A stretch of 64,000 nt of DNA from a virus, in the IMG/VR virus record IMGVR_UViG_3300017917_001172, positions 1-64,000 of that record, one strand, 5' to 3'. Below are positions 1 to 64,000 of this stretch, piece by piece. The notes beneath the pieces are model-generated. The model worked only from the letters and a program-made list of their open reading frames with translations. It did not search any database and was not told where the DNA came from. The first letter of the stretch is position 1. Every line of letters begins with the position of its first letter. A program made the position numbers and the translations under genes.

Positions 1-14
1 CCTGCGCATCATGT

Positions 15-245
15 TCAACCTACCATCACTGCCTTGAGAAGTTCTTTCTTAAAGCCCGAAGCGATCAGCATCTCTTTCAGCATGCAGATCTTGCGAGCAG
101 CAACCTCGACGATCTGATCGTCTGACAGCATCACGCCATCGTCACCAACGCCCCAAATTGCGACAGCAAGATCTTCCATCGGGCATTCCATCTTGTCGCG
201 ATACTCCTGCAAGCTACGGTGCAGGGCCGGGTCAATGTTGCTCAT
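15..245 (-). CDS. hypothetical early protein
   Basis: ORF track 15..353; internal ATG (MSNIDP) directly follows the upstream stop. Confidence 0.6.
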   Translation of the reverse strand: MSNIDPALHRSLQEYRDKMECPMEDLAVAIWGVGDDGVMLSDDQIVEVAARKICMLKEMLIASGFKKELLKAVMVG

Positions 246-246
246 C

Positions 247-423
247 TTAGCCCACCATGTACTGTTCAAATTCGTTGCAGAACTGCGCTTCGAGATCATA
301 ATACTCATCAGTGAAACGCTTGGCCTTGCAATACTGCTCGAAGAGCGAATCAAACTGATCGAGCTGATCAGCAGGAACGTTGAACTTGTGTCCGTCGTTG
401 TCCTTGCGGTTAAACTTAGCCAT
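247..423 (-). CDS. hypothetical early protein
   Basis: ATG preceded by AGCAAGGAG RBS and a sigma70-type promoter. Confidence 0.7.
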   Translation of the reverse strand: MAKFNRKDNDGHKFNVPADQLDQFDSLFEQYCKAKRFTDEYYDLEAQFCNEFEQYMVG

Positions 424-448
424 TTCCAACTCCTTGCTCATTACGTAT

Positions 449-476
449 ATGATAGCACCGCTATCCAAAACGTCAA
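449..476 (-). promoter_or_regulatory. sigma70-type early promoter
   Basis: TTGACG-N16-TATCAT on minus strand; same architecture as six other copies. Confidence 0.75.
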
Positions 477-479
477 CCG

Positions 480-680
480 TTAAAAGTGACAGCTATCGTC
501 GAAGCTCGGATGAGCAGCAGCGTCCTTGGCAGTGCCTCGGGCGAACACTGCGACATCACCTTCCACGACTTCCTGTTGCGCACGAACGTCCCACTTGCGG
601 TGGATGAAATCTGGCTCGCCAAACACTCGGACGGCGCGGCGGAACTCGTCGCCCTTGAACCCTACGAAGTGAACAGCCAT
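480..680 (-). CDS. hypothetical early protein
   Basis: 66-aa ORF with AGAGCAAGGAG RBS. Confidence 0.75.
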   Translation of the reverse strand: MAVHFVGFKGDEFRRAVRVFGEPDFIHRKWDVRAQQEVVEGDVAVFARGTAKDAAAHPSFDDSCHF

Positions 681-705
681 ATCCCGCTCCTTGCTCTATA
701 CGTAT

Positions 706-733
706 ATAATAGCACCTCTATCCAGAGCGTCAA
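706..733 (-). promoter_or_regulatory. sigma70-type early promoter
   Basis: TTTCTGG-TTGACG-N16-TATTAT. Confidence 0.8.
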
Positions 734-742
734 CCAGAAAAA

Positions 743-790
743 AGCCCTGCAAGATCAACGACTTACAGGGCTAATGATTTCAATGACTTA
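743..790. repeat. two copies of TCAA(T/C)GACTTA motif (TAAGTCATTGA on minus strand)
   Basis: copies at 755-765 (inside AGCCCTG/CAGGGCT inverted repeat) and 780-790. Confidence 0.9.
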
Positions 791-1021
791 GCTGGGGTTA
801 TGCACCTTGAAGGACTTGATGCGATCGGCGCGCTTGGCGCTGTCATCAACCTCGCGGGCCCAGCTGTCAGGCGTATAACCAAGCTCATAGGCATGCTTGG
901 GCCGCAGAGCAGATTCGTCAAAGGGAGCCATGCCGAGGAACTTGAAACGCTCCTGCGCCTGCTCACACCAGGTCTTGAAGTTCACGGTCTTGCTGTTATA
1001 GACTACACGACGGTCGCTCAT
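788..1021 (-). CDS. hypothetical early protein
   Basis: internal ATG (MSDRRV) with AGGAG RBS. Confidence 0.65.
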   Translation of the reverse strand: MSDRRVVYNSKTVNFKTWCEQAQERFKFLGMAPFDESALRPKHAYELGYTPDSWAREVDDSAKRADRIKSFKVHNPS

Positions 1022-1023
1022 TC

Positions 1024-1245
1024 TCAGTCTCCTACATAAACAGGTTTGCCACGTTCGTTCTGGGCACGCCACTTGGCCTTGAGGCGGTGCTCCAGATAGG
1101 TCGTGAAGCTCTTGGGGGTGGGGTTCTTGCGAGTGAAATAGATCATCGCAAGTGACTCTTTGTGGTTGGCTCGGATCTGCTTCTCACGCTCAACTGGAAT
1201 GTCCAGCATCTTGAAAAGGGTGGCCTGCTTGGGGGAAAGCATCAC
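1024..1245 (-). CDS. hypothetical early protein
   Basis: ORF coupled to neighbours. Confidence 0.65.
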   Translation of the reverse strand: MMLSPKQATLFKMLDIPVEREKQIRANHKESLAMIYFTRKNPTPKSFTTYLEHRLKAKWRAQNERGKPVYVGD

Positions 1246-1433
1246 GCAACCTCCTGGATCTCAGTGCCGTAGGGCACACCAACAGCGGCAATCTCGGCTA
1301 CCAGCTCGCGCTTGGTCTTCCAGTTGAACTGCCAGTTACGATAGAACAGCTTGCCATCCTTGTAGAGATCAGCAGCCCACTTGTTATCCCAACCCTTGCG
1401 GATCACCGCGTAGTAGTTCTTGGAATAGCTCAT
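1242..1433 (-). CDS. hypothetical early protein
   Basis: ORF coupled to neighbours. Confidence 0.65.
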   Translation of the reverse strand: MSYSKNYYAVIRKGWDNKWAADLYKDGKLFYRNWQFNWKTKRELVAEIAAVGVPYGTEIQEVA

Positions 1434-1434
1434 C

Positions 1435-1746
1435 TTACATGCTCCAATAAGCTTCGCTGGACGGGCTGCAATAGTTGGGCGTATTCACGCTCTCATAGTA
1501 TTCCTTGCCCGACATGAGGTTGGTCTTCTTGACCATCTTCTCGATGTTCTTGCTGTAGTACCCAACTTCAGCAACCGCGAGATCCTTGGACTTGTAAACA
1601 ATCAGCTCGCCGTTGATCTTGCGGGGCTTCTTCAGCATGCGGGTGCGAGCAGCCTTAGCAGCGGCCTCAGTAGCAAAGGTCTCCTTGCCCCAACGCTTCT
1701 CAGTAACAATACGGGTGGACTCGGTGTTGTAAACTACATAAGCCAT
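1435..1746 (-). CDS. hypothetical early protein
   Basis: 103-aa ORF with AGCAAGGAG RBS. Confidence 0.75.
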   Translation of the reverse strand: MAYVVYNTESTRIVTEKRWGKETFATEAAAKAARTRMLKKPRKINGELIVYKSKDLAVAEVGYYSKNIEKMVKKTNLMSGKEYYESVNTPNYCSPSSEAYWSM

Positions 1747-1770
1747 CTGCTTGCTCCTTGCTATTGTTTC

Positions 1771-1798
1771 AGTATATACCCAAAACGTCCAGTGTCAA
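1771..1798 (-). promoter_or_regulatory. sigma70-type early promoter
   Basis: TTGACA-N16-TATACT. Confidence 0.75.
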
Positions 1799-2016
1799 TC
1801 GAAATAAGCAGTAATCGCGCGATCGTCACCGTAGCTGATGTTGAAGTAAACGCCCTCGCAGATATCGTCCTTCTTGGGCTCGTAGGTCGCCAGCATCTTC
1901 TCGAACCGCTTGAGACGCTTGGCAAAAATCGGGTCATCAGCAGTAACATACTGGCCCTTGCAGCCGCAGCGGCAAGCATTGTCCTTGCCAGTGTAGATCT
2001 TCGTAATGCGCTGCAT
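1795..2016 (-). CDS. hypothetical early protein (CxCxC motif)
   Basis: internal ATG (MQRITK) with AGAGCAAGGGAG RBS; CRCGC motif. Confidence 0.7.
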   Translation of the reverse strand: MQRITKIYTGKDNACRCGCKGQYVTADDPIFAKRLKRFEKMLATYEPKKDDICEGVYFNISYGDDRAITAYFD

Positions 2017-2042
2017 GTCTATCTCCCTTGCTCTATATCTAC

Positions 2043-2070
2043 ATAATAAGCCCAAACCCCTAGGGGTCAA
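2043..2070 (-). promoter_or_regulatory. sigma70-type early promoter
   Basis: TTTCTGG-TTGACC-N16-TATTAT. Confidence 0.8.
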
Positions 2071-2103
2071 CCAGAAAAATGCCAAAATCTTCCAAAAAGA
2101 TTA

Positions 2104-2186
2104 CCCTGCAAGATCAATGACTTAGCAGGGGTCTAAAAGGGGTTTAAGATCAATGACTTAGCAGGAGCTCAAATTTCAATGACTTA
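2104..2186. repeat. three copies of TCAATGACTTA motif
   Basis: copies at 2114-2124 (inside CCCTGC/GCAGGG inverted repeat), 2150-2160 and 2176-2186. Confidence 0.9.
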
Positions 2187-2567
2187 GCGGACGAGCACGT
2201 ACCTGCAGGTGCGCTTCCGTACTTTCACGTACTGGTTGCGATCTGGGTCGTACTGCCTCACCCACGTCTTGTTGCAGAGCTTGCGGTACAGGGGCTCAGC
2301 CTCGTAGGCGTAAACGGGCGGGGGAGGTGGAACGTAGATGGGAGCGGGCTCGACCCAGACTGGAGCAGGCTGCACATATACCGGGGGCGGAGCATATACA
2401 GGGGGAGGAGCGTATGCCGGGCCTGGACGAAGAATGTTATCGAGCACCACCCCGCCCAGCATGCCCCCTAAAAAATAGGCAGCGTCATCATTCGCTTGGC
2501 CGGGCACTGAACTGAAAGCAGCGAGACCAACGGCCATTGCTACGGTAGCGAGAATCTTCTTCATCAT
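2184..2567 (-). CDS. secreted proline-rich protein (PxPV-type repeats)
   Basis: signal peptide, GGMLGG glycine zipper, YAPPPVY repeats. Confidence 0.75.
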   Translation of the reverse strand: MMKKILATVAMAVGLAAFSSVPGQANDDAAYFLGGMLGGVVLDNILRPGPAYAPPPVYAPPPVYVQPAPVWVEPAPIYVPPPPPVYAYEAEPLYRKLCNKTWVRQYDPDRNQYVKVRKRTCRYVLVR

Positions 2568-2683
2568 GTACTCCTAGTTTCATATTTATTGCATAGGTTT
2601 TTCAGCCTGTCAACACATAAATAAAGTACCAGTCGCGATGCGCCAACATCCACTGGTTCTATACGCTAAAGGGAGCATACAGC

Positions 2684-3202
2684 ATGACCATATTTACAGA
2701 AAACAAGTACACTCGTTGGTATCATAGCATCATCTATCGAGCAATAGCAAGAACCACAATTGGATACTCCGAGACACACCATATCATTCCAAAAAGTCTA
2801 GGAGGATCAAACGGTCCAGAGAATCTTGTAACACTTACAGCCCGAGAGCATTTCATATGCCATTTACTGCTAACAAAGATGGTAGATGGTTCAGCAAGGC
2901 ACAAGATGTTATTTGCACTGTGGCGAATGGTTCACGGTAATTCAAACCAAAACAGACACAAGATTAATAGCCTGCAATATTCAAAAATCAAAGCAGCAAT
3001 GGCAGAATCAATTGCAGTTCAGAATAAAACACAGGTGCCCTGGAATAAAGGTAAAAAGACCGGGCAGGTTCCTTGGAACAAAGGTCGAACCAACGTTATG
3101 TCTGCTGAAGCACGGCAGAAGATCAGCGATTTTAGAAAGACATGGCGGAAGAAAAAGTTGGTGGGGATTGAGGGACTTGAACCCCCAACCCATCGATTAT
3201 GA
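2684..3202 (+). CDS. free-standing HNH homing endonuclease with NUMOD-type repeats
   Basis: ETHHIIPKSLGGSN..NLV.LT.REHF..H HNH motif; two VPWNKG repeats. Confidence 0.9.
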   Translation: MTIFTENKYTRWYHSIIYRAIARTTIGYSETHHIIPKSLGGSNGPENLVTLTAREHFICHLLLTKMVDGSARHKMLFALWRMVHGNSNQNRHKINSLQYSKIKAAMAESIAVQNKTQVPWNKGKKTGQVPWNKGRTNVMSAEARQKISDFRKTWRKKKLVGIEGLEPPTHRL

Positions 3203-3236
3203 GTCGATTGCTCTAACCTGATTGAGCTAAATCCCC
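3159..3236 (-). tRNA. tRNA-Ile2 (CAU anticodon, lysidine-modified type)
   Basis: cloverleaf: GGGGATT/AATCCCC acceptor stem, A73, encoded CCA, ATCGA-CTCATAA-TCGAT anticodon arm, TTCAAGT T-loop; anticodon arm resembles bacterial Ile2; lacks initiator features; adjacent tilS. Confidence 0.9.
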
Positions 3237-3264
3237 ATCTTCAACTTATACTTAACTATAGCAC

Positions 3265-3858
3265 CTAGCTGACAGCAGTCAACTTCTTCTTGATTGTTTT
3301 TTGGATGCCTGGGTTGACCCGAAGCACGTGATCCATCATCTCATGCCTGATGTAGTTGCGGGTATAACGGGTGTCATAGTTGCTCTCGTCCGTGTAGAAC
3401 GGAACGTTCTTGGTCGTGCACCAATCTAGCAGATCCTGCTTGGTGTTGAGCATGAATGGACGCAGGACCTTACCGCGGCAATATTGCGGCAGCTTGGGCT
3501 GACCATGCAAGCTGGACCAGATCCATGTCTCCACAGCATCGTCTAGGTGATGCGCAGTGACCACGGTTCCATCTAGGTAGTCGAAATACTTGTAGCGTTC
3601 ATCGCGCCAATATTCCTCAAGGCTTTCGTCCTTGCGGCGTTCTCTCATGACAGCACCGTCGACTAGCGGAATGTCGTTCAATGAACAATACTTCGTTAAG
3701 AACTCCAGAGCACGTAGGCTTGACTGAGTTCCATGATCAAAGAAAGCTGCCGTCACTTCATGATTGCGCCTCAAGAAGTCGAGTGCAGCCATGCTGTCTA
3801 CGCCGCCCGAACAGGCGACGTAGAGCTTTCGCGGCAACTTTCCAAGAAGCTTGATCAT
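3265..3858 (-). CDS. tilS: tRNA(Ile)-lysidine synthetase, catalytic domain only
   Basis: SGGVDS PP-loop, TAHHLDD.VET, RP, DESN...Y.RN.IRH motifs. Confidence 0.92.
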   Translation of the reverse strand: MIKLLGKLPRKLYVACSGGVDSMAALDFLRRNHEVTAAFFDHGTQSSLRALEFLTKYCSLNDIPLVDGAVMRERRKDESLEEYWRDERYKYFDYLDGTVVTAHHLDDAVETWIWSSLHGQPKLPQYCRGKVLRPFMLNTKQDLLDWCTTKNVPFYTDESNYDTRYTRNYIRHEMMDHVLRVNPGIQKTIKKKLTAVS

Positions 3859-4352
3859 TATTCCTTGGTGAGAGTCATGGTTGCTACACCAGCAGCAACG
3901 TTGAGACCAGTCTGCATGCCAACGCTGAGCGGCTGCAGGGCGATGCTATCCTTGAAACCACCAAGCATGGCATTGGCAGAGAGGCCAGCCACAGCAGTTG
4001 CTTCAGCACCAACGCCAGCGTAAGAACCGTTCAGGCTGTGTGGCTTGCTGTTACCTGGAGCAAGGACTGCCCAAACAAGGGTCTGGCCCTTGGTGACACC
4101 GATGTCAACACCGATGCGCATGAGCTGAGCAGAGTAAGCGATTTCCTCGCCGTTAAAGCCCTTGTAGTAGCAGTTGGCTTCGCGTGAGCTACCGATGACC
4201 CAGCCAATGTTCTTGTCAACTGCGCAGGTCAGCGTACCAACCTTAAGCCATGAAGAGCTCTTAGCAGAGTTTGCGTCAGCGGCTACCGCAGATCCTGCGA
4301 TACCAGCTGCTAGTGCGATGCCAGCCAAGCCAGCCATTAGATTCTTTACCAA
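3858..4352 (-). CDS. DUF992-family secreted protein
   Basis: signal peptide; VGTLTC..IG..IGSS...C, ALQPLSV..QTGLNVAAGV. Confidence 0.85.
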   Translation of the reverse strand: MVKNLMAGLAGIALAAGIAGSAVAADANSAKSSSWLKVGTLTCAVDKNIGWVIGSSREANCYYKGFNGEEIAYSAQLMRIGVDIGVTKGQTLVWAVLAPGNSKPHSLNGSYAGVGAEATAVAGLSANAMLGGFKDSIALQPLSVGMQTGLNVAAGVATMTLTKE

Positions 4353-4374
4353 TTTTTTCTCCTGTTACAAAATA

Positions 4375-4695
4375 GGTGGGGGAGATTCTGTTTCCAAGCT
4401 CTCCCCCGGGCTCATGTTAGGCCGCTAGGGCCAAACGAGGTGCAACGTTGTCGTTAGCACTTATTCATCGCGCTGTAAAGTCAGTCGCCTCACTGTAGAC
4501 TCCAGTGTCTCGTCTTCATACCGTCGAATCCTATGTCGCCCCCATCAAAAACACAACCCGCTTTGCCTATTTCAGCTTATCCAAGAAACGACCTAGCATG
4601 TTTGCAACCATGTGCTCTAGGCGGCTGTGCTTTTGGTGGAGGCGCCGAGAACTGCCCTCGGGTCCGATATGCGTCTAATCGCTATCAACGCCTAC
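4375..4695 (-). ncRNA. ssrA: two-piece (circularly permuted) tmRNA
   Basis: acceptor piece ending CCGAG-GGCAGTT-CTCGG-CGCCTCC-ACCA (CCA at 4634-4636) precedes a ~90-nt intervening segment and then GGGGGCG..GGATTCGAC (starts 4543); G3:U pair; tag ANDNVAPRLALAA* at 4458-4417; outer ends approximate. Confidence 0.95.
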
Positions 4696-4901
4696 GTCTT
4701 ATTTATATGCTCATCTTTAGGGGTTGTCAATATTCTGCCCCAATTAATGTTGGCCCACGCCCGTTCGTGGAAGTAATAGGCAATGGTTTGAATGATATTA
4801 ATGATAATTGCTGCTTCCAAGCCGACCCATAGGTAAGCAATAATTGTAGCAAGAATTCGCCAAGTGATAGCCTTCACGATTGATCTAGTCTTTGTGTCCA
4901 A
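4692..4901 (-). CDS. DUF2061-family small membrane protein
   Basis: RSIVKAITWR...YYFHERAW signature. Confidence 0.85.
   Translation of the reverse strand: MDTKTRSIVKAITWRILATIIAYLWVGLEAAIIINIIQTIAYYFHERAWANINWGRILTTPKDEHINKT
4700..4730 (-). promoter_or_regulatory. composite sigma70 / T4-late-type promoter for tmRNA
   Basis: TTGACA-N17-TATAAATA. Confidence 0.7.
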
Positions 4902-4912
4902 TTTCTATCCTA

Positions 4913-5113
4913 TCAATGTTTGCTTGATCTTTCTTGCCAAGCAGCTTCAAATCCATCCTCATGGAAGGCTGCTTCGTGATTGCCCCACAATCGTCGCATG
5001 TAGTTTTCCTGCATGCTCAGTATGTCTTGCTCGGTCCAACTGTCAGGGATCAAATGTCCCTTGACGATCCAGAATAGGCGGTTTGCTTCTTTGAGTTCTG
5101 AAAGGGTCATCAT
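4913..5113 (-). CDS. hypothetical protein
   Basis: ORF; TAAATA 5 nt upstream of ATG. Confidence 0.7.
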   Translation of the reverse strand: MMTLSELKEANRLFWIVKGHLIPDSWTEQDILSMQENYMRRLWGNHEAAFHEDGFEAAWQERSSKH

Positions 5114-5121
5114 GCGGTTAT

Positions 5122-5424
5122 TTATCCGTACATCAGTTGGTACATCATGATCGCTTGGTCGATCTCTTCCTTGCAGGCAGCATAGTCCTTGATCAGCTTC
5201 TTGTAATGGTCAGTCAGCTTGCGCTTCCTGCGGCAGGTGACCATCTCAACTGGGATCTGCCTAGCAAGCTTCTCCCAGTTCATCATGAGTCGATCGATCA
5301 TGACCCAGTCCCTGCGGCAATCAGCGGAGATCTCGTAATAGGGCACGTTTAGGATCGACATGTATCTCTTTCGATCCAGATAGTGATTCGACATGTCAAA
5401 GCCAACTTCGCCATATGTGATCAT
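5122..5424 (-). CDS. hypothetical protein
   Basis: ORF in operon. Confidence 0.6.
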   Translation of the reverse strand: MITYGEVGFDMSNHYLDRKRYMSILNVPYYEISADCRRDWVMIDRLMMNWEKLARQIPVEMVTCRRKRKLTDHYKKLIKDYAACKEEIDQAIMMYQLMYG

Positions 5425-5852
5425 GGAACAACCCGCACGATGGTGTTTTCTTGTCCAAAGTATTTCACGATGTCAAACAAGTTCTTGGCATATTCTGGAT
5501 GGAGCCTAACGCAACCGTGGCTGGCAGGGCGGCCCAAACGCTTTAGGTCATAGGTCGCATGTATGGCATATCCGCCATGGAAGAAGATGCTGTGGGGCAT
5601 GGGAGCATCGTCGTACTTCCTGCTGTACCACATCTCTTCCATGCGCTTTACAGTGTATTCACCTGTGGGAGTATTGTATCCTGCCCGTCCCGTAGAAACG
5701 GGCCAAAGTGCATTACCGATAGGTGTCTGCACGTACATCTCCTGTTCCGAGATGTCCACGGTGATGTCAACGTAGGCTTGTTCCTGGGCTTGCGCAAAGC
5801 CCGCCGAGAGCATGAGAAATGCAGCGGCTAACCAACTGAACTTGCGACGCAT
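5421..5852 (-). CDS. L,D-transpeptidase (YkuD family), exported
   Basis: signal peptide; WPVSTG..TPTG, MPHSIFF.GGYAIH, ASHGCVRL catalytic motif. Confidence 0.92.
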   Translation of the reverse strand: MRRKFSWLAAAFLMLSAGFAQAQEQAYVDITVDISEQEMYVQTPIGNALWPVSTGRAGYNTPTGEYTVKRMEEMWYSRKYDDAPMPHSIFFHGGYAIHATYDLKRLGRPASHGCVRLHPEYAKNLFDIVKYFGQENTIVRVVP

Positions 5853-5909
5853 TTGTGGCTCCAAAAAGTCAATGATGCCTAACAATAGCACCAACAAGGT
5901 CTCCGTCAA

Positions 5910-6299
5910 TCAATAACTTGGATCGATGTCCTTGAGACCCTTGCGATTCAATCTAGTATTGTTACCAACGAAAGCTATGCATCCAGCGGTCATGTCCATG
6001 TCCCATTGCGTGATCACCATCTTGCTGTTATCTCTGCTGAAATGATAGATGATAGCAGTGTCTGGAGTGACAGGATTGGCACCGATCATGACATCAGTCA
6101 TCTTCCATTCCTTGAGGATCGCTCGGATGCTGTCTGCATCACCGCACAGCATAGGAACCTGTACCTTCAACGCAGCCACGCCTTTCTCAGGCGCTTGCTC
6201 TTGCTTGGGCTGCTCCTTGGAAGGTTCTGTTGGAGTTTGAGCCAATGATGGGATCACCATTGACACCGCAAGCACTGCACTAATGATGATCCTCTTCAT
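5910..6299 (-). CDS. hypothetical exported protein
   Basis: N-terminal signal peptide. Confidence 0.7.
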   Translation of the reverse strand: MKRIIISAVLAVSMVIPSLAQTPTEPSKEQPKQEQAPEKGVAALKVQVPMLCGDADSIRAILKEWKMTDVMIGANPVTPDTAIIYHFSRDNSKMVITQWDMDMTAGCIAFVGNNTRLNRKGLKDIDPSY

Positions 6300-6312
6300 T
6301 GGTCATCTCCTC

Positions 6313-9300
6313 TTAATAACCATTGGCTGTGTTGGTCAGCAAGCTCTTGCTAACGCTCTGCACACCAAACAATGTCTTAGCATCTGTTTCAGTGATACCA
6401 AAATTTGTTGCTAGCGTGGCTAACATGATTCTCTGTGCTAGGGCCACGACTACTTCTAACTGAATGTTAGTTGTGGCAAGATATTCTTTTGTTAAACCAG
6501 ACAGCTCTTCTGTATAGACTGTGTTTTGAAGACCTTCTATGCGCATGAGTTGGCTTATTATCTCTGTCTCGTTACCCAAGACTATTCCATCAGATGGAAC
6601 GTTCTCTTCGTCGAAATTCAATGCTAGGTCTAATCTATCGGTTTCATACAAAAACTCAATAGGATTGTTATTGTATTTTTCCACCATCATGTCAGACATG
6701 ATCACTTGTCCATCTAGCGTGAATAAGAGCTGCCTTATGCAATTCTGCATCAAAAGATCTATATCGGGTTTAAGAGCCTCTACGTTCTGCGAATATTTCT
6801 TTATCAGGTATTGATAATATGTTTCAACTTCTGAATTAACCTGGACATACAATTCTGCAGCTCTTTCAGCATTTTCTGCCCATATGCCTGTCCACGAAGT
6901 ATAATTCGTGTAGGTTGGACCAACACCGTCATTGGTTTCAAAGTTGCTTGAATTGATGCCTGCTGCTCTAGCTCTTGCTTTGTTTCTAGATAGCATGAGG
7001 GCTGCTTGTATCCTCTGTCCATACACATCATTAGTCGTTATCTTGCGTAGATAATCTGCTGCTCTGCCCGATCCAGTCTCGCGTGCAAGATTTTCCAGGC
7101 TGGACGCAAACTCCCATACCTGCATCTTCTCTGCCCTGCCGTCAAAATATCCAGTCCTGTAAACTACTGCTATCCTTGTGTTGAAGGCCGGTGCTGCCGG
7201 AAGGGTTATGGTGTTAGCGGTAGTGTTGACTGTATAATTGGTAGGTGCTTGCCACACACCGCTTATGAACACATCTAAGTCATCAGTGTCATCTATGTCA
7301 ACGCTGAGTGGCAGCACTTGAGTGGTACCATCTCCTATGAACTGATCTGTCTTCTTAGCTGGACCAAGTTGGAAACCATATTCCTTCCTTAGCTTGTGTT
7401 CTCTTGCCAGCAGCATGGCGCTCTCAGTGTGCAGCGAGTCAAGCTCTAACATGAGCGAAGTGACAGTAAGGTCGTTGTCACTTTCTATGGTGCTCTTGGC
7501 ATATTCAAGCTCATCTTCGATAGCATCAACTATGTCAGAAACTGCGTCATCTAAGGTATTATAGATTCCAAATGAATAGCCTGCTGTGGTAGGCGGTTGC
7601 ACAGTGTTTGGCGATGGGAATATACCTGGGACCGTGTAGACACCATTCAACGTATCTTCTAGCAGTGCCAGCAGATCAGCATAATCATCGAAATAAGTTG
7701 TGTCATTGTACAGTTCGGCTTGTATCTCTGCTATCCTAGGTATGGTCACTTCATGTATGTAACCAGCAGCAGTGCCTATGAAGTCAGCTACCGACAAGGA
7801 ACCATCTTCGGTGAAGAACCCAACTGGTGCATACTTCTCTCCTAGTTCACTCATCTGCCTGTAGTCGTATGTGGCAGGATCGCCAGTTATGAGGCTAGTG
7901 TCATACGGCACCTCGAAAGACACAAGCAAGTTGCCTAGATCAGACAGCGTGGTCATGTAACCTCTGCTGTTCACGAACAACATGCTTAGGAAAACAGCAA
8001 TGTCATTGAGCTTGTTGAAATAGTTGTAATCGTAGCTTTGTGGGAAGATCCATTGCGGATCAAGCAAGGAACCTAAGGTAGGAGGAGTCAATGTTGGATC
8101 TATTTCTAAAGCCTGGATTACCACATCTATCGCATCAGGATCGATCACTGATTCTAGGAATTCTGCTATCTGATTGTCGTAGATAGGGTCTGATAGATCA
8201 CGTATGTTTAGCTTTTCCTGCTGCATATATTGCAATAAGCCACAGCTAGCCCCTGCACCATTGATTATTATCTGCTGCGCTATCTGTCCAGCAGTACCGA
8301 TTCTCAACATGTCATTGAGGTCAGCTAATTTGCCCAAGGCTTGTAAATCTGATCCCAGTGCAATGACATTGTTGGTGATGGTACCAAAGCCACGGGTAAC
8401 ATATGCATCCCAATCATAGAACAAGCTAGAAAAGGCATTTATGTTATCCCTGCTGACGATGTCTCTGAGCACTACGTCGGGATCACCTAACCACTGGGCG
8501 GGCTGTATCGTGAGATCTATAGCACTTCTGACCTCGCCGATGGTGGGACCATCTAGTTCTATCCATGCGTTTTCGTCATTGGGCAAACCACTAACATTGG
8601 CCCAATTGTTTAGATCAAGGTCAGTCCAGAGATATCTTGCATTACCAAACACGTTGTTAACAGTGTTCTTCATGGTAAATTGAAGGCTGTTAGCATAGTT
8701 TTGTGCTGCCAGTGCTGCATTAAAGACGCTGATGAATCTTTCTAACTTAGGAGGACTGCTCTTGCTGAATATCTGATTAGCAGTAGAAGTTATCTTATCG
8801 GATACCTGTCCTTGGACGATACCGGTTGCTGATACTAGCTCAGGTGGCATGTTGCCTACCACGCTAGGCAAGATGCTGGCTCCCATTCCGGCTATCTTAT
8901 CTGACACTGCTTGGGTTATTGCAGAAGTGGGATCAGCGAGTGCAGCTGGTGACAGTGGCAATGCACCGCCTAGGAAGTTTTGGGCAGCACTAGTGATACC
9001 TGCCATGGCTGCTGCTAATGGACTGCCACCGGTGAGGACCCCAGCTAGACCTTGCACTATGCTAGGCACATCTAGGCCTAGGTTCTGGCTAAGACCTGCT
9101 GCTATCTGAGGTGCCGAGCTGTTGATGGGCTGGCACCCGCTTCCGCCGCCGCCGCCTGCGCAAGGATCTCCACCGCCGCCTGGTGAGCTGCCGCCAGCTT
9201 GATTGGCTGCTCCGGGTCCTGGGTTCTCTCCGCGTGTGGCACTGTTGACATAACCTTGATTGTTACCCCAGCGCCTCTGGCTCTGTCCTTTCCAATCAGC

Positions 9301-9825
9301 ATGCACGAAACCGGAATCATAATATGAAAGACCCCTCGCACCATTGGCATTGAGATTGTAGATGTATTCGTTCATCTTGGCGCTGCCAGCATACTGTACC
9401 TGGCCACCACATACCAGATAGGTATCCAAGGCTAGGCCATTGAAGTGCGCAGATCCCGGCTTGTCTCTGTAGGCTTTGCCGCCATTGGGACTGACTCTAG
9501 CTTGGCAACCAGAAGGAACCGATTTCAACACGTTTTGTTGGACGGCAGAGCTAACGCCTTGTGTGCTGCCACTGCCGGGCGCGAATCCACTAGAGCTACT
9601 GGTCTCGCCTATCGCACCAGTGTTAGATGGAGTGCCAGTGGGACTAGCAGCGCCGCAACCAGAGCTAGGAGTTCCACCAACTAGCTGGTTAGCGCCATCG
9701 GCTGCGCCTGTACCAAATCTATCACCGTAGGCACCAGTCGCTGCTTTAGCTGCTGATATCTCAGCAGCTGATGGCTTTGCTTGTGGTGCAGCCCTGCCTT
9801 GGGATAATCTACCTTCGTCTGCCAT
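6313..9825 (-). CDS. large virion (baseplate/spike-associated) protein with N-terminal peptidase M15-like domain
   Basis: SAHFNGLALD..FVHAD zinc motif; FIGDGTT...VFISGVWQAP..YT phage structural repeat; directly downstream of PAAR. Confidence 0.6.
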   Translation of the reverse strand: MADEGRLSQGRAAPQAKPSAAEISAAKAATGAYGDRFGTGAADGANQLVGGTPSSGCGAASPTGTPSNTGAIGETSSSSGFAPGSGSTQGVSSAVQQNVLKSVPSGCQARVSPNGGKAYRDKPGSAHFNGLALDTYLVCGGQVQYAGSAKMNEYIYNLNANGARGLSYYDSGFVHADWKGQSQRRWGNNQGYVNSATRGENPGPGAANQAGGSSPGGGGDPCAGGGGGSGCQPINSSAPQIAAGLSQNLGLDVPSIVQGLAGVLTGGSPLAAAMAGITSAAQNFLGGALPLSPAALADPTSAITQAVSDKIAGMGASILPSVVGNMPPELVSATGIVQGQVSDKITSTANQIFSKSSPPKLERFISVFNAALAAQNYANSLQFTMKNTVNNVFGNARYLWTDLDLNNWANVSGLPNDENAWIELDGPTIGEVRSAIDLTIQPAQWLGDPDVVLRDIVSRDNINAFSSLFYDWDAYVTRGFGTITNNVIALGSDLQALGKLADLNDMLRIGTAGQIAQQIIINGAGASCGLLQYMQQEKLNIRDLSDPIYDNQIAEFLESVIDPDAIDVVIQALEIDPTLTPPTLGSLLDPQWIFPQSYDYNYFNKLNDIAVFLSMLFVNSRGYMTTLSDLGNLLVSFEVPYDTSLITGDPATYDYRQMSELGEKYAPVGFFTEDGSLSVADFIGTAAGYIHEVTIPRIAEIQAELYNDTTYFDDYADLLALLEDTLNGVYTVPGIFPSPNTVQPPTTAGYSFGIYNTLDDAVSDIVDAIEDELEYAKSTIESDNDLTVTSLMLELDSLHTESAMLLAREHKLRKEYGFQLGPAKKTDQFIGDGTTQVLPLSVDIDDTDDLDVFISGVWQAPTNYTVNTTANTITLPAAPAFNTRIAVVYRTGYFDGRAEKMQVWEFASSLENLARETGSGRAADYLRKITTNDVYGQRIQAALMLSRNKARARAAGINSSNFETNDGVGPTYTNYTSWTGIWAENAERAAELYVQVNSEVETYYQYLIKKYSQNVEALKPDIDLLMQNCIRQLLFTLDGQVIMSDMMVEKYNNNPIEFLYETDRLDLALNFDEENVPSDGIVLGNETEIISQLMRIEGLQNTVYTEELSGLTKEYLATTNIQLEVVVALAQRIMLATLATNFGITETDAKTLFGVQSVSKSLLTNTANGY

Positions 9826-9826
9826 G

Positions 9827-10111
9827 TTAATTCTTACCCACTATGAAGGTGCTGCTGCCTTCTGCTCTAGAATGGCCACAGGTATCTTTGTCTCCCACCA
9901 CGTTGACTGGAATTCCATCTACTAGGAATAGTCGCGTTCCTTGTGCGGTCTTAGCATTACAGTGTTTCTTGACCTTGGGACAGGGTTTGTGCGGGCTGAC
10001 TGGGCTACCATCAACGCTAACTGGTTTGCCATCTATTATGAAGTTTTTGTTACCTTTTATGACCCTACCACCTGCATCGTTTTTGTCGCCTTCACGAACT
10101 ACTTTTGGCAT
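9827..10111 (-). CDS. PAAR spike-tip protein (gp5.4-like)
   Basis: R.GD, DGKPV..DG, H..C....H, GD...CGH...GS..F motifs. Confidence 0.9.
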   Translation of the reverse strand: MPKVVREGDKNDAGGRVIKGNKNFIIDGKPVSVDGSPVSPHKPCPKVKKHCNAKTAQGTRLFLVDGIPVNVVGDKDTCGHSRAEGSSTFIVGKN

Positions 10112-10162
10112 ATGTGAACCTCCAATCTAGCTGTATTTAACACCGCATGATTGGAGTGTTTT

Positions 10163-10741
10163 TTAATATACGTTTATGTTTATCACACAGCGCATGCCAG
10201 TTTGGGGCTGTCCTGCGGTATGGAAATAGCTACCATCAAAAAGCACTGCCCTGCCCTGCTTAGGCTTTACTCTTTGTATTACTGCTTTATCATCATAAGG
10301 CAATATGGTTGTAGCCGTGCTATTTGCTCTCATGTTGCTAATGAGGGTTTCACCATCCGCATCGATCACGTAATACAGCACCACTAGGTGAGGATGAAAA
10401 GGATCAGTATCCACATGGAAGTTATCCTCCTGCTTTCCTATAAGTGCCCTGTTAAGGGGGAATTGCAACAAGGTCTTGGCATGCGCTATGGCCTTAAAGT
10501 TCCACCCATATCTGGCTGCGCCGAGATGAGCCAATGCATCTATGTCTAAGGTGCTGATCTTCTGACCGTTGTCATATATCATGTGGCTCATCGATGGCCT
10601 AAATTGCAGTGATTGTGGGGTGGTTATGTCATCTACGTAATACCAAGGAAACTGTCCTTCGAACAGATATCTCTTGTACTTCTCCTGTAAGCTTAACGGT
10701 ATGAGATCGTCAACTACGATGATGTCCTTAGGGCTTGACAT
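10163..10741 (-). CDS. 2OG-Fe(II) oxygenase
   Basis: HVD...LYYV.DADG.T...PKQGR..LFDG..FH..R..IN.N. Confidence 0.8.
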   Translation of the reverse strand: MSSPKDIIVVDDLIPLSLQEKYKRYLFEGQFPWYYVDDITTPQSLQFRPSMSHMIYDNGQKISTLDIDALAHLGAARYGWNFKAIAHAKTLLQFPLNRALIGKQEDNFHVDTDPFHPHLVVLYYVIDADGETLISNMRANSTATTILPYDDKAVIQRVKPKQGRAVLFDGSYFHTAGQPQTGMRCVININVY

Positions 10742-11057
10742 TAAGCAAACTCTCCATGGAGCTAGCTGGCTTTATACCGCTGGTGCCGCGTATGTATTCA
10801 TCTGCGACTTCCTTCTTGGCAGGAGCATGCAATGCTACAGCTGACTTGTTCAGGCTCACCTTTGCGTTTGCAAGTTCTGCCGAAAACATAGCCGGAACCA
10901 TACCTAAGCTGCCCTGCGGCGTAGGAATGAGATTAACTGGTTTAGTCACGTAAAACGTAGTTTCTGTTTCCTCAGAATATCTAGCTATCATCTCTTCACC
11001 TGATGTGAGCTTGAAGCTGATTATGTCGTTGAGCGCGTAGCCTTTTTGGATTATCAT
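10728..11057 (-). CDS. conserved phage protein (possible Sm-like fold)
   Basis: KLTSGEE.IAR motif typical of small T4-like phage proteins. Confidence 0.55.
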   Translation of the reverse strand: MIIQKGYALNDIISFKLTSGEEMIARYSEETETTFYVTKPVNLIPTPQGSLGMVPAMFSAELANAKVSLNKSAVALHAPAKKEVADEYIRGTSGIKPASSMESLLNVKP

Positions 11058-11305
11058 TGTAGCCTCTTTAATATGTCTTCTACCCTCATGGTTTTGAGGC
11101 TAGTCCATCCACCAGGAACTAACAGGTTGTCACCTGCAAATAGCACTGGCAGCGTCTTGTGCCCCTGTGAGATTAGCATTTCCCTAGCTTCTGAATCGTC
11201 AGTTATGTTTACTTCTTGGTATGCGATACCAAGCTTCTTTAGATGGTCTTTTGCCTGTGTGCAATAACCACAACCTGTCTTGGTGTAAATGGTCAATGTC
11301 TTCAT
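11054..11305 (-). CDS. glutaredoxin (NrdH/NrdC-like)
   Basis: CGYC active site, TLP, GG; near nrdB. Confidence 0.9.
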   Translation of the reverse strand: MKTLTIYTKTGCGYCTQAKDHLKKLGIAYQEVNITDDSEAREMLISQGHKTLPVLFAGDNLLVPGGWTSLKTMRVEDILKRLQ

Positions 11306-11317
11306 TCCTTCATCCTT

Positions 11318-12058
11318 TCATCTACCTTCTACTAGAGTGAGATGCAGGCTGAAAAACGGCATTTCGCTCTTTGTATGTCCTGGGTTAGCGTATATATCTT
11401 TGTTCATCAAGGCATAGCCATGCTGATAGATAGCGTGCCTGATGTAACCTATGCTGGGCGTCAACCATTCATCTAGGCGGCGGTCATAGGTCATGCGTCC
11501 GGGCGTCCACTCAGGTCCTATGTGCGTGTCTTCTGCATGATAGAATATGGAGTGATTGTTTAGATTAACGAATCGCTCAATGATGATCACATCAGTGACT
11601 TGCTTGCTGCGCAGATGGGCTATGAAGTCATACCAGTTCTCGATGGTCACGTTCCTGACTAGGACGCAATCTCCGTACTTGAAATCATAGTCCTGCCAGC
11701 GTGCCTGGCATATCTTGTCGTAAGGCACATGCTTGCGCAGGAAGTCATAATTCTCTTGGTTAGGCTCCATTGCTATCAGCTCAGTGGGATCGCAGAAGCG
11801 CAGGCCTAGATAGGCTGCACCTATGCCAGCACCAACATCGACTATGCGCCTGTCCCTGAACACGTCATACCATCTCAGCAGATGCTTGAGATTGCGGCAT
11901 TGCCTCAACAAGGTGTAATAGTCTGACTTGTTGATGTTGCCTATGCCAAATGGAAACTTGCACTCGTGCTTGACTGCAAGTATGAGTTCCATCTGTTGAT
12001 GTATCTCTTTTCTCTTGGTCCTGAAGAATTCTCTTGCAGGATCAAAATTACGCCTCAT
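11318..12058 (-). CDS. class I SAM-dependent methyltransferase
   Basis: IVDVGAGIG motif I, AMEP motif II. Confidence 0.75.
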   Translation of the reverse strand: MRRNFDPAREFFRTKRKEIHQQMELILAVKHECKFPFGIGNINKSDYYTLLRQCRNLKHLLRWYDVFRDRRIVDVGAGIGAAYLGLRFCDPTELIAMEPNQENYDFLRKHVPYDKICQARWQDYDFKYGDCVLVRNVTIENWYDFIAHLRSKQVTDVIIIERFVNLNNHSIFYHAEDTHIGPEWTPGRMTYDRRLDEWLTPSIGYIRHAIYQHGYALMNKDIYANPGHTKSEMPFFSLHLTLVEGR

Positions 12059-13158
12059 AGGCTCATGCCTTTGAACGTGTCTGTGTTAGCATCCTGCTTG
12101 ATGGCACCAATGGTATAGCTAGAGATCTCTGTCTCCTGGGGAGCGACCTGCACTTCCATGCCCGAGATCCACTTCTGCGTCCACGGTAGCGGGTTAGATC
12201 CGATCTTGTATGGGCTAGGCAGACCAACTGATTGCATGCGCCTTGCGGTGATGTACTCAACATATTCGTTCAGCAATTGCTCGTTAAGACCAATCATTGA
12301 ACCATCCTTGAACAGATAGTGTGCCCATGCCTTCTCTTGGTTGGCAGCATCCACGAACATCTTGATGCTCTCTTCCTTGGTCTCCTCAGCGATCTTGACA
12401 AAGTCTGGATCATCCTTGGGCAAGGTCTTGAGCAGCATCTGCGTGCCTGCTAGATGCAAGTTCTCGTCACGGGCGATGAACTTGATGATCTTGGCATTGC
12501 CTTCCATCTTCTTGACCTCAGCGAATGCCCATGAGCAAGCAAAGCTGACATAGAAACGAACACCTTCTAGGATGTTGACTGACATGAGCGCAAGCCACAA
12601 TGCTCGCTTGTGACGATATTCGTTGCCCTTGTAGGCTTCAGGATCTGTGTGATAGAGATTGTTGAGCTCGATCAGTTCGTCATAGTTCTTGGTAATGTCC
12701 TTGGCGCAATCAACGATCTCAGCAATGTCCATCATCTCATCAAAGATCTTTGAAGGATCAGAATAGACGTTGCGTATGATATGAGTGTATGAACGGCTGT
12801 GGATTGTTTCACTGAACGTCCAAGTAGTGATCCAGTTCTCGAGTTCTGGTAGACTGCAAATTGGACCAAAAGCCACGCTTGGTGCGCGGCCCTGCACTGA
12901 ATCCAACAGGATCTGCCTCTTGAGGTTGCTGGTAAAGATGTGCTGTTCGTGTGCAGTGAGAGCCTTGAAATCCTTGGCATCACGGAAGGTGTCCACTTCC
13001 TCTGGGCGCCAGAAGAAGCTGAGCTGCTTATCAGTCAGCTTGTCAATAGCTGGATATTTCATAGTGTCGTATCGCTGGATGGTCACTCCGCCATTTGGAT
13101 CTAGGAATGCTAGGCTCTTGGTGTGGTCGCTCTTGTTGTCTATGTCAAATACGCTCAT
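12055..13158 (-). CDS. nrdB: ribonucleotide reductase class Ia beta subunit
   Basis: FFWRPEE, LLDSVQGR, ETIHSRSY, EGVRFYVSF, RDENLH, VAPQE. Confidence 0.97.
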   Translation of the reverse strand: MSVFDIDNKSDHTKSLAFLDPNGGVTIQRYDTMKYPAIDKLTDKQLSFFWRPEEVDTFRDAKDFKALTAHEQHIFTSNLKRQILLDSVQGRAPSVAFGPICSLPELENWITTWTFSETIHSRSYTHIIRNVYSDPSKIFDEMMDIAEIVDCAKDITKNYDELIELNNLYHTDPEAYKGNEYRHKRALWLALMSVNILEGVRFYVSFACSWAFAEVKKMEGNAKIIKFIARDENLHLAGTQMLLKTLPKDDPDFVKIAEETKEESIKMFVDAANQEKAWAHYLFKDGSMIGLNEQLLNEYVEYITARRMQSVGLPSPYKIGSNPLPWTQKWISGMEVQVAPQETEISSYTIGAIKQDANTDTFKGMSL

Positions 13159-13200
13159 GATAATAATCCTTGTCTTCTAACTATAAGCTCTAATGATTGA

Positions 13201-14418
13201 TCAAGCAAAATAATCTTGCATACTGCCTTCACGATCTAAATCTAGCGTGACGCAATGCAGCCCGCCGTCCCAGAAGTGTCTATGCCTCCAAGGTACTATG
13301 TGTGGAGTCATGCCGTGCCGCTCAAAAGCATCAAATGCTTTCTTATTGTAAGAACACACCAATATGTTCTTCTCGTCGATGACCAAGGCATTGACATCAA
13401 ACACCGTTTCTTCAACGTAACCAACCCAATCTCTCATCCAAGTCTCAACTAGCTGTATGAGATCTTCGTCATGCTCATGACCCGGTATCCACCACTTGCC
13501 GGCATTCTTTATCTTGAGCTTTTCCCAATCTTGAACCTTATGCCATGCTTCGTTATTGAGATGGACTATCTCCCAGCTTGGAAAGTTAACATGATGGTCT
13601 GGTACATCAGCTATACTAAGCAATAACCCAGGTTTAACAGGACAGATAACACCATCAACATGCCCGTTGCTGTTGACAAATTTTATGCGATGCTCTCGGA
13701 AATGATTCTTGAGCGGGTCTAACGATGCTTGATCGATCATGTGATCGTCGATACCAAAATATAAGTCCCGTCCAAGCCTTATGACTCCGTTTGGATACAA
13801 TCTATCTAATATAGATATATCTTTCTTAGTGATTACTCGGCTTCCTGCAGACATGACATTCTGGATGATTGGATCAAAGAAGCCAAAGTTCCTGACCGCA
13901 TCTCTATGGGTGTTCTGTACCATAGCATAGTCTTTATCATAGATCTTTGTTGACTGAGCGATAGATAACAGCACTTCATCTTCGATATATTTCTCGATCG
14001 GCTTCTTACCTAAAATTGAAGATATGCTAGCCTTGATGCCATACCCAGCTAGCAATCCTGTGGTCTGCTTGGCTATCAACCTATCATCTAGATTGAACAC
14101 ATAGAGCTTGCTACCTATCATGCACAGCTCATCTCTAGGAACCATGCTGACTGGACCGGGTATCCTATCGCCTGGTTTAAATTTTACATGATATTGATCT
14201 AGGCTCGTAGCTGTCCTAGGCCTGATTACGTTGACACCAAACTTTTCTAATGTCTTGATCAGTCCTTGGTAATCTTCTTCGGTCTCCATAGCGATCTTCT
14301 CGAAGAGCGAACGCAGGCGTGGGTTAGTTATCCAACTGTAAAACTCAGGTGGATAGCTAGCACCTACGGCACAGGTCTTGAGTTTTTGGAAATGCGAGTA
14401 GCTAGAATACAAGATCAA
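13201..14418 (-). CDS. amidinotransferase family (glycine/inosamine-phosphate amidinotransferase-like)
   Basis: PRD, GHVDG, FDVN, FWDGGLHCVTLD catalytic motifs. Confidence 0.85.
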   Translation of the reverse strand: MILYSSYSHFQKLKTCAVGASYPPEFYSWITNPRLRSLFEKIAMETEEDYQGLIKTLEKFGVNVIRPRTATSLDQYHVKFKPGDRIPGPVSMVPRDELCMIGSKLYVFNLDDRLIAKQTTGLLAGYGIKASISSILGKKPIEKYIEDEVLLSIAQSTKIYDKDYAMVQNTHRDAVRNFGFFDPIIQNVMSAGSRVITKKDISILDRLYPNGVIRLGRDLYFGIDDHMIDQASLDPLKNHFREHRIKFVNSNGHVDGVICPVKPGLLLSIADVPDHHVNFPSWEIVHLNNEAWHKVQDWEKLKIKNAGKWWIPGHEHDEDLIQLVETWMRDWVGYVEETVFDVNALVIDEKNILVCSYNKKAFDAFERHGMTPHIVPWRHRHFWDGGLHCVTLDLDREGSMQDYFA

Positions 14419-15104
14419 ATCCCATGTTTTTCAATCACTAACCTTATGTTTCCATCTAAACATGCATCAATGCCGTATTTGGTGAAATCAATCTCAACAG
14501 AAAGAAAGGTGCAGTTTAATTTGAGCAACTCTGTTCTCAGATGTTCTGTATTGTTATCAAAATACGCATCTGATTTTAGCTTGTTCACCATAGCCCTGTC
14601 GTTATCAAAAGTACATTCAATCATTCGCACAAAGTTAAAAGTGATGTATGCCCTGCCTCCTGGTTTTAGTATAGATAGCACCTGTTCCAACGTTGATTTG
14701 AATTTAGATACTTTGATGAAATGCAATGAATTGATTGCAATTATAGATTCGTAGCATTCTTGATTGCACCGAACAAAATTATCATCAAAGGAATCTTTAA
14801 TGTCAGCCGATTCGTGTTCAGGATCGATTCCAACTATGTTCTTATAAAATGCCTTCCAAACGTTGCTACCGCATCCTATATCATATATCGTAGTAGGATT
14901 CTTTTCCAACAAGAAATTGATGTAATAAAAAGGATCAACTGAGAACACTTTCTTCATGAAACGTTCTCTAGGCGTGAAAGGTATTAAATTGTAGGCATCG
15001 CCGTTCTGAACAAGCTCATAGCCATCTTCGGCCAATGACTTGCCAATTTCTGTCTTAGAAAATAAGTCCAAGAAATCAGCAGGTATTGGCCTCAGATTTT
15101 GCAT
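14415..15104 (-). CDS. class I SAM-dependent methyltransferase
   Basis: IYDIGCG, GIDP, NSLHF, LKPGG; AT-rich. Confidence 0.8.
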   Translation of the reverse strand: MQNLRPIPADFLDLFSKTEIGKSLAEDGYELVQNGDAYNLIPFTPRERFMKKVFSVDPFYYINFLLEKNPTTIYDIGCGSNVWKAFYKNIVGIDPEHESADIKDSFDDNFVRCNQECYESIIAINSLHFIKVSKFKSTLEQVLSILKPGGRAYITFNFVRMIECTFDNDRAMVNKLKSDAYFDNNTEHLRTELLKLNCTFLSVEIDFTKYGIDACLDGNIRLVIEKHGI

Positions 15105-15116
15105 TTGCTGGTCCTG

Positions 15117-17423
15117 TTAGATCACGCAGCTATCGCAGCTCTCATCTTCAACAGCAGCAACCGGCGTGTCGACCTGCACAGGCTTGACCATCTTGTCAAC
15201 GTCGATCTCACCAGCACCGTCATAGGTGTTAAAGTAATAGAGCTGCTTGAGACCGTACTTGTATGACATGACCAAGTGGCGCAGCATGTCACTCATCGGA
15301 ATCTTGTCATCCTCGTAGAAGGTTGGGTTGTATGAGGTATTGACAGAGATGCCTTGGTCGATCCACTTCTGCAAGACTGCGCATAGCTTGAGATAACCTT
15401 CTGGACTACGCTGATCCCAAAGCAGTTCGTACTTGTTCTTGAGCTTGCGATACTCTGGAACGACCTGCTTGAGAACGCCATCCTTGCTTTGCTTGACCGA
15501 GACATAAGCACGTGGTGGTTCGATGCCGTTAGTAGCGTTTGCGATCTGCGCTGATGTTTCAGCTGGCATCAATGCCATGACCGTTGCATTGCGAACGCCG
15601 GTCTCCTTGAGCTGCTTACGCAGATCAGCCCATGGCATGCGCTCGACATGTTTCACTAGCTCATCAACGTCCATCTTGCGTGTATCGCAAGGAACAACGC
15701 CCTTGGCAGTCTTGAGATCATCATTGAGCCTGCAAGCGCCCTTCTCCTTGGCAAGATCTGCGCTGGCCTTGATCAAGTAGTAACTCCAAGCTTCTGCGTA
15801 TTCATCTACTAGACCTAGAGCCTTAGGATCGCTGTAGCTGACCTCGTTCTTGGCAAGGAAATATGCGAAGTTGATGATGCCAACACCTAGAGGACGGAAG
15901 TCCTGCGTAGACTCATAAGCTGCCTTGACTGGATAGTTCTGATAGCTCAGCAATGCGTCAAGACCGCGAATGGCCAATGTGCAAGGCTTTTCGAAGTCCT
16001 TGGGATCCTTGATGTTGCCCCAGTTGATGGCTGACAAGGTGCAGAGCGCGATACGACCATCTGGATCATTGAAGTCGTTCAGCGGCACGGTAGGAAGATC
16101 GATCTCAGCGCAGAGGTTGCTCTGCTTGATCGGCCACTTGCTTTCATCAAACGGTGAGTGCGTGTTGGCATGGTCGACGTTCTGCAGATAGATGCGACCT
16201 GTGTCCTTGCGCTCTTGCATGAACGCACTAAAGAGATCGATGGCCTTGACCTTCTTCTTCCTGATGCGAGTGTTGCGTTCTGCTGTCTCATACAGTTCTC
16301 TGAACTTGTCTTGATCAGCAAAGAACGCATCATAAAGACCGGGTACGTCATTAGGCGAGAACAGAGTGATATCACCTCCCGTCATGAGTCGCTCGTACAT
16401 GAGCTTGTTGAACTGCACGCCATAGTCCATATGACGTACCCGGGTATCGTCGGTGCCCTTGTTGTTCTTGAGCACCAATAGGTCCTCTACTTCGAGGTGC
16501 CAGACAGGATAATAGAGAGTAGCTGCTCCTCCGCGTACCCCACCCTGGCTGCATGACTTGACTGCGGCTTGAAAAAGCTTATAAAAAGGTATGACACCAG
16601 TATGTGCGGTGTCGCCATTACGAATAGGACTATTAATAGCGCGGATGCGTCCCGCACCAATTCCAATGCCCGCCTTCTGGCTGACATACTTGACGATTGA
16701 ACTTGCTGTTGCATTTATCGAATCCAATGAATCATCTGTTTCTATGAGAACGCAGGAGCTGAATTGCCTCTGCGGTGTGCGCACACCTGCCATGACAGGT
16801 GTTGGCAAGCTGATGTCATGCTTGCTGATTGCTTCGTAGTAATCCTTGACCCAGTTGAGCCTAGTCTCCTTGGGATAGTCATGGAACAGCGTAGCAGCGA
16901 TCAACACGTATGCCATCTGTGGTGTTTCGTAGATCTGCTTGGTCACACGGTTCTGTGCGAGGTACTTGCCACGCAACTGTTCCATGGCCACGTAGGTTAG
17001 TTCCATGTCGCGCTCATGCTTGATGAACGAGTTGATCTTGTCCCATTCCTCGTCGCTGTAATAGCCGATCAGAGCAGGATCGTACAAGCCAAGGTCGATG
17101 TTGCGCTTGACTAAGTCCTTGACATGCCAAGGATGATAGTCACCATAGACTTCCTTGCGCAGATGGTAGTTGATCAACCTGCCAGCAACATGTTGGTAAT
17201 TGGGATATTCCTCGGAGATGAGATCAGCAGCAGCCTTGATCAACGTTTCCTGCACGTCTGATGTCTTGATTCCGTTGTAGAACTGTATGTGGCTCTTGAG
17301 CTCAACTTCGCTGGCGCTGACGCCACTGATTCCCTCAGTAGCCCAGAACATCACTTTATGCATTTTCTCCAAGTCTAGATCTTCTCGCCTGCCGTCTCTC
17401 TTCGTAACTTGGATTCTGCTCAT
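15117..17423 (-). CDS. nrdA: ribonucleotide reductase class Ia alpha subunit with ATP cone
   Basis: VTKRDG ATP cone, PTP..AG.RT, SSCVL, SNLCAEI, MPAETS, C-terminal CDSCVI. Confidence 0.97.
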   Translation of the reverse strand: MSRIQVTKRDGRREDLDLEKMHKVMFWATEGISGVSASEVELKSHIQFYNGIKTSDVQETLIKAAADLISEEYPNYQHVAGRLINYHLRKEVYGDYHPWHVKDLVKRNIDLGLYDPALIGYYSDEEWDKINSFIKHERDMELTYVAMEQLRGKYLAQNRVTKQIYETPQMAYVLIAATLFHDYPKETRLNWVKDYYEAISKHDISLPTPVMAGVRTPQRQFSSCVLIETDDSLDSINATASSIVKYVSQKAGIGIGAGRIRAINSPIRNGDTAHTGVIPFYKLFQAAVKSCSQGGVRGGAATLYYPVWHLEVEDLLVLKNNKGTDDTRVRHMDYGVQFNKLMYERLMTGGDITLFSPNDVPGLYDAFFADQDKFRELYETAERNTRIRKKKVKAIDLFSAFMQERKDTGRIYLQNVDHANTHSPFDESKWPIKQSNLCAEIDLPTVPLNDFNDPDGRIALCTLSAINWGNIKDPKDFEKPCTLAIRGLDALLSYQNYPVKAAYESTQDFRPLGVGIINFAYFLAKNEVSYSDPKALGLVDEYAEAWSYYLIKASADLAKEKGACRLNDDLKTAKGVVPCDTRKMDVDELVKHVERMPWADLRKQLKETGVRNATVMALMPAETSAQIANATNGIEPPRAYVSVKQSKDGVLKQVVPEYRKLKNKYELLWDQRSPEGYLKLCAVLQKWIDQGISVNTSYNPTFYEDDKIPMSDMLRHLVMSYKYGLKQLYYFNTYDGAGEIDVDKMVKPVQVDTPVAAVEDESCDSCVI

Positions 17424-17459
17424 GATGTGTCCTCTTTTTTCTCTTTGTTAAACGTAATA

Positions 17460-17906
17460 TTAACCTAGCTTGCTTGCTAGATCAACTTTATTATAGTGGT
17501 GGATAATCTCTGTGCCCAGGGGCAACGTGGGTGTATTTACGATCTTGCCTTCCCACCAATTAAGGATAGATAATCCATGATCCATCCGACATAAATGTAT
17601 CCAACCTGACGAGTCACGCAAGGTCATCAGATCAAATTCATGGTGAGCAGAATGCTTGCTTAGTTGCAGGCTATAGAACATGCCCAGCGCAACTGCTAGG
17701 TCACAGTAGATGTTGTCATTGACGAGTTCCCAAGGATTGGGCCACGTGTCATGTAGATCAGGAGCCAGATAATGGTTTACCCGTGGCACCATCATCCAAG
17801 TCTTTGCTACCAGATCTAGAGCCGGTGCTATTTCTAGATTATCTAGTTCCTGTCGCCAACTACGCCATTGCAATATGCGATCAGGACAACTGATCGAATA
17901 CCACAT
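17460..17906 (-). CDS. conserved hypothetical protein
   Basis: ORF coupled to upstream gene; Trp-rich WPNPWEL. Confidence 0.65.
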   Translation of the reverse strand: MWYSISCPDRILQWRSWRQELDNLEIAPALDLVAKTWMMVPRVNHYLAPDLHDTWPNPWELVNDNIYCDLAVALGMFYSLQLSKHSAHHEFDLMTLRDSSGWIHLCRMDHGLSILNWWEGKIVNTPTLPLGTEIIHHYNKVDLASKLG

Positions 17907-19486
17907 TAGGGATTGATTTTTTCAACGCCGTAAGTAAATGTCACATCATCACCGGTGTTAGTAGTAGAATACTTCAATGAGGTTGTACCGCCAGTTACTT
18001 CAACATCAAATGTAAGACCTATGTCCCCGCCATCGAATTGGTAGCTGTCAGATATTGTTGCACCAGCTGAGCTTGCTGTTATCAACAGCTCACCGTGGCG
18101 AGTGTTAGATCCTCTAGTTGCTGTGTAATAAATCCTAGCAGATTTTTCTGTAGAAGCATCAAAAGTCACACCGGTGTTGCCGCTAGGAGTGTTATCAAAC
18201 AAGGTAAGTCGGAGAGTCGGTTTCAGTTGCCTTTTGCCTAGATAAAGTCCACCAATGCCTGTCATAGCAGTGCTAGACTTGTTGCTCAGATTGATCCTTG
18301 GCACAGTAACGTCATCTGCATCAGACCTAATGAACGTGTCACATATGGATGCACATCCTTCGCCTTCAATGAGGATATTGTTATCGTATGGAGTGACAGT
18401 CAACCTATTACCAACGTTATCAAAATAGTTGAAGCTAGAATAGAAATAGCTGATATCATCGTAGCAGTGTATGCCGTTGCTATAGATGCGATCAAAGTAG
18501 CTACCGCTGACATGATAAGCAGTTGGGCCATCGACAGAAGCACCAAATCCTGTGGTGCTCTCGCCTAGCTTGAATCCTTTATACAGATCAAGGTACTTGC
18601 ATGATGTAAAATTGACGCTGTGCGAATCGTCGTCACACAACACGCCAAAGGTGTTGTTAGTGAATTCGCACTGGGCGAAGGTGATATTATTAGTGTGATT
18701 AGCAGCAGTGCTGAATATGGCTAAGCATGCCAATCCGCTTCCCACAGAGGTTGGGCTTGTTATGCTGCCTTTGAATCCCACGCGATGGAAACGAGTGTTG
18801 GTCGTGCTGTTTATTATGAACACGTGGTTGGAAGTGACCTGCTCAAACGTGAGATCAGCGATATCAATGTAGTGTGGCAATGCTCCGCCGTTGTTGCCTA
18901 TGTTAGCACCAACCTGCTGCAAGCTGTCAGCAGTACGTGCGACGCAGATTGGATCTGAATCGATCTGCTTGATTATGCTAGAGTTTAAGCCTTCACCTCT
19001 GAGATAAGCATAGGTTGGTATCTTGATCTCATCGCTAACTACATAGACGCCAGCTGGAAAGAACAAGCTTCGCCTTATCTCAGCATTGACATCTCTGCAA
19101 TAGATCTCGTATAGAGCTCTGTTGATAGCTGCGGTATCATCAGTGACGCCGTCACCCTTGGCACCGAAATCCTTGACTGATGCCATCTCATCCATCTTGT
19201 CCTGGATGCTTCGCGCTACAGGGCTGTTAGCATCTGGACCTGTTTGGACAGTGTATCCGCCTGCTTCTCCCTTATAAGTGTAGCTCTGTGAGAGAGAAAG
19301 TATGTCTGAATATTCAGTCAATATTTCAGTGTTACCTACCTCAGGTGCTCCTTCCGAAGTAGGACCATTACCTATGTAGAGCTTGCGCTGATCTATGACC
19401 CAACCTAGCTCAGCAGCTGATAGCTGAGGTATGTTTTCTGACAGTCCGTAACGGTGCTGTATCCTAGATATTGATACGATTGGCAT
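17906..19486 (-). CDS. virion fibre/spike protein with pectate-lyase-like beta-helix
   Basis: N-terminal PQL..AELGW..D.RKLYIGNG anchor; SVKDFGAKGDGVTDDTAAI..A, LFFPAG.Y. Confidence 0.85.
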   Translation of the reverse strand: MPIVSISRIQHRYGLSENIPQLSAAELGWVIDQRKLYIGNGPTSEGAPEVGNTEILTEYSDILSLSQSYTYKGEAGGYTVQTGPDANSPVARSIQDKMDEMASVKDFGAKGDGVTDDTAAINRALYEIYCRDVNAEIRRSLFFPAGVYVVSDEIKIPTYAYLRGEGLNSSIIKQIDSDPICVARTADSLQQVGANIGNNGGALPHYIDIADLTFEQVTSNHVFIINSTTNTRFHRVGFKGSITSPTSVGSGLACLAIFSTAANHTNNITFAQCEFTNNTFGVLCDDDSHSVNFTSCKYLDLYKGFKLGESTTGFGASVDGPTAYHVSGSYFDRIYSNGIHCYDDISYFYSSFNYFDNVGNRLTVTPYDNNILIEGEGCASICDTFIRSDADDVTVPRINLSNKSSTAMTGIGGLYLGKRQLKPTLRLTLFDNTPSGNTGVTFDASTEKSARIYYTATRGSNTRHGELLITASSAGATISDSYQFDGGDIGLTFDVEVTGGTTSLKYSTTNTGDDVTFTYGVEKINP

Positions 19487-19511
19487 TGCGATATCCTATT
19501 GCTAGGAATAT

Positions 19512-20195
19512 TTATCGCTCGCGCCAATACTGCTCTACGCGATCCCACCAGCCATCCTTAAACTGCTGGAAACGGGGGCCTTCTATGACGAAAAGCTGCC
19601 CCTGCAAATCACCCGAGCACATCATGATCACGCCCTGATCTATGTCAGTCCCGTAGAGCTTGTCGTGCGCTTGGGCGTAAGCTGCGAGCTGTAGGAAGTA
19701 GTCATCGATCCACTCTTCCTTCTTGGGCTTGTTGGTCTGCTTGAAATCCATGATAGCAGGGCGGCCACGCCACATGCCCACGCAATCAGTGGTTCCTGCA
19801 TATAGCTCAGGATAGTACAGGTTGGTTTCTACGCCCCATACTTCTTGCACGTTAGGTTTAAGCATTTCTTCGATGATGACGCTAGCCATCTTGTGTGCCT
19901 GTTGCTGCACTAGATTTGAGCCTGGGGTGATGTCCATGCCTACGATGTAGCGTTCTAGGAAGCTGTGCATGGCAGTTCCTCGCCCGGCAGCAGCCTTGGT
20001 GATTTCTATGGCTTTCTCTTCGCCTACGCGCTTGCGCCATTCAGCTAGAGCCTGGCGCTTTTCCTCGGGCTTGGTCTTGTCTAGGATGGTAGTGACCGAT
20101 GGAACCTTGCTGCCGTCTGGGCATAGGTATAGCCTGCCAGTAGCGCCTTCAGTCCTAGAAATGGATTTGTAATCGTAAAGCTCTTTGAACAACAT
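19512..20195 (-). CDS. PD-(D/E)XK exonuclease
   Basis: PSVTTIL, RGT.MH, E..LY, YAGTTD, DFKQ, QLAAYA. Confidence 0.88.
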   Translation of the reverse strand: MLFKELYDYKSISRTEGATGRLYLCPDGSKVPSVTTILDKTKPEEKRQALAEWRKRVGEEKAIEITKAAAGRGTAMHSFLERYIVGMDITPGSNLVQQQAHKMASVIIEEMLKPNVQEVWGVETNLYYPELYAGTTDCVGMWRGRPAIMDFKQTNKPKKEEWIDDYFLQLAAYAQAHDKLYGTDIDQGVIMMCSGDLQGQLFVIEGPRFQQFKDGWWDRVEQYWRER

Positions 20196-20227
20196 CTGGC
20201 TATGTTAACATGCTAGATGTGTGATTG

Positions 20228-20575
20228 TCAACCAACTGCTTTGTTTGCTGCCCTAGCTGCCATCTTGGTAACGTCCTGCTGCGTACCTGGCACCTGTATT
20301 GGATCTTCTGGCTCAGACGACTTTGCTATGATAGCCTTGGCAGGGGATAGATTGCGCAATAGCTTCTTAGCAGCGTCGCTCTTGTTCAGTATGTCTTGGA
20401 GCTCGTCATATGTTGCTGGCATGCCTGCGTTCTTCATGACGTTGAGTATCTGAGCAGTCGGGACTTCCATCTTGGGTTCATCGCTCTTGCTTAGCATGTA
20501 ATTAAGCAAGGCGACCAGGGTATCACCCTGGTCTGTGTCCTTGTGGAATGGTGATTCTATCTCACTCAGTCTCAT
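20228..20575 (-). CDS. hypothetical (probable head-associated) protein
   Basis: internal ATG MRLSEIE directly after upstream stop. Confidence 0.6.
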   Translation of the reverse strand: MRLSEIESPFHKDTDQGDTLVALLNYMLSKSDEPKMEVPTAQILNVMKNAGMPATYDELQDILNKSDAAKKLLRNLSPAKAIIAKSSEPEDPIQVPGTQQDVTKMAARAANKAVG

Positions 20576-20576
20576 A

Positions 20577-21569
20577 TTAGGCGCGCTTCTCGCGTCCCAT
20601 TGGTAGCTCACCGCCTGTTGCTGCATCGCTAGCTGCGAATTCGTCACCAGCGAGATCATCCTCAGCGCCTGGTTCTGCACCTAGATCTGCGTCCATGTCT
20701 GCGCCAGCGTCTGGCATTGCTATTGGCGCTGCTTCTCCGCTGAGACCGCGCACTGCGCTATCCATGCTGGTCCTTGCCTGCTGTACTGATCCAAGCAATG
20801 TGTTCAATGTTGACATTGCTGCGCTGCTGAAGGCATCAGCCTTCTCACCGCCCATGTTGCCACGGATGTTGTCAGTCAGTGGAGGAAGCTGCTCGTTCAG
20901 CATCCTTGAAACATCTTCAAGCATGCCCTGGATGCTGTCAACCATGTCCTTAGCGGCCATCATGCTCTCAGCTTGATTAACTTCGTCCTCAGAAAGCATA
21001 GACTCCTTGACAGACTTCTTCTTGAGCTGAAGCACGCCCTTCTTGTCGCGAGCAACGGTTTCCTTGCCCTTGGTCTTCTTCTCGACTTCCTTCTTGAACC
21101 AAGCAGTCATGTCCTTGCTGCCCTTTGGTCCAGCTTCTTCGACGGCCTCTTCGTCAACATGCTTTGGCAAGCCCTTGTGCTTGGTTCCAGCATACTTCTC
21201 GAGCTCCTTGGTGCTCATCTTCATCATTTCTTTTGAAGCACCCTTTAGGCCCTTCTTTGGAGCATCACCGCGCTTGGCTGCAAGAGCTGCGCCAGCTGCC
21301 TGCTGCTGTGCCTTGGAAACTGCTGCTTCTGCGATGAAACTCTCTAGCACCTTGCGGGCTAGCAGCATGCCAGTGTAGGCCTTGTCATTCTGGCTCTCAT
21401 GCAACCTATTGCTGCGGCGCACTGAATTAAGCTTGTTATCAATGCTGGCCATCATTTCCTTAGCTTCGCTCACAGTAAGCCTATCGAGCTGAACGCTCCA
21501 TCCTAGCTTGGCCTGCATCTTGGCGTTTAATTCGCTTGCACTCTTGAGATCTATGTCTGTTAGTTTCAT
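20577..21569 (-). CDS. probable head scaffold/internal protein with embedded DUF3008-like domain
   Basis: SKAQQQAAGAALAAKRG...LKGASKEM...ELE..A.TK.KGLP.H; acidic tail; late promoter upstream. Confidence 0.65.
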   Translation of the reverse strand: MKLTDIDLKSASELNAKMQAKLGWSVQLDRLTVSEAKEMMASIDNKLNSVRRSNRLHESQNDKAYTGMLLARKVLESFIAEAAVSKAQQQAAGAALAAKRGDAPKKGLKGASKEMMKMSTKELEKYAGTKHKGLPKHVDEEAVEEAGPKGSKDMTAWFKKEVEKKTKGKETVARDKKGVLQLKKKSVKESMLSEDEVNQAESMMAAKDMVDSIQGMLEDVSRMLNEQLPPLTDNIRGNMGGEKADAFSSAAMSTLNTLLGSVQQARTSMDSAVRGLSGEAAPIAMPDAGADMDADLGAEPGAEDDLAGDEFAASDAATGGELPMGREKRA

Positions 21570-21599
21570 CTGAGTAATCCTGTTTTATGGAAATATTTA

Positions 21600-22034
21600 T
21601 CAAAATCGCTGATATAGGACCACTTGCTGGGTGCTATCCAATATGTCTATTATCTCGGTATCTGTGCGGCTAAGCCTGTCGGATATTATCTTAGCTCGCA
21701 GATCATCGTTCTTGCGTTCAGCTGCCAGCATGTGATGATCATATATGTGCTTGTCGATCAACAATCTGCTGAGCTTGTGTTCAGAATTAGCTAGGTAATT
21801 CTCTAAACCGTTATCCATGGCTAAGCTAGTAGCGTAGGCTATGGCCCACGATCTATAGCTAAAGGTCTCTAGCACTTTACCATACCTGCAGACAGCATAA
21901 TAGCTGCCTTTCTTGATAACGTTGATGTCTTTGATCTGGAATTTGTGTTTAGTGGCATTGATGACGGGTTCGTTAGGAATCTGCTGGTAGATGAAATCCA
22001 TTATCTTACCAAGCGATGTCTCGTCTAATCTCAT
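21600..22034 (-). CDS. hypothetical protein
   Basis: ORF; start uncertain. Confidence 0.6.
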   Translation of the reverse strand: MRLDETSLGKIMDFIYQQIPNEPVINATKHKFQIKDINVIKKGSYYAVCRYGKVLETFSYRSWAIAYATSLAMDNGLENYLANSEHKLSRLLIDKHIYDHHMLAAERKNDDLRAKIISDRLSRTDTEIIDILDSTQQVVLYQRF

Positions 22035-22218
22035 AGCTAGCTTGCCCACTTTTCCTCTTGCGCCTCACTACGTCCTTGCGTATCAATGACTGCAATCGTT
22101 TGTAACTCTCGTCATCTAATTTATCAGAGTTGAAATCTTCCTTTACAAGGTCTTGCAATAAAGCAAATTCCTTGTCATCAATCCAAACCGTAACGCCCTG
22201 AGCTATCGTTAGTCTCAT
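22006..22218 (-). CDS. hypothetical protein
   Basis: ATGA overlap with upstream gene. Confidence 0.6.
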   Translation of the reverse strand: MRLTIAQGVTVWIDDKEFALLQDLVKEDFNSDKLDDESYKRLQSLIRKDVVRRKRKSGQASYEIRRDIAW

Positions 22219-22511
22219 CTGTTCGTGATTATATACCACAGCAAGCCGCCGCTGAGACCTAACAAGGCTGTGATAGCTGAAGCTGCTATAGTCACTAGGG
22301 TGCGAAGCGCAGATGTTTCTTTATTAGTCAGAGTGTTCTTGATTTCTTCGATGCCATTATCGACCTTATCAAGACGTCTGGTCATGTCACTTTCTAGCTT
22401 GTCTATACGATCTGACATGCTCTGTATATCTTCCTGCAAACCTTTATACCTCTCGGCGCAAAGATCAACGTGCGCTTCTAGGCTCTGTTTCTCTATAGAG
22501 AGACTGCTCAT
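22215..22511 (-). CDS. coiled-coil protein with C-terminal transmembrane helix (holin/XhlA-like architecture)
   Basis: LEAHVDLCAERY coiled coil followed by a hydrophobic C-terminus. Confidence 0.55.
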   Translation of the reverse strand: MSSLSIEKQSLEAHVDLCAERYKGLQEDIQSMSDRIDKLESDMTRRLDKVDNGIEEIKNTLTNKETSALRTLVTIAASAITALLGLSGGLLWYIITNR

Positions 22512-22568
22512 GACATCCTTCCTTGTTGATTCTTTTTTGCCAAAGATGCCTGAGTGAGCCTAACTGTA

Positions 22569-22976
22569 TTATTTAACAGTATCTGGACAATATATTGTGA
22601 CGTTTTTAAGAGGACCAGTAATCATGAACTGTTGCGGGAAGCTAGGAACTGTCTCTGTCAGCCCGGTCATGATGGGAATGCCCTTGATGTCTTCTAGGAA
22701 CAGTTCTCCATTTGATCCTAACACATCTGTCCTGTCCACTTCAAAGGACAAGACCCAGAGCTTGCAGGGCTCAAAGTTGACGGGCCATGGTACTAGGCCT
22801 GCAGGATACGTGTCTACGCTTATCACATGCGGCTGGCAACGCAGGCCTATGACCTGCAACAAGGTATCATAGTTTCGCTGTTGGTTGCGCTTGAGATACC
22901 AATCCTCATCATTGGTCTTGTTTCTCACGCCAGTAGGGGTTATGTCTACGGTAGTGATTATGGTATAAACCTGCAT
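22569..22976 (-). CDS. conserved hypothetical protein
   Basis: TTVDIT.TG..RNQQRN.DTL.Q.IGLR motif. Confidence 0.6.
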   Translation of the reverse strand: MQVYTIITTVDITPTGVRNKTNDEDWYLKRNQQRNYDTLLQVIGLRCQPHVISVDTYPAGLVPWPVNFEPCKLWVLSFEVDRTDVLGSNGELFLEDIKGIPIMTGLTETVPSFPQQFMITGPLKNVTIYCPDTVK

Positions 22977-23413
22977 CAGTTGTACTCCCAAGCACCAGAA
23001 TATGGCGGACAATCAGCGTTATGTAGAGGATCGCAATCTCTGAACCAAACACCTAGCTTAACACAGTCATCGCTGTGATCAAACATTATAGCATCGATGG
23101 TATCATACCCTAGATGAACAGCAGCCTCCCAACGATTGCTGCCCATCTTGACTGCCCAGATCATATCATCATCGTTGATCACAGGAGGCAGCAATGTGCA
23201 ACCACCATAAGGCCAAGGTGCAAATTTCTCCGTCCACCATTGCAGTGTTACCTTATAAAGCAAAATGGGATACCATAGTCCTTGCTGTTCTATGCGCGGA
23301 ACGTCCCTGGTGAGATATCGACGGTCTTCGTGTAAGCACATAGGGTTGAGCTTGGCTAGCTCATATGCTTGTATGCGAGGATCGCGCCATTTTGATGATA
23401 GGTGTCTTGTCAT
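22976..23413 (-). CDS. ParB/Srx-like domain protein
   Basis: I...GL.YPI...G.NR..AA..LG...I.A pattern. Confidence 0.45.
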   Translation of the reverse strand: MTRHLSSKWRDPRIQAYELAKLNPMCLHEDRRYLTRDVPRIEQQGLWYPILLYKVTLQWWTEKFAPWPYGGCTLLPPVINDDDMIWAVKMGSNRWEAAVHLGYDTIDAIMFDHSDDCVKLGVWFRDCDPLHNADCPPYSGAWEYN

Positions 23414-23415
23414 GA

Positions 23416-23450
23416 TTAGAGGGTCACTACGTTATATAGCAACCCTCTAA
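23416..23450 (-). terminator. stem-loop after structural gene
   Basis: TTAGAGGGTTGCTA-TATAACG-TAGTGACCCTCTAA; weak U-tract. Confidence 0.5.
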
Positions 23451-23475
23451 AACTCTAGCTAAGCTAGCCCTTCAA

Positions 23476-23898
23476 TTATGAAGTAGCAAGCTTGAAGCCA
23501 ACGTCGGTAACAGTCGTACCAGAAACGTCCTTGCTGTTGGTGCCAACGGCAGTGCCGAGAGCGCGGATAGCAGCCTGTAGTGTGGTGTAGGTCCAGCTGG
23601 TGCGCTCGACCATCACAGAGATCTGCCATGGGGTGCTAGTCTCGACCTGGTAGTAAGAGATCGTGCCAGCACCGTGATTTGGAGAGGTGCCACCACCGAG
23701 GATCGTGCGGAGCACAACGTCGATGGTCTCATCAGCCTGACCTTCTGCGTCGATGTTTAGGGTTTCGCCTGATCCGTTCTTGAGTAGGATAGCGAAGCAC
23801 TTTGGCTGTGGGCCAGCGATGCTGACGAGTGAGCCAAGATCGGTGTTCTGCTCAACGCCTGAGAAGATGTCACCGGTTGAACGTGCGATAGAAGCCAT
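23476..23898 (-). CDS. probable virion structural protein
   Basis: late promoter TAAATA, AAAGGAAA RBS, Thr/Gly-rich. Confidence 0.6.
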   Translation of the reverse strand: MASIARSTGDIFSGVEQNTDLGSLVSIAGPQPKCFAILLKNGSGETLNIDAEGQADETIDVVLRTILGGGTSPNHGAGTISYYQVETSTPWQISVMVERTSWTYTTLQAAIRALGTAVGTNSKDVSGTTVTDVGFKLATS

Positions 23899-23944
23899 TT
23901 TTAGTTTCCTTTATGTTTCTGCATCCATTTGGATGCTGATGTAT

Positions 23945-24622
23945 TTATGCTCTGGCAAATTTTTTACCCAGATAGTAGCCACCAATTGCAGCGCCAGCTA
24001 CTTTTGCAGCAAAAGGTATGATGGATTTCTTAGGCTCTTCATCCTTGATCAGCAGGTCTTTCTTAGTAACAGCTTTGTTATATGGTGCATACATGTCAGA
24101 TGCAGCTAACTCACGTTTCATGGTCTGATGTATCTTAGTTGCTGCAAGCCTGCGATCGTTTGGTTCTGCATAGTCCCAATCTGCTACTAAACGCCTAGCT
24201 GCTTTTAACCCAGGGCTTTGTATGCCTAAATCCTTCTGCAATCTTAGCAAGAACTTCCTATCATACTCAGAATCTTCTCGTCCTGCTGCTGTATTACGCA
24301 GGTAGCCCATTAGCTGTAGATATGGCAAGTTTATGTGCCTATCAGTTATCATCCTGCCTGCATACCGATCTGGATTCTTGATCATATAAGCCATATTGTG
24401 CAGATCGCTACCACTAGAACGCCACCCGTCTATGCTGCCGCTCTGTAAGGTCTGCTGAGCATACCTCTGAGCAGCTCTAGGATCAGTCTTCTTTAGTGTC
24501 TGAATAGCTAACATTGCATTGAAAAAATTATCAGCTAGTTCAGAAGTGAATATCTCTGACATCTTGGTTGGATTCTTAAACAACCTAGCTTCACTTAGTT
24601 CTTGTAAGAAGTCGAAGCTCAT
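23945..24622 (-). CDS. conserved hypothetical (probable head) protein
   Basis: N-terminal FLQELSEAR. Confidence 0.6.
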   Translation of the reverse strand: MSFDFLQELSEARLFKNPTKMSEIFTSELADNFFNAMLAIQTLKKTDPRAAQRYAQQTLQSGSIDGWRSSGSDLHNMAYMIKNPDRYAGRMITDRHINLPYLQLMGYLRNTAAGREDSEYDRKFLLRLQKDLGIQSPGLKAARRLVADWDYAEPNDRRLAATKIHQTMKRELAASDMYAPYNKAVTKKDLLIKDEEPKKSIIPFAAKVAGAAIGGYYLGKKFARA

Positions 24623-25155
24623 CTCATTTTCCTAAACTTTTCGGTTGCAGCCTGCGCATCTTTGCCCCTTAATACCTCAGTGCCTGATCTCCAAGCATTG
24701 TTAACCCAAGTATATTCCTTGCCCACATATGATACCTTGGATTGACCAGGGATTAATCTTTTGGGCTTTATTGTAGTCTGTTTAGGTGCTGTGGTTGCAG
24801 GTGCTGTAGCAGATTGACCTGCAGGAGCAACAGGCTGAGCAGCACCGCTCTTAGCTATCCTCTGATAGAGGGTCATCATCACTGCTGTTCTCAGTATATC
24901 AGCCACTTGCTGATCATTAGTGAGATCTGCTGCCATTATCTTCTGTTCTAATGGTGCAACGTCGTCGTCCCCTAACTTAGCATAACGAGCTATGATGCCA
25001 CCTAGTGTTGATTGCTGCACAGCTCGATCTTCTATGTTAGCACCTTTCTTAGCTTGTATTTGTAGAGCTTGGTGCCATTTAGTAAGGAAAGGCTTTACAT
25101 AAGCATTTGCTTGTTTTTCTACGGAAGTCGCTTCTGAAATCTCGCCGAATCTCAT
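24619..25155 (-). CDS. hypothetical (probable internal head) protein
   Basis: N-terminal MRFGEISEA. Confidence 0.6.
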   Translation of the reverse strand: MRFGEISEATSVEKQANAYVKPFLTKWHQALQIQAKKGANIEDRAVQQSTLGGIIARYAKLGDDDVAPLEQKIMAADLTNDQQVADILRTAVMMTLYQRIAKSGAAQPVAPAGQSATAPATTAPKQTTIKPKRLIPGQSKVSYVGKEYTWVNNAWRSGTEVLRGKDAQAATEKFRKMR

Positions 25156-25394
25156 TGCCCAACCTTCCTGATACCGCGCATGAACTTGGCAGTATCCTGC
25201 CCGCGTATGCTGTTGATCAGCCTGCGCTCTAGCTCGCCAGCAGTCTCAGGATCGTATGTCTCACGTATGAGGTTCACTAGATTTATTGCTGATGAGATGA
25301 TGTGGTTAGCCCTAGATTCTATTATGGCTTCCTTGTCCTGCGGATTATACGCAAAACTAATCTCATCCAATATGCTGCGAGTCTGCTTTTTCAT
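25152..25394 (-). CDS. conserved hypothetical protein
   Basis: TATAAATA 7 nt upstream of ATG. Confidence 0.7.
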   Translation of the reverse strand: MKKQTRSILDEISFAYNPQDKEAIIESRANHIISSAINLVNLIRETYDPETAGELERRLINSIRGQDTAKFMRGIRKVGQ

Positions 25395-25446
25395 GGTCTA
25401 ATATTTATAGCTCTTTTGACGATTATGGAAGGTTGCAGACCTGTAA

Positions 25447-26850
25447 TTAACTGCTGGTTTTTAGGTTGTTTAGCATCTGCTTGAGCTTTGAGCTCTGCAC
25501 CTCAGCCGTTATCTTACCTGATTCTGCTGGTGCATCGCTGCTTGATGTTACCGTTGGTTTGCTCTTGATGCTATCGATGATCGAGCTAGTGGGCTTCTTG
25601 AACTGTGGTGATCCTTCATCTTCACCTAGGTCACGTATGCGCAAGCTGTCCTGATCAAACTCGAGATCAACCTTCTGGCCCACGCCGCTTGAACTACGTG
25701 TCTTCATGAGCTGCAACTGATAGCGCCCATGTTCCTTCATTGACCTGCTGGTGAAGATACCAAACACGTTGTCTGCTGTATTGATCTTGGAGATACCACC
25801 CGAGATGTGGCTGTGATCAAACTCGATCTCTTCTACCGCGCTTCTGTTAAGCTGAGAAGCGGTGACCAAGACCATGTCTAGTTCTTTGGCCAAGTTACGC
25901 AGTTCTTCTGACACATACTTGTCCTTGACGAACAAGTCTGAGGGACTGACCTTGGCGCTGACTGGCATCAGCAGATCGAGATAGTCAACGCAGATGTAGC
26001 TGAGCTTGTGCCCAGTCTGCACTTGCAGTTCCTTGAGATAACTGCGCAAATCGTTCACGTTGCTCTGTGCTGGCATGTACTTGATCCTCAAGCTGCCTGC
26101 TTTCTTGCCTACCATCTTGATCTTCATCTCAACGGTATCGAGATCCTTGAAGATCTCCTTGCTGGGCACGCTGGTCAGCATGCTATCAATACGCATGGCA
26201 CAGAGCTCTTCGCTAAGTTCTAGCGTGATGTAAGCACCATCTAGTCCTGCTGTCATCCAGTTAACTGCTAGGTTCTGCATGAACAGCGATTTACCTGCAC
26301 CAGATCCGCCTGCGAAGATCTCAAGCTCGCCCCTGTTGAAACCACCATATAGTTTGTTGTCTAGCACTGGCCAACCAGTTGACATCTGGCCGTTGCTAGA
26401 CTTGAGCTTCATCAATCGCCCACGCGGGTCCTCGAAGTAATCCAAGCCTAGATTGCGTGTCAAGCTGATCTGCACTGCATCCTTGACCAGCTTCTCGATG
26501 GGATCATACTCGCCCTTCTCGATCAAGTCTGCGCTTTCTAGGATCACTCGCTTTAGCGTCTCATGCCTCGTGAATGATTCAAACTCATCCATGAACCAAT
26601 CGATCATGCTGTCTTCAAGCTTGTCAATCTTGTTCAGCTCTGTGCCTGTTTCAGCCTTGACTTGTTCAGCACTGGGAAGATCGTTGTACTTCTTGCTGTA
26701 GTCACGCAAGAACGTTGATGCTGCCTTCAAGCTGCGATCAAAGTTGATGGGATCAAATATGTTCTGCACACGCACGAAGCTTTGGGCATCAGACAGCATG
26801 ATCTCCAAGAACAGTTTCTGTAGATCTACTGAATAATCCTTAGATGCCAT
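25447..26850 (-). CDS. replicative DNA helicase (gp41/DnaB-like)
   Basis: GGSGAGKS Walker A, TLELSE, VDYLD, TASQLNR, KTR. Confidence 0.93.
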   Translation of the reverse strand: MASKDYSVDLQKLFLEIMLSDAQSFVRVQNIFDPINFDRSLKAASTFLRDYSKKYNDLPSAEQVKAETGTELNKIDKLEDSMIDWFMDEFESFTRHETLKRVILESADLIEKGEYDPIEKLVKDAVQISLTRNLGLDYFEDPRGRLMKLKSSNGQMSTGWPVLDNKLYGGFNRGELEIFAGGSGAGKSLFMQNLAVNWMTAGLDGAYITLELSEELCAMRIDSMLTSVPSKEIFKDLDTVEMKIKMVGKKAGSLRIKYMPAQSNVNDLRSYLKELQVQTGHKLSYICVDYLDLLMPVSAKVSPSDLFVKDKYVSEELRNLAKELDMVLVTASQLNRSAVEEIEFDHSHISGGISKINTADNVFGIFTSRSMKEHGRYQLQLMKTRSSSGVGQKVDLEFDQDSLRIRDLGEDEGSPQFKKPTSSIIDSIKSKPTVTSSSDAPAESGKITAEVQSSKLKQMLNNLKTSS

Positions 26851-27835
26851 GCCTCTTCCTCATCAACTCTATCTTTAATTTACTATCTTGTTTAGCTTGA
26901 AGTATAGATCTTAATGTGAACAGTTTGCCGTACCGCTGCATGGCATCAGCAGCATCCTTGATGTCTGCCTGCCACTCTGGAAAGCTAACTGACCATCCAT
27001 AAGTCAGTGCTGCATCGATCAGCCGGCCGCCGCTCTTGTCCATGTCTGGAACCACGATGATCTCTCTGCCCAAGCTGTCTATGATCTCTGCTTTCTTATC
27101 TGACACTTCATTAGTTAGCGCAGCCAAACCATTAACAGCTATGGCATCAAACGGTCCTTCAGTCAGCAATGCAAACTTGCTGTCGCGATGCTGCTGATCT
27201 ACACCAAACACGTAATCGCTGCCAACGTGCTGTATGTACTTGCTCATGCCCTTGGTCAGATCAACGCTGCGGGCGGTGTAGCCAACTTCTTTGCCCTGCC
27301 AGGTGTAAGGTATCAGCACTCGCCTGCGATAACCATCCTCGTGGCTCCAGCGCCAATCCCAATCATCCAGCGAGAACCCTCGGTCAGTGATGTATGCTAT
27401 TACCGCCGTGAGATCCTCGTCCTCGTAGCCGTTAGCTAGCCAATCTCTCACGCTGGCATTAGCTGGCAACTCTCGGGGTTCGAACTTTATCTCGGCCTTA
27501 GCACGCTCTTGCTGGACTATCTCTACGTCTAGCTGCCGCATGGCATCAAATACTATGCGCTGTATCTGCCCTTCGTCCATGCCCATCCAAGACATGAGCC
27601 TGCGCATCTTATAACCAAAATGCAAGCCAGGACGCCAGCTAGCTTTGTATCCACAGTTGAAGCAATGATAGCTTGCACCGCCCTCTGGCGTGAACAGCAG
27701 GCCGCCACGGCTTCGCTTGTCCTGCGTCTCGCCATTGTGAGTGCAGCAAGGCGCGTTGAAGCTCAGCCATCCCTTGGCTGCCTTCTTGTGCTTGGGCGGT
27801 AACACGCTCGATATGGCCTGCTGAGTCAGATTCAT
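26840..27835 (-). CDS. DNA primase (gp61-like)
   Basis: zinc ribbon PCC..CFNC; TOPRIM EGPFDA, PDMD; KDAAD. Confidence 0.9.
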   Translation of the reverse strand: MNLTQQAISSVLPPKHKKAAKGWLSFNAPCCTHNGETQDKRSRGGLLFTPEGGASYHCFNCGYKASWRPGLHFGYKMRRLMSWMGMDEGQIQRIVFDAMRQLDVEIVQQERAKAEIKFEPRELPANASVRDWLANGYEDEDLTAVIAYITDRGFSLDDWDWRWSHEDGYRRRVLIPYTWQGKEVGYTARSVDLTKGMSKYIQHVGSDYVFGVDQQHRDSKFALLTEGPFDAIAVNGLAALTNEVSDKKAEIIDSLGREIIVVPDMDKSGGRLIDAALTYGWSVSFPEWQADIKDAADAMQRYGKLFTLRSILQAKQDSKLKIELMRKRHGI

Positions 27836-27898
27836 CAGTATATTATAACACGCTTCTAAAATAAGTCAAAGGATCTATCTGGACTAAGTATCTTGGTT

Positions 27899-28273
27899 AT
27901 GGATTTGCATTTACAAGAATTTCTGGACAAGTATCCTTTTTTTGCTCTAGTCAGATACTCTGATCAAGAGTTTGTTTGCATCATCCAGAACCAAGACACT
28001 GATGTCACCACTATATATGACTTCAACAGCCTTAAGACCGAGGCACACCGAATCACTTTCATAGCATTAGCTGAACAATGGTGGTGGGAATCAAACAGGC
28101 AGATACCTATAAACATATTCCTCAAGAACGATTGGCATCAGTTCCGTTATGCTAGCAAGACCTTACTGACCAAGGAAGTCAACATAATAGCCGGTCATGC
28201 TGTTAGGCTTAATGATCTAGCCAGCAAGCGCACCAAGCGCAAGATGATACAGCTAGTTCGCCGCCCCACATAG
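27899..28273 (+). CDS. conserved hypothetical protein
   Basis: WWWESNRQIPINIFL motif; divergent from primase. Confidence 0.7.
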   Translation: MDLHLQEFLDKYPFFALVRYSDQEFVCIIQNQDTDVTTIYDFNSLKTEAHRITFIALAEQWWWESNRQIPINIFLKNDWHQFRYASKTLLTKEVNIIAGHAVRLNDLASKRTKRKMIQLVRRPT

Positions 28274-28822
28274 AAGATTCATGTGTACTGCTACCAACTG
28301 CGCATAGCTAACCGCATGCGCTTTCTTGAAGTAATAGCTACCATCTGCAGGTTTAGTCCAGATATCCTCTGAGACTTCCTTCCAAGTCTTGCCTATCAGA
28401 TGACGCTTAGCTGGACGTATGACCGCTAGGAACATGGCCATCCTAGGTATGCTGTTGACTGGTTCAGGCATCTTATGCAGGGTATCATAGTGGTTGTTGA
28501 TGTGTATGATCTGCTCAACGAACTCCCTGTGATCCAGCATCTCCCACATGGGCTCTGTGTCCATGAGCTTCTGCAAGTGAGATTCATCCTTGACCTGCTC
28601 ATAGACATGCACGTTGAGGAAGTCTAGCTTAACGTATGCTAGATCCTCTGCTAGCTGATAATCTATGCTAGCCCATCCTGTCACGGGATCAGTAGGCACG
28701 TCAGTCACGAACACACCTGTGTTGTGCTTGGTCCACTCGCCCTTGCGCTCTATGCTGGCAGGCACATGCTTTATCAGCTGGAGTATCTTTTCTCTGTCTG
28801 CGAAATCAATATCGATATCCAT
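28253..28822 (-). CDS. miniature DNA polymerase III alpha (DnaE, family C)-like protein
   Basis: DIDIDF, KHNTGV, KLDFL, IRP, YFKKAHAVSY correspond to DnaE palm/finger motifs. Confidence 0.8.
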   Translation of the reverse strand: MDIDIDFADREKILQLIKHVPASIERKGEWTKHNTGVFVTDVPTDPVTGWASIDYQLAEDLAYVKLDFLNVHVYEQVKDESHLQKLMDTEPMWEMLDHREFVEQIIHINNHYDTLHKMPEPVNSIPRMAMFLAVIRPAKRHLIGKTWKEVSEDIWTKPADGSYYFKKAHAVSYAQLVAVHMNLLCGAAN

Positions 28823-29550
28823 CAGAAGCCTGCCTCTCTAAGCACATGCTTGCACCATTCGGCATCTGCCAGATAATCTTTCAGTTTCTTGTTCCAGAAC
28901 TCAGGGTCGATCCACGGATAGATCATGGCAATTTGTTCGTCGTTTAGCTTGCCCAACGCTTCAATGCCCGTGTCGGAGCAATAGATAACCCACGGTGACA
29001 CGCGGCCGTTCTTGATCATAGCGCACATCCTATTGGTAGATGAATACCTAAAGAAGTGATTTACCACGCTGCTGTGCTCGTCTGCCCAGGCCTGCATCTC
29101 GACTATGGCACGTTCTAGCGCATCCTGTGGATTCTCCCTGCGCAGATACTCTAGCAGATACTGATCATAGAACGCATCTCTGGTCCAGTGATCTAGCTTC
29201 TTGTTGTTCTTGATCACCCATTCTGTGTAGCCAGCAGGATTGATAGCTCTTATGCCATGAAGATGCCTACCAAACTTGACGAAGGCCTTGTAGTAAGGGC
29301 TCTCTGAGAAATCCTCGTAGGTCTTGGTCTTGGCTGAGCCCTGCGTGAGCTCATAGAACTTGATCCATGCGTTGAAGCCTAGCCTCACGCCAACCTCGTC
29401 CTTCTGCTGATGCCTACGCTTGCTCTCACACAGATGCGCAGCCAAGGTTGATTCTTTCATGAATCCCTTGCCGCAGAACTTGCACTTGTATTCTTGTGCT
29501 AGGGGACCAGCTGCAAGTGCATCAGCGATGACCTTAGCGAGCTCACTCAT
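28822..29550 (-). CDS. C2H2 zinc-finger-containing hypothetical protein
   Basis: YKCKFCGKGF..ESTL..H.C. Confidence 0.7.
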   Translation of the reverse strand: MSELAKVIADALAAGPLAQEYKCKFCGKGFMKESTLAAHLCESKRRHQQKDEVGVRLGFNAWIKFYELTQGSAKTKTYEDFSESPYYKAFVKFGRHLHGIRAINPAGYTEWVIKNNKKLDHWTRDAFYDQYLLEYLRRENPQDALERAIVEMQAWADEHSSVVNHFFRYSSTNRMCAMIKNGRVSPWVIYCSDTGIEALGKLNDEQIAMIYPWIDPEFWNKKLKDYLADAEWCKHVLREAGF

Positions 29551-30028
29551 CTGTTCCCTTCATCGCTGCTTTGATCTCTTTCTCGGTCCATCCTCTGTCC
29601 TGCAATTCTTTCAGGACGTCATCCTCGTTGTTCGTGGCTGCTAGGATCTCTAGTTCTGATTCGTTAGCGTTGGGATAGAGCTTGGCGAACAGCTTGAGCT
29701 TCTTGTCAGTCTTGCCTCGCTTGCCCGGCGCGATCCATCCATGCTTCTGTGTGCCCATGCCAGGACTAGCTGCTGTCATCAGCAGATATTGCAGCTTGGG
29801 ATGATCCTTGATGGAGTTGAAACGCTTGTTGACAGTCTCGTTCACTGCCATGAGATAGTAGCGAGCAAAGTCGGGATTACCGCTCACGCTAGATGAATAG
29901 CGCATGTAGAGCCATGCAGGGAACTTGTCCTTCTGGGCCTGCTTGAGCTTGTTCCACCAAGCGCGATCCTTGCGATCAACAGCTGGTAGAACGTCTGCTA
30001 GCTTGATAGCTGATTCATCATCTGCCAT
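29543..30028 (-). CDS. clamp-loader small subunit (gp62-like)
   Basis: size, replication context, HPKLQY..L, H.WI motifs. Confidence 0.55.
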   Translation of the reverse strand: MADDESAIKLADVLPAVDRKDRAWWNKLKQAQKDKFPAWLYMRYSSSVSGNPDFARYYLMAVNETVNKRFNSIKDHPKLQYLLMTAASPGMGTQKHGWIAPGKRGKTDKKLKLFAKLYPNANESELEILAATNNEDDVLKELQDRGWTEKEIKAAMKGTDE

Positions 30029-30031
30029 GCA

Positions 30032-30532
30032 TCACCATGCTTTAGTTATATCAATGATCTCAGATTGTTTCGATATTTCTTTCACGAAGAACGCACATCT
30101 AGGATTGGGCTTGTCTTCTAGTGGTATCGCTAAGATGTGGCCTGGCTTGAGCTTGGGGAAGTACCACTTGACGTCTTGGTAGACATCAATGATCTCTATC
30201 TGCTCGTAATTGGGCATGATGCCTTTGATGGGATTGAACGTGAAAGCCTTGAAGCTGCGGTCGTTCAACCTAGTCAAGGGCAGCACTTCTAGATCACCAA
30301 AGTCAGGCTCTCCCACTAGCATCTGCCAGTTGTAGGGCATCTTGATCACGTTCTTACCGATCTTCATCACCAGTGCTGGATCGTTGAACGTTTCCATGAA
30401 TATGAGTGGAATGAAGAAGTAGTCTGGATCCTTAGGATCTGAATTGTCTAGCACACAGAACCGCAGATCATCCACGTATTCTGGCAAGTCGTTCATCTCA
30501 TAAGCTGTGTTTTCTGCGGTCAATATCTTCAT
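30032..30532 (-). CDS. conserved hypothetical protein
   Basis: ORF in replication cluster. Confidence 0.7.
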   Translation of the reverse strand: MKILTAENTAYEMNDLPEYVDDLRFCVLDNSDPKDPDYFFIPLIFMETFNDPALVMKIGKNVIKMPYNWQMLVGEPDFGDLEVLPLTRLNDRSFKAFTFNPIKGIMPNYEQIEIIDVYQDVKWYFPKLKPGHILAIPLEDKPNPRCAFFVKEISKQSEIIDITKAW

Positions 30533-30556
30533 TTAACTAATATAGCACTTTGCTCA

Positions 30557-31066
30557 TTACCGATCAACCTTATATCGCCAAGTCACGACATCATCGATCT
30601 GTTCCTGCGTCCAGTTGTCGTAATAGCCCTGCTTCTTTAGCATCTCGCTGGCCATGTTGAGCTTGGCTGTTTCTTGCAGCAAGACCAGCGCCCACTTGCC
30701 TTGATTCATCTTTTCGCCAGCCACGATCTCGGGATCATCGGGGTGATCTTCCAGCGCGACCAAACCAGAGGGCATCAACCACTTATGGTTGGCCTGCCAA
30801 GTCAAGTCTGATAGCTGCAAAGGAGACACCTGTTCCTTGTTGCAACCTAGCACGATCACTTCCTTAGGCAGACCAAGCTCTGTGATAGCATAGAGATTGT
30901 TAGTGAGATGTTCTGCGTTGTCACACAATACCCAATGTATCTTGTTCGTGACTAGAGCATTCCTCGCAAATGGGCAAGGCACGTGTCCTAGCTTTTCGTT
31001 AGGTACGCTGACCCAGTTCAGTATCCATTCACCTACGTCATTGATCAATTCTTGCTCAGAGCTCAT
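30557..31066 (-). CDS. DUF1415-like protein
   Basis: W..NW...PCPFA..A, DHP motifs. Confidence 0.5.
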   Translation of the reverse strand: MSSEQELINDVGEWILNWVSVPNEKLGHVPCPFARNALVTNKIHWVLCDNAEHLTNNLYAITELGLPKEVIVLGCNKEQVSPLQLSDLTWQANHKWLMPSGLVALEDHPDDPEIVAGEKMNQGKWALVLLQETAKLNMASEMLKKQGYYDNWTQEQIDDVVTWRYKVDR

Positions 31067-31388
31067 CTGGCCAATCCCTATATAATGCATGTTGGATGTC
31101 ATCATCCACGAACTGATTGAAGCTCTGATGCTTGGCTTCTAGATCACCTTCCAAGGGTGCTACACGCTTGAAGGCTGCATCCATCTGCGCCATGTCCTTG
31201 AACTCCATCATGATGTGCCATTCAGGAAGATCTGCTATGCTTCGGAACCCCATCTTGCAGCGAGTGATCCTGTAGCTTTGCAGCTTCTTCTCTAGCATAA
31301 GCTGGTTTAAGAATGACTTCATGTTAGCGACCCACTCCTTGTCAGAGATGTCGCCTTTCTTGTTGGCCCAGATATGATATATGTCCAT
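31056..31388 (-). CDS. DUF6614-like protein
   Basis: YRITRCKMGF....EWHIMMEF....Q.D.AF..V, ALYRDWPD. Confidence 0.65.
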   Translation of the reverse strand: MDIYHIWANKKGDISDKEWVANMKSFLNQLMLEKKLQSYRITRCKMGFRSIADLPEWHIMMEFKDMAQMDAAFKRVAPLEGDLEAKHQSFNQFVDDDIQHALYRDWPDEL

Positions 31389-31819
31389 CAGATTGGTCCC
31401 ATTGTCTCGAAGCCTTGCATCTCTTTCTTGTATTCGTCAGCGTGACCGAGATAGAGATAGTGGAAGCCTCTGTTCCTGTAGACTGCACATTCATGCTTGA
31501 GGCTGCTGATACCTAATCTGAGACTAGGATCCTCGTAGTTCCAAGCGAACTGTATGCATTCCGCGTTACGCTTGTCATACCTGCGTATGATGCTGAAGGC
31601 GATCAACTGGTCACAGTCGTCATAGTAACCTATGACGTCATTGCTAGGATCAGTATATTCGCTGTCGAAGATTGGCATGTAGCTGGGAAACTTTTTGTAC
31701 CTACAATAGGCGAGGTATATGCCCCCTAGCTGCAAGGGATCAGGGTTGGATAGGTATGTCCATCCACCCTGCATTTGAGTATAGTCAGTCCTGCGTAGGT
31801 CTATTCTTGCGTATATCAT
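31388..31819 (-). CDS. aminoacyl-tRNA-protein transferase (Ate1/Bpt) C-terminal-domain-like GNAT protein
   Basis: IY..Y, GYY...LIAFS, LG..SL..E....R..G..YLYLG....YK...GFE. Confidence 0.65.
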   Translation of the reverse strand: MIYARIDLRRTDYTQMQGGWTYLSNPDPLQLGGIYLAYCRYKKFPSYMPIFDSEYTDPSNDVIGYYDDCDQLIAFSIIRRYDKRNAECIQFAWNYEDPSLRLGISSLKHECAVYRNRGFHYLYLGHADEYKKEMQGFETMGPI

Positions 31820-31820
31820 C

Positions 31821-33269
31821 TCATATGTTTATCTTCTCAATTGAGAACGGGTAATTAGCTTCGCGATAAAATTGCTTGCGCTTGCCAAGATGCCTTTTCG
31901 AGAACTTGCAGGCTGATGTGATGTCCCAGATCTGAACAAAGTCCTTATCTTCCGCACGCCTAATTCCACGGCCGATAGACTGAATAACACGAACGAAAGA
32001 CTTGCCAGGCTCAACCAGCACAAGATTGAAGATGCGAGGTATATTAATGCCAACGGCAGCCACGCCATAAGTCGCAATGAGTACCTTATCATCGACCTCA
32101 GCCACTTCATCATATTCTGCCTTGCGATCACCAGCCTTGGTTGCACCTGATACGAATACTGCATCCTTGATCCTCGATTCCAGTTCCTTGCCGGTAGTTA
32201 TGCGATCCACTAGTATGAGAGTATTGCCTGAGGTTCGCACTGCCTCTGCGACGCCAGCCATCCAATCCAACCTATCTGCGTTGGTCACTAGGTGCTGCAT
32301 CTCGCTCTGGTAGTTGGCATAGGCTTGCGTTTCCTGCGTCTGCAGGACCTTGACGTGGCATTGCGCTAACACGCCCCTGTCTTGCAGTTCGCTAGCAGCC
32401 ACTCGATTGATCACATCGCCCAAGCTGCACTTGATAGAGATGAACTCGTACTGTTCCTTGGGGATGGTACCAGTCAATCCCCAACGTATCTGCACCTTGT
32501 GTAACACACCTGTCAGCAAGGTCTTGAGAGCATCAGCCTTGGCTTGATGCACCTCGTCCACGATCACCGCGACCACATCCTCGATGAAGCTGCCAATGTC
32601 AGCTTCGCCTTCCTTAGTCTTCTTGAGCATGTTATTCAAGCTCTGCCAGGTGCAGATGGTATGTGTGCGGCCTACCTCTTTCCTGTCACCAAAGTAGACG
32701 CCAACGTCTAGCTGCATGTTCTTGTAGTCGGCTTCGGTCTGCGTGACCAAGCTCTTGTTGGGAACGATGACCAGCGTCCTACCATACGGTTCCATCTTGT
32801 GGCTCAGCACTGCTGTCATCAGCGTCTTGCCTGCGCCTGTTGCGATCTCCTGCAAGGCCTGCGGGTTGTGCAAGAAGTTGTTGATGATCTCTACCTGATA
32901 GTCGCGCAGCATGATCGGCTGACCAGCAGCAGGATGACCTTTTGGCCACTTAACGTAGCTGTAGCTGTCCTCTGACACTTCCTCGAATTGGAAGTTCTGC
33001 CTAGCTTCACGCTGGTCTACTAGCTCAACGTGATAGTTGCGCTGATCTAGCTCTGCTAGGATCTCTGGCAGCAGATTGATGTAGGTACTGCCGCCCATCT
33101 GGAAGAATGAAACGCAACCATCCCAGCGCCCGAGACGGACAGCGGGCAGGTGCCTCGCATATGGAATCTCGAACTTGAACTTCTTGACCAGACGCTTGCG
33201 CATGTCAAGGTCGAGATCCTCAAACTTGCAATTGACCTCGTCCTTGATCACTAATCGGCAACTAGGCAT
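31821..33269 (-). CDS. uvsW: UvsW-like SF2 helicase
   Basis: LRDYQ, ATGAGKT, DEVH, GLTGT, QSIGR.IR. Confidence 0.9.
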   Translation of the reverse strand: MPSCRLVIKDEVNCKFEDLDLDMRKRLVKKFKFEIPYARHLPAVRLGRWDGCVSFFQMGGSTYINLLPEILAELDQRNYHVELVDQREARQNFQFEEVSEDSYSYVKWPKGHPAAGQPIMLRDYQVEIINNFLHNPQALQEIATGAGKTLMTAVLSHKMEPYGRTLVIVPNKSLVTQTEADYKNMQLDVGVYFGDRKEVGRTHTICTWQSLNNMLKKTKEGEADIGSFIEDVVAVIVDEVHQAKADALKTLLTGVLHKVQIRWGLTGTIPKEQYEFISIKCSLGDVINRVAASELQDRGVLAQCHVKVLQTQETQAYANYQSEMQHLVTNADRLDWMAGVAEAVRTSGNTLILVDRITTGKELESRIKDAVFVSGATKAGDRKAEYDEVAEVDDKVLIATYGVAAVGINIPRIFNLVLVEPGKSFVRVIQSIGRGIRRAEDKDFVQIWDITSACKFSKRHLGKRKQFYREANYPFSIEKINI

Positions 33270-34377
33270 CTACCCTCTCATCATCTGCAATCATATATAG
33301 CACCGCTAGATACTGTTGCGCTAGTTCTAAAGCGGCTTGATTGCCGATCAACACATCAGTGACCAACACCGATTGCTTGGCCTTTGTTGACACTTCTGTT
33401 GCGAAGCCTGGTTTGACCGTGATGTATTCCTTAGAGCAGGCATAGTAATCACTGGTCTTGGCCATGACCCTAGGCATGCTGTTGGTCCTGTACAAGAACA
33501 CGTAATTGAGATCATTGGCCGTGCGCATTAGCTCGTTAAACTTCTGCCAGACCATGTTGCTCTGGCCAGGGTATGAATCCTCGGCGGGGAACTGGGCTTC
33601 GAGCAGCATGCGCCGCGGATCCGTGACGCCAAAGTGTTCCAGCAGGGATCTCGTAACGCCCATGCCATGCTTGAAAGCTAGCAAGCCCATCTTGAGCACA
33701 TCGCCCTGTGGATCAAATCCATGTTGGTGCATGCTCTCGATCAAAGCATCCGTGCAGTTAAGCATCTCGAGACCGTTGCTGGTCAGATCAAGCAACGGGT
33801 AGACCTTGCTGTATAGCTCAAACGATCCTGCGATGTCCAATAGCTCTTTCAGCTTAGGATCTATCTTCCATTCAGTGCTGTTGAATATCTTCATCTTGAC
33901 CAGCTCTGCTATGTTGCATTCTAGCAGATCCAACGACCAATGCTTGGCAGTAGCATCCCACACCCAATGGCCAGGCATCTCACCAGAAGCTGTGCTGAGC
34001 TTGGCAATTACCTTTGGGTCATATGGGAACTTGATGTAGATCCTCTTGTCTTCTATCCAAGCCGAGTGGGTCCTGTCTACTTCTCGGATCGGCAGCGAGA
34101 GCGGAATGTCTTCGCTTTCGAGATAGCTAGGGTCGAGTCCAAGCTGTGTCCACTGGCGCTTGTATTTTTGGATTACCTTGACGGCTAACAGGACCTGCCT
34201 ATCAGTCAACCCAGTGTTATTCCTGATGCTCGTGCAGACGCTCTCAACAAACCTGATATCGTAGGTCGCTAGCTTGATGGGCTTGTTCCTGCGCCATGGG
34301 TCTTTGACAGTCTGTCCATTGATGTCGATCAAGCCGCCCATGAACAGCAACCAATCTTCTAGGAACTTCAGTGACAA
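33262..34377 (-). CDS. hypothetical protein (possible HARP-like domain)
   Basis: I.FPYD...I......W.WD...K.W pattern; directly upstream of uvsW. Confidence 0.55.
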   Translation of the reverse strand: MSLKFLEDWLLFMGGLIDINGQTVKDPWRRNKPIKLATYDIRFVESVCTSIRNNTGLTDRQVLLAVKVIQKYKRQWTQLGLDPSYLESEDIPLSLPIREVDRTHSAWIEDKRIYIKFPYDPKVIAKLSTASGEMPGHWVWDATAKHWSLDLLECNIAELVKMKIFNSTEWKIDPKLKELLDIAGSFELYSKVYPLLDLTSNGLEMLNCTDALIESMHQHGFDPQGDVLKMGLLAFKHGMGVTRSLLEHFGVTDPRRMLLEAQFPAEDSYPGQSNMVWQKFNELMRTANDLNYVFLYRTNSMPRVMAKTSDYYACSKEYITVKPGFATEVSTKAKQSVLVTDVLIGNQAALELAQQYLAVLYMIADDERVDA

Positions 34378-34405
34378 AATAATTCTCCCATATCAATCTG
34401 CAAAT

Positions 34406-34444
34406 AGAAAAGGGAGGATGAAGGCATTGCTGCCCTCATCCCCC
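34406..34444 (-). terminator. intrinsic terminator
   Basis: GGGGGATGAGGGCA-GCAA-TGCCTTCATCCTCC followed by CTTTTCT. Confidence 0.75.
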
Positions 34445-34486
34445 AAGTTGCCCCGCCCAAGCTAGGAGTCTCGGTGGGGAGTAGGA

Positions 34487-35494
34487 TCATGCATTCTTCA
34501 TGCATGTGTTCTCTGCGATAGCCTTCCAACGGTCCTCGCTCATGCGGCGCAGGTCAGCAAGCTTGATCGCCATGCGCAAGCTGACCTCGCGCAGCCTGGA
34601 AGACTTCTCAGTCATGAAGTCCAGGATCTCAGCTTCCTGCTCGTTGGTCATGCCGTAGGCTGGGAACAGCTGGCCCGTGCGAGCGATCTGCTTGATGCGC
34701 AGCAGCTTGTCGCGCATGGTATCGATCGTCAGGTCCAAGTAGTGGCAGCGTGACATCAGCGCAGCAAGGTGATCCTTGAGCTTGGTGCTCTTGACGCTGT
34801 CGAACTTGATGTTGGTGATGAAGATCACCGCGCCCTTGAAGTCGAACTTGTTGGGCACACCTTCGCGACGCAGCATGGCGCTGTCAGCGTTCCAGTGGAT
34901 GGTACGCTTCTTGGAACTATCCAACGCAGCCTTGAGCACGTTGAGCGACACGTCTTCCATCAAGATGCTGTCGCAGTCGTCGAACACCAACACGTTGCCT
35001 TCATCGCTGAACTCATGCAGCTTGCAGTAGAGTCCGATCGGCGTCATCGCGCCCTTGACCACTTCGTACTTGCGGCGTCGACCTGCGAGGTCGTCCAGTA
35101 AGCCGCTCTTCTGGAGCTCAGCTTCAACGCCAAAGCTCTTACCAACACCCGGCGGACCAACCACGATCATCGCACGGACGTCACCGTTAACGGTAGCAGC
35201 AGTCATCTCATCGAGGATGGCAAATCGCTCGCCAATACGCTCCATGACCTGCTCGTCCGTCTCAGCCTGCACTTCCTTGATAGGCGTCAATACCTGCATG
35301 TCTTCTCCGTCAACTTCGATATCATTCTCATCAACCAACACGCGGATGACGCCGCGCTCGGGCAAGATACCCGTAGCGTCAACAGTCACGTACCCACCCT
35401 TGGCACCCTCTTGGTAGCCCTTGACGAGCGGAAAGGTGCAATTGACAACCGGGGCATTCCGATACATGCCGTTCTTGATTGTGATGTACTGCAT
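34487..35494 (-). CDS. AAA+ family P-loop ATPase
   Basis: GPPGVGKS Walker A, VLVFDDCD Walker B, FITN, SR finger. Confidence 0.88.
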   Translation of the reverse strand: MQYITIKNGMYRNAPVVNCTFPLVKGYQEGAKGGYVTVDATGILPERGVIRVLVDENDIEVDGEDMQVLTPIKEVQAETDEQVMERIGERFAILDEMTAATVNGDVRAMIVVGPPGVGKSFGVEAELQKSGLLDDLAGRRRKYEVVKGAMTPIGLYCKLHEFSDEGNVLVFDDCDSILMEDVSLNVLKAALDSSKKRTIHWNADSAMLRREGVPNKFDFKGAVIFITNIKFDSVKSTKLKDHLAALMSRCHYLDLTIDTMRDKLLRIKQIARTGQLFPAYGMTNEQEAEILDFMTEKSSRLREVSLRMAIKLADLRRMSEDRWKAIAENTCMKNA

Positions 35495-35528
35495 TAGGAC
35501 CTCCTAGCTTCCTTGTTGCTGTCTACAC

Positions 35529-35556
35529 ATATTAGCACCTGCACTAGGTGCGTCAA
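35529..35556 (-). promoter_or_regulatory. sigma70-type early promoter
   Basis: TTGACG-N16-TAATAT. Confidence 0.75.
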
Positions 35557-35564
35557 CTGAAAAA

Positions 35565-35807
35565 TCAGTACTGACCCGAAAGAAGTGCTGCCTTGGCTTC
35601 GTTCAGCATCTTGGCCTTGGCGCGGAGCGGAGCGCCACGGAGCTCACCGTCGCAGCAAAGGTTCTCAGGGGAAAGATCACACTCGAGCGAGTCGAGAAGC
35701 TCGCGGGCGTCCTTGGGGGAAATGTTTGCGGGATCAATCTGCGGCTGGTTGAACCACATGCGCTGCATATTACGCTGGGCAATGTACTGGGTGAGGTACT
35801 TGTTCAT
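35565..35807 (-). CDS. hypothetical early protein
   Basis: AAGGAG RBS; LSPENL.CDGE motif. Confidence 0.75.
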   Translation of the reverse strand: MNKYLTQYIAQRNMQRMWFNQPQIDPANISPKDARELLDSLECDLSPENLCCDGELRGAPLRAKAKMLNEAKAALLSGQY

Positions 35808-35817
35808 CGCTATCTCC

Positions 35818-35964
35818 TTAGCGGTTGAAGATCTGGAAGCACGTATCGTAGGAATGCTTTTCCTGGCACTTGGTCATCTCAGCGTTATTGCTGTAGCTGA
35901 GAGTCACGAAGCTCATCACACCGTAAACCGTTGCAGCAACCAGTACCCAAAACATCGTACGCAT
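35818..35964 (-). CDS. 48-aa membrane/secreted peptide (not in ORF track)
   Basis: translated by hand: MRTMFWVLVAATVYGVMSFVTLSYSNNAEMTKCQEKHSYDTCFQIFNR; AGAGCAAGGAG RBS. Confidence 0.7.
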   Translation of the reverse strand: MRTMFWVLVAATVYGVMSFVTLSYSNNAEMTKCQEKHSYDTCFQIFNR

Positions 35965-35990
35965 CTACTTGCTCCTTGCTCTATACACAC

Positions 35991-36018
35991 ATAATATAGC
36001 CAAACACACAGGGGTCAA
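35991..36018 (-). promoter_or_regulatory. sigma70-type early promoter
   Basis: TTGACC-N16-TATTAT. Confidence 0.75.
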
Positions 36019-36040
36019 CCAAAAAGATTGTGCTTGTTTT

Positions 36041-36077
36041 TCAATGACTTACGTGTAGGTAGTCAGTAAGTCATTGA
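36041..36077. repeat. TCAATGACTTA motif plus an inverted copy
   Basis: direct copy at 36041-36051, inverted TAAGTCATTGA at 36067-36077. Confidence 0.8.
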
Positions 36078-36576
36078 TATAATTGTCGTCTGCTTCACCC
36101 AAATCTTTGTAGAGTTCAACAGTGTGGCTGTCATGTCCAAATTTGGCAAGCTTGCGACCAGCAGCATCGTTATCGCAAATTGCAACGACTTTGCGAGTAG
36201 CTTTAACGATAAAGAGCCATTCGCGAGTGGTATCGTCCAAATCGTTACTTAACGTAGCAATAGCACTAACACCCTTTGCGGTTAGCCTTGCAGCATCGAA
36301 AATACCCTCAGTGACATAAAGGGTATTGGTCAAGTGCCAGCTTTCCAAGCCCCAAACAGCTAGAGCACGTTCCTTTTTATAGGTGTAATACCTGCTCATT
36401 TTTGGGTCATTATCGCGGTGCTTATCCTTGTCAGGACGATACCTTTGATATCCAGCCAACTTGCCGCTAAGGTTCCAAAGCGGAAACGTAGCAGTCCGCT
36501 CGATTTCATCGATCCAAACTGTATGCAATGCGAGGTCTAAATGTCTCGCTTTCAAATTTTCTAATACAGTGGTCAT
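36049..36576 (-). CDS. stand-alone TOPRIM (primase-like) protein
   Basis: FPLWN..G.L.GYQ.Y, TEGIFDA, CDND.AG, KDLG. Confidence 0.8.
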   Translation of the reverse strand: MTTVLENLKARHLDLALHTVWIDEIERTATFPLWNLSGKLAGYQRYRPDKDKHRDNDPKMSRYYTYKKERALAVWGLESWHLTNTLYVTEGIFDAARLTAKGVSAIATLSNDLDDTTREWLFIVKATRKVVAICDNDAAGRKLAKFGHDSHTVELYKDLGEADDNYINDLLTTYT

Positions 36577-36638
36577 ATTTGCGTCCTGTTATTGTTTATA
36601 CAATAGCAGAAATTGGATCAAGCACAATCGAAAAGATT

Positions 36639-36667
36639 GCCCTGCTAGATCAAGCACTTAGCAGGGC
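36639..36667. repeat. variant motif TCAAGCACTTA inside GCCCTGC/GCAGGGC inverted repeat
   Basis: same architecture as 743-772 and 2104-2130. Confidence 0.75.
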
Positions 36668-36976
36668 ATTCAGCACGGGCTTGTGCTTCTTAACAAGCTC
36701 GCGCTCACGCTCGTGGGCCTCAGCCTTGCCCCGCACGACCTCGATCAGCTCAAGCTTGGGCTCGTGGCGCTCTACACTGCGCAGGGCTTCGTAGATGAAC
36801 CAGTTCCAACGATCAGGGTCGTTGCGGCGATACCAATGCTTGTTATAGCGGCGCTTGATGCTGGTGATCACGCCCCCGTCCACGACGGTGACCCCAATGT
36901 AGCTCTGCTTGCCCACTGTGATACGGTAGATAGCATGCTTACGGTCTTTGCGGCGCTTGCGCTTCTTCGTTTCCAT
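36650..36976 (-). CDS. small GIY-YIG-like nuclease
   Basis: AIY.I....SYIG.T, R...H, AH..E..L......LN. Confidence 0.75.
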   Translation of the reverse strand: METKKRKRRKDRKHAIYRITVGKQSYIGVTVVDGGVITSIKRRYNKHWYRRNDPDRWNWFIYEALRSVERHEPKLELIEVVRGKAEAHERERELVKKHKPVLNALLSA

Positions 36977-36982
36977 ACTGCT

Positions 36983-37010
36983 ATAATAGCACCGTTTAGG
37001 GGTGGGTCAA
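36983..37010 (-). promoter_or_regulatory. sigma70-type early promoter (leaderless gene follows)
   Basis: TTTCTGG-TTGACC-N16-TATTAT, ATG 6 nt downstream. Confidence 0.8.
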
Positions 37011-37042
37011 CCAGAAAAATGCCCAAAAATACCCCTAAAAGA

Positions 37043-37079
37043 TCAATGACTTAGCGAGTCCAATGATTTCAATGACTTA
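37043..37079. repeat. two copies of TCAATGACTTA motif
   Basis: 37043-37053 and 37069-37079. Confidence 0.9.
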
Positions 37080-37083
37080 GCGG

Positions 37084-37494
37084 TTAGCCCTGCAAGCGCA
37101 ACTTAATATTGTAGTCTGAGAACTTGTCCTTCCAGGCCCAAAACGTCTTGCCGTGATCTATGCGGTTTTGGAACTCTACCTGATATTGGTGCACCATCTC
37201 ATGTGCAAGGACTTCTATGAATTGGCGCTTGCTCTTGAACTTGAGGTTCATGACTATGCGATCGCAGGTGGGCTTGCTCAGGGGCGGTTTACCATCATCT
37301 AGCGTGCCATAGCAGATGCCGTATGCATCAGACATGTACTTGATCTGCAGGAGTGGGCGCTTGAGCTGATCATCAAACAAGCAATGGTTTATGATGTTGT
37401 ACGCGCGGCTTAGCTGCCTAGGGGTTGGACTAAAGGGTTCAGCTTTTACGCTGGCTCCTGCGAGATACTTCTTGAAATAAGCCCGCTTGCCCAT
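37084..37494 (-). CDS. SprT-like zinc metalloprotease
   Basis: N..LF...L, LAHEMVHQYQ, HG..F. Confidence 0.85.
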   Translation of the reverse strand: MGKRAYFKKYLAGASVKAEPFSPTPRQLSRAYNIINHCLFDDQLKRPLLQIKYMSDAYGICYGTLDDGKPPLSKPTCDRIVMNLKFKSKRQFIEVLAHEMVHQYQVEFQNRIDHGKTFWAWKDKFSDYNIKLRLQG

Positions 37495-37552
37495 TTGATC
37501 TCCCCATGCAAATACTTATTCGTACAGCCTGGATCAAAAACAACTGATATTT

Positions 37553-38266
37553 TTAGAGGTGCGTCCAGTTCTTGGTGAGGATCTTTTCGGTGATCTCATG
37601 GGGTTTTGGCTTGCCGTGGAATATGACCATCTTGCAATCCTTTGGTATCACGCTGGCTGGCTCTTCCCTGTGATATTGGCTAGTGCGTCCATTCTTGTGT
37701 CCGCCCCTCCAGATCTCCCAACGATAGCTCATGGCCCATTCGTGCGGCCATCTCTGATACTGTTTTACTTCTGATTGTATGAAATCCTGATCACCCCGGT
37801 GTTTTGCCATGTTCTCATCACGGGCTGACTGGAACCGTTCATACAACCAATGCATGTCAGAATCCGACCATGCCATGACAGAACTGTTCAATCCGTCATA
37901 TCTAGGAATGAAGGCTCGATTAAAATCCTGGCAGATAACGAAGCTAGGGTTGCTGTAGTTCCACATCTCCGTGCAGTTACCAGTGACGATAACATCTAGA
38001 TCAACATACAAGTTTCGACCCTGCAGATTGTGGGCAGCGTTGAATATCTCCATCTTGAACCACCACCCTCGGCTGGATGGTACTCGCCATGAAGGAAGAT
38101 TATGTATGACCATGCCAGGCATGCGCTGTATGTGCGAAGCATCATCAGTGAACACATGGAATGCAAAGTTCTTGTCCATGTGTCTCTTGAATCCACAATA
38201 GAGATTGAAGACGTATTCAGGTCCGTAGAGCTTGCCCCACTTCACGCATATCAGATTACGTTGCAC
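37553..38266 (-). CDS. glycosyltransferase (GT-A, GT8-like)
   Basis: CVKWG..Y, GWW.K, DLD, NSSVM, GDQ, FHGKPKP. Confidence 0.85.
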   Translation of the reverse strand: MQRNLICVKWGKLYGPEYVFNLYCGFKRHMDKNFAFHVFTDDASHIQRMPGMVIHNLPSWRVPSSRGWWFKMEIFNAAHNLQGRNLYVDLDVIVTGNCTEMWNYSNPSFVICQDFNRAFIPRYDGLNSSVMAWSDSDMHWLYERFQSARDENMAKHRGDQDFIQSEVKQYQRWPHEWAMSYRWEIWRGGHKNGRTSQYHREEPASVIPKDCKMVIFHGKPKPHEITEKILTKNWTHL

Positions 38267-38600
38267 CGCCTACTGAATCCCGTTCTATGTCGTTGTGTGA
38301 GAACTCTGCCCAGTAGAGCTCAAAGCATACACAATCTTCCTTGCAGACGAACTTGTGTTTCTCACCAGGTGGAACCTTGGTGTATTCGCCAGCCTTGAGA
38401 ACCGTGACGTCAACTAGATCATAATCGTTCTTCCAGACATGTATCTCTAACACACCTGATTCCACGAAGAAACCATTCCACTTGTATTTGTGCAGATGCT
38501 TGCTGCATTGATAGCCAGCTTTGATCTCTGCTCTATGGAATTCTAGGACACCGTTAGCTTCCACCAACTCAGTGCTGCCCCATACCTTGCCTTGCCTCAT
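38256..38600 (-). CDS. cupin (sugar isomerase/epimerase-like)
   Basis: K.WG, CSKH.H..K...F.V.SG, PG..H.F. Confidence 0.8.
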   Translation of the reverse strand: MRQGKVWGSTELVEANGVLEFHRAEIKAGYQCSKHLHKYKWNGFFVESGVLEIHVWKNDYDLVDVTVLKAGEYTKVPPGEKHKFVCKEDCVCFELYWAEFSHNDIERDSVGGAT

Positions 38601-39285
38601 ATATCCTCCTTGCTAATTCTAGATCACTTGGTGTGTTTACTTCACCTTCAATTTGTTGCACCCTCATGGCACCGATGGTTGAACCATACTCTAACCATCT
38701 TATTTGTTCCAGATTTTCGATATACTCGAGAGTGTTTTCGCTGCCTGCCGTCAAGGCAAATACACGCAAGGTCGGGCGCCTGAAAGCATAGACTCCTGCA
38801 TGTGCGAATCCATGCTTTAACGGCGACCTCGTGAACCAATGTGCTCGCATGAGATTGCCTTCCACATAGCTGCATATTGCCTTGACAGTGTGCGGGTTCA
38901 TCTGTTCGCTTTCACTGATGTCGTAAACTATCGTGCCAACATCAAAGCCGTGCTCTAAGGGAAGAGTTGATGTCAATATCTGCATGGGATGGATGAATGG
39001 CAAGTCGCCTTGACAGTTTATGAATATGTCCTCATCAAACAAATCCACGACGGATGCTACTCTATCCGTGCCTGTCAGTGCGTCTTCGGTGATCCTAACA
39101 TCTACATCAGGTAGTGCTTCTTTGAGTTGTTTGCTGTCAGTGAGCACCGTTACCGGATAACCAGTTGCCGCTGCCTTGTCATAGACATGCCGTATGAGCG
39201 GCCTATCGCCTATCATCTCTAGAGGTTTACCGGGCAATCTCTTGCTGGACATCCTGGCAGGTATGAGTATTCGCACTTTCTTCAT
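38569..39285 (-). CDS. kdsB: 3-deoxy-manno-octulosonate cytidylyltransferase (CMP-Kdo synthetase)
   Basis: IPAR..S.RLPGKPL, TGTDR, N.QGD.P, H.G.YAF, LE..E.LEQ.R.LE, VNTP.DL. Confidence 0.92.
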   Translation of the reverse strand: MKKVRILIPARMSSKRLPGKPLEMIGDRPLIRHVYDKAAATGYPVTVLTDSKQLKEALPDVDVRITEDALTGTDRVASVVDLFDEDIFINCQGDLPFIHPMQILTSTLPLEHGFDVGTIVYDISESEQMNPHTVKAICSYVEGNLMRAHWFTRSPLKHGFAHAGVYAFRRPTLRVFALTAGSENTLEYIENLEQIRWLEYGSTIGAMRVQQIEGEVNTPSDLELARRIYEARQGMGQH

Positions 39286-40031
39286 CTCATGATCCTTGTC
39301 AGAGTCGCTCTCAGATCCTTAATGTCTATCATGTTAGGGCCATCGCTTGGTGCATTATCTGGATCATCATGCGTTTCCATGAACAAGCCATCAATGCCTA
39401 TGGCATAAGCGGCTTTAGCGAGTGGTTCCACGAACTCCCTCTGTCCTCCAGAACTGGTTCCATTGCCGCCTGGTTGCTGCACGGCATGAGTAGCGTCGAA
39501 TATGATAGGCTTGCCAAACTGTTTCATGATAGGGATACCTCGGAAGTCTACTACCAAGGTGTTATAACCAAAGCTAGTACCACGCTCAGTGAGCCATACA
39601 TCGTTGTTTGGAATCTTTGCTATCACGTTCTTCATGTCCCACGGTGCTAGGAACTGTCCCTTCTTGACGTTGACTATGTCTACAGCTTCTCCTGCTGCCT
39701 GTAACAGATCTGTCTGCCTGCAAAGGAAGGCAGGTATCTGCAATACGTCTACAGAAAAAGCTAGCTTCGGACATTGCCAAGTCTCATGCACGTCTGTCAG
39801 AGTCTTGACCTTGAAGCCTTCTCTTATTCCTTGCAGGATGTCTGCGCCCTCTTCTAATCCAACACCGCGGGCACCTCTTGCGCTGGTCCTGTTAGCTTTG
39901 TCGTAGCTTGACTTGTAATAAAAGTCTATATCACGAAATGGACTGATCGCATCGAGGATCAATTCGCACATCTTGGTAGCATGCTCTCGAGATTCTATCT
40001 GGCAGGGGCCTAGTATGAGCTTAAACGTCAC
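39282..40031 (-). CDS. kdsA: Kdo-8-phosphate synthase (metal-dependent type)
   Basis: GPCQIES, KSSYDKANRTS, QIPAFLCRQTDLL, KKGQFL, ERGTSFGYN, DATH.VQ.PG, SDGPN; GTG start assumed. Confidence 0.95.
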   Translation of the reverse strand: MTFKLILGPCQIESREHATKMCELILDAISPFRDIDFYYKSSYDKANRTSARGARGVGLEEGADILQGIREGFKVKTLTDVHETWQCPKLAFSVDVLQIPAFLCRQTDLLQAAGEAVDIVNVKKGQFLAPWDMKNVIAKIPNNDVWLTERGTSFGYNTLVVDFRGIPIMKQFGKPIIFDATHAVQQPGGNGTSSGGQREFVEPLAKAAYAIGIDGLFMETHDDPDNAPSDGPNMIDIKDLRATLTRIMR

Positions 40032-40776
40032 GGATGATGTCCTCCTCGATGCAATTGGTTCCAAACTGTATCTCTACTACTTTCACTGGTTGTTCTGTGA
40101 TGTTGAACAACCTGTGCCACTCGTTTGGTTTGATCTCTAGCTTGCCGTGCGTTGGTATCATCATCACATGCTCGGGTGTGCCTAGCCCTACGCTAGCAGT
40201 GCCGCCGCTCACTAGCCATATCTCTGATCTATGTTCGTGCTTTTGCCTGCTGAGGCTCTTGCCGGGATCTACCACTAGCTCCTTGACCTTGACTGTCTGT
40301 CCTTCTGAATGTAGCACTCTGTAATAGCCCCATGGGCGCACGGTCTTAGGTGCCTTCCATTCTTCCAATATCCAGCTGCTGGAGTTTGCCTTGTTCTCTC
40401 CACCTATGCCAAACAGGAACTCAACGCCTGATTCTGTCATCTCAGGAATGTTTTCAACAGTCCTGTCACCGCCGTTCATGAAACGTATGTGATGGCTAGC
40501 AAACATCTCCTTGACTTTCTGTATGGCATTACGTGCTGAGCCATCGCTGTCATCAAAGTCTATGACATAGTTGATGCCTTGTATGGCTTGCAAGACAGCC
40601 GCACGTTCTGACCATGGCATGAAGGGCCGTCCCTTCTTGCGAGTTAACCACCCGTCTGAGTTAAGCCCTACTACCAATATGTCACAGTGCCTAGCCGCTG
40701 ACTTTATGTAATTTATGTGACCGCTGTGTATGGGATCAAACCCACCCGTGATCAAACCAATGTCTAATTTTGCCAT
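40021..40776 (-). CDS. HxGH cytidylyl/adenylyltransferase fused to C-terminal cupin
   Basis: TGGFDPIHSGH, NSD.WL.RKKG, NGGDR, NSSS; RPWG.Y..LS.Q.H..RSE.W cupin. Confidence 0.88.
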   Translation of the reverse strand: MAKLDIGLITGGFDPIHSGHINYIKSAARHCDILVVGLNSDGWLTRKKGRPFMPWSERAAVLQAIQGINYVIDFDDSDGSARNAIQKVKEMFASHHIRFMNGGDRTVENIPEMTESGVEFLFGIGGENKANSSSWILEEWKAPKTVRPWGYYRVLHSEGQTVKVKELVVDPGKSLSRQKHEHRSEIWLVSGGTASVGLGTPEHVMMIPTHGKLEIKPNEWHRLFNITEQPVKVVEIQFGTNCIEEDIIRDV

Positions 40777-40822
40777 CTTAGCCTCACATAAATATGACAC
40801 TATTATATATCAGGAATCAAAA

Positions 40823-41512
40823 ATGAGCAAACGAGTTTACATCGGTTGGGATAGCAGGGAAGACATCGCATATCAAGTAGCAAGGCATAGCATATTGAAG
40901 CATGCACACGGTGTTGACGTAGTTCCACTAAAGCTACATGAGCTCAAGGATCAGGGGTTGGTCACAAGACCAGACGATCCCAAAGCCAGCACGCAGTTCA
41001 CTTTCACTAGATTCCTGGTGCCACATCTAAACAAGTATCGAGGATGGGCGTTGTTCGTAGACTGCGATTTTCTCTTCCGAAGCGATGTCAACGAGCTGTT
41101 TGATCTAGCAGATCCCAGCAAGGCAGTGATGGTAGCCAAGCACGAATATAACGTCGCAGATGGTTCAGCCAAGATGGACGGTAAGGTACAGCATGCCTAT
41201 CCTAGGAAGAACTGGTCAAGCTGCATCTTGTTCAACTGCGCACACCCTAAGAACATACAAGGACTAGATCCTCTAGTGATCAACGAAGCGACCATGAGCC
41301 ACTTGCATCAGTTCCGCTGGCTAGACGACGAGGATATCGGCGAGATACCTCACACATGGAACTGGCTAGTTGGGCATTATCACGAGCCCAAGGATGGCAT
41401 TCCAGATGCTGTTCATTACACGCTAGGTGGGCCTTGGTTTGATGAATACAAGGATGTTGAATACGGACATCTCTGGGACGAAGCCAAGAACGAATATTAC
41501 AAGAGCTGGTGA
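40823..41512 (+). CDS. glycosyltransferase (GT8-like)
   Basis: IGWDSRE, STQFTFTRF.VP, DCD, YPRKNWSS, HYT.GGPW. Confidence 0.85.
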   Translation: MSKRVYIGWDSREDIAYQVARHSILKHAHGVDVVPLKLHELKDQGLVTRPDDPKASTQFTFTRFLVPHLNKYRGWALFVDCDFLFRSDVNELFDLADPSKAVMVAKHEYNVADGSAKMDGKVQHAYPRKNWSSCILFNCAHPKNIQGLDPLVINEATMSHLHQFRWLDDEDIGEIPHTWNWLVGHYHEPKDGIPDAVHYTLGGPWFDEYKDVEYGHLWDEAKNEYYKSW

Positions 41513-42306
41513 AGCACTTCCTGCGCTAAGCCCGATTGCATCTCTGCTTTAGTGAACTGCCTATAGCTGAGAGTGTTGATCCAGCTTTGCCTTTCTGGCA
41601 TGCGGGGTTTTTCTATGCTGCTCAATTGATCTGTAGATATGGTAGAAGTTGCAGACGACGGGTGTGATATCACAGGTATCCCAGCTATCGCTGCTTCTAC
41701 TCCAACTATGCTAGCCAGGGTAACTACTGCCCAGCAGTCTTTTAAGTCTTCTGCTACAGATTTGGTTTCTACCATAGGGCCACTGGTGCCATTCTTTCGC
41801 GGCTTGTTCCTGATCACGATTGGCCTGTCTGTGTGTTTCTTGAGCTCTGCTAGGGTCTCGTTCAACCACTGTTTCGCATATCTCCCTGTCACCCAGCTAG
41901 TCATGGTATCGCTGCTGGGTGCTATCAATATGTGGCTACCTGATTTGCGCCAGTCTCTGAGGCTTAAACCTAAAGATTTTACTCTATCCTCGGGATAATC
42001 GTTTGCTCTAGTCTCATGCAATCCGTTTGGAATCAAGCGCCAATGGCAAGTCTCAGCAGTGTGTTCTCCCATCCATCTGTTAAAATAAGGCATGTCGGCG
42101 AACAGCCATGGAATCTTTTGATTCACGCAAGCTTTGCTTATGTTGAAATTCTCTGGCCTTAATCCCCATATGCAGACTGGCCTAGAATCTGGTTGCCAGT
42201 GATTGTATATGGTAGATCCTGCCCACCCCTGTTGCAAGGGCGTGAGCACCTGCCAGCATTTGCTGGTGGGTTTATTTTTAGGTCCTATGATGTTTAAGCC
42301 AGCCAT
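41497..42306 (-). CDS. KpsS/KpsC (capsule-synthesis, beta-Kdo transferase)-like protein, paralogue 1
   Basis: TDRPI.IR.KP...L....AVVT..S.VG.EA...G.PV C-terminal pattern. Confidence 0.6.
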   Translation of the reverse strand: MAGLNIIGPKNKPTSKCWQVLTPLQQGWAGSTIYNHWQPDSRPVCIWGLRPENFNISKACVNQKIPWLFADMPYFNRWMGEHTAETCHWRLIPNGLHETRANDYPEDRVKSLGLSLRDWRKSGSHILIAPSSDTMTSWVTGRYAKQWLNETLAELKKHTDRPIVIRNKPRKNGTSGPMVETKSVAEDLKDCWAVVTLASIVGVEAAIAGIPVISHPSSATSTISTDQLSSIEKPRMPERQSWINTLSYRQFTKAEMQSGLAQEVLHQLL

Positions 42307-42331
42307 TATGTATGTAGTTATAAATAGCTGC

Positions 42332-43162
42332 ATGATACCTTATCTCTTTGTAACCACATTTAACAAGAACGGTTACCAGCTGTACGGGCAGAAGATGCTG
42401 GAATCTTTCCTGAACTTCTGGCCTGCTAATCTAAAGATGATGGTTTACATCGAAAATTTTGCTATCGATAAAGATCTAGCGAACAACCTTCGGATATTGA
42501 CTAGAGATCTCAATGCCGTGCAAGATCTAACCATATTCAAGAACCGACACAAGAACAACCAAAAAGCACACGGCTTTTGGCCAGAAGGTAGGACAGCTAA
42601 AGAATTCCAGTTTGATGCAGTGAGATTTAGCCACAAGGTATTTTCCTTGTATGATTGCTTTAAGAATCCTCCGCTAGAATACAAGAGCATGATATGGCTA
42701 GATGGCGATACCATAACGTTCAGGCCGGTTCCTGACAACTTCTTAGAAACAGTTGCACCTAGGAATTTCTGGAACAGCGGTGTAGGAAAACAGAAATATG
42801 GTATATCTTATCTCGGCAGATCGAGGCAGCATAGTGAATGCGGGTTCATGAGTTTCAACAAGACGCATCCGCTCATGCCTGCGTTTTGGGAGATGTTTGC
42901 TGACATGTATCGCACTGATCAGATCTTTGATCTAGCAGAGTGGCACGATAGCTTCGTGTTCGATCACGTGAGGAAGATCTTTGAAGCAAAGGGCATGATA
43001 AATCTCAATCTCACTCCTAAGATAGCTTCTGGTCATCCATTCATAAACTGTGATCTTGGATTATACATGGATCACATGAAGGGAGCTAGGAAACGCAACG
43101 GTCGTAGCAGAAAGACTGAGCGACACATGAAAACCGACCAAGATCCAGATTGGTGGAAATAA
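42332..43162 (+). CDS. glycosyltransferase-like protein
   Basis: DAVRFSHKV, WLDGD, E.GF, EWHDSFVFD, HMKG. Confidence 0.75.
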   Translation: MIPYLFVTTFNKNGYQLYGQKMLESFLNFWPANLKMMVYIENFAIDKDLANNLRILTRDLNAVQDLTIFKNRHKNNQKAHGFWPEGRTAKEFQFDAVRFSHKVFSLYDCFKNPPLEYKSMIWLDGDTITFRPVPDNFLETVAPRNFWNSGVGKQKYGISYLGRSRQHSECGFMSFNKTHPLMPAFWEMFADMYRTDQIFDLAEWHDSFVFDHVRKIFEAKGMINLNLTPKIASGHPFINCDLGLYMDHMKGARKRNGRSRKTERHMKTDQDPDWWK

Positions 43163-43163
43163 C

Positions 43164-43829
43164 ATGATCAGTCTATTATGTCCTACTAGAGGTAGACCCG
43201 ATCGCGCTGTTCAATTCTTGGACAGCGTGCTTTCAACACAGACCAACGATAACGAGATCATCTTTGGTCTACAGACAGATGATCCCAAGCTCAACGACTA
43301 TCCAAAAGAGATAACATCCAGAGCGATGTTCTTTGAACCTAGTTCAACTGTCTATTACTGGAATGCCATGGCATCTATGGCTACAGGGCATCTGTTGACT
43401 CTCATAGCAGATGATGTCATCATGCGCACACCTGGATGGGACAATAAATTTGAAACCGCTGCTGCTCAATATCCAGATGGCATATGCTTGATAACCACGC
43501 AAGATGGACGCAATCCTGGAGAGCCACCAGATCAGCTACCTACACCTCATCCTACCATCACCCGCAGATGGTATGAGACACTAGGCTACTTCACCTTTCC
43601 TGGATTGTTCCACTACTATGCAGACACTTGGAATTCTAGCATCGCTAGGAGACTGGGCAGGCAGATCAATCTTTACGATGTCATGTGGGAACACATCAAG
43701 GAGTTTGATGATACTCGCAAGGAGATGCGCCGTAACAAGTGGGCTGAACTCGACGACATGGTCTTCAAGCAGTGTGTTAGGCACTGGGAAACTGATCTAG
43801 AGCTTCTCAGAGACAAGATAGAAAGATAA
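43164..43829 (+). CDS. GT2-family glycosyltransferase
   Basis: L.PTRGRP, WN..A, ADD, HYYADTW. Confidence 0.8.
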   Translation: MISLLCPTRGRPDRAVQFLDSVLSTQTNDNEIIFGLQTDDPKLNDYPKEITSRAMFFEPSSTVYYWNAMASMATGHLLTLIADDVIMRTPGWDNKFETAAAQYPDGICLITTQDGRNPGEPPDQLPTPHPTITRRWYETLGYFTFPGLFHYYADTWNSSIARRLGRQINLYDVMWEHIKEFDDTRKEMRRNKWAELDDMVFKQCVRHWETDLELLRDKIER

Positions 43830-43831
43830 GC

Positions 43832-44554
43832 ATGCTTACAGTCATAATGCCAGCTGCCGGAAAAGGCACGCGACTAAACCTTCCATATCCCAAGGAGATC
43901 TTGCGCCTCGACAAGGAGCAAGCGTTGATCGACTATAGCTTTGACTTCTTCCGTGACTATGGCAGGAGAGACGTTGAGTTCGTGGTAGTGATCAACGAAG
44001 ACAAGACCGAGATAGTAAGATATCTCAGCAAGTACAAGGACAAGTTCAACATCAGCTTTACCTTCCAGAATCCTAACGAGCGCGAGTACACTGGTGCCAT
44101 CAAGAGCGCCAAGCATCTGTTCGGTGAGCACAATGTGGTATTGCTACCTGATACCATCATGACCTTAAAGCCAGGTGTTGACCTAGTAGAAGCTGTGCAA
44201 GATTCTGTTACCGAGACTGGCTTCACTTTCCTCTACAAGCGAGAGTCAGAAGACAAGATGCTACGCACCAAAGGCGCACTATTGATCGATGAGAACGGGC
44301 TAGTCAAGAGCTACGAAGACAAACCCGAGGAAAATGTGAGTACCTATAATGCCTTCTGGTGCAGCTTTGCTTTCCGCAAGAGAGCTTTTGATCCTGCTAT
44401 TGCTTTCATGGAGAAGAGCACGCTCAGGCAGCGTGTGTTGCCTAACGAGATAGAATCTACTCCAATATACAGCAGCAAGGGCATAGAAGTCCTAGACTAC
44501 AAGGATCTAGGCACCTGGGATGAGATCAGGAGACTGTTGCGTGACACTATCTAA
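43832..44554 (+). CDS. sugar-1-phosphate nucleotidyltransferase
   Basis: PAAGKGTRL..PK, LPD, EDKP, DLGT. Confidence 0.88.
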   Translation: MLTVIMPAAGKGTRLNLPYPKEILRLDKEQALIDYSFDFFRDYGRRDVEFVVVINEDKTEIVRYLSKYKDKFNISFTFQNPNEREYTGAIKSAKHLFGEHNVVLLPDTIMTLKPGVDLVEAVQDSVTETGFTFLYKRESEDKMLRTKGALLIDENGLVKSYEDKPEENVSTYNAFWCSFAFRKRAFDPAIAFMEKSTLRQRVLPNEIESTPIYSSKGIEVLDYKDLGTWDEIRRLLRDTI

Positions 44555-45137
44555 GGTCATAGTGACAGACTGCGATGGTGTGCTGCTTGATTGGGAGTTT
44601 GCCTTTGACGTCTGGGTAGCCGAGAAAGGTTACAAGAGGCTGCCTGGTACCGAGCAGATATTCTGGGCAGGCAGCAGATATGGCATACACAATGATGATG
44701 TCTTGAAGCTCATATATGAGTTCAACGAATCGGCCTGCATAGGCTTTCTTCCTGCGCTGCGAGATGCTCAGCACTATGTCAAGGCACTAGCCGACCAAGG
44801 TTATGAGTTTGATTTAGTATCAAGCCTGCATGTTGACCGTTATGCACAGATGTTGCGCATCAATAACCTGACGCACATATTTGGTGATGTGTTCCGCAAG
44901 ATCAATGCGCATCTCAGCATCACAGGTAGCAAGGAAGATTTCCTGCGAGAGCATTACGAATCTAGCAACTGTTGGTGGATAGAAGATAGGACTGACCACG
45001 TGGATGCTGGTATCAGAGTAGGCATGCGCGGGCTATTGATGGATCATCCGTACAACCAAGATTACGTAGGCAAAGCCACTAGAGTCAAGAACTGGCAAGA
45101 GATATATGAGATAGTAACAGGAAATGATTTTACATGA
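44541..45137 (+). CDS. HAD-family phosphatase (5'-nucleotidase-like)
   Basis: DCDGVL motif I, WIED motif IV, HPYN; GTG start. Confidence 0.85.
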   Translation: MTLSKVIVTDCDGVLLDWEFAFDVWVAEKGYKRLPGTEQIFWAGSRYGIHNDDVLKLIYEFNESACIGFLPALRDAQHYVKALADQGYEFDLVSSLHVDRYAQMLRINNLTHIFGDVFRKINAHLSITGSKEDFLREHYESSNCWWIEDRTDHVDAGIRVGMRGLLMDHPYNQDYVGKATRVKNWQEIYEIVTGNDFT

Positions 45138-45841
45138 GCACACCGCATCTAGAAGCTAACCTAGGAGATTATGCCGAGACAGTGTTGCTGCCTGGTGATC
45201 CCCTGAGGGCGCAATGGGTAGCAGAAACTTATTTCAAGGACATCAAGTGTGTTAACAAAGTACGAAACATGCTTGGCTTCACTGGGCTTTACAATGGCAA
45301 GAAGATCAGCGTGCAAGGTTCTGGCATGGGACAACCTAGCCTAGGCATATACGTGAACGAGCTATACGATCGTTATAGAGTCAAGAACATCATAAGAATT
45401 GGTAGCTGCGGTGCTATCGATCAGGCTCTAACAGTAGGCAGCATAGTAGCTGCCATGACAGCTTGCACAGATTCAGGGTTGCCTACTAGCATAGCACAAG
45501 GTTGGCATTATAGCCCAGCAGCTAGCTATCATCTATTAGAGAACTATGTCAAGCAGCACAGGATGAGAGGTTTGCCTATAACAGTAGGCAGCATAGCAAG
45601 CACAGATAACTTCTATCAACCAAATTCGCTCTGGTGGAGGCCCTTGGCCGATCACGGCGTGATAGCAGTAGAGATGGAAACATACATGCTGTACACGCTA
45701 GCACACAGGCATAAGCGTCATGCACTTTCAATCAACACAGTCAGCGACAATGTTGTAACCAAGCAGCAGATGAGTAGCAATCAGAGGCAGACTGGACTAG
45801 ACAACATGGTGACTTTCCTGCTAGACAGCTTAGTGCTATGA
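45134..45841 (+). CDS. deoD: purine nucleoside phosphorylase
   Basis: TPHL.A, LPGDPLRA, VRNMLGFTG, GMG.PS, RIGSCGA, VEME, TVSD. Confidence 0.93.
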   Translation: MSTPHLEANLGDYAETVLLPGDPLRAQWVAETYFKDIKCVNKVRNMLGFTGLYNGKKISVQGSGMGQPSLGIYVNELYDRYRVKNIIRIGSCGAIDQALTVGSIVAAMTACTDSGLPTSIAQGWHYSPAASYHLLENYVKQHRMRGLPITVGSIASTDNFYQPNSLWWRPLADHGVIAVEMETYMLYTLAHRHKRHALSINTVSDNVVTKQQMSSNQRQTGLDNMVTFLLDSLVL

Positions 45842-46665
45842 GAGTCGTAGGGTACGAGACCAAGAAAGCGCACACTACTGAGATAGTGAAAGCTGCATTG
45901 CGCCCGTACAATGGCCAATTGCTGCCTATCGAAGATTTCTTAGACAACGGATTACCTGCGGTTGACCTAGTGATAATATCAGGCATACTCAGAGGCAGCG
46001 GGCTAGTCTACAAGGAATGCCTGCGCCAGAACAAGGACTTCTTGTTCATCGACCATGCCTACTTCCTCAAGGGCTATGAGGGCGTGAACTGGATGCGTGT
46101 TACTAAGAACCGCCATGCATTTGGACCTAATCTGATCAACAAGCCCAATGATAGATTCAAGCAATTCTTCGAGCACAAGTATGCGCTAGACTCGTGGAAA
46201 GGCAATAGGCAAGGGCATGTGCTTGTCTTGCCTCCGACCAATGCCATATCTTGGTTGTTTAATGCACATGACTGGGAAAAGAACATCGTTGATAGATTGA
46301 AGCAAGTGACTGATAGACCAATCAAGATCAGAGCAAAGCCAGAAGATCCCATCGTTGACGATCGAGGAAATCTCATGCGCATGCAGATCAACGATACCAA
46401 AGACATACCTCTGGCAGAAGATATCGCAAGAGCGCATGCTGTGGTAGCATACAATAGCAATAGCGTGATCGAAGCAGTGAAGCAAGGTGTGCCTGTCATA
46501 TGTGAAGATCCTTGTGCTGCTAGCCCTATATCATTCAAGCTAGAGGATCTATCACAGCCAGATAAGTTCATGTCAGAGCCGCCAAGGCAGCAGCTATTCA
46601 ACGATCTAGCTTATTCACAGTTTACCAGAGCAGAGCTAAAGATCATCAATCTATCAAGTGCGTGA
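45838..46665 (+). CDS. KpsS/KpsC-like protein, paralogue 2
   Basis: TDRPI.IR.KP...L......AVV.YNS...EA...GVPV. Confidence 0.6.
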   Translation: MRVVGYETKKAHTTEIVKAALRPYNGQLLPIEDFLDNGLPAVDLVIISGILRGSGLVYKECLRQNKDFLFIDHAYFLKGYEGVNWMRVTKNRHAFGPNLINKPNDRFKQFFEHKYALDSWKGNRQGHVLVLPPTNAISWLFNAHDWEKNIVDRLKQVTDRPIKIRAKPEDPIVDDRGNLMRMQINDTKDIPLAEDIARAHAVVAYNSNSVIEAVKQGVPVICEDPCAASPISFKLEDLSQPDKFMSEPPRQQLFNDLAYSQFTRAELKIINLSSA

Positions 46666-48106
46666 GATCATGCATCATCTTAGGCTGCATCATCTTCAAA
46701 CGCCTGAAATAGATCTTTATGTTTGAATCATCATACAGCATCTTGCTGATGAAGGCATCGTCTAGCGCAGTCTCATCTTTCCAAGATCCAACCTTGCCCT
46801 TGCGGACCTTTAGCTTGTCAGGATCGCCATCCCACTTGCGCATGCTCAATCGACCTATACCTGCTGCACTTGGATGTTGATTAGCTTCTATCTCTGCTTT
46901 TTGCATTGAATAAAATTGGCTGTCGCTGCTAGCTCTATCTATGCTAGCTGCGTCTTTCCTGATCTTCATGAAATCAAACATGCGTGTCATCTCTCTAGAC
47001 ATGTTTTCTATCATGTGTTCGTAAGTGATGAAAAGCACGTTTGGTCGCATGATCAGATAATCTAGCATCTGGTCCATCCAGATGCAATACCTGCCCAATC
47101 CATATCTATCATCTAGCATGAATTCCCTGATCGATAGGTCGAGATTGTTCTCAGTGCGCTCTCGCTTGACTTTATGGTAGTAATAACTTACCATGGTATC
47201 CATTGGGTTCCTAAACAAGAAAATGATAGGCTTCTTGTCAAACAGCTCTTTGAAATAGACGCAAGGACGTTCGTTATTGTTGAAATTTAGATCAAACCAA
47301 TCATGCGTGAAATGTATGTTAGGGAAATCTAGCTCTTGCCTTTCATCCGACCAATAAGGCTGCGGCATGAACTCGAGATCCATGGGCATGTTGTGGCTGA
47401 TGTTGAGGTATCGTCCTAGGAAATACCTTATCCAGGTACGCCCGCTCTTTGGAAAGCTCACGATGGGATAGTCGCATCTAGCAAGATGTTCTGCCTTGCT
47501 AAGGTTCCTTAGATTGACCCTGATGCCATTGAGCCTTTCTTCTAGATCTGGTTTCTGCCAAACGATTAACCTGCCTCGATGTTCTTCATCATTCTCGGTT
47601 GGTCGCACTTCATACATCATCTGCCAACCTGTCAGGATCTTATAGATATCATCCTTGTGTTCTGCCCAAAAGTATTCTGGTACTCTCAGAGCAAAAAACT
47701 TGTCAGCTAGTTTCACAGCTTGCTCGAGACAAGCTATAGGGTTATTGAGCTTTTGCAATATCGCTAACAGCAACACGATGTCAAAGCTGCCTGATATGCC
47801 TGCTTTGTCAAGATGATCAGCATTTCCTCTTATGAATTCGTACCTACCATCTGCTATCTGATCAGCGTATATCTCACGCGCCGATGCGACTTTGATCTCG
47901 TCACCTTCTAGTCCTACTAGCCTAGAAGGTTTGCCCATGGTTAACCAATCACCTATCAATCCTTCAGCGCAGCCAACATCTAATACTGATACTTCTTCTA
48001 CGGTTTGCAGTGTCCTAATAGATTTCTGTAAAGGCTCTAACCCTGCCGTCCTATCGTCCAACGTTCTTATTCCTTGTGTAGTTTCTGTCGTGAACCAATT
48101 TGCCAT
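46646..48106 (-). CDS. SAM methyltransferase fused to PAPS-dependent sulfotransferase
   Basis: VLDVGCAEG; SFPKSGRTW (5'-PSB), RNP.D..VSYY (3'-PB), RKG.VG.W. Confidence 0.88.
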   Translation of the reverse strand: MANWFTTETTQGIRTLDDRTAGLEPLQKSIRTLQTVEEVSVLDVGCAEGLIGDWLTMGKPSRLVGLEGDEIKVASAREIYADQIADGRYEFIRGNADHLDKAGISGSFDIVLLLAILQKLNNPIACLEQAVKLADKFFALRVPEYFWAEHKDDIYKILTGWQMMYEVRPTENDEEHRGRLIVWQKPDLEERLNGIRVNLRNLSKAEHLARCDYPIVSFPKSGRTWIRYFLGRYLNISHNMPMDLEFMPQPYWSDERQELDFPNIHFTHDWFDLNFNNNERPCVYFKELFDKKPIIFLFRNPMDTMVSYYYHKVKRERTENNLDLSIREFMLDDRYGLGRYCIWMDQMLDYLIMRPNVLFITYEHMIENMSREMTRMFDFMKIRKDAASIDRASSDSQFYSMQKAEIEANQHPSAAGIGRLSMRKWDGDPDKLKVRKGKVGSWKDETALDDAFISKMLYDDSNIKIYFRRLKMMQPKMMHDLTHLID

Positions 48107-48134
48107 GCCATATTTAGTAGGGATAAAATAGTAT

Positions 48135-49001
48135 ATGAAGATTAGCACTTGGGAAAGCTGCCTGCCTGGAAACGCCACTAACGTCTATTCAAAGATATTA
48201 GCAGCGATGAAATCAACCAACGATGAACTGCTGTATCAGAAGCTAGAAGGCGATGCTGGTTTCATCTGGTCAGTCTTATGGTGGGGGCGGATGAGCAGAG
48301 CTAAGCCAGTCTGGCAGCACTATCGTTCCAATAACAAGCCAGTCATAGTAGCCGAGGTTGGCGGCTTAGTCAGAGACAAGACTTGGCGACTCAGTGCTAA
48401 CGGGATCAACCGATCAGCTATGTTTCCCAAGGTTAATCTAGATCCTAACCGTCCTAGCAAGTTAGGACTGAGCTTGCAGCCATGGCATGATGGCAAGTAT
48501 GTCTTGATATGCGGTCAGCATGAAAGGAGCGAGCAGTGGCGCAACATGCCCAGCATGGATGATTACTATAAGCAGACCGTGCTAGATGTTCGCAAGCATA
48601 CCGATCGGCCTATCATCATACGTAGCCATCCTAGGTACAGAGAAAACTTGTTCTTCAAGATCGATGCTGAGTTTTATTCTAAGCACAACGTGGAATGGAA
48701 CGCACCTAAGCATATAAAGAACACCAAGGATAGCTACGATCTCGAATCATTGCTGCCAGAATGCCACTGCGTGATCAGCCATAGTTCAAACTCAGGACTG
48801 AGTGCAATCATGGCTGGCACACCTGCTATCGTCAGCAAGGAAAGCTTGGCTTACGACATGGCCACAGATGACATATCTAAGATAGAATCTCTACCTAGGC
48901 CAGATCGATCTCAGTGGTTGATAGAGCTAGCCCACAAGGAATGGTATGAAGATGAGCTAGCTTATGCTTGGCAGCACCTAAGGCCTATGATATTACCTTG
49001 A
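48135..49001 (+). CDS. KpsS/KpsC-like protein, paralogue 3
   Basis: CGQ, TDRPI.IR.HP, L......VI.HSS.SG..A...G.P. Confidence 0.6.
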   Translation: MKISTWESCLPGNATNVYSKILAAMKSTNDELLYQKLEGDAGFIWSVLWWGRMSRAKPVWQHYRSNNKPVIVAEVGGLVRDKTWRLSANGINRSAMFPKVNLDPNRPSKLGLSLQPWHDGKYVLICGQHERSEQWRNMPSMDDYYKQTVLDVRKHTDRPIIIRSHPRYRENLFFKIDAEFYSKHNVEWNAPKHIKNTKDSYDLESLLPECHCVISHSSNSGLSAIMAGTPAIVSKESLAYDMATDDISKIESLPRPDRSQWLIELAHKEWYEDELAYAWQHLRPMILP

Positions 49002-50454
49002 CGCCGTAGATCTTTTCAAATCGATAAGCATCTGCTTTGTTGTTTACCATGGGTTGACCTTTGATGTTTAAGCTGGTATTCAACAGCAACGGGCATCCAG
49101 TTGCATCATGCCATGCTTCTAGTATCTTGCGCATGTTACCTGTTGATACGGTCTGCACTCTGGCTGTTCCGTCAACGTGATGCACAGGCCTGTATTCTAA
49201 CGCTCGCGTTGCAGGAACCACATATTGCATGTAGTCGTAGTCACAAGCAGGATCTAGCTTGAACCATTCGTCGGCGTGTTCAGCTAGTATAGCAGGAGCA
49301 AATGGCCTGTATTTCTGCCTCTGCTTTATCTCGTTGACTGCATCGTTTATCCCTGGTCTGCGAGGATCAGCCAACAAGCTACGATTGCCCAGCGCCCTAG
49401 GTCCCCATTCAGCGCGGCCGTTAGCTACGCCTACTATGCCATTTGATAGCAATTCGTTGATCACCGATTTAACATCTAGCTCACCTGGAATGTCCTCACC
49501 TAGGAATGCATCCTTCCAGTCGAGCTTGCTGCCGTAGCCTAGTGCTGCTGCACCTAGCGCAGATCCGCAGTCGCCTGGATTAGGCGGTATCCATATCTGG
49601 CTCCATAGCTTAGGTAGCTGAGCGTTGAAGGCACAATTGAGTGCAACGCCGCCGCCATAACATACCACATCTTCGCCTGTTAGCTCTCGAGCTCGCTTGT
49701 GTATCTCGAACAACACATCTTCTGTGACGGCCTGCACGTTAGCTGCCAGGTCTTCGTTGTTTAGTTCGCTAGGCCAATCTTCGCAGCCAAGATGCAGGTT
49801 ATGTCGCAGTGTCACGTCTTCTAAGCTGTTAAAGAACTCATCCTTGACCACGTTCTTCATGTGATCAGATTTCTTACCGTAAGCAGCCATGCCCATGAAG
49901 ATGTATTCATCTTCCATGGGTTTGAGACCAACATATTGCGTCATGGCAGAATAGAACAAGCCTACTGAGTGAGGATAACGCCTCGTCCAATACCGCTTGT
50001 ATCGCGCACGACCATCTAGATCATACCAAGCTGACCAGATGCTGACAGTATCAAATTCACCTATAGCGTCAATCACGACTACAGCAGAATGCTGGAAAGG
50101 GCTAGTCTGGAAAGCCACTGCTGCATGGCTGAGATGATGCCCCCAGCTAGTGTACTTCTGAGGTAGCAACGCATAGCCTAGCTTGATCTTGAACTCGCTC
50201 ATTGACTTGAGCGATTGCCCTGCAAACAACCTGCGTAGATTAGTCAGATAGTTTCGCTCGTAATAATGGACGCTAGACTTTGCTTCAAACTTGCGCCTGA
50301 TCTGATCAAGCATAGCTAAACTTAATTCAGGATCATTCTTGATCTTGCTGTAACGTTCACTATGGGCAGCATAGAGTATGTCACCTTGGGGAGACACGAC
50401 GGCTGCACCTGCATCATGGAAGCCTTGGCTAAATCCTATGCATTGTTCAGTCAT
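48985..50454 (-). CDS. carbamoyltransferase (NodU/CmcH family)
   Basis: HDA.AA, ERYS..K, HHLSHA, DAIGE, GGVALNC, PGD.G, EWGPRALGNRS, RPFAP, HVDGTAR.Q, NTSLN. Confidence 0.93.
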   Translation of the reverse strand: MTEQCIGFSQGFHDAGAAVVSPQGDILYAAHSERYSKIKNDPELSLAMLDQIRRKFEAKSSVHYYERNYLTNLRRLFAGQSLKSMSEFKIKLGYALLPQKYTSWGHHLSHAAVAFQTSPFQHSAVVVIDAIGEFDTVSIWSAWYDLDGRARYKRYWTRRYPHSVGLFYSAMTQYVGLKPMEDEYIFMGMAAYGKKSDHMKNVVKDEFFNSLEDVTLRHNLHLGCEDWPSELNNEDLAANVQAVTEDVLFEIHKRARELTGEDVVCYGGGVALNCAFNAQLPKLWSQIWIPPNPGDCGSALGAAALGYGSKLDWKDAFLGEDIPGELDVKSVINELLSNGIVGVANGRAEWGPRALGNRSLLADPRRPGINDAVNEIKQRQKYRPFAPAILAEHADEWFKLDPACDYDYMQYVVPATRALEYRPVHHVDGTARVQTVSTGNMRKILEAWHDATGCPLLLNTSLNIKGQPMVNNKADAYRFEKIYGVKVIS

Positions 50455-50548
50455 AGATGAAAGGATCGCGCTTCTTGAGTTCTTTCAATCGCTTGCGATA
50501 CATCAGTTCTACTCTGATCCTATTGATCAGTTTCTTTATCCATTTCAT
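50447..50548 (-). CDS. 33-aa basic peptide ending RDPFIYD (not in ORF track)
   Basis: translated by hand: MKWIKKLINRIRVELMYRKRLKELKKRDPFIYD; overlaps both neighbours. Confidence 0.7.
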   Translation of the reverse strand: MKWIKKLINRIRVELMYRKRLKELKKRDPFIYD

Positions 50549-51285
50549 GGCAACATCTCCACTGCTAAATCATGCCTCTGTCTATCTAGCCATTCAAGCA
50601 CTAGGAATTCCTGCTTGAGATAGCCGTATTTAAGGACGCAATTGTCAGCCGAAACAGGTAGCAGTTTCTTCTCCATGAGGTCATACCATGTGGTAGAACG
50701 CCTATCCATTGGTTCGTGCTTGCTCTTGTAGACTGCTGCCCAGATGTAAGGGTCATGCCTTCTCTGCCTTAGGAAGCCTTCTCTGCAATCGAATCCGCTA
50801 GTAGCCAACATGCGAATCAACGTGACCATGTTGTAACTATAATAACAATCTGGCTTTAGTTCAACTTGCCAGCGAGAGAGATCGTCTATGTAATTGTTCT
50901 GAGGTATGGCTAAGATCAGCATGCCGTTCTCTTGCATGATGCTATGCCAATGCCTCAGTGTGTTGAATGGGTCTATAGATTGCTGGAAACTGTTATAGCA
51001 CCAGATGAGATCTACCTTGTTCTTCTGCACACCAGTAGCATCCCAGTCTTTCCTGATCTGCCTTATGTTGGGTAGCCTGTTCTTGTTATCTAGCGCAACC
51101 TTGTCGTCGATAGCTAATACCGTGTACTTCCTGTTCTTGTTTCCTTCAACCACTTCTCTGGTTGCCCACCACTTGCTGTGATGTCCTGCACCGCTGCCCA
51201 TGTCAGCAATCACGTCAAGCTGGCTCATGAACTCGTCATAGTTGACCAGCATATCGAGAACTTGCTGAGCATTCTCGTCGATCAA
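50545..51285 (-). CDS. class I SAM-dependent methyltransferase
   Basis: IADMGSGAG, DLIWC, G.LIL. Confidence 0.8.
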   Translation of the reverse strand: MIDENAQQVLDMLVNYDEFMSQLDVIADMGSGAGHHSKWWATREVVEGNKNRKYTVLAIDDKVALDNKNRLPNIRQIRKDWDATGVQKNKVDLIWCYNSFQQSIDPFNTLRHWHSIMQENGMLILAIPQNNYIDDLSRWQVELKPDCYYSYNMVTLIRMLATSGFDCREGFLRQRRHDPYIWAAVYKSKHEPMDRRSTTWYDLMEKKLLPVSADNCVLKYGYLKQEFLVLEWLDRQRHDLAVEMLP

Positions 51286-51737
51286 ATGGTGATGTCCTCC
51301 ATGCCAGCAACTCTCAATCGAGTGATGTGTCCTAGCTGGAAGTTCTTGCTTTCAAGCGCCTTCATGATACCAAGCCACTTGTTACGTACCAATGCGACTT
51401 CGTTGATGATGGTTTCAAAGTCAACGACTTCTTCCTCACCATCGACATACTTCTCAGCTTCTCTAGCACTGAGCGCACGATTGTATCCTTCCAGATACTT
51501 CTGGAAATGCTTGCGGCGTATCTTACCTAGCTGGATGTTAAGGTAGTTGAGCACCGCTTCAATCTCTTGAAGCTGGTTAAAGCGATGCTCTGTTATACCA
51601 GGAAGGTCAGCGAGGTTCTTCTCGATCTTGCCTGCGATCCTAACGTCACGCTTGGCTGATTCTAGTTCATTCTCGTAGTGAGCTATGAAGTCTGGAATGG
51701 CAGCTAAGCTTGACGTTACTCTTGAGTACCAACTCAT
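51282..51737 (-). CDS. uvsY: recombination mediator UvsY-like
   Basis: helical protein with KYVDGEE..K..Q......R.AG; next to uvsX. Confidence 0.7.
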   Translation of the reverse strand: MSWYSRVTSSLAAIPDFIAHYENELESAKRDVRIAGKIEKNLADLPGITEHRFNQLQEIEAVLNYLNIQLGKIRRKHFQKYLEGYNRALSAREAEKYVDGEEEVVDFETIINEVALVRNKWLGIMKALESKNFQLGHITRLRVAGMEDITI

Positions 51738-51952
51738 AGTTCCTCATAATCGTCGTCGTCAGAATCAGTTTCACCGAGATGATCTTCTACTGCCCTGCGC
51801 AAGATAGAATTGCCTTTGCACATAGCGAATAGGTCTTCATCATCTGTGCCAGCATCAATCAGTTCGTTGACTAGATGATGGGCAGCAGCCTCATGGTCGC
51901 GAGCAGGAATGTACTCGCTCAAGATCTTCCAAAAAATATGGGTATTTTCCAC
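51734..51952 (-). CDS. hypothetical acidic protein
   Basis: ORF in operon. Confidence 0.6.
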   Translation of the reverse strand: MENTHIFWKILSEYIPARDHEAAAHHLVNELIDAGTDDEDLFAMCKGNSILRRAVEDHLGETDSDDDDYEEL

Positions 51953-51975
51953 TTTTCAATCCTTTTTGGAGATAC

Positions 51976-53034
51976 TTATTCCTCTTCCTTGATTTCTGCA
52001 ATCTCTACAGGAACCTCAGAAGCCTTGGACTCATCCCACTCATCCATGATGATCTTGAGCTTGTCTTCAGTCCATTGCTTGCGGAACTCCTTGATGACTT
52101 CGCCATCCTTGGTAGTGTAAGCGAGCTTGTTGCCATCCTTCTTGATCACGCCCTTGGCTTCGAACAGCTCAAGCAAGCCTGATGTTGGGCTCATGCCTGT
52201 GTCATAAGGAATCTTTACCTGTACTGATTCAAATGGCTTGGCATAGCGTGTCTTCATGACCTTGCAAGCTGCACGGATACCACGCACCTCGGAGATCTTG
52301 TTGCCATCCTCATCTTCCTTGAGCTTGAGCTTGCGCATAGCTACCACGATAGATGAGGCATAGATGAAGCCTTGGCCGCCTGAGATCTTGTCGTCTGGAT
52401 CAAACATGTCTTGGCTTGCATAGGTATGGTTAGTAGCAACCAGACCAACGTTCATGCTGCCAAACATGTTGACGCAGTTACGAACAAGCGCAGTAAGAGC
52501 CTTGGGCTTACGTCCCATGTCACCCTTCATGTCACCAGCTTCGAACTGATTGACGTCTGTGGGCGTGAGCAGCATACCTAGCGAGTCAAGCACGAACAGG
52601 ACTTTGGGACGCTCATCAGCTGCCATGGTCTTGTAATCCTTCATGAAGGTGCTAATCATCTTAGCAACGTCATCAATCATGGCCATGTTCAGCTTGAGCA
52701 GCTTGCTCTCGTCTGTGTCAACGCCAAGTGCTTTGAGCCAATCCTCGTCGAGAGCGTTCTCAGTATCGATCAGCACGACAAAAATGCCTTGCTGCTGGGC
52801 ATGCCTCACGATGTTACCAGAGCAGATGTAGCTCTTGCCTGCACCTGATTCACCAGCGAACACAGTGACCTTGCCCATGGGAATGCCCTTATGGAAGTCA
52901 CCGCTGATGAGATAGTTCAGCGTGTAGTTGCCTGTGCTTACCCAGTCAGTAGGATCATTGAATCCGATGCTGAGTCCGTCAATGCTCTTGGTTAGATCCT
53001 TGCGGAATTTTGATAAGTCAAATGGTTTAGCCAT
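51976..53034 (-). CDS. uvsX: RecA/UvsX recombinase
   Basis: STG, GESGAGKS, DTENA, DSLG, SGG.G..YASS. Confidence 0.93.
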   Translation of the reverse strand: MAKPFDLSKFRKDLTKSIDGLSIGFNDPTDWVSTGNYTLNYLISGDFHKGIPMGKVTVFAGESGAGKSYICSGNIVRHAQQQGIFVVLIDTENALDEDWLKALGVDTDESKLLKLNMAMIDDVAKMISTFMKDYKTMAADERPKVLFVLDSLGMLLTPTDVNQFEAGDMKGDMGRKPKALTALVRNCVNMFGSMNVGLVATNHTYASQDMFDPDDKISGGQGFIYASSIVVAMRKLKLKEDEDGNKISEVRGIRAACKVMKTRYAKPFESVQVKIPYDTGMSPTSGLLELFEAKGVIKKDGNKLAYTTKDGEVIKEFRKQWTEDKLKIIMDEWDESKASEVPVEIAEIKEEE

Positions 53035-54196
53035 GTTGTTGCCTTTCTGTCAATTCATAAAAAGTCTTAAAGATTTGCCTACTGTCTAATCCTCGGCGTG
53101 TGTCGAGGTCAGATATATATCTCTTGGTCGCAGCAAGATCAGATTCAAATGGTTGCTTGATGTGATCCAACAACACCTTGTATCCGTCCTCTAATAGGTA
53201 ACCGTGCTTCATTGCTATTCGTTCTCTTAGTAGGCTTTCTAAAGATAATAGCGTGTCTTGCGGCAAATTCCTAATATCCAGTTGGACAGGTCCTTTTATT
53301 GCACCTAACGCAAACGAATTCGCTGCAAATCCTTGTGACATGAAGTAGTCAATGGTATCAAACAACGAGGTATGATTGAGCACGAACCAAAGCATGTTAA
53401 AAGTTATCTTGTGCGGTAGCTGTCTGATGGTCTGTAGATTATTCAGCAAGTCCTGCCACACGCCGCCATATCGTATGTACTCAAACTCTTTGCCCATGGT
53501 TTCTACGCTAACTGTCCAATGCACGTTAGGAAAAGAACAGATGAGACGGAAGATGCCCGTGCTAGTGTTGCTTAGATTAGTATTGACCCTGAGCTCAACT
53601 TCTGGATTGCATTCCTTCAGCTTTGACAGCAGTTGTTCGTTCTCTGTCATCAGCATAGGTTCGCCGCCTGCTAGATAGATGTTCTTGAGCTTGTGTGCAT
53701 TGTCCATGACATAAGACTTCATCCGCTCATAACGTTCAGCAGGAGGCTTTTCAATGTTGAGTCCTAGCTCTCTTTCCCACTTGCTACTCCATTCTGGTCC
53801 ACAGTAGATGCATGCAAAATTGCAGGTGTTTTGCCATCTTAGATCTACGTGGCTAAGATCAAAGTTGTCGATGCTATCGTATGTGCCGAGCGGTACTGAC
53901 TTGAGTTGTTTTAAGTAGTACAGCCTGCTACTCATTATGCCCTGAATGCTTTTCTTGCCCGCTTCTAGAGAATGGCAACCTTTACAACCAGAAGGATATT
54001 CATTGTTTAACATAGCACGTCTTATCTTGCAGTTAGTTTCACTGCCAAGGACGTTTTCTATCGGCGCGTCTTTGATGTTACCTAAGGTTTCTGTAGACTG
54101 TGTACAGTTCTTTACCGTGCCATCAATTTGATAATAGAACCCAGTCCACGGCAATGGACAAAAGCTACCATTGGTTAGATAACCTTTAGGATCCAT
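53027..54196 (-). CDS. radical SAM protein with N-terminal twitch/SPASM-like domain
   Basis: FCPLPW..C..CKGC; CNFACIYC; GGEP; TNLS. Confidence 0.9.
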   Translation of the reverse strand: MDPKGYLTNGSFCPLPWTGFYYQIDGTVKNCTQSTETLGNIKDAPIENVLGSETNCKIRRAMLNNEYPSGCKGCHSLEAGKKSIQGIMSSRLYYLKQLKSVPLGTYDSIDNFDLSHVDLRWQNTCNFACIYCGPEWSSKWERELGLNIEKPPAERYERMKSYVMDNAHKLKNIYLAGGEPMLMTENEQLLSKLKECNPEVELRVNTNLSNTSTGIFRLICSFPNVHWTVSVETMGKEFEYIRYGGVWQDLLNNLQTIRQLPHKITFNMLWFVLNHTSLFDTIDYFMSQGFAANSFALGAIKGPVQLDIRNLPQDTLLSLESLLRERIAMKHGYLLEDGYKVLLDHIKQPFESDLAATKRYISDLDTRRGLDSRQIFKTFYELTERQQHG

Positions 54197-54740
54197 TTTT
54201 ATTTGGTCCTAGTGAGATTTCAGGTATCTTGAAATCGCTTCCGCATATATCCATCAGCGTTAGCAGAGTCTTGGCCCAATCATCAGCATCTGCTGCATTC
54301 TCTACGGTCATTCCGTTTCCGGTAGCTACTGACCCTGGGCGCACTAGCATCATCTTTGGTCCATTTTCATGTTCATGATATAGTTGCCTGTGTGCTTCTT
54401 CCAACGCTAATTTCTGCACCCTGTATTGATTCATGCCTATGCCTGGCATCGAAGCTACAGGACTGTTAGTCATCATGGTTGATATGTTCATTATGAACTT
54501 GTTAGGTTCATCTTTCCATTGTTCATATACTGCATACAGCAGCTCAGTCTGGGAGAATCCAGCCTGTGCATTGTTGATGAACCAATCACATTCTGCAATG
54601 GGACCTACGATCTTATGGAGGCTCTTGATGTTATAACCGTTTCGCCTGCTGAGACCAACTATCTCGTGACCTCTGTTAGCTAGCTGATTAGCTAAAGCCA
54701 GGCCGATACCAGAACTATGACCAGTGATAGCAATTTTCAT
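54186..54740 (-). CDS. short-chain dehydrogenase/reductase
   Basis: TGHSSGIG, NNA, YRVQK catalytic motif. Confidence 0.88.
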   Translation of the reverse strand: MKIAITGHSSGIGLALANQLANRGHEIVGLSRRNGYNIKSLHKIVGPIAECDWFINNAQAGFSQTELLYAVYEQWKDEPNKFIMNISTMMTNSPVASMPGIGMNQYRVQKLALEEAHRQLYHEHENGPKMMLVRPGSVATGNGMTVENAADADDWAKTLLTLMDICGSDFKIPEISLGPNKNGS

Positions 54741-55698
54741 AATTGGTTCCTCTAAGTTTATCTTGTTCTTTAATGTAGTTTAGCAATTCATCAGAGTTAT
54801 CAGGTCCTACTGCCACATCTTGTACGTGTGCAGCTTGCCTAGTCAGAGGGTTGCTATAATAAACATCTAGAGCAGAAGGATGTTTCAATCTTCCCATGCT
54901 GACAGGTATGCCAACCTGCTCGCTATACTGTCTTATCTCATCTAGATTACCTACGGTATAAGCAGATACAGTAGTCCAGAAATCTAGAGACAATTGGCTA
55001 TCTTTCTCGCTAATCTCCTTGTAACGCATGACCGTCTCGTTAAAGACTGGCCAGCGCAAGGGCCATCTCGCATATTCATAGATCTTGTCAGTGCCATCCA
55101 AGCTCATGGTTATTATGACCTTGATGCCTTTGGCAAGGATCTTAGGCAAAGGCTTGATGAACTTGCTAGCGTTTGTGTTAACCCTGACTATCTTAACATT
55201 GCTGGGCAAATCATCTAGCAGTGCTAGATAATTAGGACTGTTAGATGGTTCGCCCCCGTTGATATCGAGTTCAATGATCCTGTCCTGCGGCAAGGATTTA
55301 AAAGCATCAACGTTGTTGACTATCTTATAATCAGGCCCACTTAGGCTACCAATCTTAGTGCTTAGGTTAGCACTACAAAACTGGCAAGCTGCGTTGCAGA
55401 TGTTATCTAATATACCACCTACTATTAAGTAGTCAGGCCTAACGTGCTTCAATATCTTATCGCGTTGTATAGCATGTTGCCTTATGCTAGTTTGTCCTAG
55501 GCTTTCTTCTTGTTGGCATCTAACGCATTCTTTTGGCCAAGTGCTATTGTTGAAATGATCCTTGATGGATAAAAGAGCTGAGTTGCCTTCGAGGTCCTCT
55601 AAGGTTTGTGCTGTTGGGCCATTCATCATGTGTCCGCAAACACCTATCTTGCCGTCTGGCATTATGCGCCTGAAATGATTTAACCTAGGGCAAAACAT
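54715..55698 (-). CDS. radical SAM protein
   Basis: CVRC; CNAACQFC; GGEP. Confidence 0.88.
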   Translation of the reverse strand: MFCPRLNHFRRIMPDGKIGVCGHMMNGPTAQTLEDLEGNSALLSIKDHFNNSTWPKECVRCQQEESLGQTSIRQHAIQRDKILKHVRPDYLIVGGILDNICNAACQFCSANLSTKIGSLSGPDYKIVNNVDAFKSLPQDRIIELDINGGEPSNSPNYLALLDDLPSNVKIVRVNTNASKFIKPLPKILAKGIKVIITMSLDGTDKIYEYARWPLRWPVFNETVMRYKEISEKDSQLSLDFWTTVSAYTVGNLDEIRQYSEQVGIPVSMGRLKHPSALDVYYSNPLTRQAAHVQDVAVGPDNSDELLNYIKEQDKLRGTNYENCYHWS

Positions 55699-56296
55699 CT
55701 GCTAACCTCTTGGCGTGGCCAAACACATGGTTGTATAAAGGCCTGTTGGATGCGATTTTGGCCAATATCTCTCCGAGATTCCTATCCTCACCTACCATGC
55801 TATACAAGCATTGATCAGCTTCTAGATAGAACGACATGTTGTTTATCTTCCAATCTGATCTCTGAGCAGTCTTGTTCTCTGTTAGGTCAGTCAAGCTAGA
55901 CAAGTGTTCCATTCCCCTAAGCTTGAGCAATGCATCTTTAGAACAGTAGGTTCCTAGCCAGATCAACCAGTTTATCTGCGGCAGGTAATGCCTATCTAAG
56001 AACGCATAATGCTCTACGAAGTATCGAACAGTAGCAGGATCTAACTTTTCATCAATGCCTGATGCAAAAGCTTCTATTCCAGCATTAAATCTATCAATAG
56101 GATCTCGAAGTATGATCTCGATAGACTCGCATTTCTTTATTTGCTGGTTGATCAATATCTTCCGGTTATCTAGCTTAGCCTGTTTACGCAGGCTGCTACT
56201 ACCATTCTTGAAGATAGGAAAGACGAAACGCTGTGAGGCAAACTCAATCACCTCACAGCGGTTTGGGTATAAGATCTTATCGATCTCAGTGAACAT
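55685..56296 (-). CDS. sulfotransferase-family (Sulfotransfer_2-like) protein
   Basis: PIFKNGSSSL, RDP.DRF.AG, HY.PQ. Confidence 0.65.
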   Translation of the reverse strand: MFTEIDKILYPNRCEVIEFASQRFVFPIFKNGSSSLRKQAKLDNRKILINQQIKKCESIEIILRDPIDRFNAGIEAFASGIDEKLDPATVRYFVEHYAFLDRHYLPQINWLIWLGTYCSKDALLKLRGMEHLSSLTDLTENKTAQRSDWKINNMSFYLEADQCLYSMVGEDRNLGEILAKIASNRPLYNHVFGHAKRLADVLP

Positions 56297-57309
56297 TACT
56301 TCTGGCGTGAACGGATCATCGCCAAGATGTCTTCTGCACGGGCACTACCACTGCTAGCCTTGGGAGGCTCAGTGGCTGTAGCAGTGCCGGTCTCAAAAGG
56401 GACTTCATCGTCCTCGTTCACAGCAGACTTAGCAGATACAGGTGCGGGATTCGCTGGCCTTGCCGCAGCTGAGCTACGAGCAGACTTGTCGTCTGCGTCT
56501 GCTTCGTTCCTGCTACCACCAGCGATCTGGAGACCAGCTGGCTTGTAGTATTGGCCCCAACGATCAGGATCATATGCCTGGCCATCAACGCTGGCTTCAA
56601 ACATATCCATGATCACCTGGAGCTCAGTAGACGTTGGCTTCTTGGGCAAGAAGTCCTTGAGGTTGAACAACCCGTGGGCATCGATAGCAGCACGTTCAAC
56701 ATTGCTCAGTGCAGACTCCTTGCGAGCCCACTTAGACGTGCTGTAGTCAGCGTAACCACCCTTGCTGGTCTTCGTGATGCTAAAGTCTAGACCACGATCA
56801 TAGCTGGTCGGAAGCTCTTCGATCTCACTGTCCATCAGCGCGGCCTTGACCACGTTGAAGATCTGGGGACCGATGATGAACCTACGGATTGGATTCTCAG
56901 GCTGCGTTTCTTCGCTCATGGGGCTTTCGCGAACGAAACCCTGGAACACGTAAGAACGCTTCTTCCAATACTTACGGCCTTGGTCTTCCAGTGACTTGTC
57001 CTTGAACCAACCGCGCACTTCGCTAAGAACTGGGCAAGTTTCGCCCCACATCTCGACGCAGGGAACCTGTACCTGGGCAGGCTTAGAATCCATCTGCCCT
57101 TTGACACCTGCAAACGGCAGCTTGATCATCGCACGTTCAACCCAGAAGAAATCATTGGTGTTGTCACCATCTGGGAGGAACCTAACTTTTGCTGTTGAAC
57201 CTTCTGGAATGTTCCAGTGCGGGTAGATGCCCTTGTCGCCCCCGCCCTGTCCCTGACTGCGGGACTCTTGCTGCTGTAGCCTTGCGCGAATTTCTGCTAG
57301 TGTAGCCAT
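56296..57309 (-). CDS. single-stranded DNA-binding protein (gp32-like)
   Basis: VRFLP, PC.E.W...CPV, G.DF...K...YADY..S.W, acidic tail. Confidence 0.88.
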   Translation of the reverse strand: MATLAEIRARLQQQESRSQGQGGGDKGIYPHWNIPEGSTAKVRFLPDGDNTNDFFWVERAMIKLPFAGVKGQMDSKPAQVQVPCVEMWGETCPVLSEVRGWFKDKSLEDQGRKYWKKRSYVFQGFVRESPMSEETQPENPIRRFIIGPQIFNVVKAALMDSEIEELPTSYDRGLDFSITKTSKGGYADYSTSKWARKESALSNVERAAIDAHGLFNLKDFLPKKPTSTELQVIMDMFEASVDGQAYDPDRWGQYYKPAGLQIAGGSRNEADADDKSARSSAAARPANPAPVSAKSAVNEDDEVPFETGTATATEPPKASSGSARAEDILAMIRSRQK

Positions 57310-57327
57310 GATGCATATCTCCTCTGT

Positions 57328-57392
57328 TGCCTATTCATGCCTTAGTGTTGCCTTAGCACACACTGTTCACACAGTATATGCTAAGGTATTTA
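57328..57392 (-). promoter_or_regulatory. structured SSB leader: late-type promoter, 16-bp hairpin, three AGGCA repeats
   Basis: TAAATA 57387-92; CCTTAGCATATACTGT-GTGA-ACAGTGTGTGCTAAGG; AGGCA at 57349, 57338 and 57328. Confidence 0.65.
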
Positions 57393-57418
57393 TGTCTGCA
57401 AATTATTTGTTGGTAAAA

Positions 57419-59803
57419 TTAGATTCCAGCGAGGGTTTTTAGGAGCTGGAGGCTTTCAGCCATCAACTTGTCCTCGTTGATGTCTGCTTCGTTGTATGGC
57501 TTGTCTTTGGTAGCTGCGATAGCCTTGTCCTTGGGCTCACCGCTCTTGACCCTGCGGGCGATCATCACATCTGCGAAATCGCTATCACCATCACCGTCCT
57601 GATCGTCCTTGACCCTTAGTTCCTTCTCGACAACTACTTCGCTGTCGTTCATCAGCAATTCGCGCACAGCAGCTTCATCAAACTTGCCCTGCACAACCAT
57701 CTTCTTCATCATCGAAGTAAGTGCAGCAGCCTTCTTGGGATCGCTAGCTGCGGCCTGCATGATAGTGCTGCCGATACCGCCTAGCATGCCCTTGGTCTGC
57801 GTTCCTGGAGCCTTGCCAGCAGCCTGAGCAGCCATTGCTTGTGCTATCTGGTTTGGAGGCGCCTTGATTCCAGCAGCTTGTGTTACTTTGCTAACGTTCT
57901 TAGCTGCCTGTTGCAGCTTGGGATCACGCAAAGCATCAGCTGGACTAGCTGGTTGCTGCGGTGCTACAGGAGCAGCTTCATTTACATCCAATGATCTGAT
58001 GATGCTGTTAACCCATGCGCTGACGTCGCTAGAACCGATCTCATCAACATCGCCTACAAATTCAGCTTCGTCTTGCGCTGCCTGCATGACCTTGTCTAGT
58101 CCATACTTCTGAACTAGATCCATGTGGCGCATCTGAATCCTGCGCAGGATAGCATTAAACGCAGGAGAATCCTCGTAATCCATGCCATAATCTGCTTCTG
58201 ATACCTGATCTTCATCCATACCAGTTACAGCCTTATGAGCAAATCTTTTAGAGATCGCTTTCTGTCGATCTGCGTCTCTTGTCTTCTCCTTGCTATATTC
58301 TGGACTGATTCGAGAGACCAGTGATACTTTAGACTTTGCTTGATCTCTGTAAAATCTTTCATTGTCGGCATATTTCTTAGACCAATCAGCAGCATCTTTT
58401 TCATAATCTTCTGGCATTAACTCAGTTGCCCAAGACTCAAATGCTTCTGCTTCATGGAAGCCGCCTTCACGCTTCTTCTTAGCGCCATATACTTCCCTTG
58501 GATCCTTGCGCACCATCTCTCCGTATGCAGGATCAGTTGCCATCTTCTTGATGTCGTCCATGTAACGCTTGGCTAGCAACATGCCTAGTTGCTTGTCCTT
58601 GGGATCTAGTTCTCTGTCGTGTAGCCTCTCAGCTACATCGCTAGCAAAGTTTGCTAGTGCATCCATGTCGTCACCGATCGCTCTGCTAGCAATGTCGGAA
58701 AGGATGAAGCCCATCAAGCCCATTGCATCAGTGAACTTGGTCTTGCGGATCATCTGATCGGCTGCTGGATCAGCTTTCAGCACTATCAGCTTTTTGGGAT
58801 CCTTAATCATCTTCTCTACTGAGCCTGAAGCTTCAGTGATCTCTGCGCTTGCCAATGCGCGACCTACGGCTGGTAATAGCTGTTCCATCTTTTGATCCCA
58901 TACTTTCCTAGTGAATATTTCCTTGATCTCGTCCAGCTTGCCGTTTGGGTCAGCATCGCTTGGCTTGTAATTCTCTGCATAGGTCTTGTAACCATTAGGA
59001 TGGCTCAATGCACCTAGCGTAGCCTTCAGTCCTTGATATCTTTCCACAATCTTGTTGCGTATCTCAGCAGCATGCTCATCTTCCATAGCGTGGCTGCGAG
59101 TCATCCTAGCAAACTTGCTGAGATCGCGCATCTCGCCAATCATGCCTAGTATGTGCTTGCCCATGTCATCGTATGGAGTGCCGCCCTCTGAGACGTGGCG
59201 TGCCATCGCTCTTGCACCAGTTAGATAATTGTATGGGAACTTGTAACGCTCACCATCTGAACGCTCTAGATAGATGCCATGTATGCTTCTTGACCTAGCG
59301 CCAGGCACTGCTTCATCTACGCTCTTGCTGTGTTGGACTATTATCTTCACAGACTCGAGAGCTTGATAGCTCCTGCGCTTGCTGCCCCACATGGTGCTTT
59401 CGCTGATGCTAACGTCTTTTTCCTTCATAGTACCGTCTGCCTTGCTTAACCAATCAAAATCTCTTGAGTCTAGCTGATCCTTGGCCATGTCTCTTGCATC
59501 AAACGTGAGGAGGTTACGCTTGGCAAATTCTCGCAGTTCTTTCAAGAATCCGTACCAAGCAGCCTTGTCCTCGACTGCATCGACTATGTTCTCGCCAAAG
59601 AACACTTTCATGCCCCTACCATCTACCAAGCTGATGCTGACTGGGCCAACAGGCTTGTCATTTTCCTTGTAGATTATGTTAAAGAATCTAGCTTCTGAGG
59701 GCTCAGTAGTGCTCTCAGATTTCTCGTTACCCAGCGTTACTGGGCTGAAACGGCTTCTCAGCTTTTGGAATAGATCATTTGCTGTTTTATCAATCGGGCG
59801 CAT
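57419..59803 (-). CDS. large probable head/internal protein, modular
   Basis: late promoter; many hydrophobic-x-E/A,S,D junctions; C-terminal DxDxDGD motif; adjacent to terminase. Confidence 0.65.
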   Translation of the reverse strand: MRPIDKTANDLFQKLRSRFSPVTLGNEKSESTTEPSEARFFNIIYKENDKPVGPVSISLVDGRGMKVFFGENIVDAVEDKAAWYGFLKELREFAKRNLLTFDARDMAKDQLDSRDFDWLSKADGTMKEKDVSISESTMWGSKRRSYQALESVKIIVQHSKSVDEAVPGARSRSIHGIYLERSDGERYKFPYNYLTGARAMARHVSEGGTPYDDMGKHILGMIGEMRDLSKFARMTRSHAMEDEHAAEIRNKIVERYQGLKATLGALSHPNGYKTYAENYKPSDADPNGKLDEIKEIFTRKVWDQKMEQLLPAVGRALASAEITEASGSVEKMIKDPKKLIVLKADPAADQMIRKTKFTDAMGLMGFILSDIASRAIGDDMDALANFASDVAERLHDRELDPKDKQLGMLLAKRYMDDIKKMATDPAYGEMVRKDPREVYGAKKKREGGFHEAEAFESWATELMPEDYEKDAADWSKKYADNERFYRDQAKSKVSLVSRISPEYSKEKTRDADRQKAISKRFAHKAVTGMDEDQVSEADYGMDYEDSPAFNAILRRIQMRHMDLVQKYGLDKVMQAAQDEAEFVGDVDEIGSSDVSAWVNSIIRSLDVNEAAPVAPQQPASPADALRDPKLQQAAKNVSKVTQAAGIKAPPNQIAQAMAAQAAGKAPGTQTKGMLGGIGSTIMQAAASDPKKAAALTSMMKKMVVQGKFDEAAVRELLMNDSEVVVEKELRVKDDQDGDGDSDFADVMIARRVKSGEPKDKAIAATKDKPYNEADINEDKLMAESLQLLKTLAGI

Positions 59804-59830
59804 GCGATATTTAGCGCGGATTAGATTTTC

Positions 59831-61393
59831 TTAAAGCACGATGAATGGCATGGGTTCTATCATGTCTGCAGGATTATCCTTCAAGCTTTCAGCTATGCTA
59901 GCATCGTAATGCTTGAGGATGTTGGCCATGTTTACAGCTAGCAGCGTAGCAGAAACTAGATCGTCTTTTTCGCCAGTCTTTGCAGCAAATCCTGCACCGT
60001 GTGCAACAAAGGTCTTGAGCTCAGATATCAAGGGCTTGCTGAATATTCTCATCTTGCCCGTTTCTACCCAATGCTTGAGCTTGGCACAAGCTGCGACCTT
60101 CTTGGTATTTGTGGTGTTGAATCCTTTGCGATAGCGCCTAGCAGCCCCTGCCTTGTAAGGCTCTGAAAGGAAGGTCCCGTGTATGTTTTCCTCGCCGATC
60201 TCAGCTATGACGTTTAGCGCAGCTTCGCCTATGGTGTTGTTTTCTACCGTATAATAGATGTTGTTAGCGTCATCAATCTGCTCTGCTAGATACCTGTTGA
60301 TCTCCTTGAGTATGATGACCTGCCGCGTTATAGGGGTCTTGTTATGCATCCATTCTGCGACCTGCTTCATGCCCTGCAATTGGAAGACCTGGATAGCAGC
60401 ATCATCGCCGCCGGTACCTAGGCTAGGATCCCAGCTGACTAGATAGGTCATGCCCTTGACGGGCTTCGCATACCAGCGCACCTGTCCTTGGCGTTCTATG
60501 GGATCTGATCCTTCCATCTCAGACAGGAACAAGCTGGATATCAGCGTCTCGTCATAGATGATGAATTCGCAGTTGTGTTCGCGACGGAAGCGTTCTGTGC
60601 CAATGCGGCCTTCTTCCTCTTGCGCCCATGTCTTGTCTCGGTCAGGGTGTGCATCCCACTTGGCAAGATAGTGTGCAAACCCGTTTATGCCTATCTTGGT
60701 AGTGTTACCAAACTCGTCTATGTTCTTCAGTGCGCCGCGCCAGATGGTGCTGAACTGATCGTCGTCTGAGTTTGGCGTTGAGGTTATGATTGCCTTACCA
60801 CCAGTTGCTAGAGTAGGAGATATTGAAGCCCAGAACTCTCTAGCGATTCCTGGTCTCACGAACGCAAACTCGTCAGCGTATAGCATTGATATGGACATAC
60901 CGCGTCCGGTTGTTTCTGTTGTCGTCGCTGAAACGATTCTGCTGCCGTTATCAAAGTCGATGCTGCCCTTGTTGTATGATACCACACCGCAGCGTATGTG
61001 ATCAGGGCAAGCTTCGTAGGCATAGCGTATGCGCTGCATGATTTCCTGCGCGCCTGTGTACTTGTGAGCGGCGATCAAGATCGTGCTGTCTGGCACGAAC
61101 ATGGCAAACCAAAGCAGGTATCCTGCTGCAACTGTGGTCTTGCCCATCTGCCTTCCCAGCATGTTGATCGAGAACCTGTTCTCGTGATAGACATGTATGA
61201 GGTCTACCTGGTAAGGAAAGGGATCAAACTTCAGCTTGCCCTTGGTAGGATGCTGTATGTAGAAGAAGTTACGCAGGAAGTATTCAGGACCATTGTCAGG
61301 ATCAGCAGAACTAACAAACTCTGCTATCTGCTGGTCCGTAAAGTCTTGCTTCTGATGCGCTTTCTTGATTAGTACGTTATCTGTGCTGCTCAT
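59831..61393 (-). CDS. terminase large subunit (gp17-like)
   Basis: RQMGKTT Walker A, GRG, DEFAF Walker B, STPN, DPS.G.G.D, DDLV. Confidence 0.95.
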   Translation of the reverse strand: MSSTDNVLIKKAHQKQDFTDQQIAEFVSSADPDNGPEYFLRNFFYIQHPTKGKLKFDPFPYQVDLIHVYHENRFSINMLGRQMGKTTVAAGYLLWFAMFVPDSTILIAAHKYTGAQEIMQRIRYAYEACPDHIRCGVVSYNKGSIDFDNGSRIVSATTTETTGRGMSISMLYADEFAFVRPGIAREFWASISPTLATGGKAIITSTPNSDDDQFSTIWRGALKNIDEFGNTTKIGINGFAHYLAKWDAHPDRDKTWAQEEEGRIGTERFRREHNCEFIIYDETLISSLFLSEMEGSDPIERQGQVRWYAKPVKGMTYLVSWDPSLGTGGDDAAIQVFQLQGMKQVAEWMHNKTPITRQVIILKEINRYLAEQIDDANNIYYTVENNTIGEAALNVIAEIGEENIHGTFLSEPYKAGAARRYRKGFNTTNTKKVAACAKLKHWVETGKMRIFSKPLISELKTFVAHGAGFAAKTGEKDDLVSATLLAVNMANILKHYDASIAESLKDNPADMIEPMPFIVL

Positions 61394-61638
61394 ATCATGT
61401 ACTTATGAGTGAAATTGATCCGTTTCATCCCGCCCCAATAGTCTGCGTGGCTTAAATATATTGCTTGGATACGAGCCTCTATGTTGTTCTTCCAGTGATC
61501 CAAAAACTTGTGTATCCTCGGAAAATCTGGATTCTGATCCACAGTCTGCCATAAGAATTCTTGGATCAAATGGCTGTGATCAGGCATGTAGTAATATATC
61601 TGTACGGTGGTCAACCGTTCTTCGAATAACTGACCCAT
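61390..61638 (-). CDS. Usg-like protein
   Basis: LTT.QI.Y.MPDH..L.Q.F.WQ..D..P.FP....FL..W...IE..I. Confidence 0.85.
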   Translation of the reverse strand: MGQLFEERLTTVQIYYYMPDHSHLIQEFLWQTVDQNPDFPRIHKFLDHWKNNIEARIQAIYLSHADYWGGMKRINFTHKYMI

Positions 61639-61729
61639 GCAAATATTTATTATGGTTCTGGTCCAATTTATTGGTTGGCGTATCCTTGCCTTCGTATATA
61701 GTAAAGAGAGAGAAAGATGGAAGAAGAAA

Positions 61730-62248
61730 ATGAGTGATTGCTTGATCTTAAACGCAGATTATCGTCCGCTTTGCTATCTGCCCCTTTCCACGATTCCGTG
61801 GCAGCAGGCAGTCAAGCTTAGCTTCTTGGGTCGAATCAAGATCCTAGAAACATATGATGATTGGGAGGTCCGTAGCCCCAGCACCATAATGAAGGTGCCT
61901 GCACTAGCCATCACCCGAGAGTACATGAAGTACAAGCGAGCAGTTCGCTTCTCTCGCAAGAACCTGTATCTGCGCGACTTGTATCAGTGCCAGTACTGCG
62001 GGGAGACTTGTGACACGCATGAGTTAACAATCGACCACGTGATCCCGGTTTCCAAAGGCGGCAAGACCACGTGGGACAACTGCGTGACGGCTTGCTATGA
62101 TTGCAACTTCGAGAAGGGTAACAAGCATCAGCTGCCCAAGAGGTTGCCTTTCAAGCCCGAGTATTGGCATCTTGTGGGCGCAAACGCTGAAAAGCTAGGT
62201 TGGCACATCAAGCATCCTAGCTGGAACGACTACATGAACATCAAGTAG
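61730..62248 (+). CDS. HNH endonuclease
   Basis: LNADY.PL, RD..QCQYCG, TIDHVIP.SKGG..W.N.V.AC..CN..KG. Confidence 0.92.
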   Translation: MSDCLILNADYRPLCYLPLSTIPWQQAVKLSFLGRIKILETYDDWEVRSPSTIMKVPALAITREYMKYKRAVRFSRKNLYLRDLYQCQYCGETCDTHELTIDHVIPVSKGGKTTWDNCVTACYDCNFEKGNKHQLPKRLPFKPEYWHLVGANAEKLGWHIKHPSWNDYMNIK

Positions 62249-62999
62249 ATTTCATTTTACAGTTGTCTTGATGCCAACGTAAATGATTGCCTTTAGTATT
62301 TTCCTTGCCGCAATGTTCACACTTGTATAAGACGGACATTGCGGCAATATAGTTTTTACGTTCCTCTTCGGTTGGCACACGTCCTTTAATTTTAGCTCGT
62401 TGTTTTTCAACTGCTTCTCTATTTTTAGGTTTTCCTTTAAGCGATGCTGATATTTTTTGCTTAAATTCTTCTGATCTTGTGTAAGTTTTACCTAAATTTA
62501 TTTCTCTTAATTTTTGTTTAGTTTCATTAGTATGAGGCTTGCGAGGTTTACCTTTTTGTTTTTTTGATTGTAACGCACGGTGTTCGTCGGTTCTAACTTT
62601 GCCAACATTTTTTCCCTTCATTGATTCGGATAATTTCTTTTTTGCTTCTTCGCTCATTGGTTGTCGCGTTTTTCCTAAATGAGCTTTTGATATTTTTTCT
62701 TTTGTTTCATCTGACAACTTACTTCCTTTTTCTGCACCTTTGCCACCATCGCCGCCATCTGTTTGGTTTCGTAATATTCCAGTTCCCTTATCAATTCTTC
62801 CGTACCACCGAATAAGCCAACACTCTAACGCTAGACTTCCTGTAACTGTAAGATTGTTTTCAACAATAATAATTCTATTAGGATCAGTAGGCTTTCCGAC
62901 TTCGTATCTGCCCTTGTCCCAAGCTCTTTTTCCAGAGCCTTTACCAATGTAATACGGAGAACCGTCCTCTCGTAAATATGCGTAAACATAGTATTTCAT
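62241..62999 (-). mobile_element. free-standing GIY-YIG/NUMOD3 homing endonuclease gene (Seg-like)
   Basis: YYVYAY...PYYIGKG, E..LI..YG, N.TDGG; S.E.K.K.S repeats; C-terminal CxxC..H..NC; visibly AT-rich. Confidence 0.85.
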
Positions 63000-63037
63000 A
63001 TGTTTATTTATCACCAGTTAGTTACAGTTAAGTGAAG

Positions 63038-63238
63038 TTAGATAGGAGTTTCTTTTGTTAATGCTGTTCGTGCAAACCAAAGCCTAAACCAAGCATCTGT
63101 GCCAGGCTCTATCTTGCGTTCTTGCTGTATAGCAGCCTTCTCAGTGCCAGTCATGCTGATGTTGCTGCCCACTTGCACTGGGCTCATGCTGGCAAGATTC
63201 TTTATCCCAGCTAACGCTCTGAGAGTATCGATATCCAT
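63038..63238 (-). CDS. conserved hypothetical protein
   Basis: L..LAGI, I.PGT..WF.LWF. Confidence 0.65.
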   Translation of the reverse strand: MDIDTLRALAGIKNLASMSPVQVGSNISMTGTEKAAIQQERKIEPGTDAWFRLWFARTALTKETPI

Positions 63239-63615
63239 CAGACGCCGTACTTGTTCTTCTTCTTAGCTGCTACAGGGCTGACAGAATTAGTGTCTTCAGC
63301 TTCTTGGCTGCGCATGTCGCCGTGGTTGAGATCTTCGTGATCAGCACCTACTGTGTTATAGGCATGCCTTAGCATCTCATGTTCAATGTCACTGTAAGGA
63401 TGTGCGCTCTTCTTCTTGCCTATCCAGCTCTTAGCGTCCATCTCTATGGGATTGATGCCATCGGCACAGGCCAGCGCAAGGCTAAGCCTGTACATGGTAT
63501 AATCGCTGTTCATCTTCTCGTTGTCAGAATAGAGATGGAGACCACGTGTAGCACGTTGCTGATCGCTTGGCATCTTGCCTTGCTTAGCTTCGTTTATGAA
63601 CTCCTTGGCGCGCAT
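63238..63615 (-). CDS. hypothetical (probable internal head) protein
   Basis: internal ATG MRAKEFINEA overlapping upstream stop. Confidence 0.65.
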   Translation of the reverse strand: MRAKEFINEAKQGKMPSDQQRATRGLHLYSDNEKMNSDYTMYRLSLALACADGINPIEMDAKSWIGKKKSAHPYSDIEHEMLRHAYNTVGADHEDLNHGDMRSQEAEDTNSVSPVAAKKKNKYGV

Positions 63616-64000
63616 CACACAATCTTTGAGACTGGCTTCTTGGACCACATCCTGCATGACCAGTAGCCAGCCTTAGTGCGATCCTTCTTGTCAGAGCAGT
63701 TGTGGCGAGCGCGGAAGTTCTTCCTGCGAGCTGGGTTGTCGCGCTTGATCTCCATGTTCTTGTCACCAAAGTTGACCTTCTTAACGTTACCACTCTTGGG
63801 ATCACGCACATAGACCTTGTACTTCTTGACGTCACCCGACATTGGCTTGCCTAGCTTAACATCGCGACCTTGATATTCTGCTTCATCGACCTTGTTCATC
63901 TTTTTTAGCTTAGCGATCTTTGTTCTGATTGCATCTAGCTCTTGGCTAAGTGGATCATTCAATCCTACTTTACCACCTTGCTTAACAATGCTGTCGATCT
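63615..64000 (-). CDS. partial basic protein (5' end beyond window)
   Basis: frame open to window edge; FGD..M.I....P.RRK.FRARH.C......AGYWSC. Confidence 0.7.
   Translation of the reverse strand, partial: IDSIVKQGGKVGLNDPLSQELDAIRTKIAKLKKMNKVDEAEYQGRDVKLGKPMSGDVKKYKVYVRDPKSGNVKKVNFGDKNMEIKRDNPARRKNFRARHNCSDKKDRTKAGYWSCRMWSKKPVSKIV

Follow-up and report, generated by a model that had tools for sequence, protein, structure and literature searches.

A 3'-UTR element complementary to the Shine-Dalgarno region of its own mRNA at an NrdC.10-like AAA+ ATPase gene of uncultured T4-like phages

Results

Organization of the ATPase locus

The gene studied here lies on a 78,530 bp contig (an IMG/VR record, estimated to be 22% complete), of which a stretch of 64,000 nt, referred to below as the window, was analyzed. 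The coding sequence is on the minus strand, as are all features of the locus, and occupies 34487-35494, with its ATG at 35494-35492 and its stop codon, TGA, at 34489-34487. A promoter scan identified a sigma-70-type early promoter at 35529-35556, consisting of TTGACG, a 16-nt spacer and TAATAT, with a TG preceding the -10 box. The scan predicted a transcript start near 35522, which gives a leader of ~28 nt. The leader reads ...caaggAAGCTAGGAGgtcctaATG, and within it is a 10-mer, AAGCTAGGAG / AAGCUAGGAG (35501-35510), that contains the Shine-Dalgarno (SD) core GGAG (35504-35501) and forms the 5' partner of the pairing considered in this study.

The 3' UTR of the gene is ~85 nt long. Between the stop codon and the terminator there is a hairpin, hairpin 1 or the "presenting" hairpin (34451-34479), whose parts are CCCCACCGAG-ACTCCTAG-CTTGGGCGGGG and whose local free energy is -13.2 kcal/mol. 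The 3' pairing partner, the anti-SD element CTCCTAGCTT / CUCCUAGCUU (34459-34468), is formed by the loop and the 3' arm of this hairpin. The preliminary description of this DNA had placed the element mostly in a hairpin loop followed by an intrinsic terminator, and this is what the local fold showed, with seven of the ten bases unpaired and the last three (CUU) within the 3' arm. The intrinsic terminator (34403-34444) has a 14-bp stem (34444-34413, with 8 G-C pairs), a GCAA loop and a T-rich tail. The two pairing partners are bracketed by the predicted promoter, ~28 nt upstream, and by the terminator directly 3' of the anti-SD. As judged from the predicted signals, the ATPase gene forms an early unit complete in itself, with its own sigma-70-type promoter, leader, coding sequence, 3'-UTR hairpin and terminator. 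A search of Rfam over 34300-35700 returned no match at E-values up to 1. The next ORF downstream (33262-34377, minus strand, 371 aa) is without a family match; an ORF that appears similar by eye adjoins the ATPase stop codon in some relatives, and the 3' element is missing there.

The product, of 335 aa, had been labeled an AAA ATPase from the letters alone, and the label proved correct. The protein matched the phrog_1250 profile over residues 1-333 (E = 4.5e-87) and has a Walker A motif, GPPGVGKS, and a Walker B motif, VFDDCD, of which GPPGVGKS and FDDCD are invariant among homologues. No Pfam family reached threshold, with AAA_16 and AAA found as sub-threshold matches. In an AlphaFold model made from 26 homologues (pLDDT 83.5), a beta domain at the N terminus precedes an AAA+ core and its lid, and Foldseek matched the model to the MoxR-type proteins NorQ and CbbQ, to RuvB, RFC, Orc/Cdc6 and other AAA+ chains, at E-values of ~1e-6 to 1e-7. 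A tblastn search matched 1307 phage records, and in Acj9, KVP40 and JS98 the matched region is annotated as nrdC.10; T4 NrdC.10, whose gene was read separately, belongs to the same family. The closest protein relatives from cultured phages have an identity of 41% or below. Based on these data, the protein is a T4 NrdC.10-like AAA+ ATPase (phrog_1250).

Complementarity of the leader and 3' UTR within the genome

The match between the two ends of the gene had been described as a perfect complement of 10 nt covering the SD, extending to 12 of 13 nt with one bulge. Both statements were accurate: the letters at 35501-35510 and 34459-34468 are exact complements, and RNAduplex extended the pairing as nine pairs, a bulged G and three further pairs. 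The exact 10-mer occurs twice in the window, once per strand, at the leader and anti-SD sites, and there are also just two occurrences across the whole 78.5-kb contig.

The words of which the 10-mer is built are common in this genome. There are 15 occurrences of AAGCTAGG in the window (2.2 expected) and 54 of AAGCTAG in the contig (10 expected), and because AAGCTAG-type words are so abundant, a simple 4^-10 estimate overstates how surprising the match is. An in-genome null, in which leaders were compared with the 3' flanks of different genes of the same contig (102 crude gene calls), gave a complement of at least 10 nt by chance at ~0.4% per gene, so that ~0.4 genes per 102 would be expected. 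Four gene calls reached at least 10 nt, and the ATPase gene alone had its match on the SD, the other three being off the SD. Judged from this one genome, the match is no more than suggestive, and its significance comes from the related loci.

Conservation and covariation among related loci

At least 596 relatives of the ATPase were found in IMG/VR, and the best 80 of these (56-76% identity) were compared together with their flanks. Nearly all of these loci have a -10-like box, an SD and the gene, with the box at the same spacing, ~30 nt ahead of the ATG, and a terminator is present wherever a 3' UTR exists. In most of the relatives that have a 3' UTR, it contains a stretch complementary to the SD of the same gene and its flanks. 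The flanks vary by clade, and the paired, clade-specific forms include GCATTC, TTCA, AGAGA, TAAC..TG and TAACTA. Thus, the leader word CTAGGAG(A) of L001 and L003 is matched in the 3' UTR by (T)CTCCTAG, and AGGAGCTA in L007-L025, L045 and L051 by TAGCTCCT. The corresponding words are AGGAGCATTC and GAATGCTCCT in L022 and L031, TAGGAGTTCA and TGAACTCCTA in L039, and GGAGAGAGA and TCTCTCTCC in L041-L050. Among the remaining sequence types, leader TAACGGAGTA is found with TACTCCGTTA (L060, L075), TAACGGAGTG with CACTCCGTTA (L061, L062), AAGGAGCAA with TTGCTCCTT (L071) and GGAGTAACTA with TAGTTACTCC (L073).

The specificity of each leader for its own 3' UTR was assessed by a permutation test on 33 leader clusters, each represented by one locus, in which leaders were shuffled against 3' UTRs. 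The mean longest complement was 6.97 nt for own pairs and 5.81 nt for cross pairs, and none of 20000 permutations reached the observed sum. Own pairs were also favored over cross pairs in duplex energy across the same 33 clusters (p = 4e-4 by permutation). Other genes of the same contigs with a 3' gap of at least 40 nt served as a control set. An exact complement of at least 8 nt to the gene's own leader was present at 23 of 49 ATPase genes, compared to 11 of 185 control genes (Mann-Whitney p = 1.6e-7), and not one of those 11 control complements lay on the SD. Under a criterion that tolerates bulges but requires every base of the SD core to be paired and a duplex energy of at most -11 kcal/mol, the pairing was present in 32 of 47 unique ATPase homologues with a 3' UTR and in 13 of 119 neighboring genes (Fisher p = 7e-13), although this p-value, like the others given here, overstates independence, as the loci are related to one another and were treated as partly independent.

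The evidence from compensatory changes stands apart from this problem, since it does not depend on the p-values. The proteins of L060 and L061 are 97.4% identical; the leader of the former has GAGTA and that of the latter GAGTG, with TACTC and CACTC in the respective 3' UTRs, such that A to G in the leader is accompanied by T to C at the matching position of the 3' UTR. At one pair in L071, L072 and L073, the bases are C-G, then U.G, then U-A. The G.U intermediate of L072 is meaningful only at the RNA level. The proposal that leader and 3' hairpin form a functional pairing therefore passed the comparison of homologues that had been put forward along with it: complementarity is kept and the paired flanks covary, as judged by own versus cross permutations and by neighboring genes as controls. 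Together, these comparative data indicate that natural selection maintains the match to the gene's own SD across a large family of uncultured T4-like phages.

Structures that present the anti-SD

The anti-SD was found in three layouts. In the first, which is that of the window and of L001, L003, L022, L031, L039, L041-L050 and L046-L057, it is the 3' side of the loop, adjoining the 3' arm of a stable hairpin. In the second (L007-L025, L045, L051) it is a single-stranded linker between two hairpins, and in the third (L060-L076, L071-L073) it begins at, or overlaps, the stop codon.

The stem of the first layout is wholly different in sequence between clades, and its pairing is always kept. In an alignment of 10 sequences there were compensatory double changes at all 10 of 10 stem pairs, and 90% of the stem cells were paired, compared to 68.6% in shuffled alignments, none of 500 of which reached 90%. 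When the partner was slid by one column, stem pairing fell to 40-45%. This covariation applies to a subset of one architecture, as no consensus structure emerged when all hairpin types were aligned together, their loop sizes being too different. What does not vary in the presenting hairpin is GCUCCU, with which the loop ends on its 3' side. Based on the turnover of the stem with its pairing kept, and on the invariant GCUCCU, we conclude that the 3' UTR carries a structured RNA element that presents the anti-SD.

Energetics and folding of the mRNA

The predicted free energy of the 10-bp SD/anti-SD duplex is -15.1 kcal/mol and that of the extended duplex -21.9 kcal/mol, and the pairing of the leader with the 16S rRNA tail motif is weaker (-10.9 kcal/mol). 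Leader and 3' UTR folded together reached -49.1 kcal/mol, compared to -42.4 kcal/mol for the sum of their separate folds. The modeled energetics thus favor pairing of the SD with the anti-SD. No significant structure was predicted for the 5'-most 120 nt of the mRNA (z = 0.14), and for this reason the SD is expected to be largely free on the nascent RNA.

Folding of the whole mRNA, which had been suggested as a check on the pairing, gave a divided answer. In the minimum-energy fold of the 1119-nt mRNA, nt 13-22 pair with the 3' element, but the pairing is missing from the centroid structure and is lost from the minimum-energy fold when the assumed ends are shifted slightly. The minimum-energy folds of 15 of 24 representative relatives also contained their own pairing. 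We gave the full-length fold little weight because it depends on the assumed transcript ends.

Gene specificity and distribution of the element

In the 6-kb loci, the extended SD word was without a further copy beyond the anti-SD, save for one extra copy in each of L007 and L023. In contigs of 62-152 kb, AGGAGCTA occurred 3-5 times, similar to a reversed control word. As the extended SD words are not common to other genes, the element is gene-specific. The idea of a class-wide "private SD tag" was not supported, the extended words being scarce at other genes and at the frequency of control words. The shorter word CTAGGAG is found ahead of three other start codons in the window, at ~2577(-), 7845(-) and 45161(+), and at 2577 the match extends to 8 nt (CTAGGAGT); these sites may be minor targets in trans. 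As a separate observation, CTCCT occurs 34 times on the sense and 52 times on the antisense strands of the contig, a weak depletion of anti-SD-like words on sense strands.

The element is not universal in the family. About a third of the homologues with a 3' UTR do not have it (e.g., L004, L030, L052, and L066), and 13 unique loci have no 3' UTR whatsoever. T4 nrdC.10 has its own early promoter and terminator, and the anti-SD is absent from it. The element is therefore dispensable for the gene, as about a third of the homologues and T4 are without it. With the matches at seven further cultured homologues weak or atypical at best, we consider the element to be a feature of the uncultured clade. 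A blastn search of the locus against a cultured-phage collection returned no match, and no 5'-3' match was found at the homologue in Aeromonas 60AhydR15PP, Atu_ph07, Vibrio D524 or Acj9. Several matches in cultured phages were too weak to claim. These were 6 nt only at the KVP40 homologue; 8 nt in PA5oct, lying between the SD and the ATG and against the 3' arm of the terminator; 9 nt in RDJL Phi 2, just upstream of the SD; and an A-rich match of 10 nt in Klebsiella JY1, within the next gene.

Discussion

A probable brake on translation of the ATPase

We consider it probable that the 5' and 3' UTRs of the ATPase mRNA pair in the manner of icaR, either in cis or through a 3' fragment, and that the pairing occludes the SD and so brakes translation of the mRNA's own coding sequence. 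Repression as the outcome of pairing is what we infer from two experimental precedents, icaR (PMC3868564) and the anti-SD-like 8-mers of Bacillus subtilis (PMC12697547). The simplest model is a burst of co-transcriptional translation followed by self-closure, because the element is transcribed last and the leader is open earlier. While the mRNA is being synthesized, the SD would be free and translation possible. Once the 3' UTR has been transcribed, the loop would nucleate on the SD region and hairpin 1 would then open, giving a duplex of 10-12 bp that is predicted to be stronger than the pairing of the SD with 16S rRNA. Such a duplex would block further loading of 30S subunits and would probably speed decay of the mRNA. 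The pairing could be intramolecular or intermolecular, for instance through a processed 3' fragment of ~85 nt resembling a 3'-UTR-derived sRNA, and overall it would limit how much ATPase each transcript yields. In the preliminary description, either end-to-end pairing or an sRNA from the 3' UTR was suggested to shut off translation, serving as a timer or as negative feedback, and by analogy with the two precedents this is plausible.

A more far-reaching version, which we put forward tentatively and hold to be less likely than not, is a dedicated "self-closing" mRNA switch, evolved by the phages for this gene only, in which translation would take place only during the ~20-30 s of transcription and the finished transcript would lock its SD and be discarded. 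As part of this version, the dose of ATPase would be set by promoter firing alone. In L035, L036 and L039 the very first nucleotides of the mRNA would be the target of a second seed, and in the clades in which the element overlaps the stop codon, terminating ribosomes could hold the element open. If this speculation were correct, these loci would be the first natural family of translational timers encoded in the 3' UTRs of DNA phages for which there is phylogenetic proof.

Alternative explanations

The main rival to a translational brake is a protective or storage role, which is compatible with the same sequences. In that case, pairing would keep a RegB-type phage endoribonuclease away from the GGAG of the SD, or RNase E away from the 5' end. 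The early transcript would persist as a silent store for later translation, for instance once its 3' end had been trimmed, as in hok mRNA. There are precedents for parts of this role, as RegB of T4 cleaves early mRNAs at GGAG within their SD sites and is blocked by secondary structure (PMC3014915). The ATPase gene has both a GGAG SD and an early-type promoter. In addition, an interaction of the 5' and 3' UTRs is reported to govern the action of ribonuclease on the hbs mRNA (PMC5737220). No RegB (PF10715) was found on the contig, which holds ~22% of the genome, nor in control genomes, a result that is uninformative. Two other observations speak against the role: the nascent leader is without significant structure, so that, in contrast to hok, translation would be free to proceed until the 3' end has been synthesized, and no activating processing signal is visible. 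On balance we think a protective or storage role unlikely.

A second alternative is that hairpin 1 and the terminator constitute a 3'-UTR-derived sRNA that regulates, in trans, phage or host mRNAs sharing the SD word, and that the match to the gene's own leader is incidental. The layout of the 3' UTR, in which a loop holds the seed and a Rho-independent terminator ending in a U tail comes next, would suit such an RNA, and CTAGGAG ahead of the start codons at ~2577(-), 7845(-) and 45161(+) would provide it with targets. However, the longest match is always that to the gene's own leader, and the compensatory changes follow that leader. Moreover, the extended words are not at neighboring genes, bar the one extra copy in L007 and L023, with AGGAGCTA at the frequency of a control word. 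We therefore regard a role primarily in trans as decidedly improbable.

Coincidence is strongly disfavored, and we hold it to be a very remote explanation. By that account, the leader SD and a 3'-UTR hairpin containing CUCC would have reached 10 nt through common AAGCTAG-type words, and the abundance of AAGCTAGG (15 vs. 2.2 expected) and AAGCTAG (54 vs. 10), together with the ~0.4 genes per 100 expected by chance, would allow for this. The arrangement nevertheless recurs with different letters, in at least nine sequence types among the relatives, own pairs beat cross pairs in 20000 of 20000 permutations, and the excess over neighboring genes is strong. Equally remote, in our estimation, is a DNA-level inverted repeat around the gene that serves recombination, cassette mobility of the PeSL kind or the binding of proteins to paired sites: although composite cassettes of terminator, promoter and SD do allow T4-type phages to shuffle their early genes (PMC2839356, PMC4122927) and the ATPase gene has a promoter-to-terminator layout of this kind, PeSL recombination involves direct repeats between cassettes, with SD complementarity unmentioned (PMC2839356, PMC4122927), and the repeats at the ATPase locus are just 7-11 nt, are always centered on the SD core, occupy loops or single-stranded linkers of RNA hairpins that covary, and pass through G.U intermediates (e.g., L072) that make sense only in RNA.

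Relation to known systems

The closest likeness of the proposed brake is to icaR of Staphylococcus aureus, where a UCCCC motif of the 3' UTR base-pairs with the SD, so that the initiation complex does not form and a site for RNase III arises (Ruiz de los Mozos et al., 2013; PMC3868564). In both cases the SD of an mRNA has its complement, an anti-SD, in the 3' UTR of that mRNA, and the question of whether pairing is in cis or in trans is common to both (PMC3868564). At the ATPase gene the 3'-UTR complement to its own SD is 10 nt and covers the GGAG, and the pairing is conserved and covaries. The two systems differ in that icaR is a bacterial regulator gene with a long 3' UTR and a pairing of ~40 nt, whereas the phage gene encodes an AAA+ ATPase and has a 3' UTR of ~85 nt and a pairing of 7-12 bp. 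The phage anti-SD also differs in its placement: it immediately precedes the terminator and is found at the stop codon, within a linker or within a hairpin loop. Finally, in contrast to icaR, the pairing in phages is known from covariation across many lineages, which is evidence of a comparative, sequence-based kind.

A general effect of the type invoked for the ATPase has been described in Bacillus subtilis, in which anti-SD-like 8-mers placed a long way 3' of the ribosome-binding site pair with it, prevent initiation and hasten decay of the mRNA (PMC12697547). The pyrimidine-rich 8-mers of that preprint (Gill et al., 2025) act hundreds of nt downstream (PMC12697547). Anti-SD-like words are generally depleted from genes (PMC12697547); the phage word, by contrast, is kept, and is tuned to its own leader.

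The preliminary description had also likened the arrangement to the fold-back of type I toxin mRNAs. The resemblance is limited to the pairing of the 5' and 3' ends of one mRNA, which in hok/Sok keeps hok untranslated (PMC3868564). The hok system comprises a small toxin, an antisense RNA partner, metastable 5' hairpins and activation by 3' trimming (PMC3868564), and none of these features was seen at the ATPase locus, where the leader is unstructured, the product is an AAA+ ATPase of 335 aa and there is no Rfam match.

Two other classes of element share parts of the layout. PeSLs are units of an early sigma-70 promoter, SD, gene and stem-loop terminator in T4-like phages (PMC2839356, PMC4122927), and a layout of this type is present at the ATPase gene, at which it was examined. 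PeSLs have been described as recombination seams and as promoter/terminator units, without SD complementarity (PMC2839356, PMC4122927). The 3' element also resembles Hfq-dependent 3'-UTR sRNAs of the SdhX type, in having a seed followed by the mRNA's own Rho-independent terminator and in that it could be released by processing (PMC6393394). The known sRNAs of this type act in trans on other mRNAs (PMC6393394), whereas the best target of the ATPase element is the ribosome-binding site of its parent.

Significance

When it was described, the pairing of the icaR 3' UTR with its own SD was termed a "singular example" (PMC3868564). In the literature we found few more cases of a 3' UTR pairing with its own SD (hbs, PMC5737220), none of those seen having deep comparative support, and text searches returned no description of the 3' element of the ATPase gene. 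The element would thus appear to be the first phage case found of a 3' UTR that pairs with its own SD, and its covariation is broad.

The locus is a natural counter-example to the depletion of anti-SD-like words, in that such a word has been retained, is tuned to one leader and has been kept through many compensatory changes. At ~1.1 kb, and with natural compensatory variants, it also offers a test system for the interplay of 5'-3' pairing with coupled transcription and translation. For the phages themselves, the element flags the NrdC.10-like ATPase, which is widespread among them, as a protein whose dose phages may tightly control.

Seeds and loop sequences in related loci

In one clade of related IMG/VR ATPase loci, the 3'-UTR hairpin (L035:3488-3535, L036:3488-3535 and L039:3497-3540) carried two seeds in its loop, that is, two stretches complementary to the leader of the same gene. 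The first of these faced the SD (AACTCCTA), and the second, of 8-11 nt, adjoined the SD seed and targeted the leader word CAACATAGCA(A). As this word begins approximately 10 nt past the -10 box, it is probably close to the 5' end of the mRNA. The order of the seeds in the loop was crossed relative to that of their targets in the leader, and therefore a single continuous helix could not be formed from both.

Matches between the 5' and 3' ends were also found in two distant cultured homologues, neither of which covered the SD core (GGAG). In Roseobacter phage RDJL Phi 2 (L087) a 9-nt match (ACCAGCGAC) was located three bases upstream of GGAG, and in Pseudomonas phage PA5oct (L082) an 8-nt match (AGTAGCAT) lay between the SD and the ATG, with the 3' arm of the terminator as its partner. 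These matches may be due to chance, or they may represent a looser form of the same habit.

A separate observation concerned the loop word AGAAATAGA, which was common to the terminator hairpin of T4 nrdC.10 (L081:14290-14330) and the 3'-UTR terminators of four IMG/VR homologues (L041, L043, L044 and L050). The stems around it differed, and the likeness was unexpected given protein identities of 30-35%.

Recurrent words and possible secondary targets

The word AAGCTAGG had 15 copies in the whole window versus 2.2 expected, the majority on the minus strand (e.g., at 11183, 17464, 18564, 21502, 23052, 24584, 30987 and 33000). Since comparison of the flanks of its copies revealed nothing in common, this excess seems to reflect biased codon or dipeptide usage and not a site. 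In the contig, AAGCTAG and CAAGCTAG rank among the most frequent words, and CTAG was not avoided (924 copies).

Three further putative ribosome-binding sites in the window use CTAGGAG, at ~2570-2577 (minus strand; the 2577 site reads CTAGGAGT), ~7839-7845 (minus) and ~45161-45167 (plus). The hairpin loop ACUCCUAG could also pair with these sites as secondary targets.

Neighboring genes

Directly upstream of the ATPase unit is an 80-aa ORF (35565-35807, minus) without a family match, which is preceded by a second strong putative promoter of the sigma-70 type (35991-36018, minus; TTGACC, 16-nt spacer, TATTAT). The 371-aa ORF downstream of the ATPase terminator (33262-34377, minus) also had no family match. 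By eye, its opening peptide resembled those of the next ORFs in three related loci, of which two adjoin the ATPase stop codon with a gap of 1 nt (L011 and L055) and one shares 43 nt with the end of the ATPase gene (L006). Because obvious room for a promoter is absent between the terminator and the 371-aa ORF in the window, expression of this ORF may depend on read-through.
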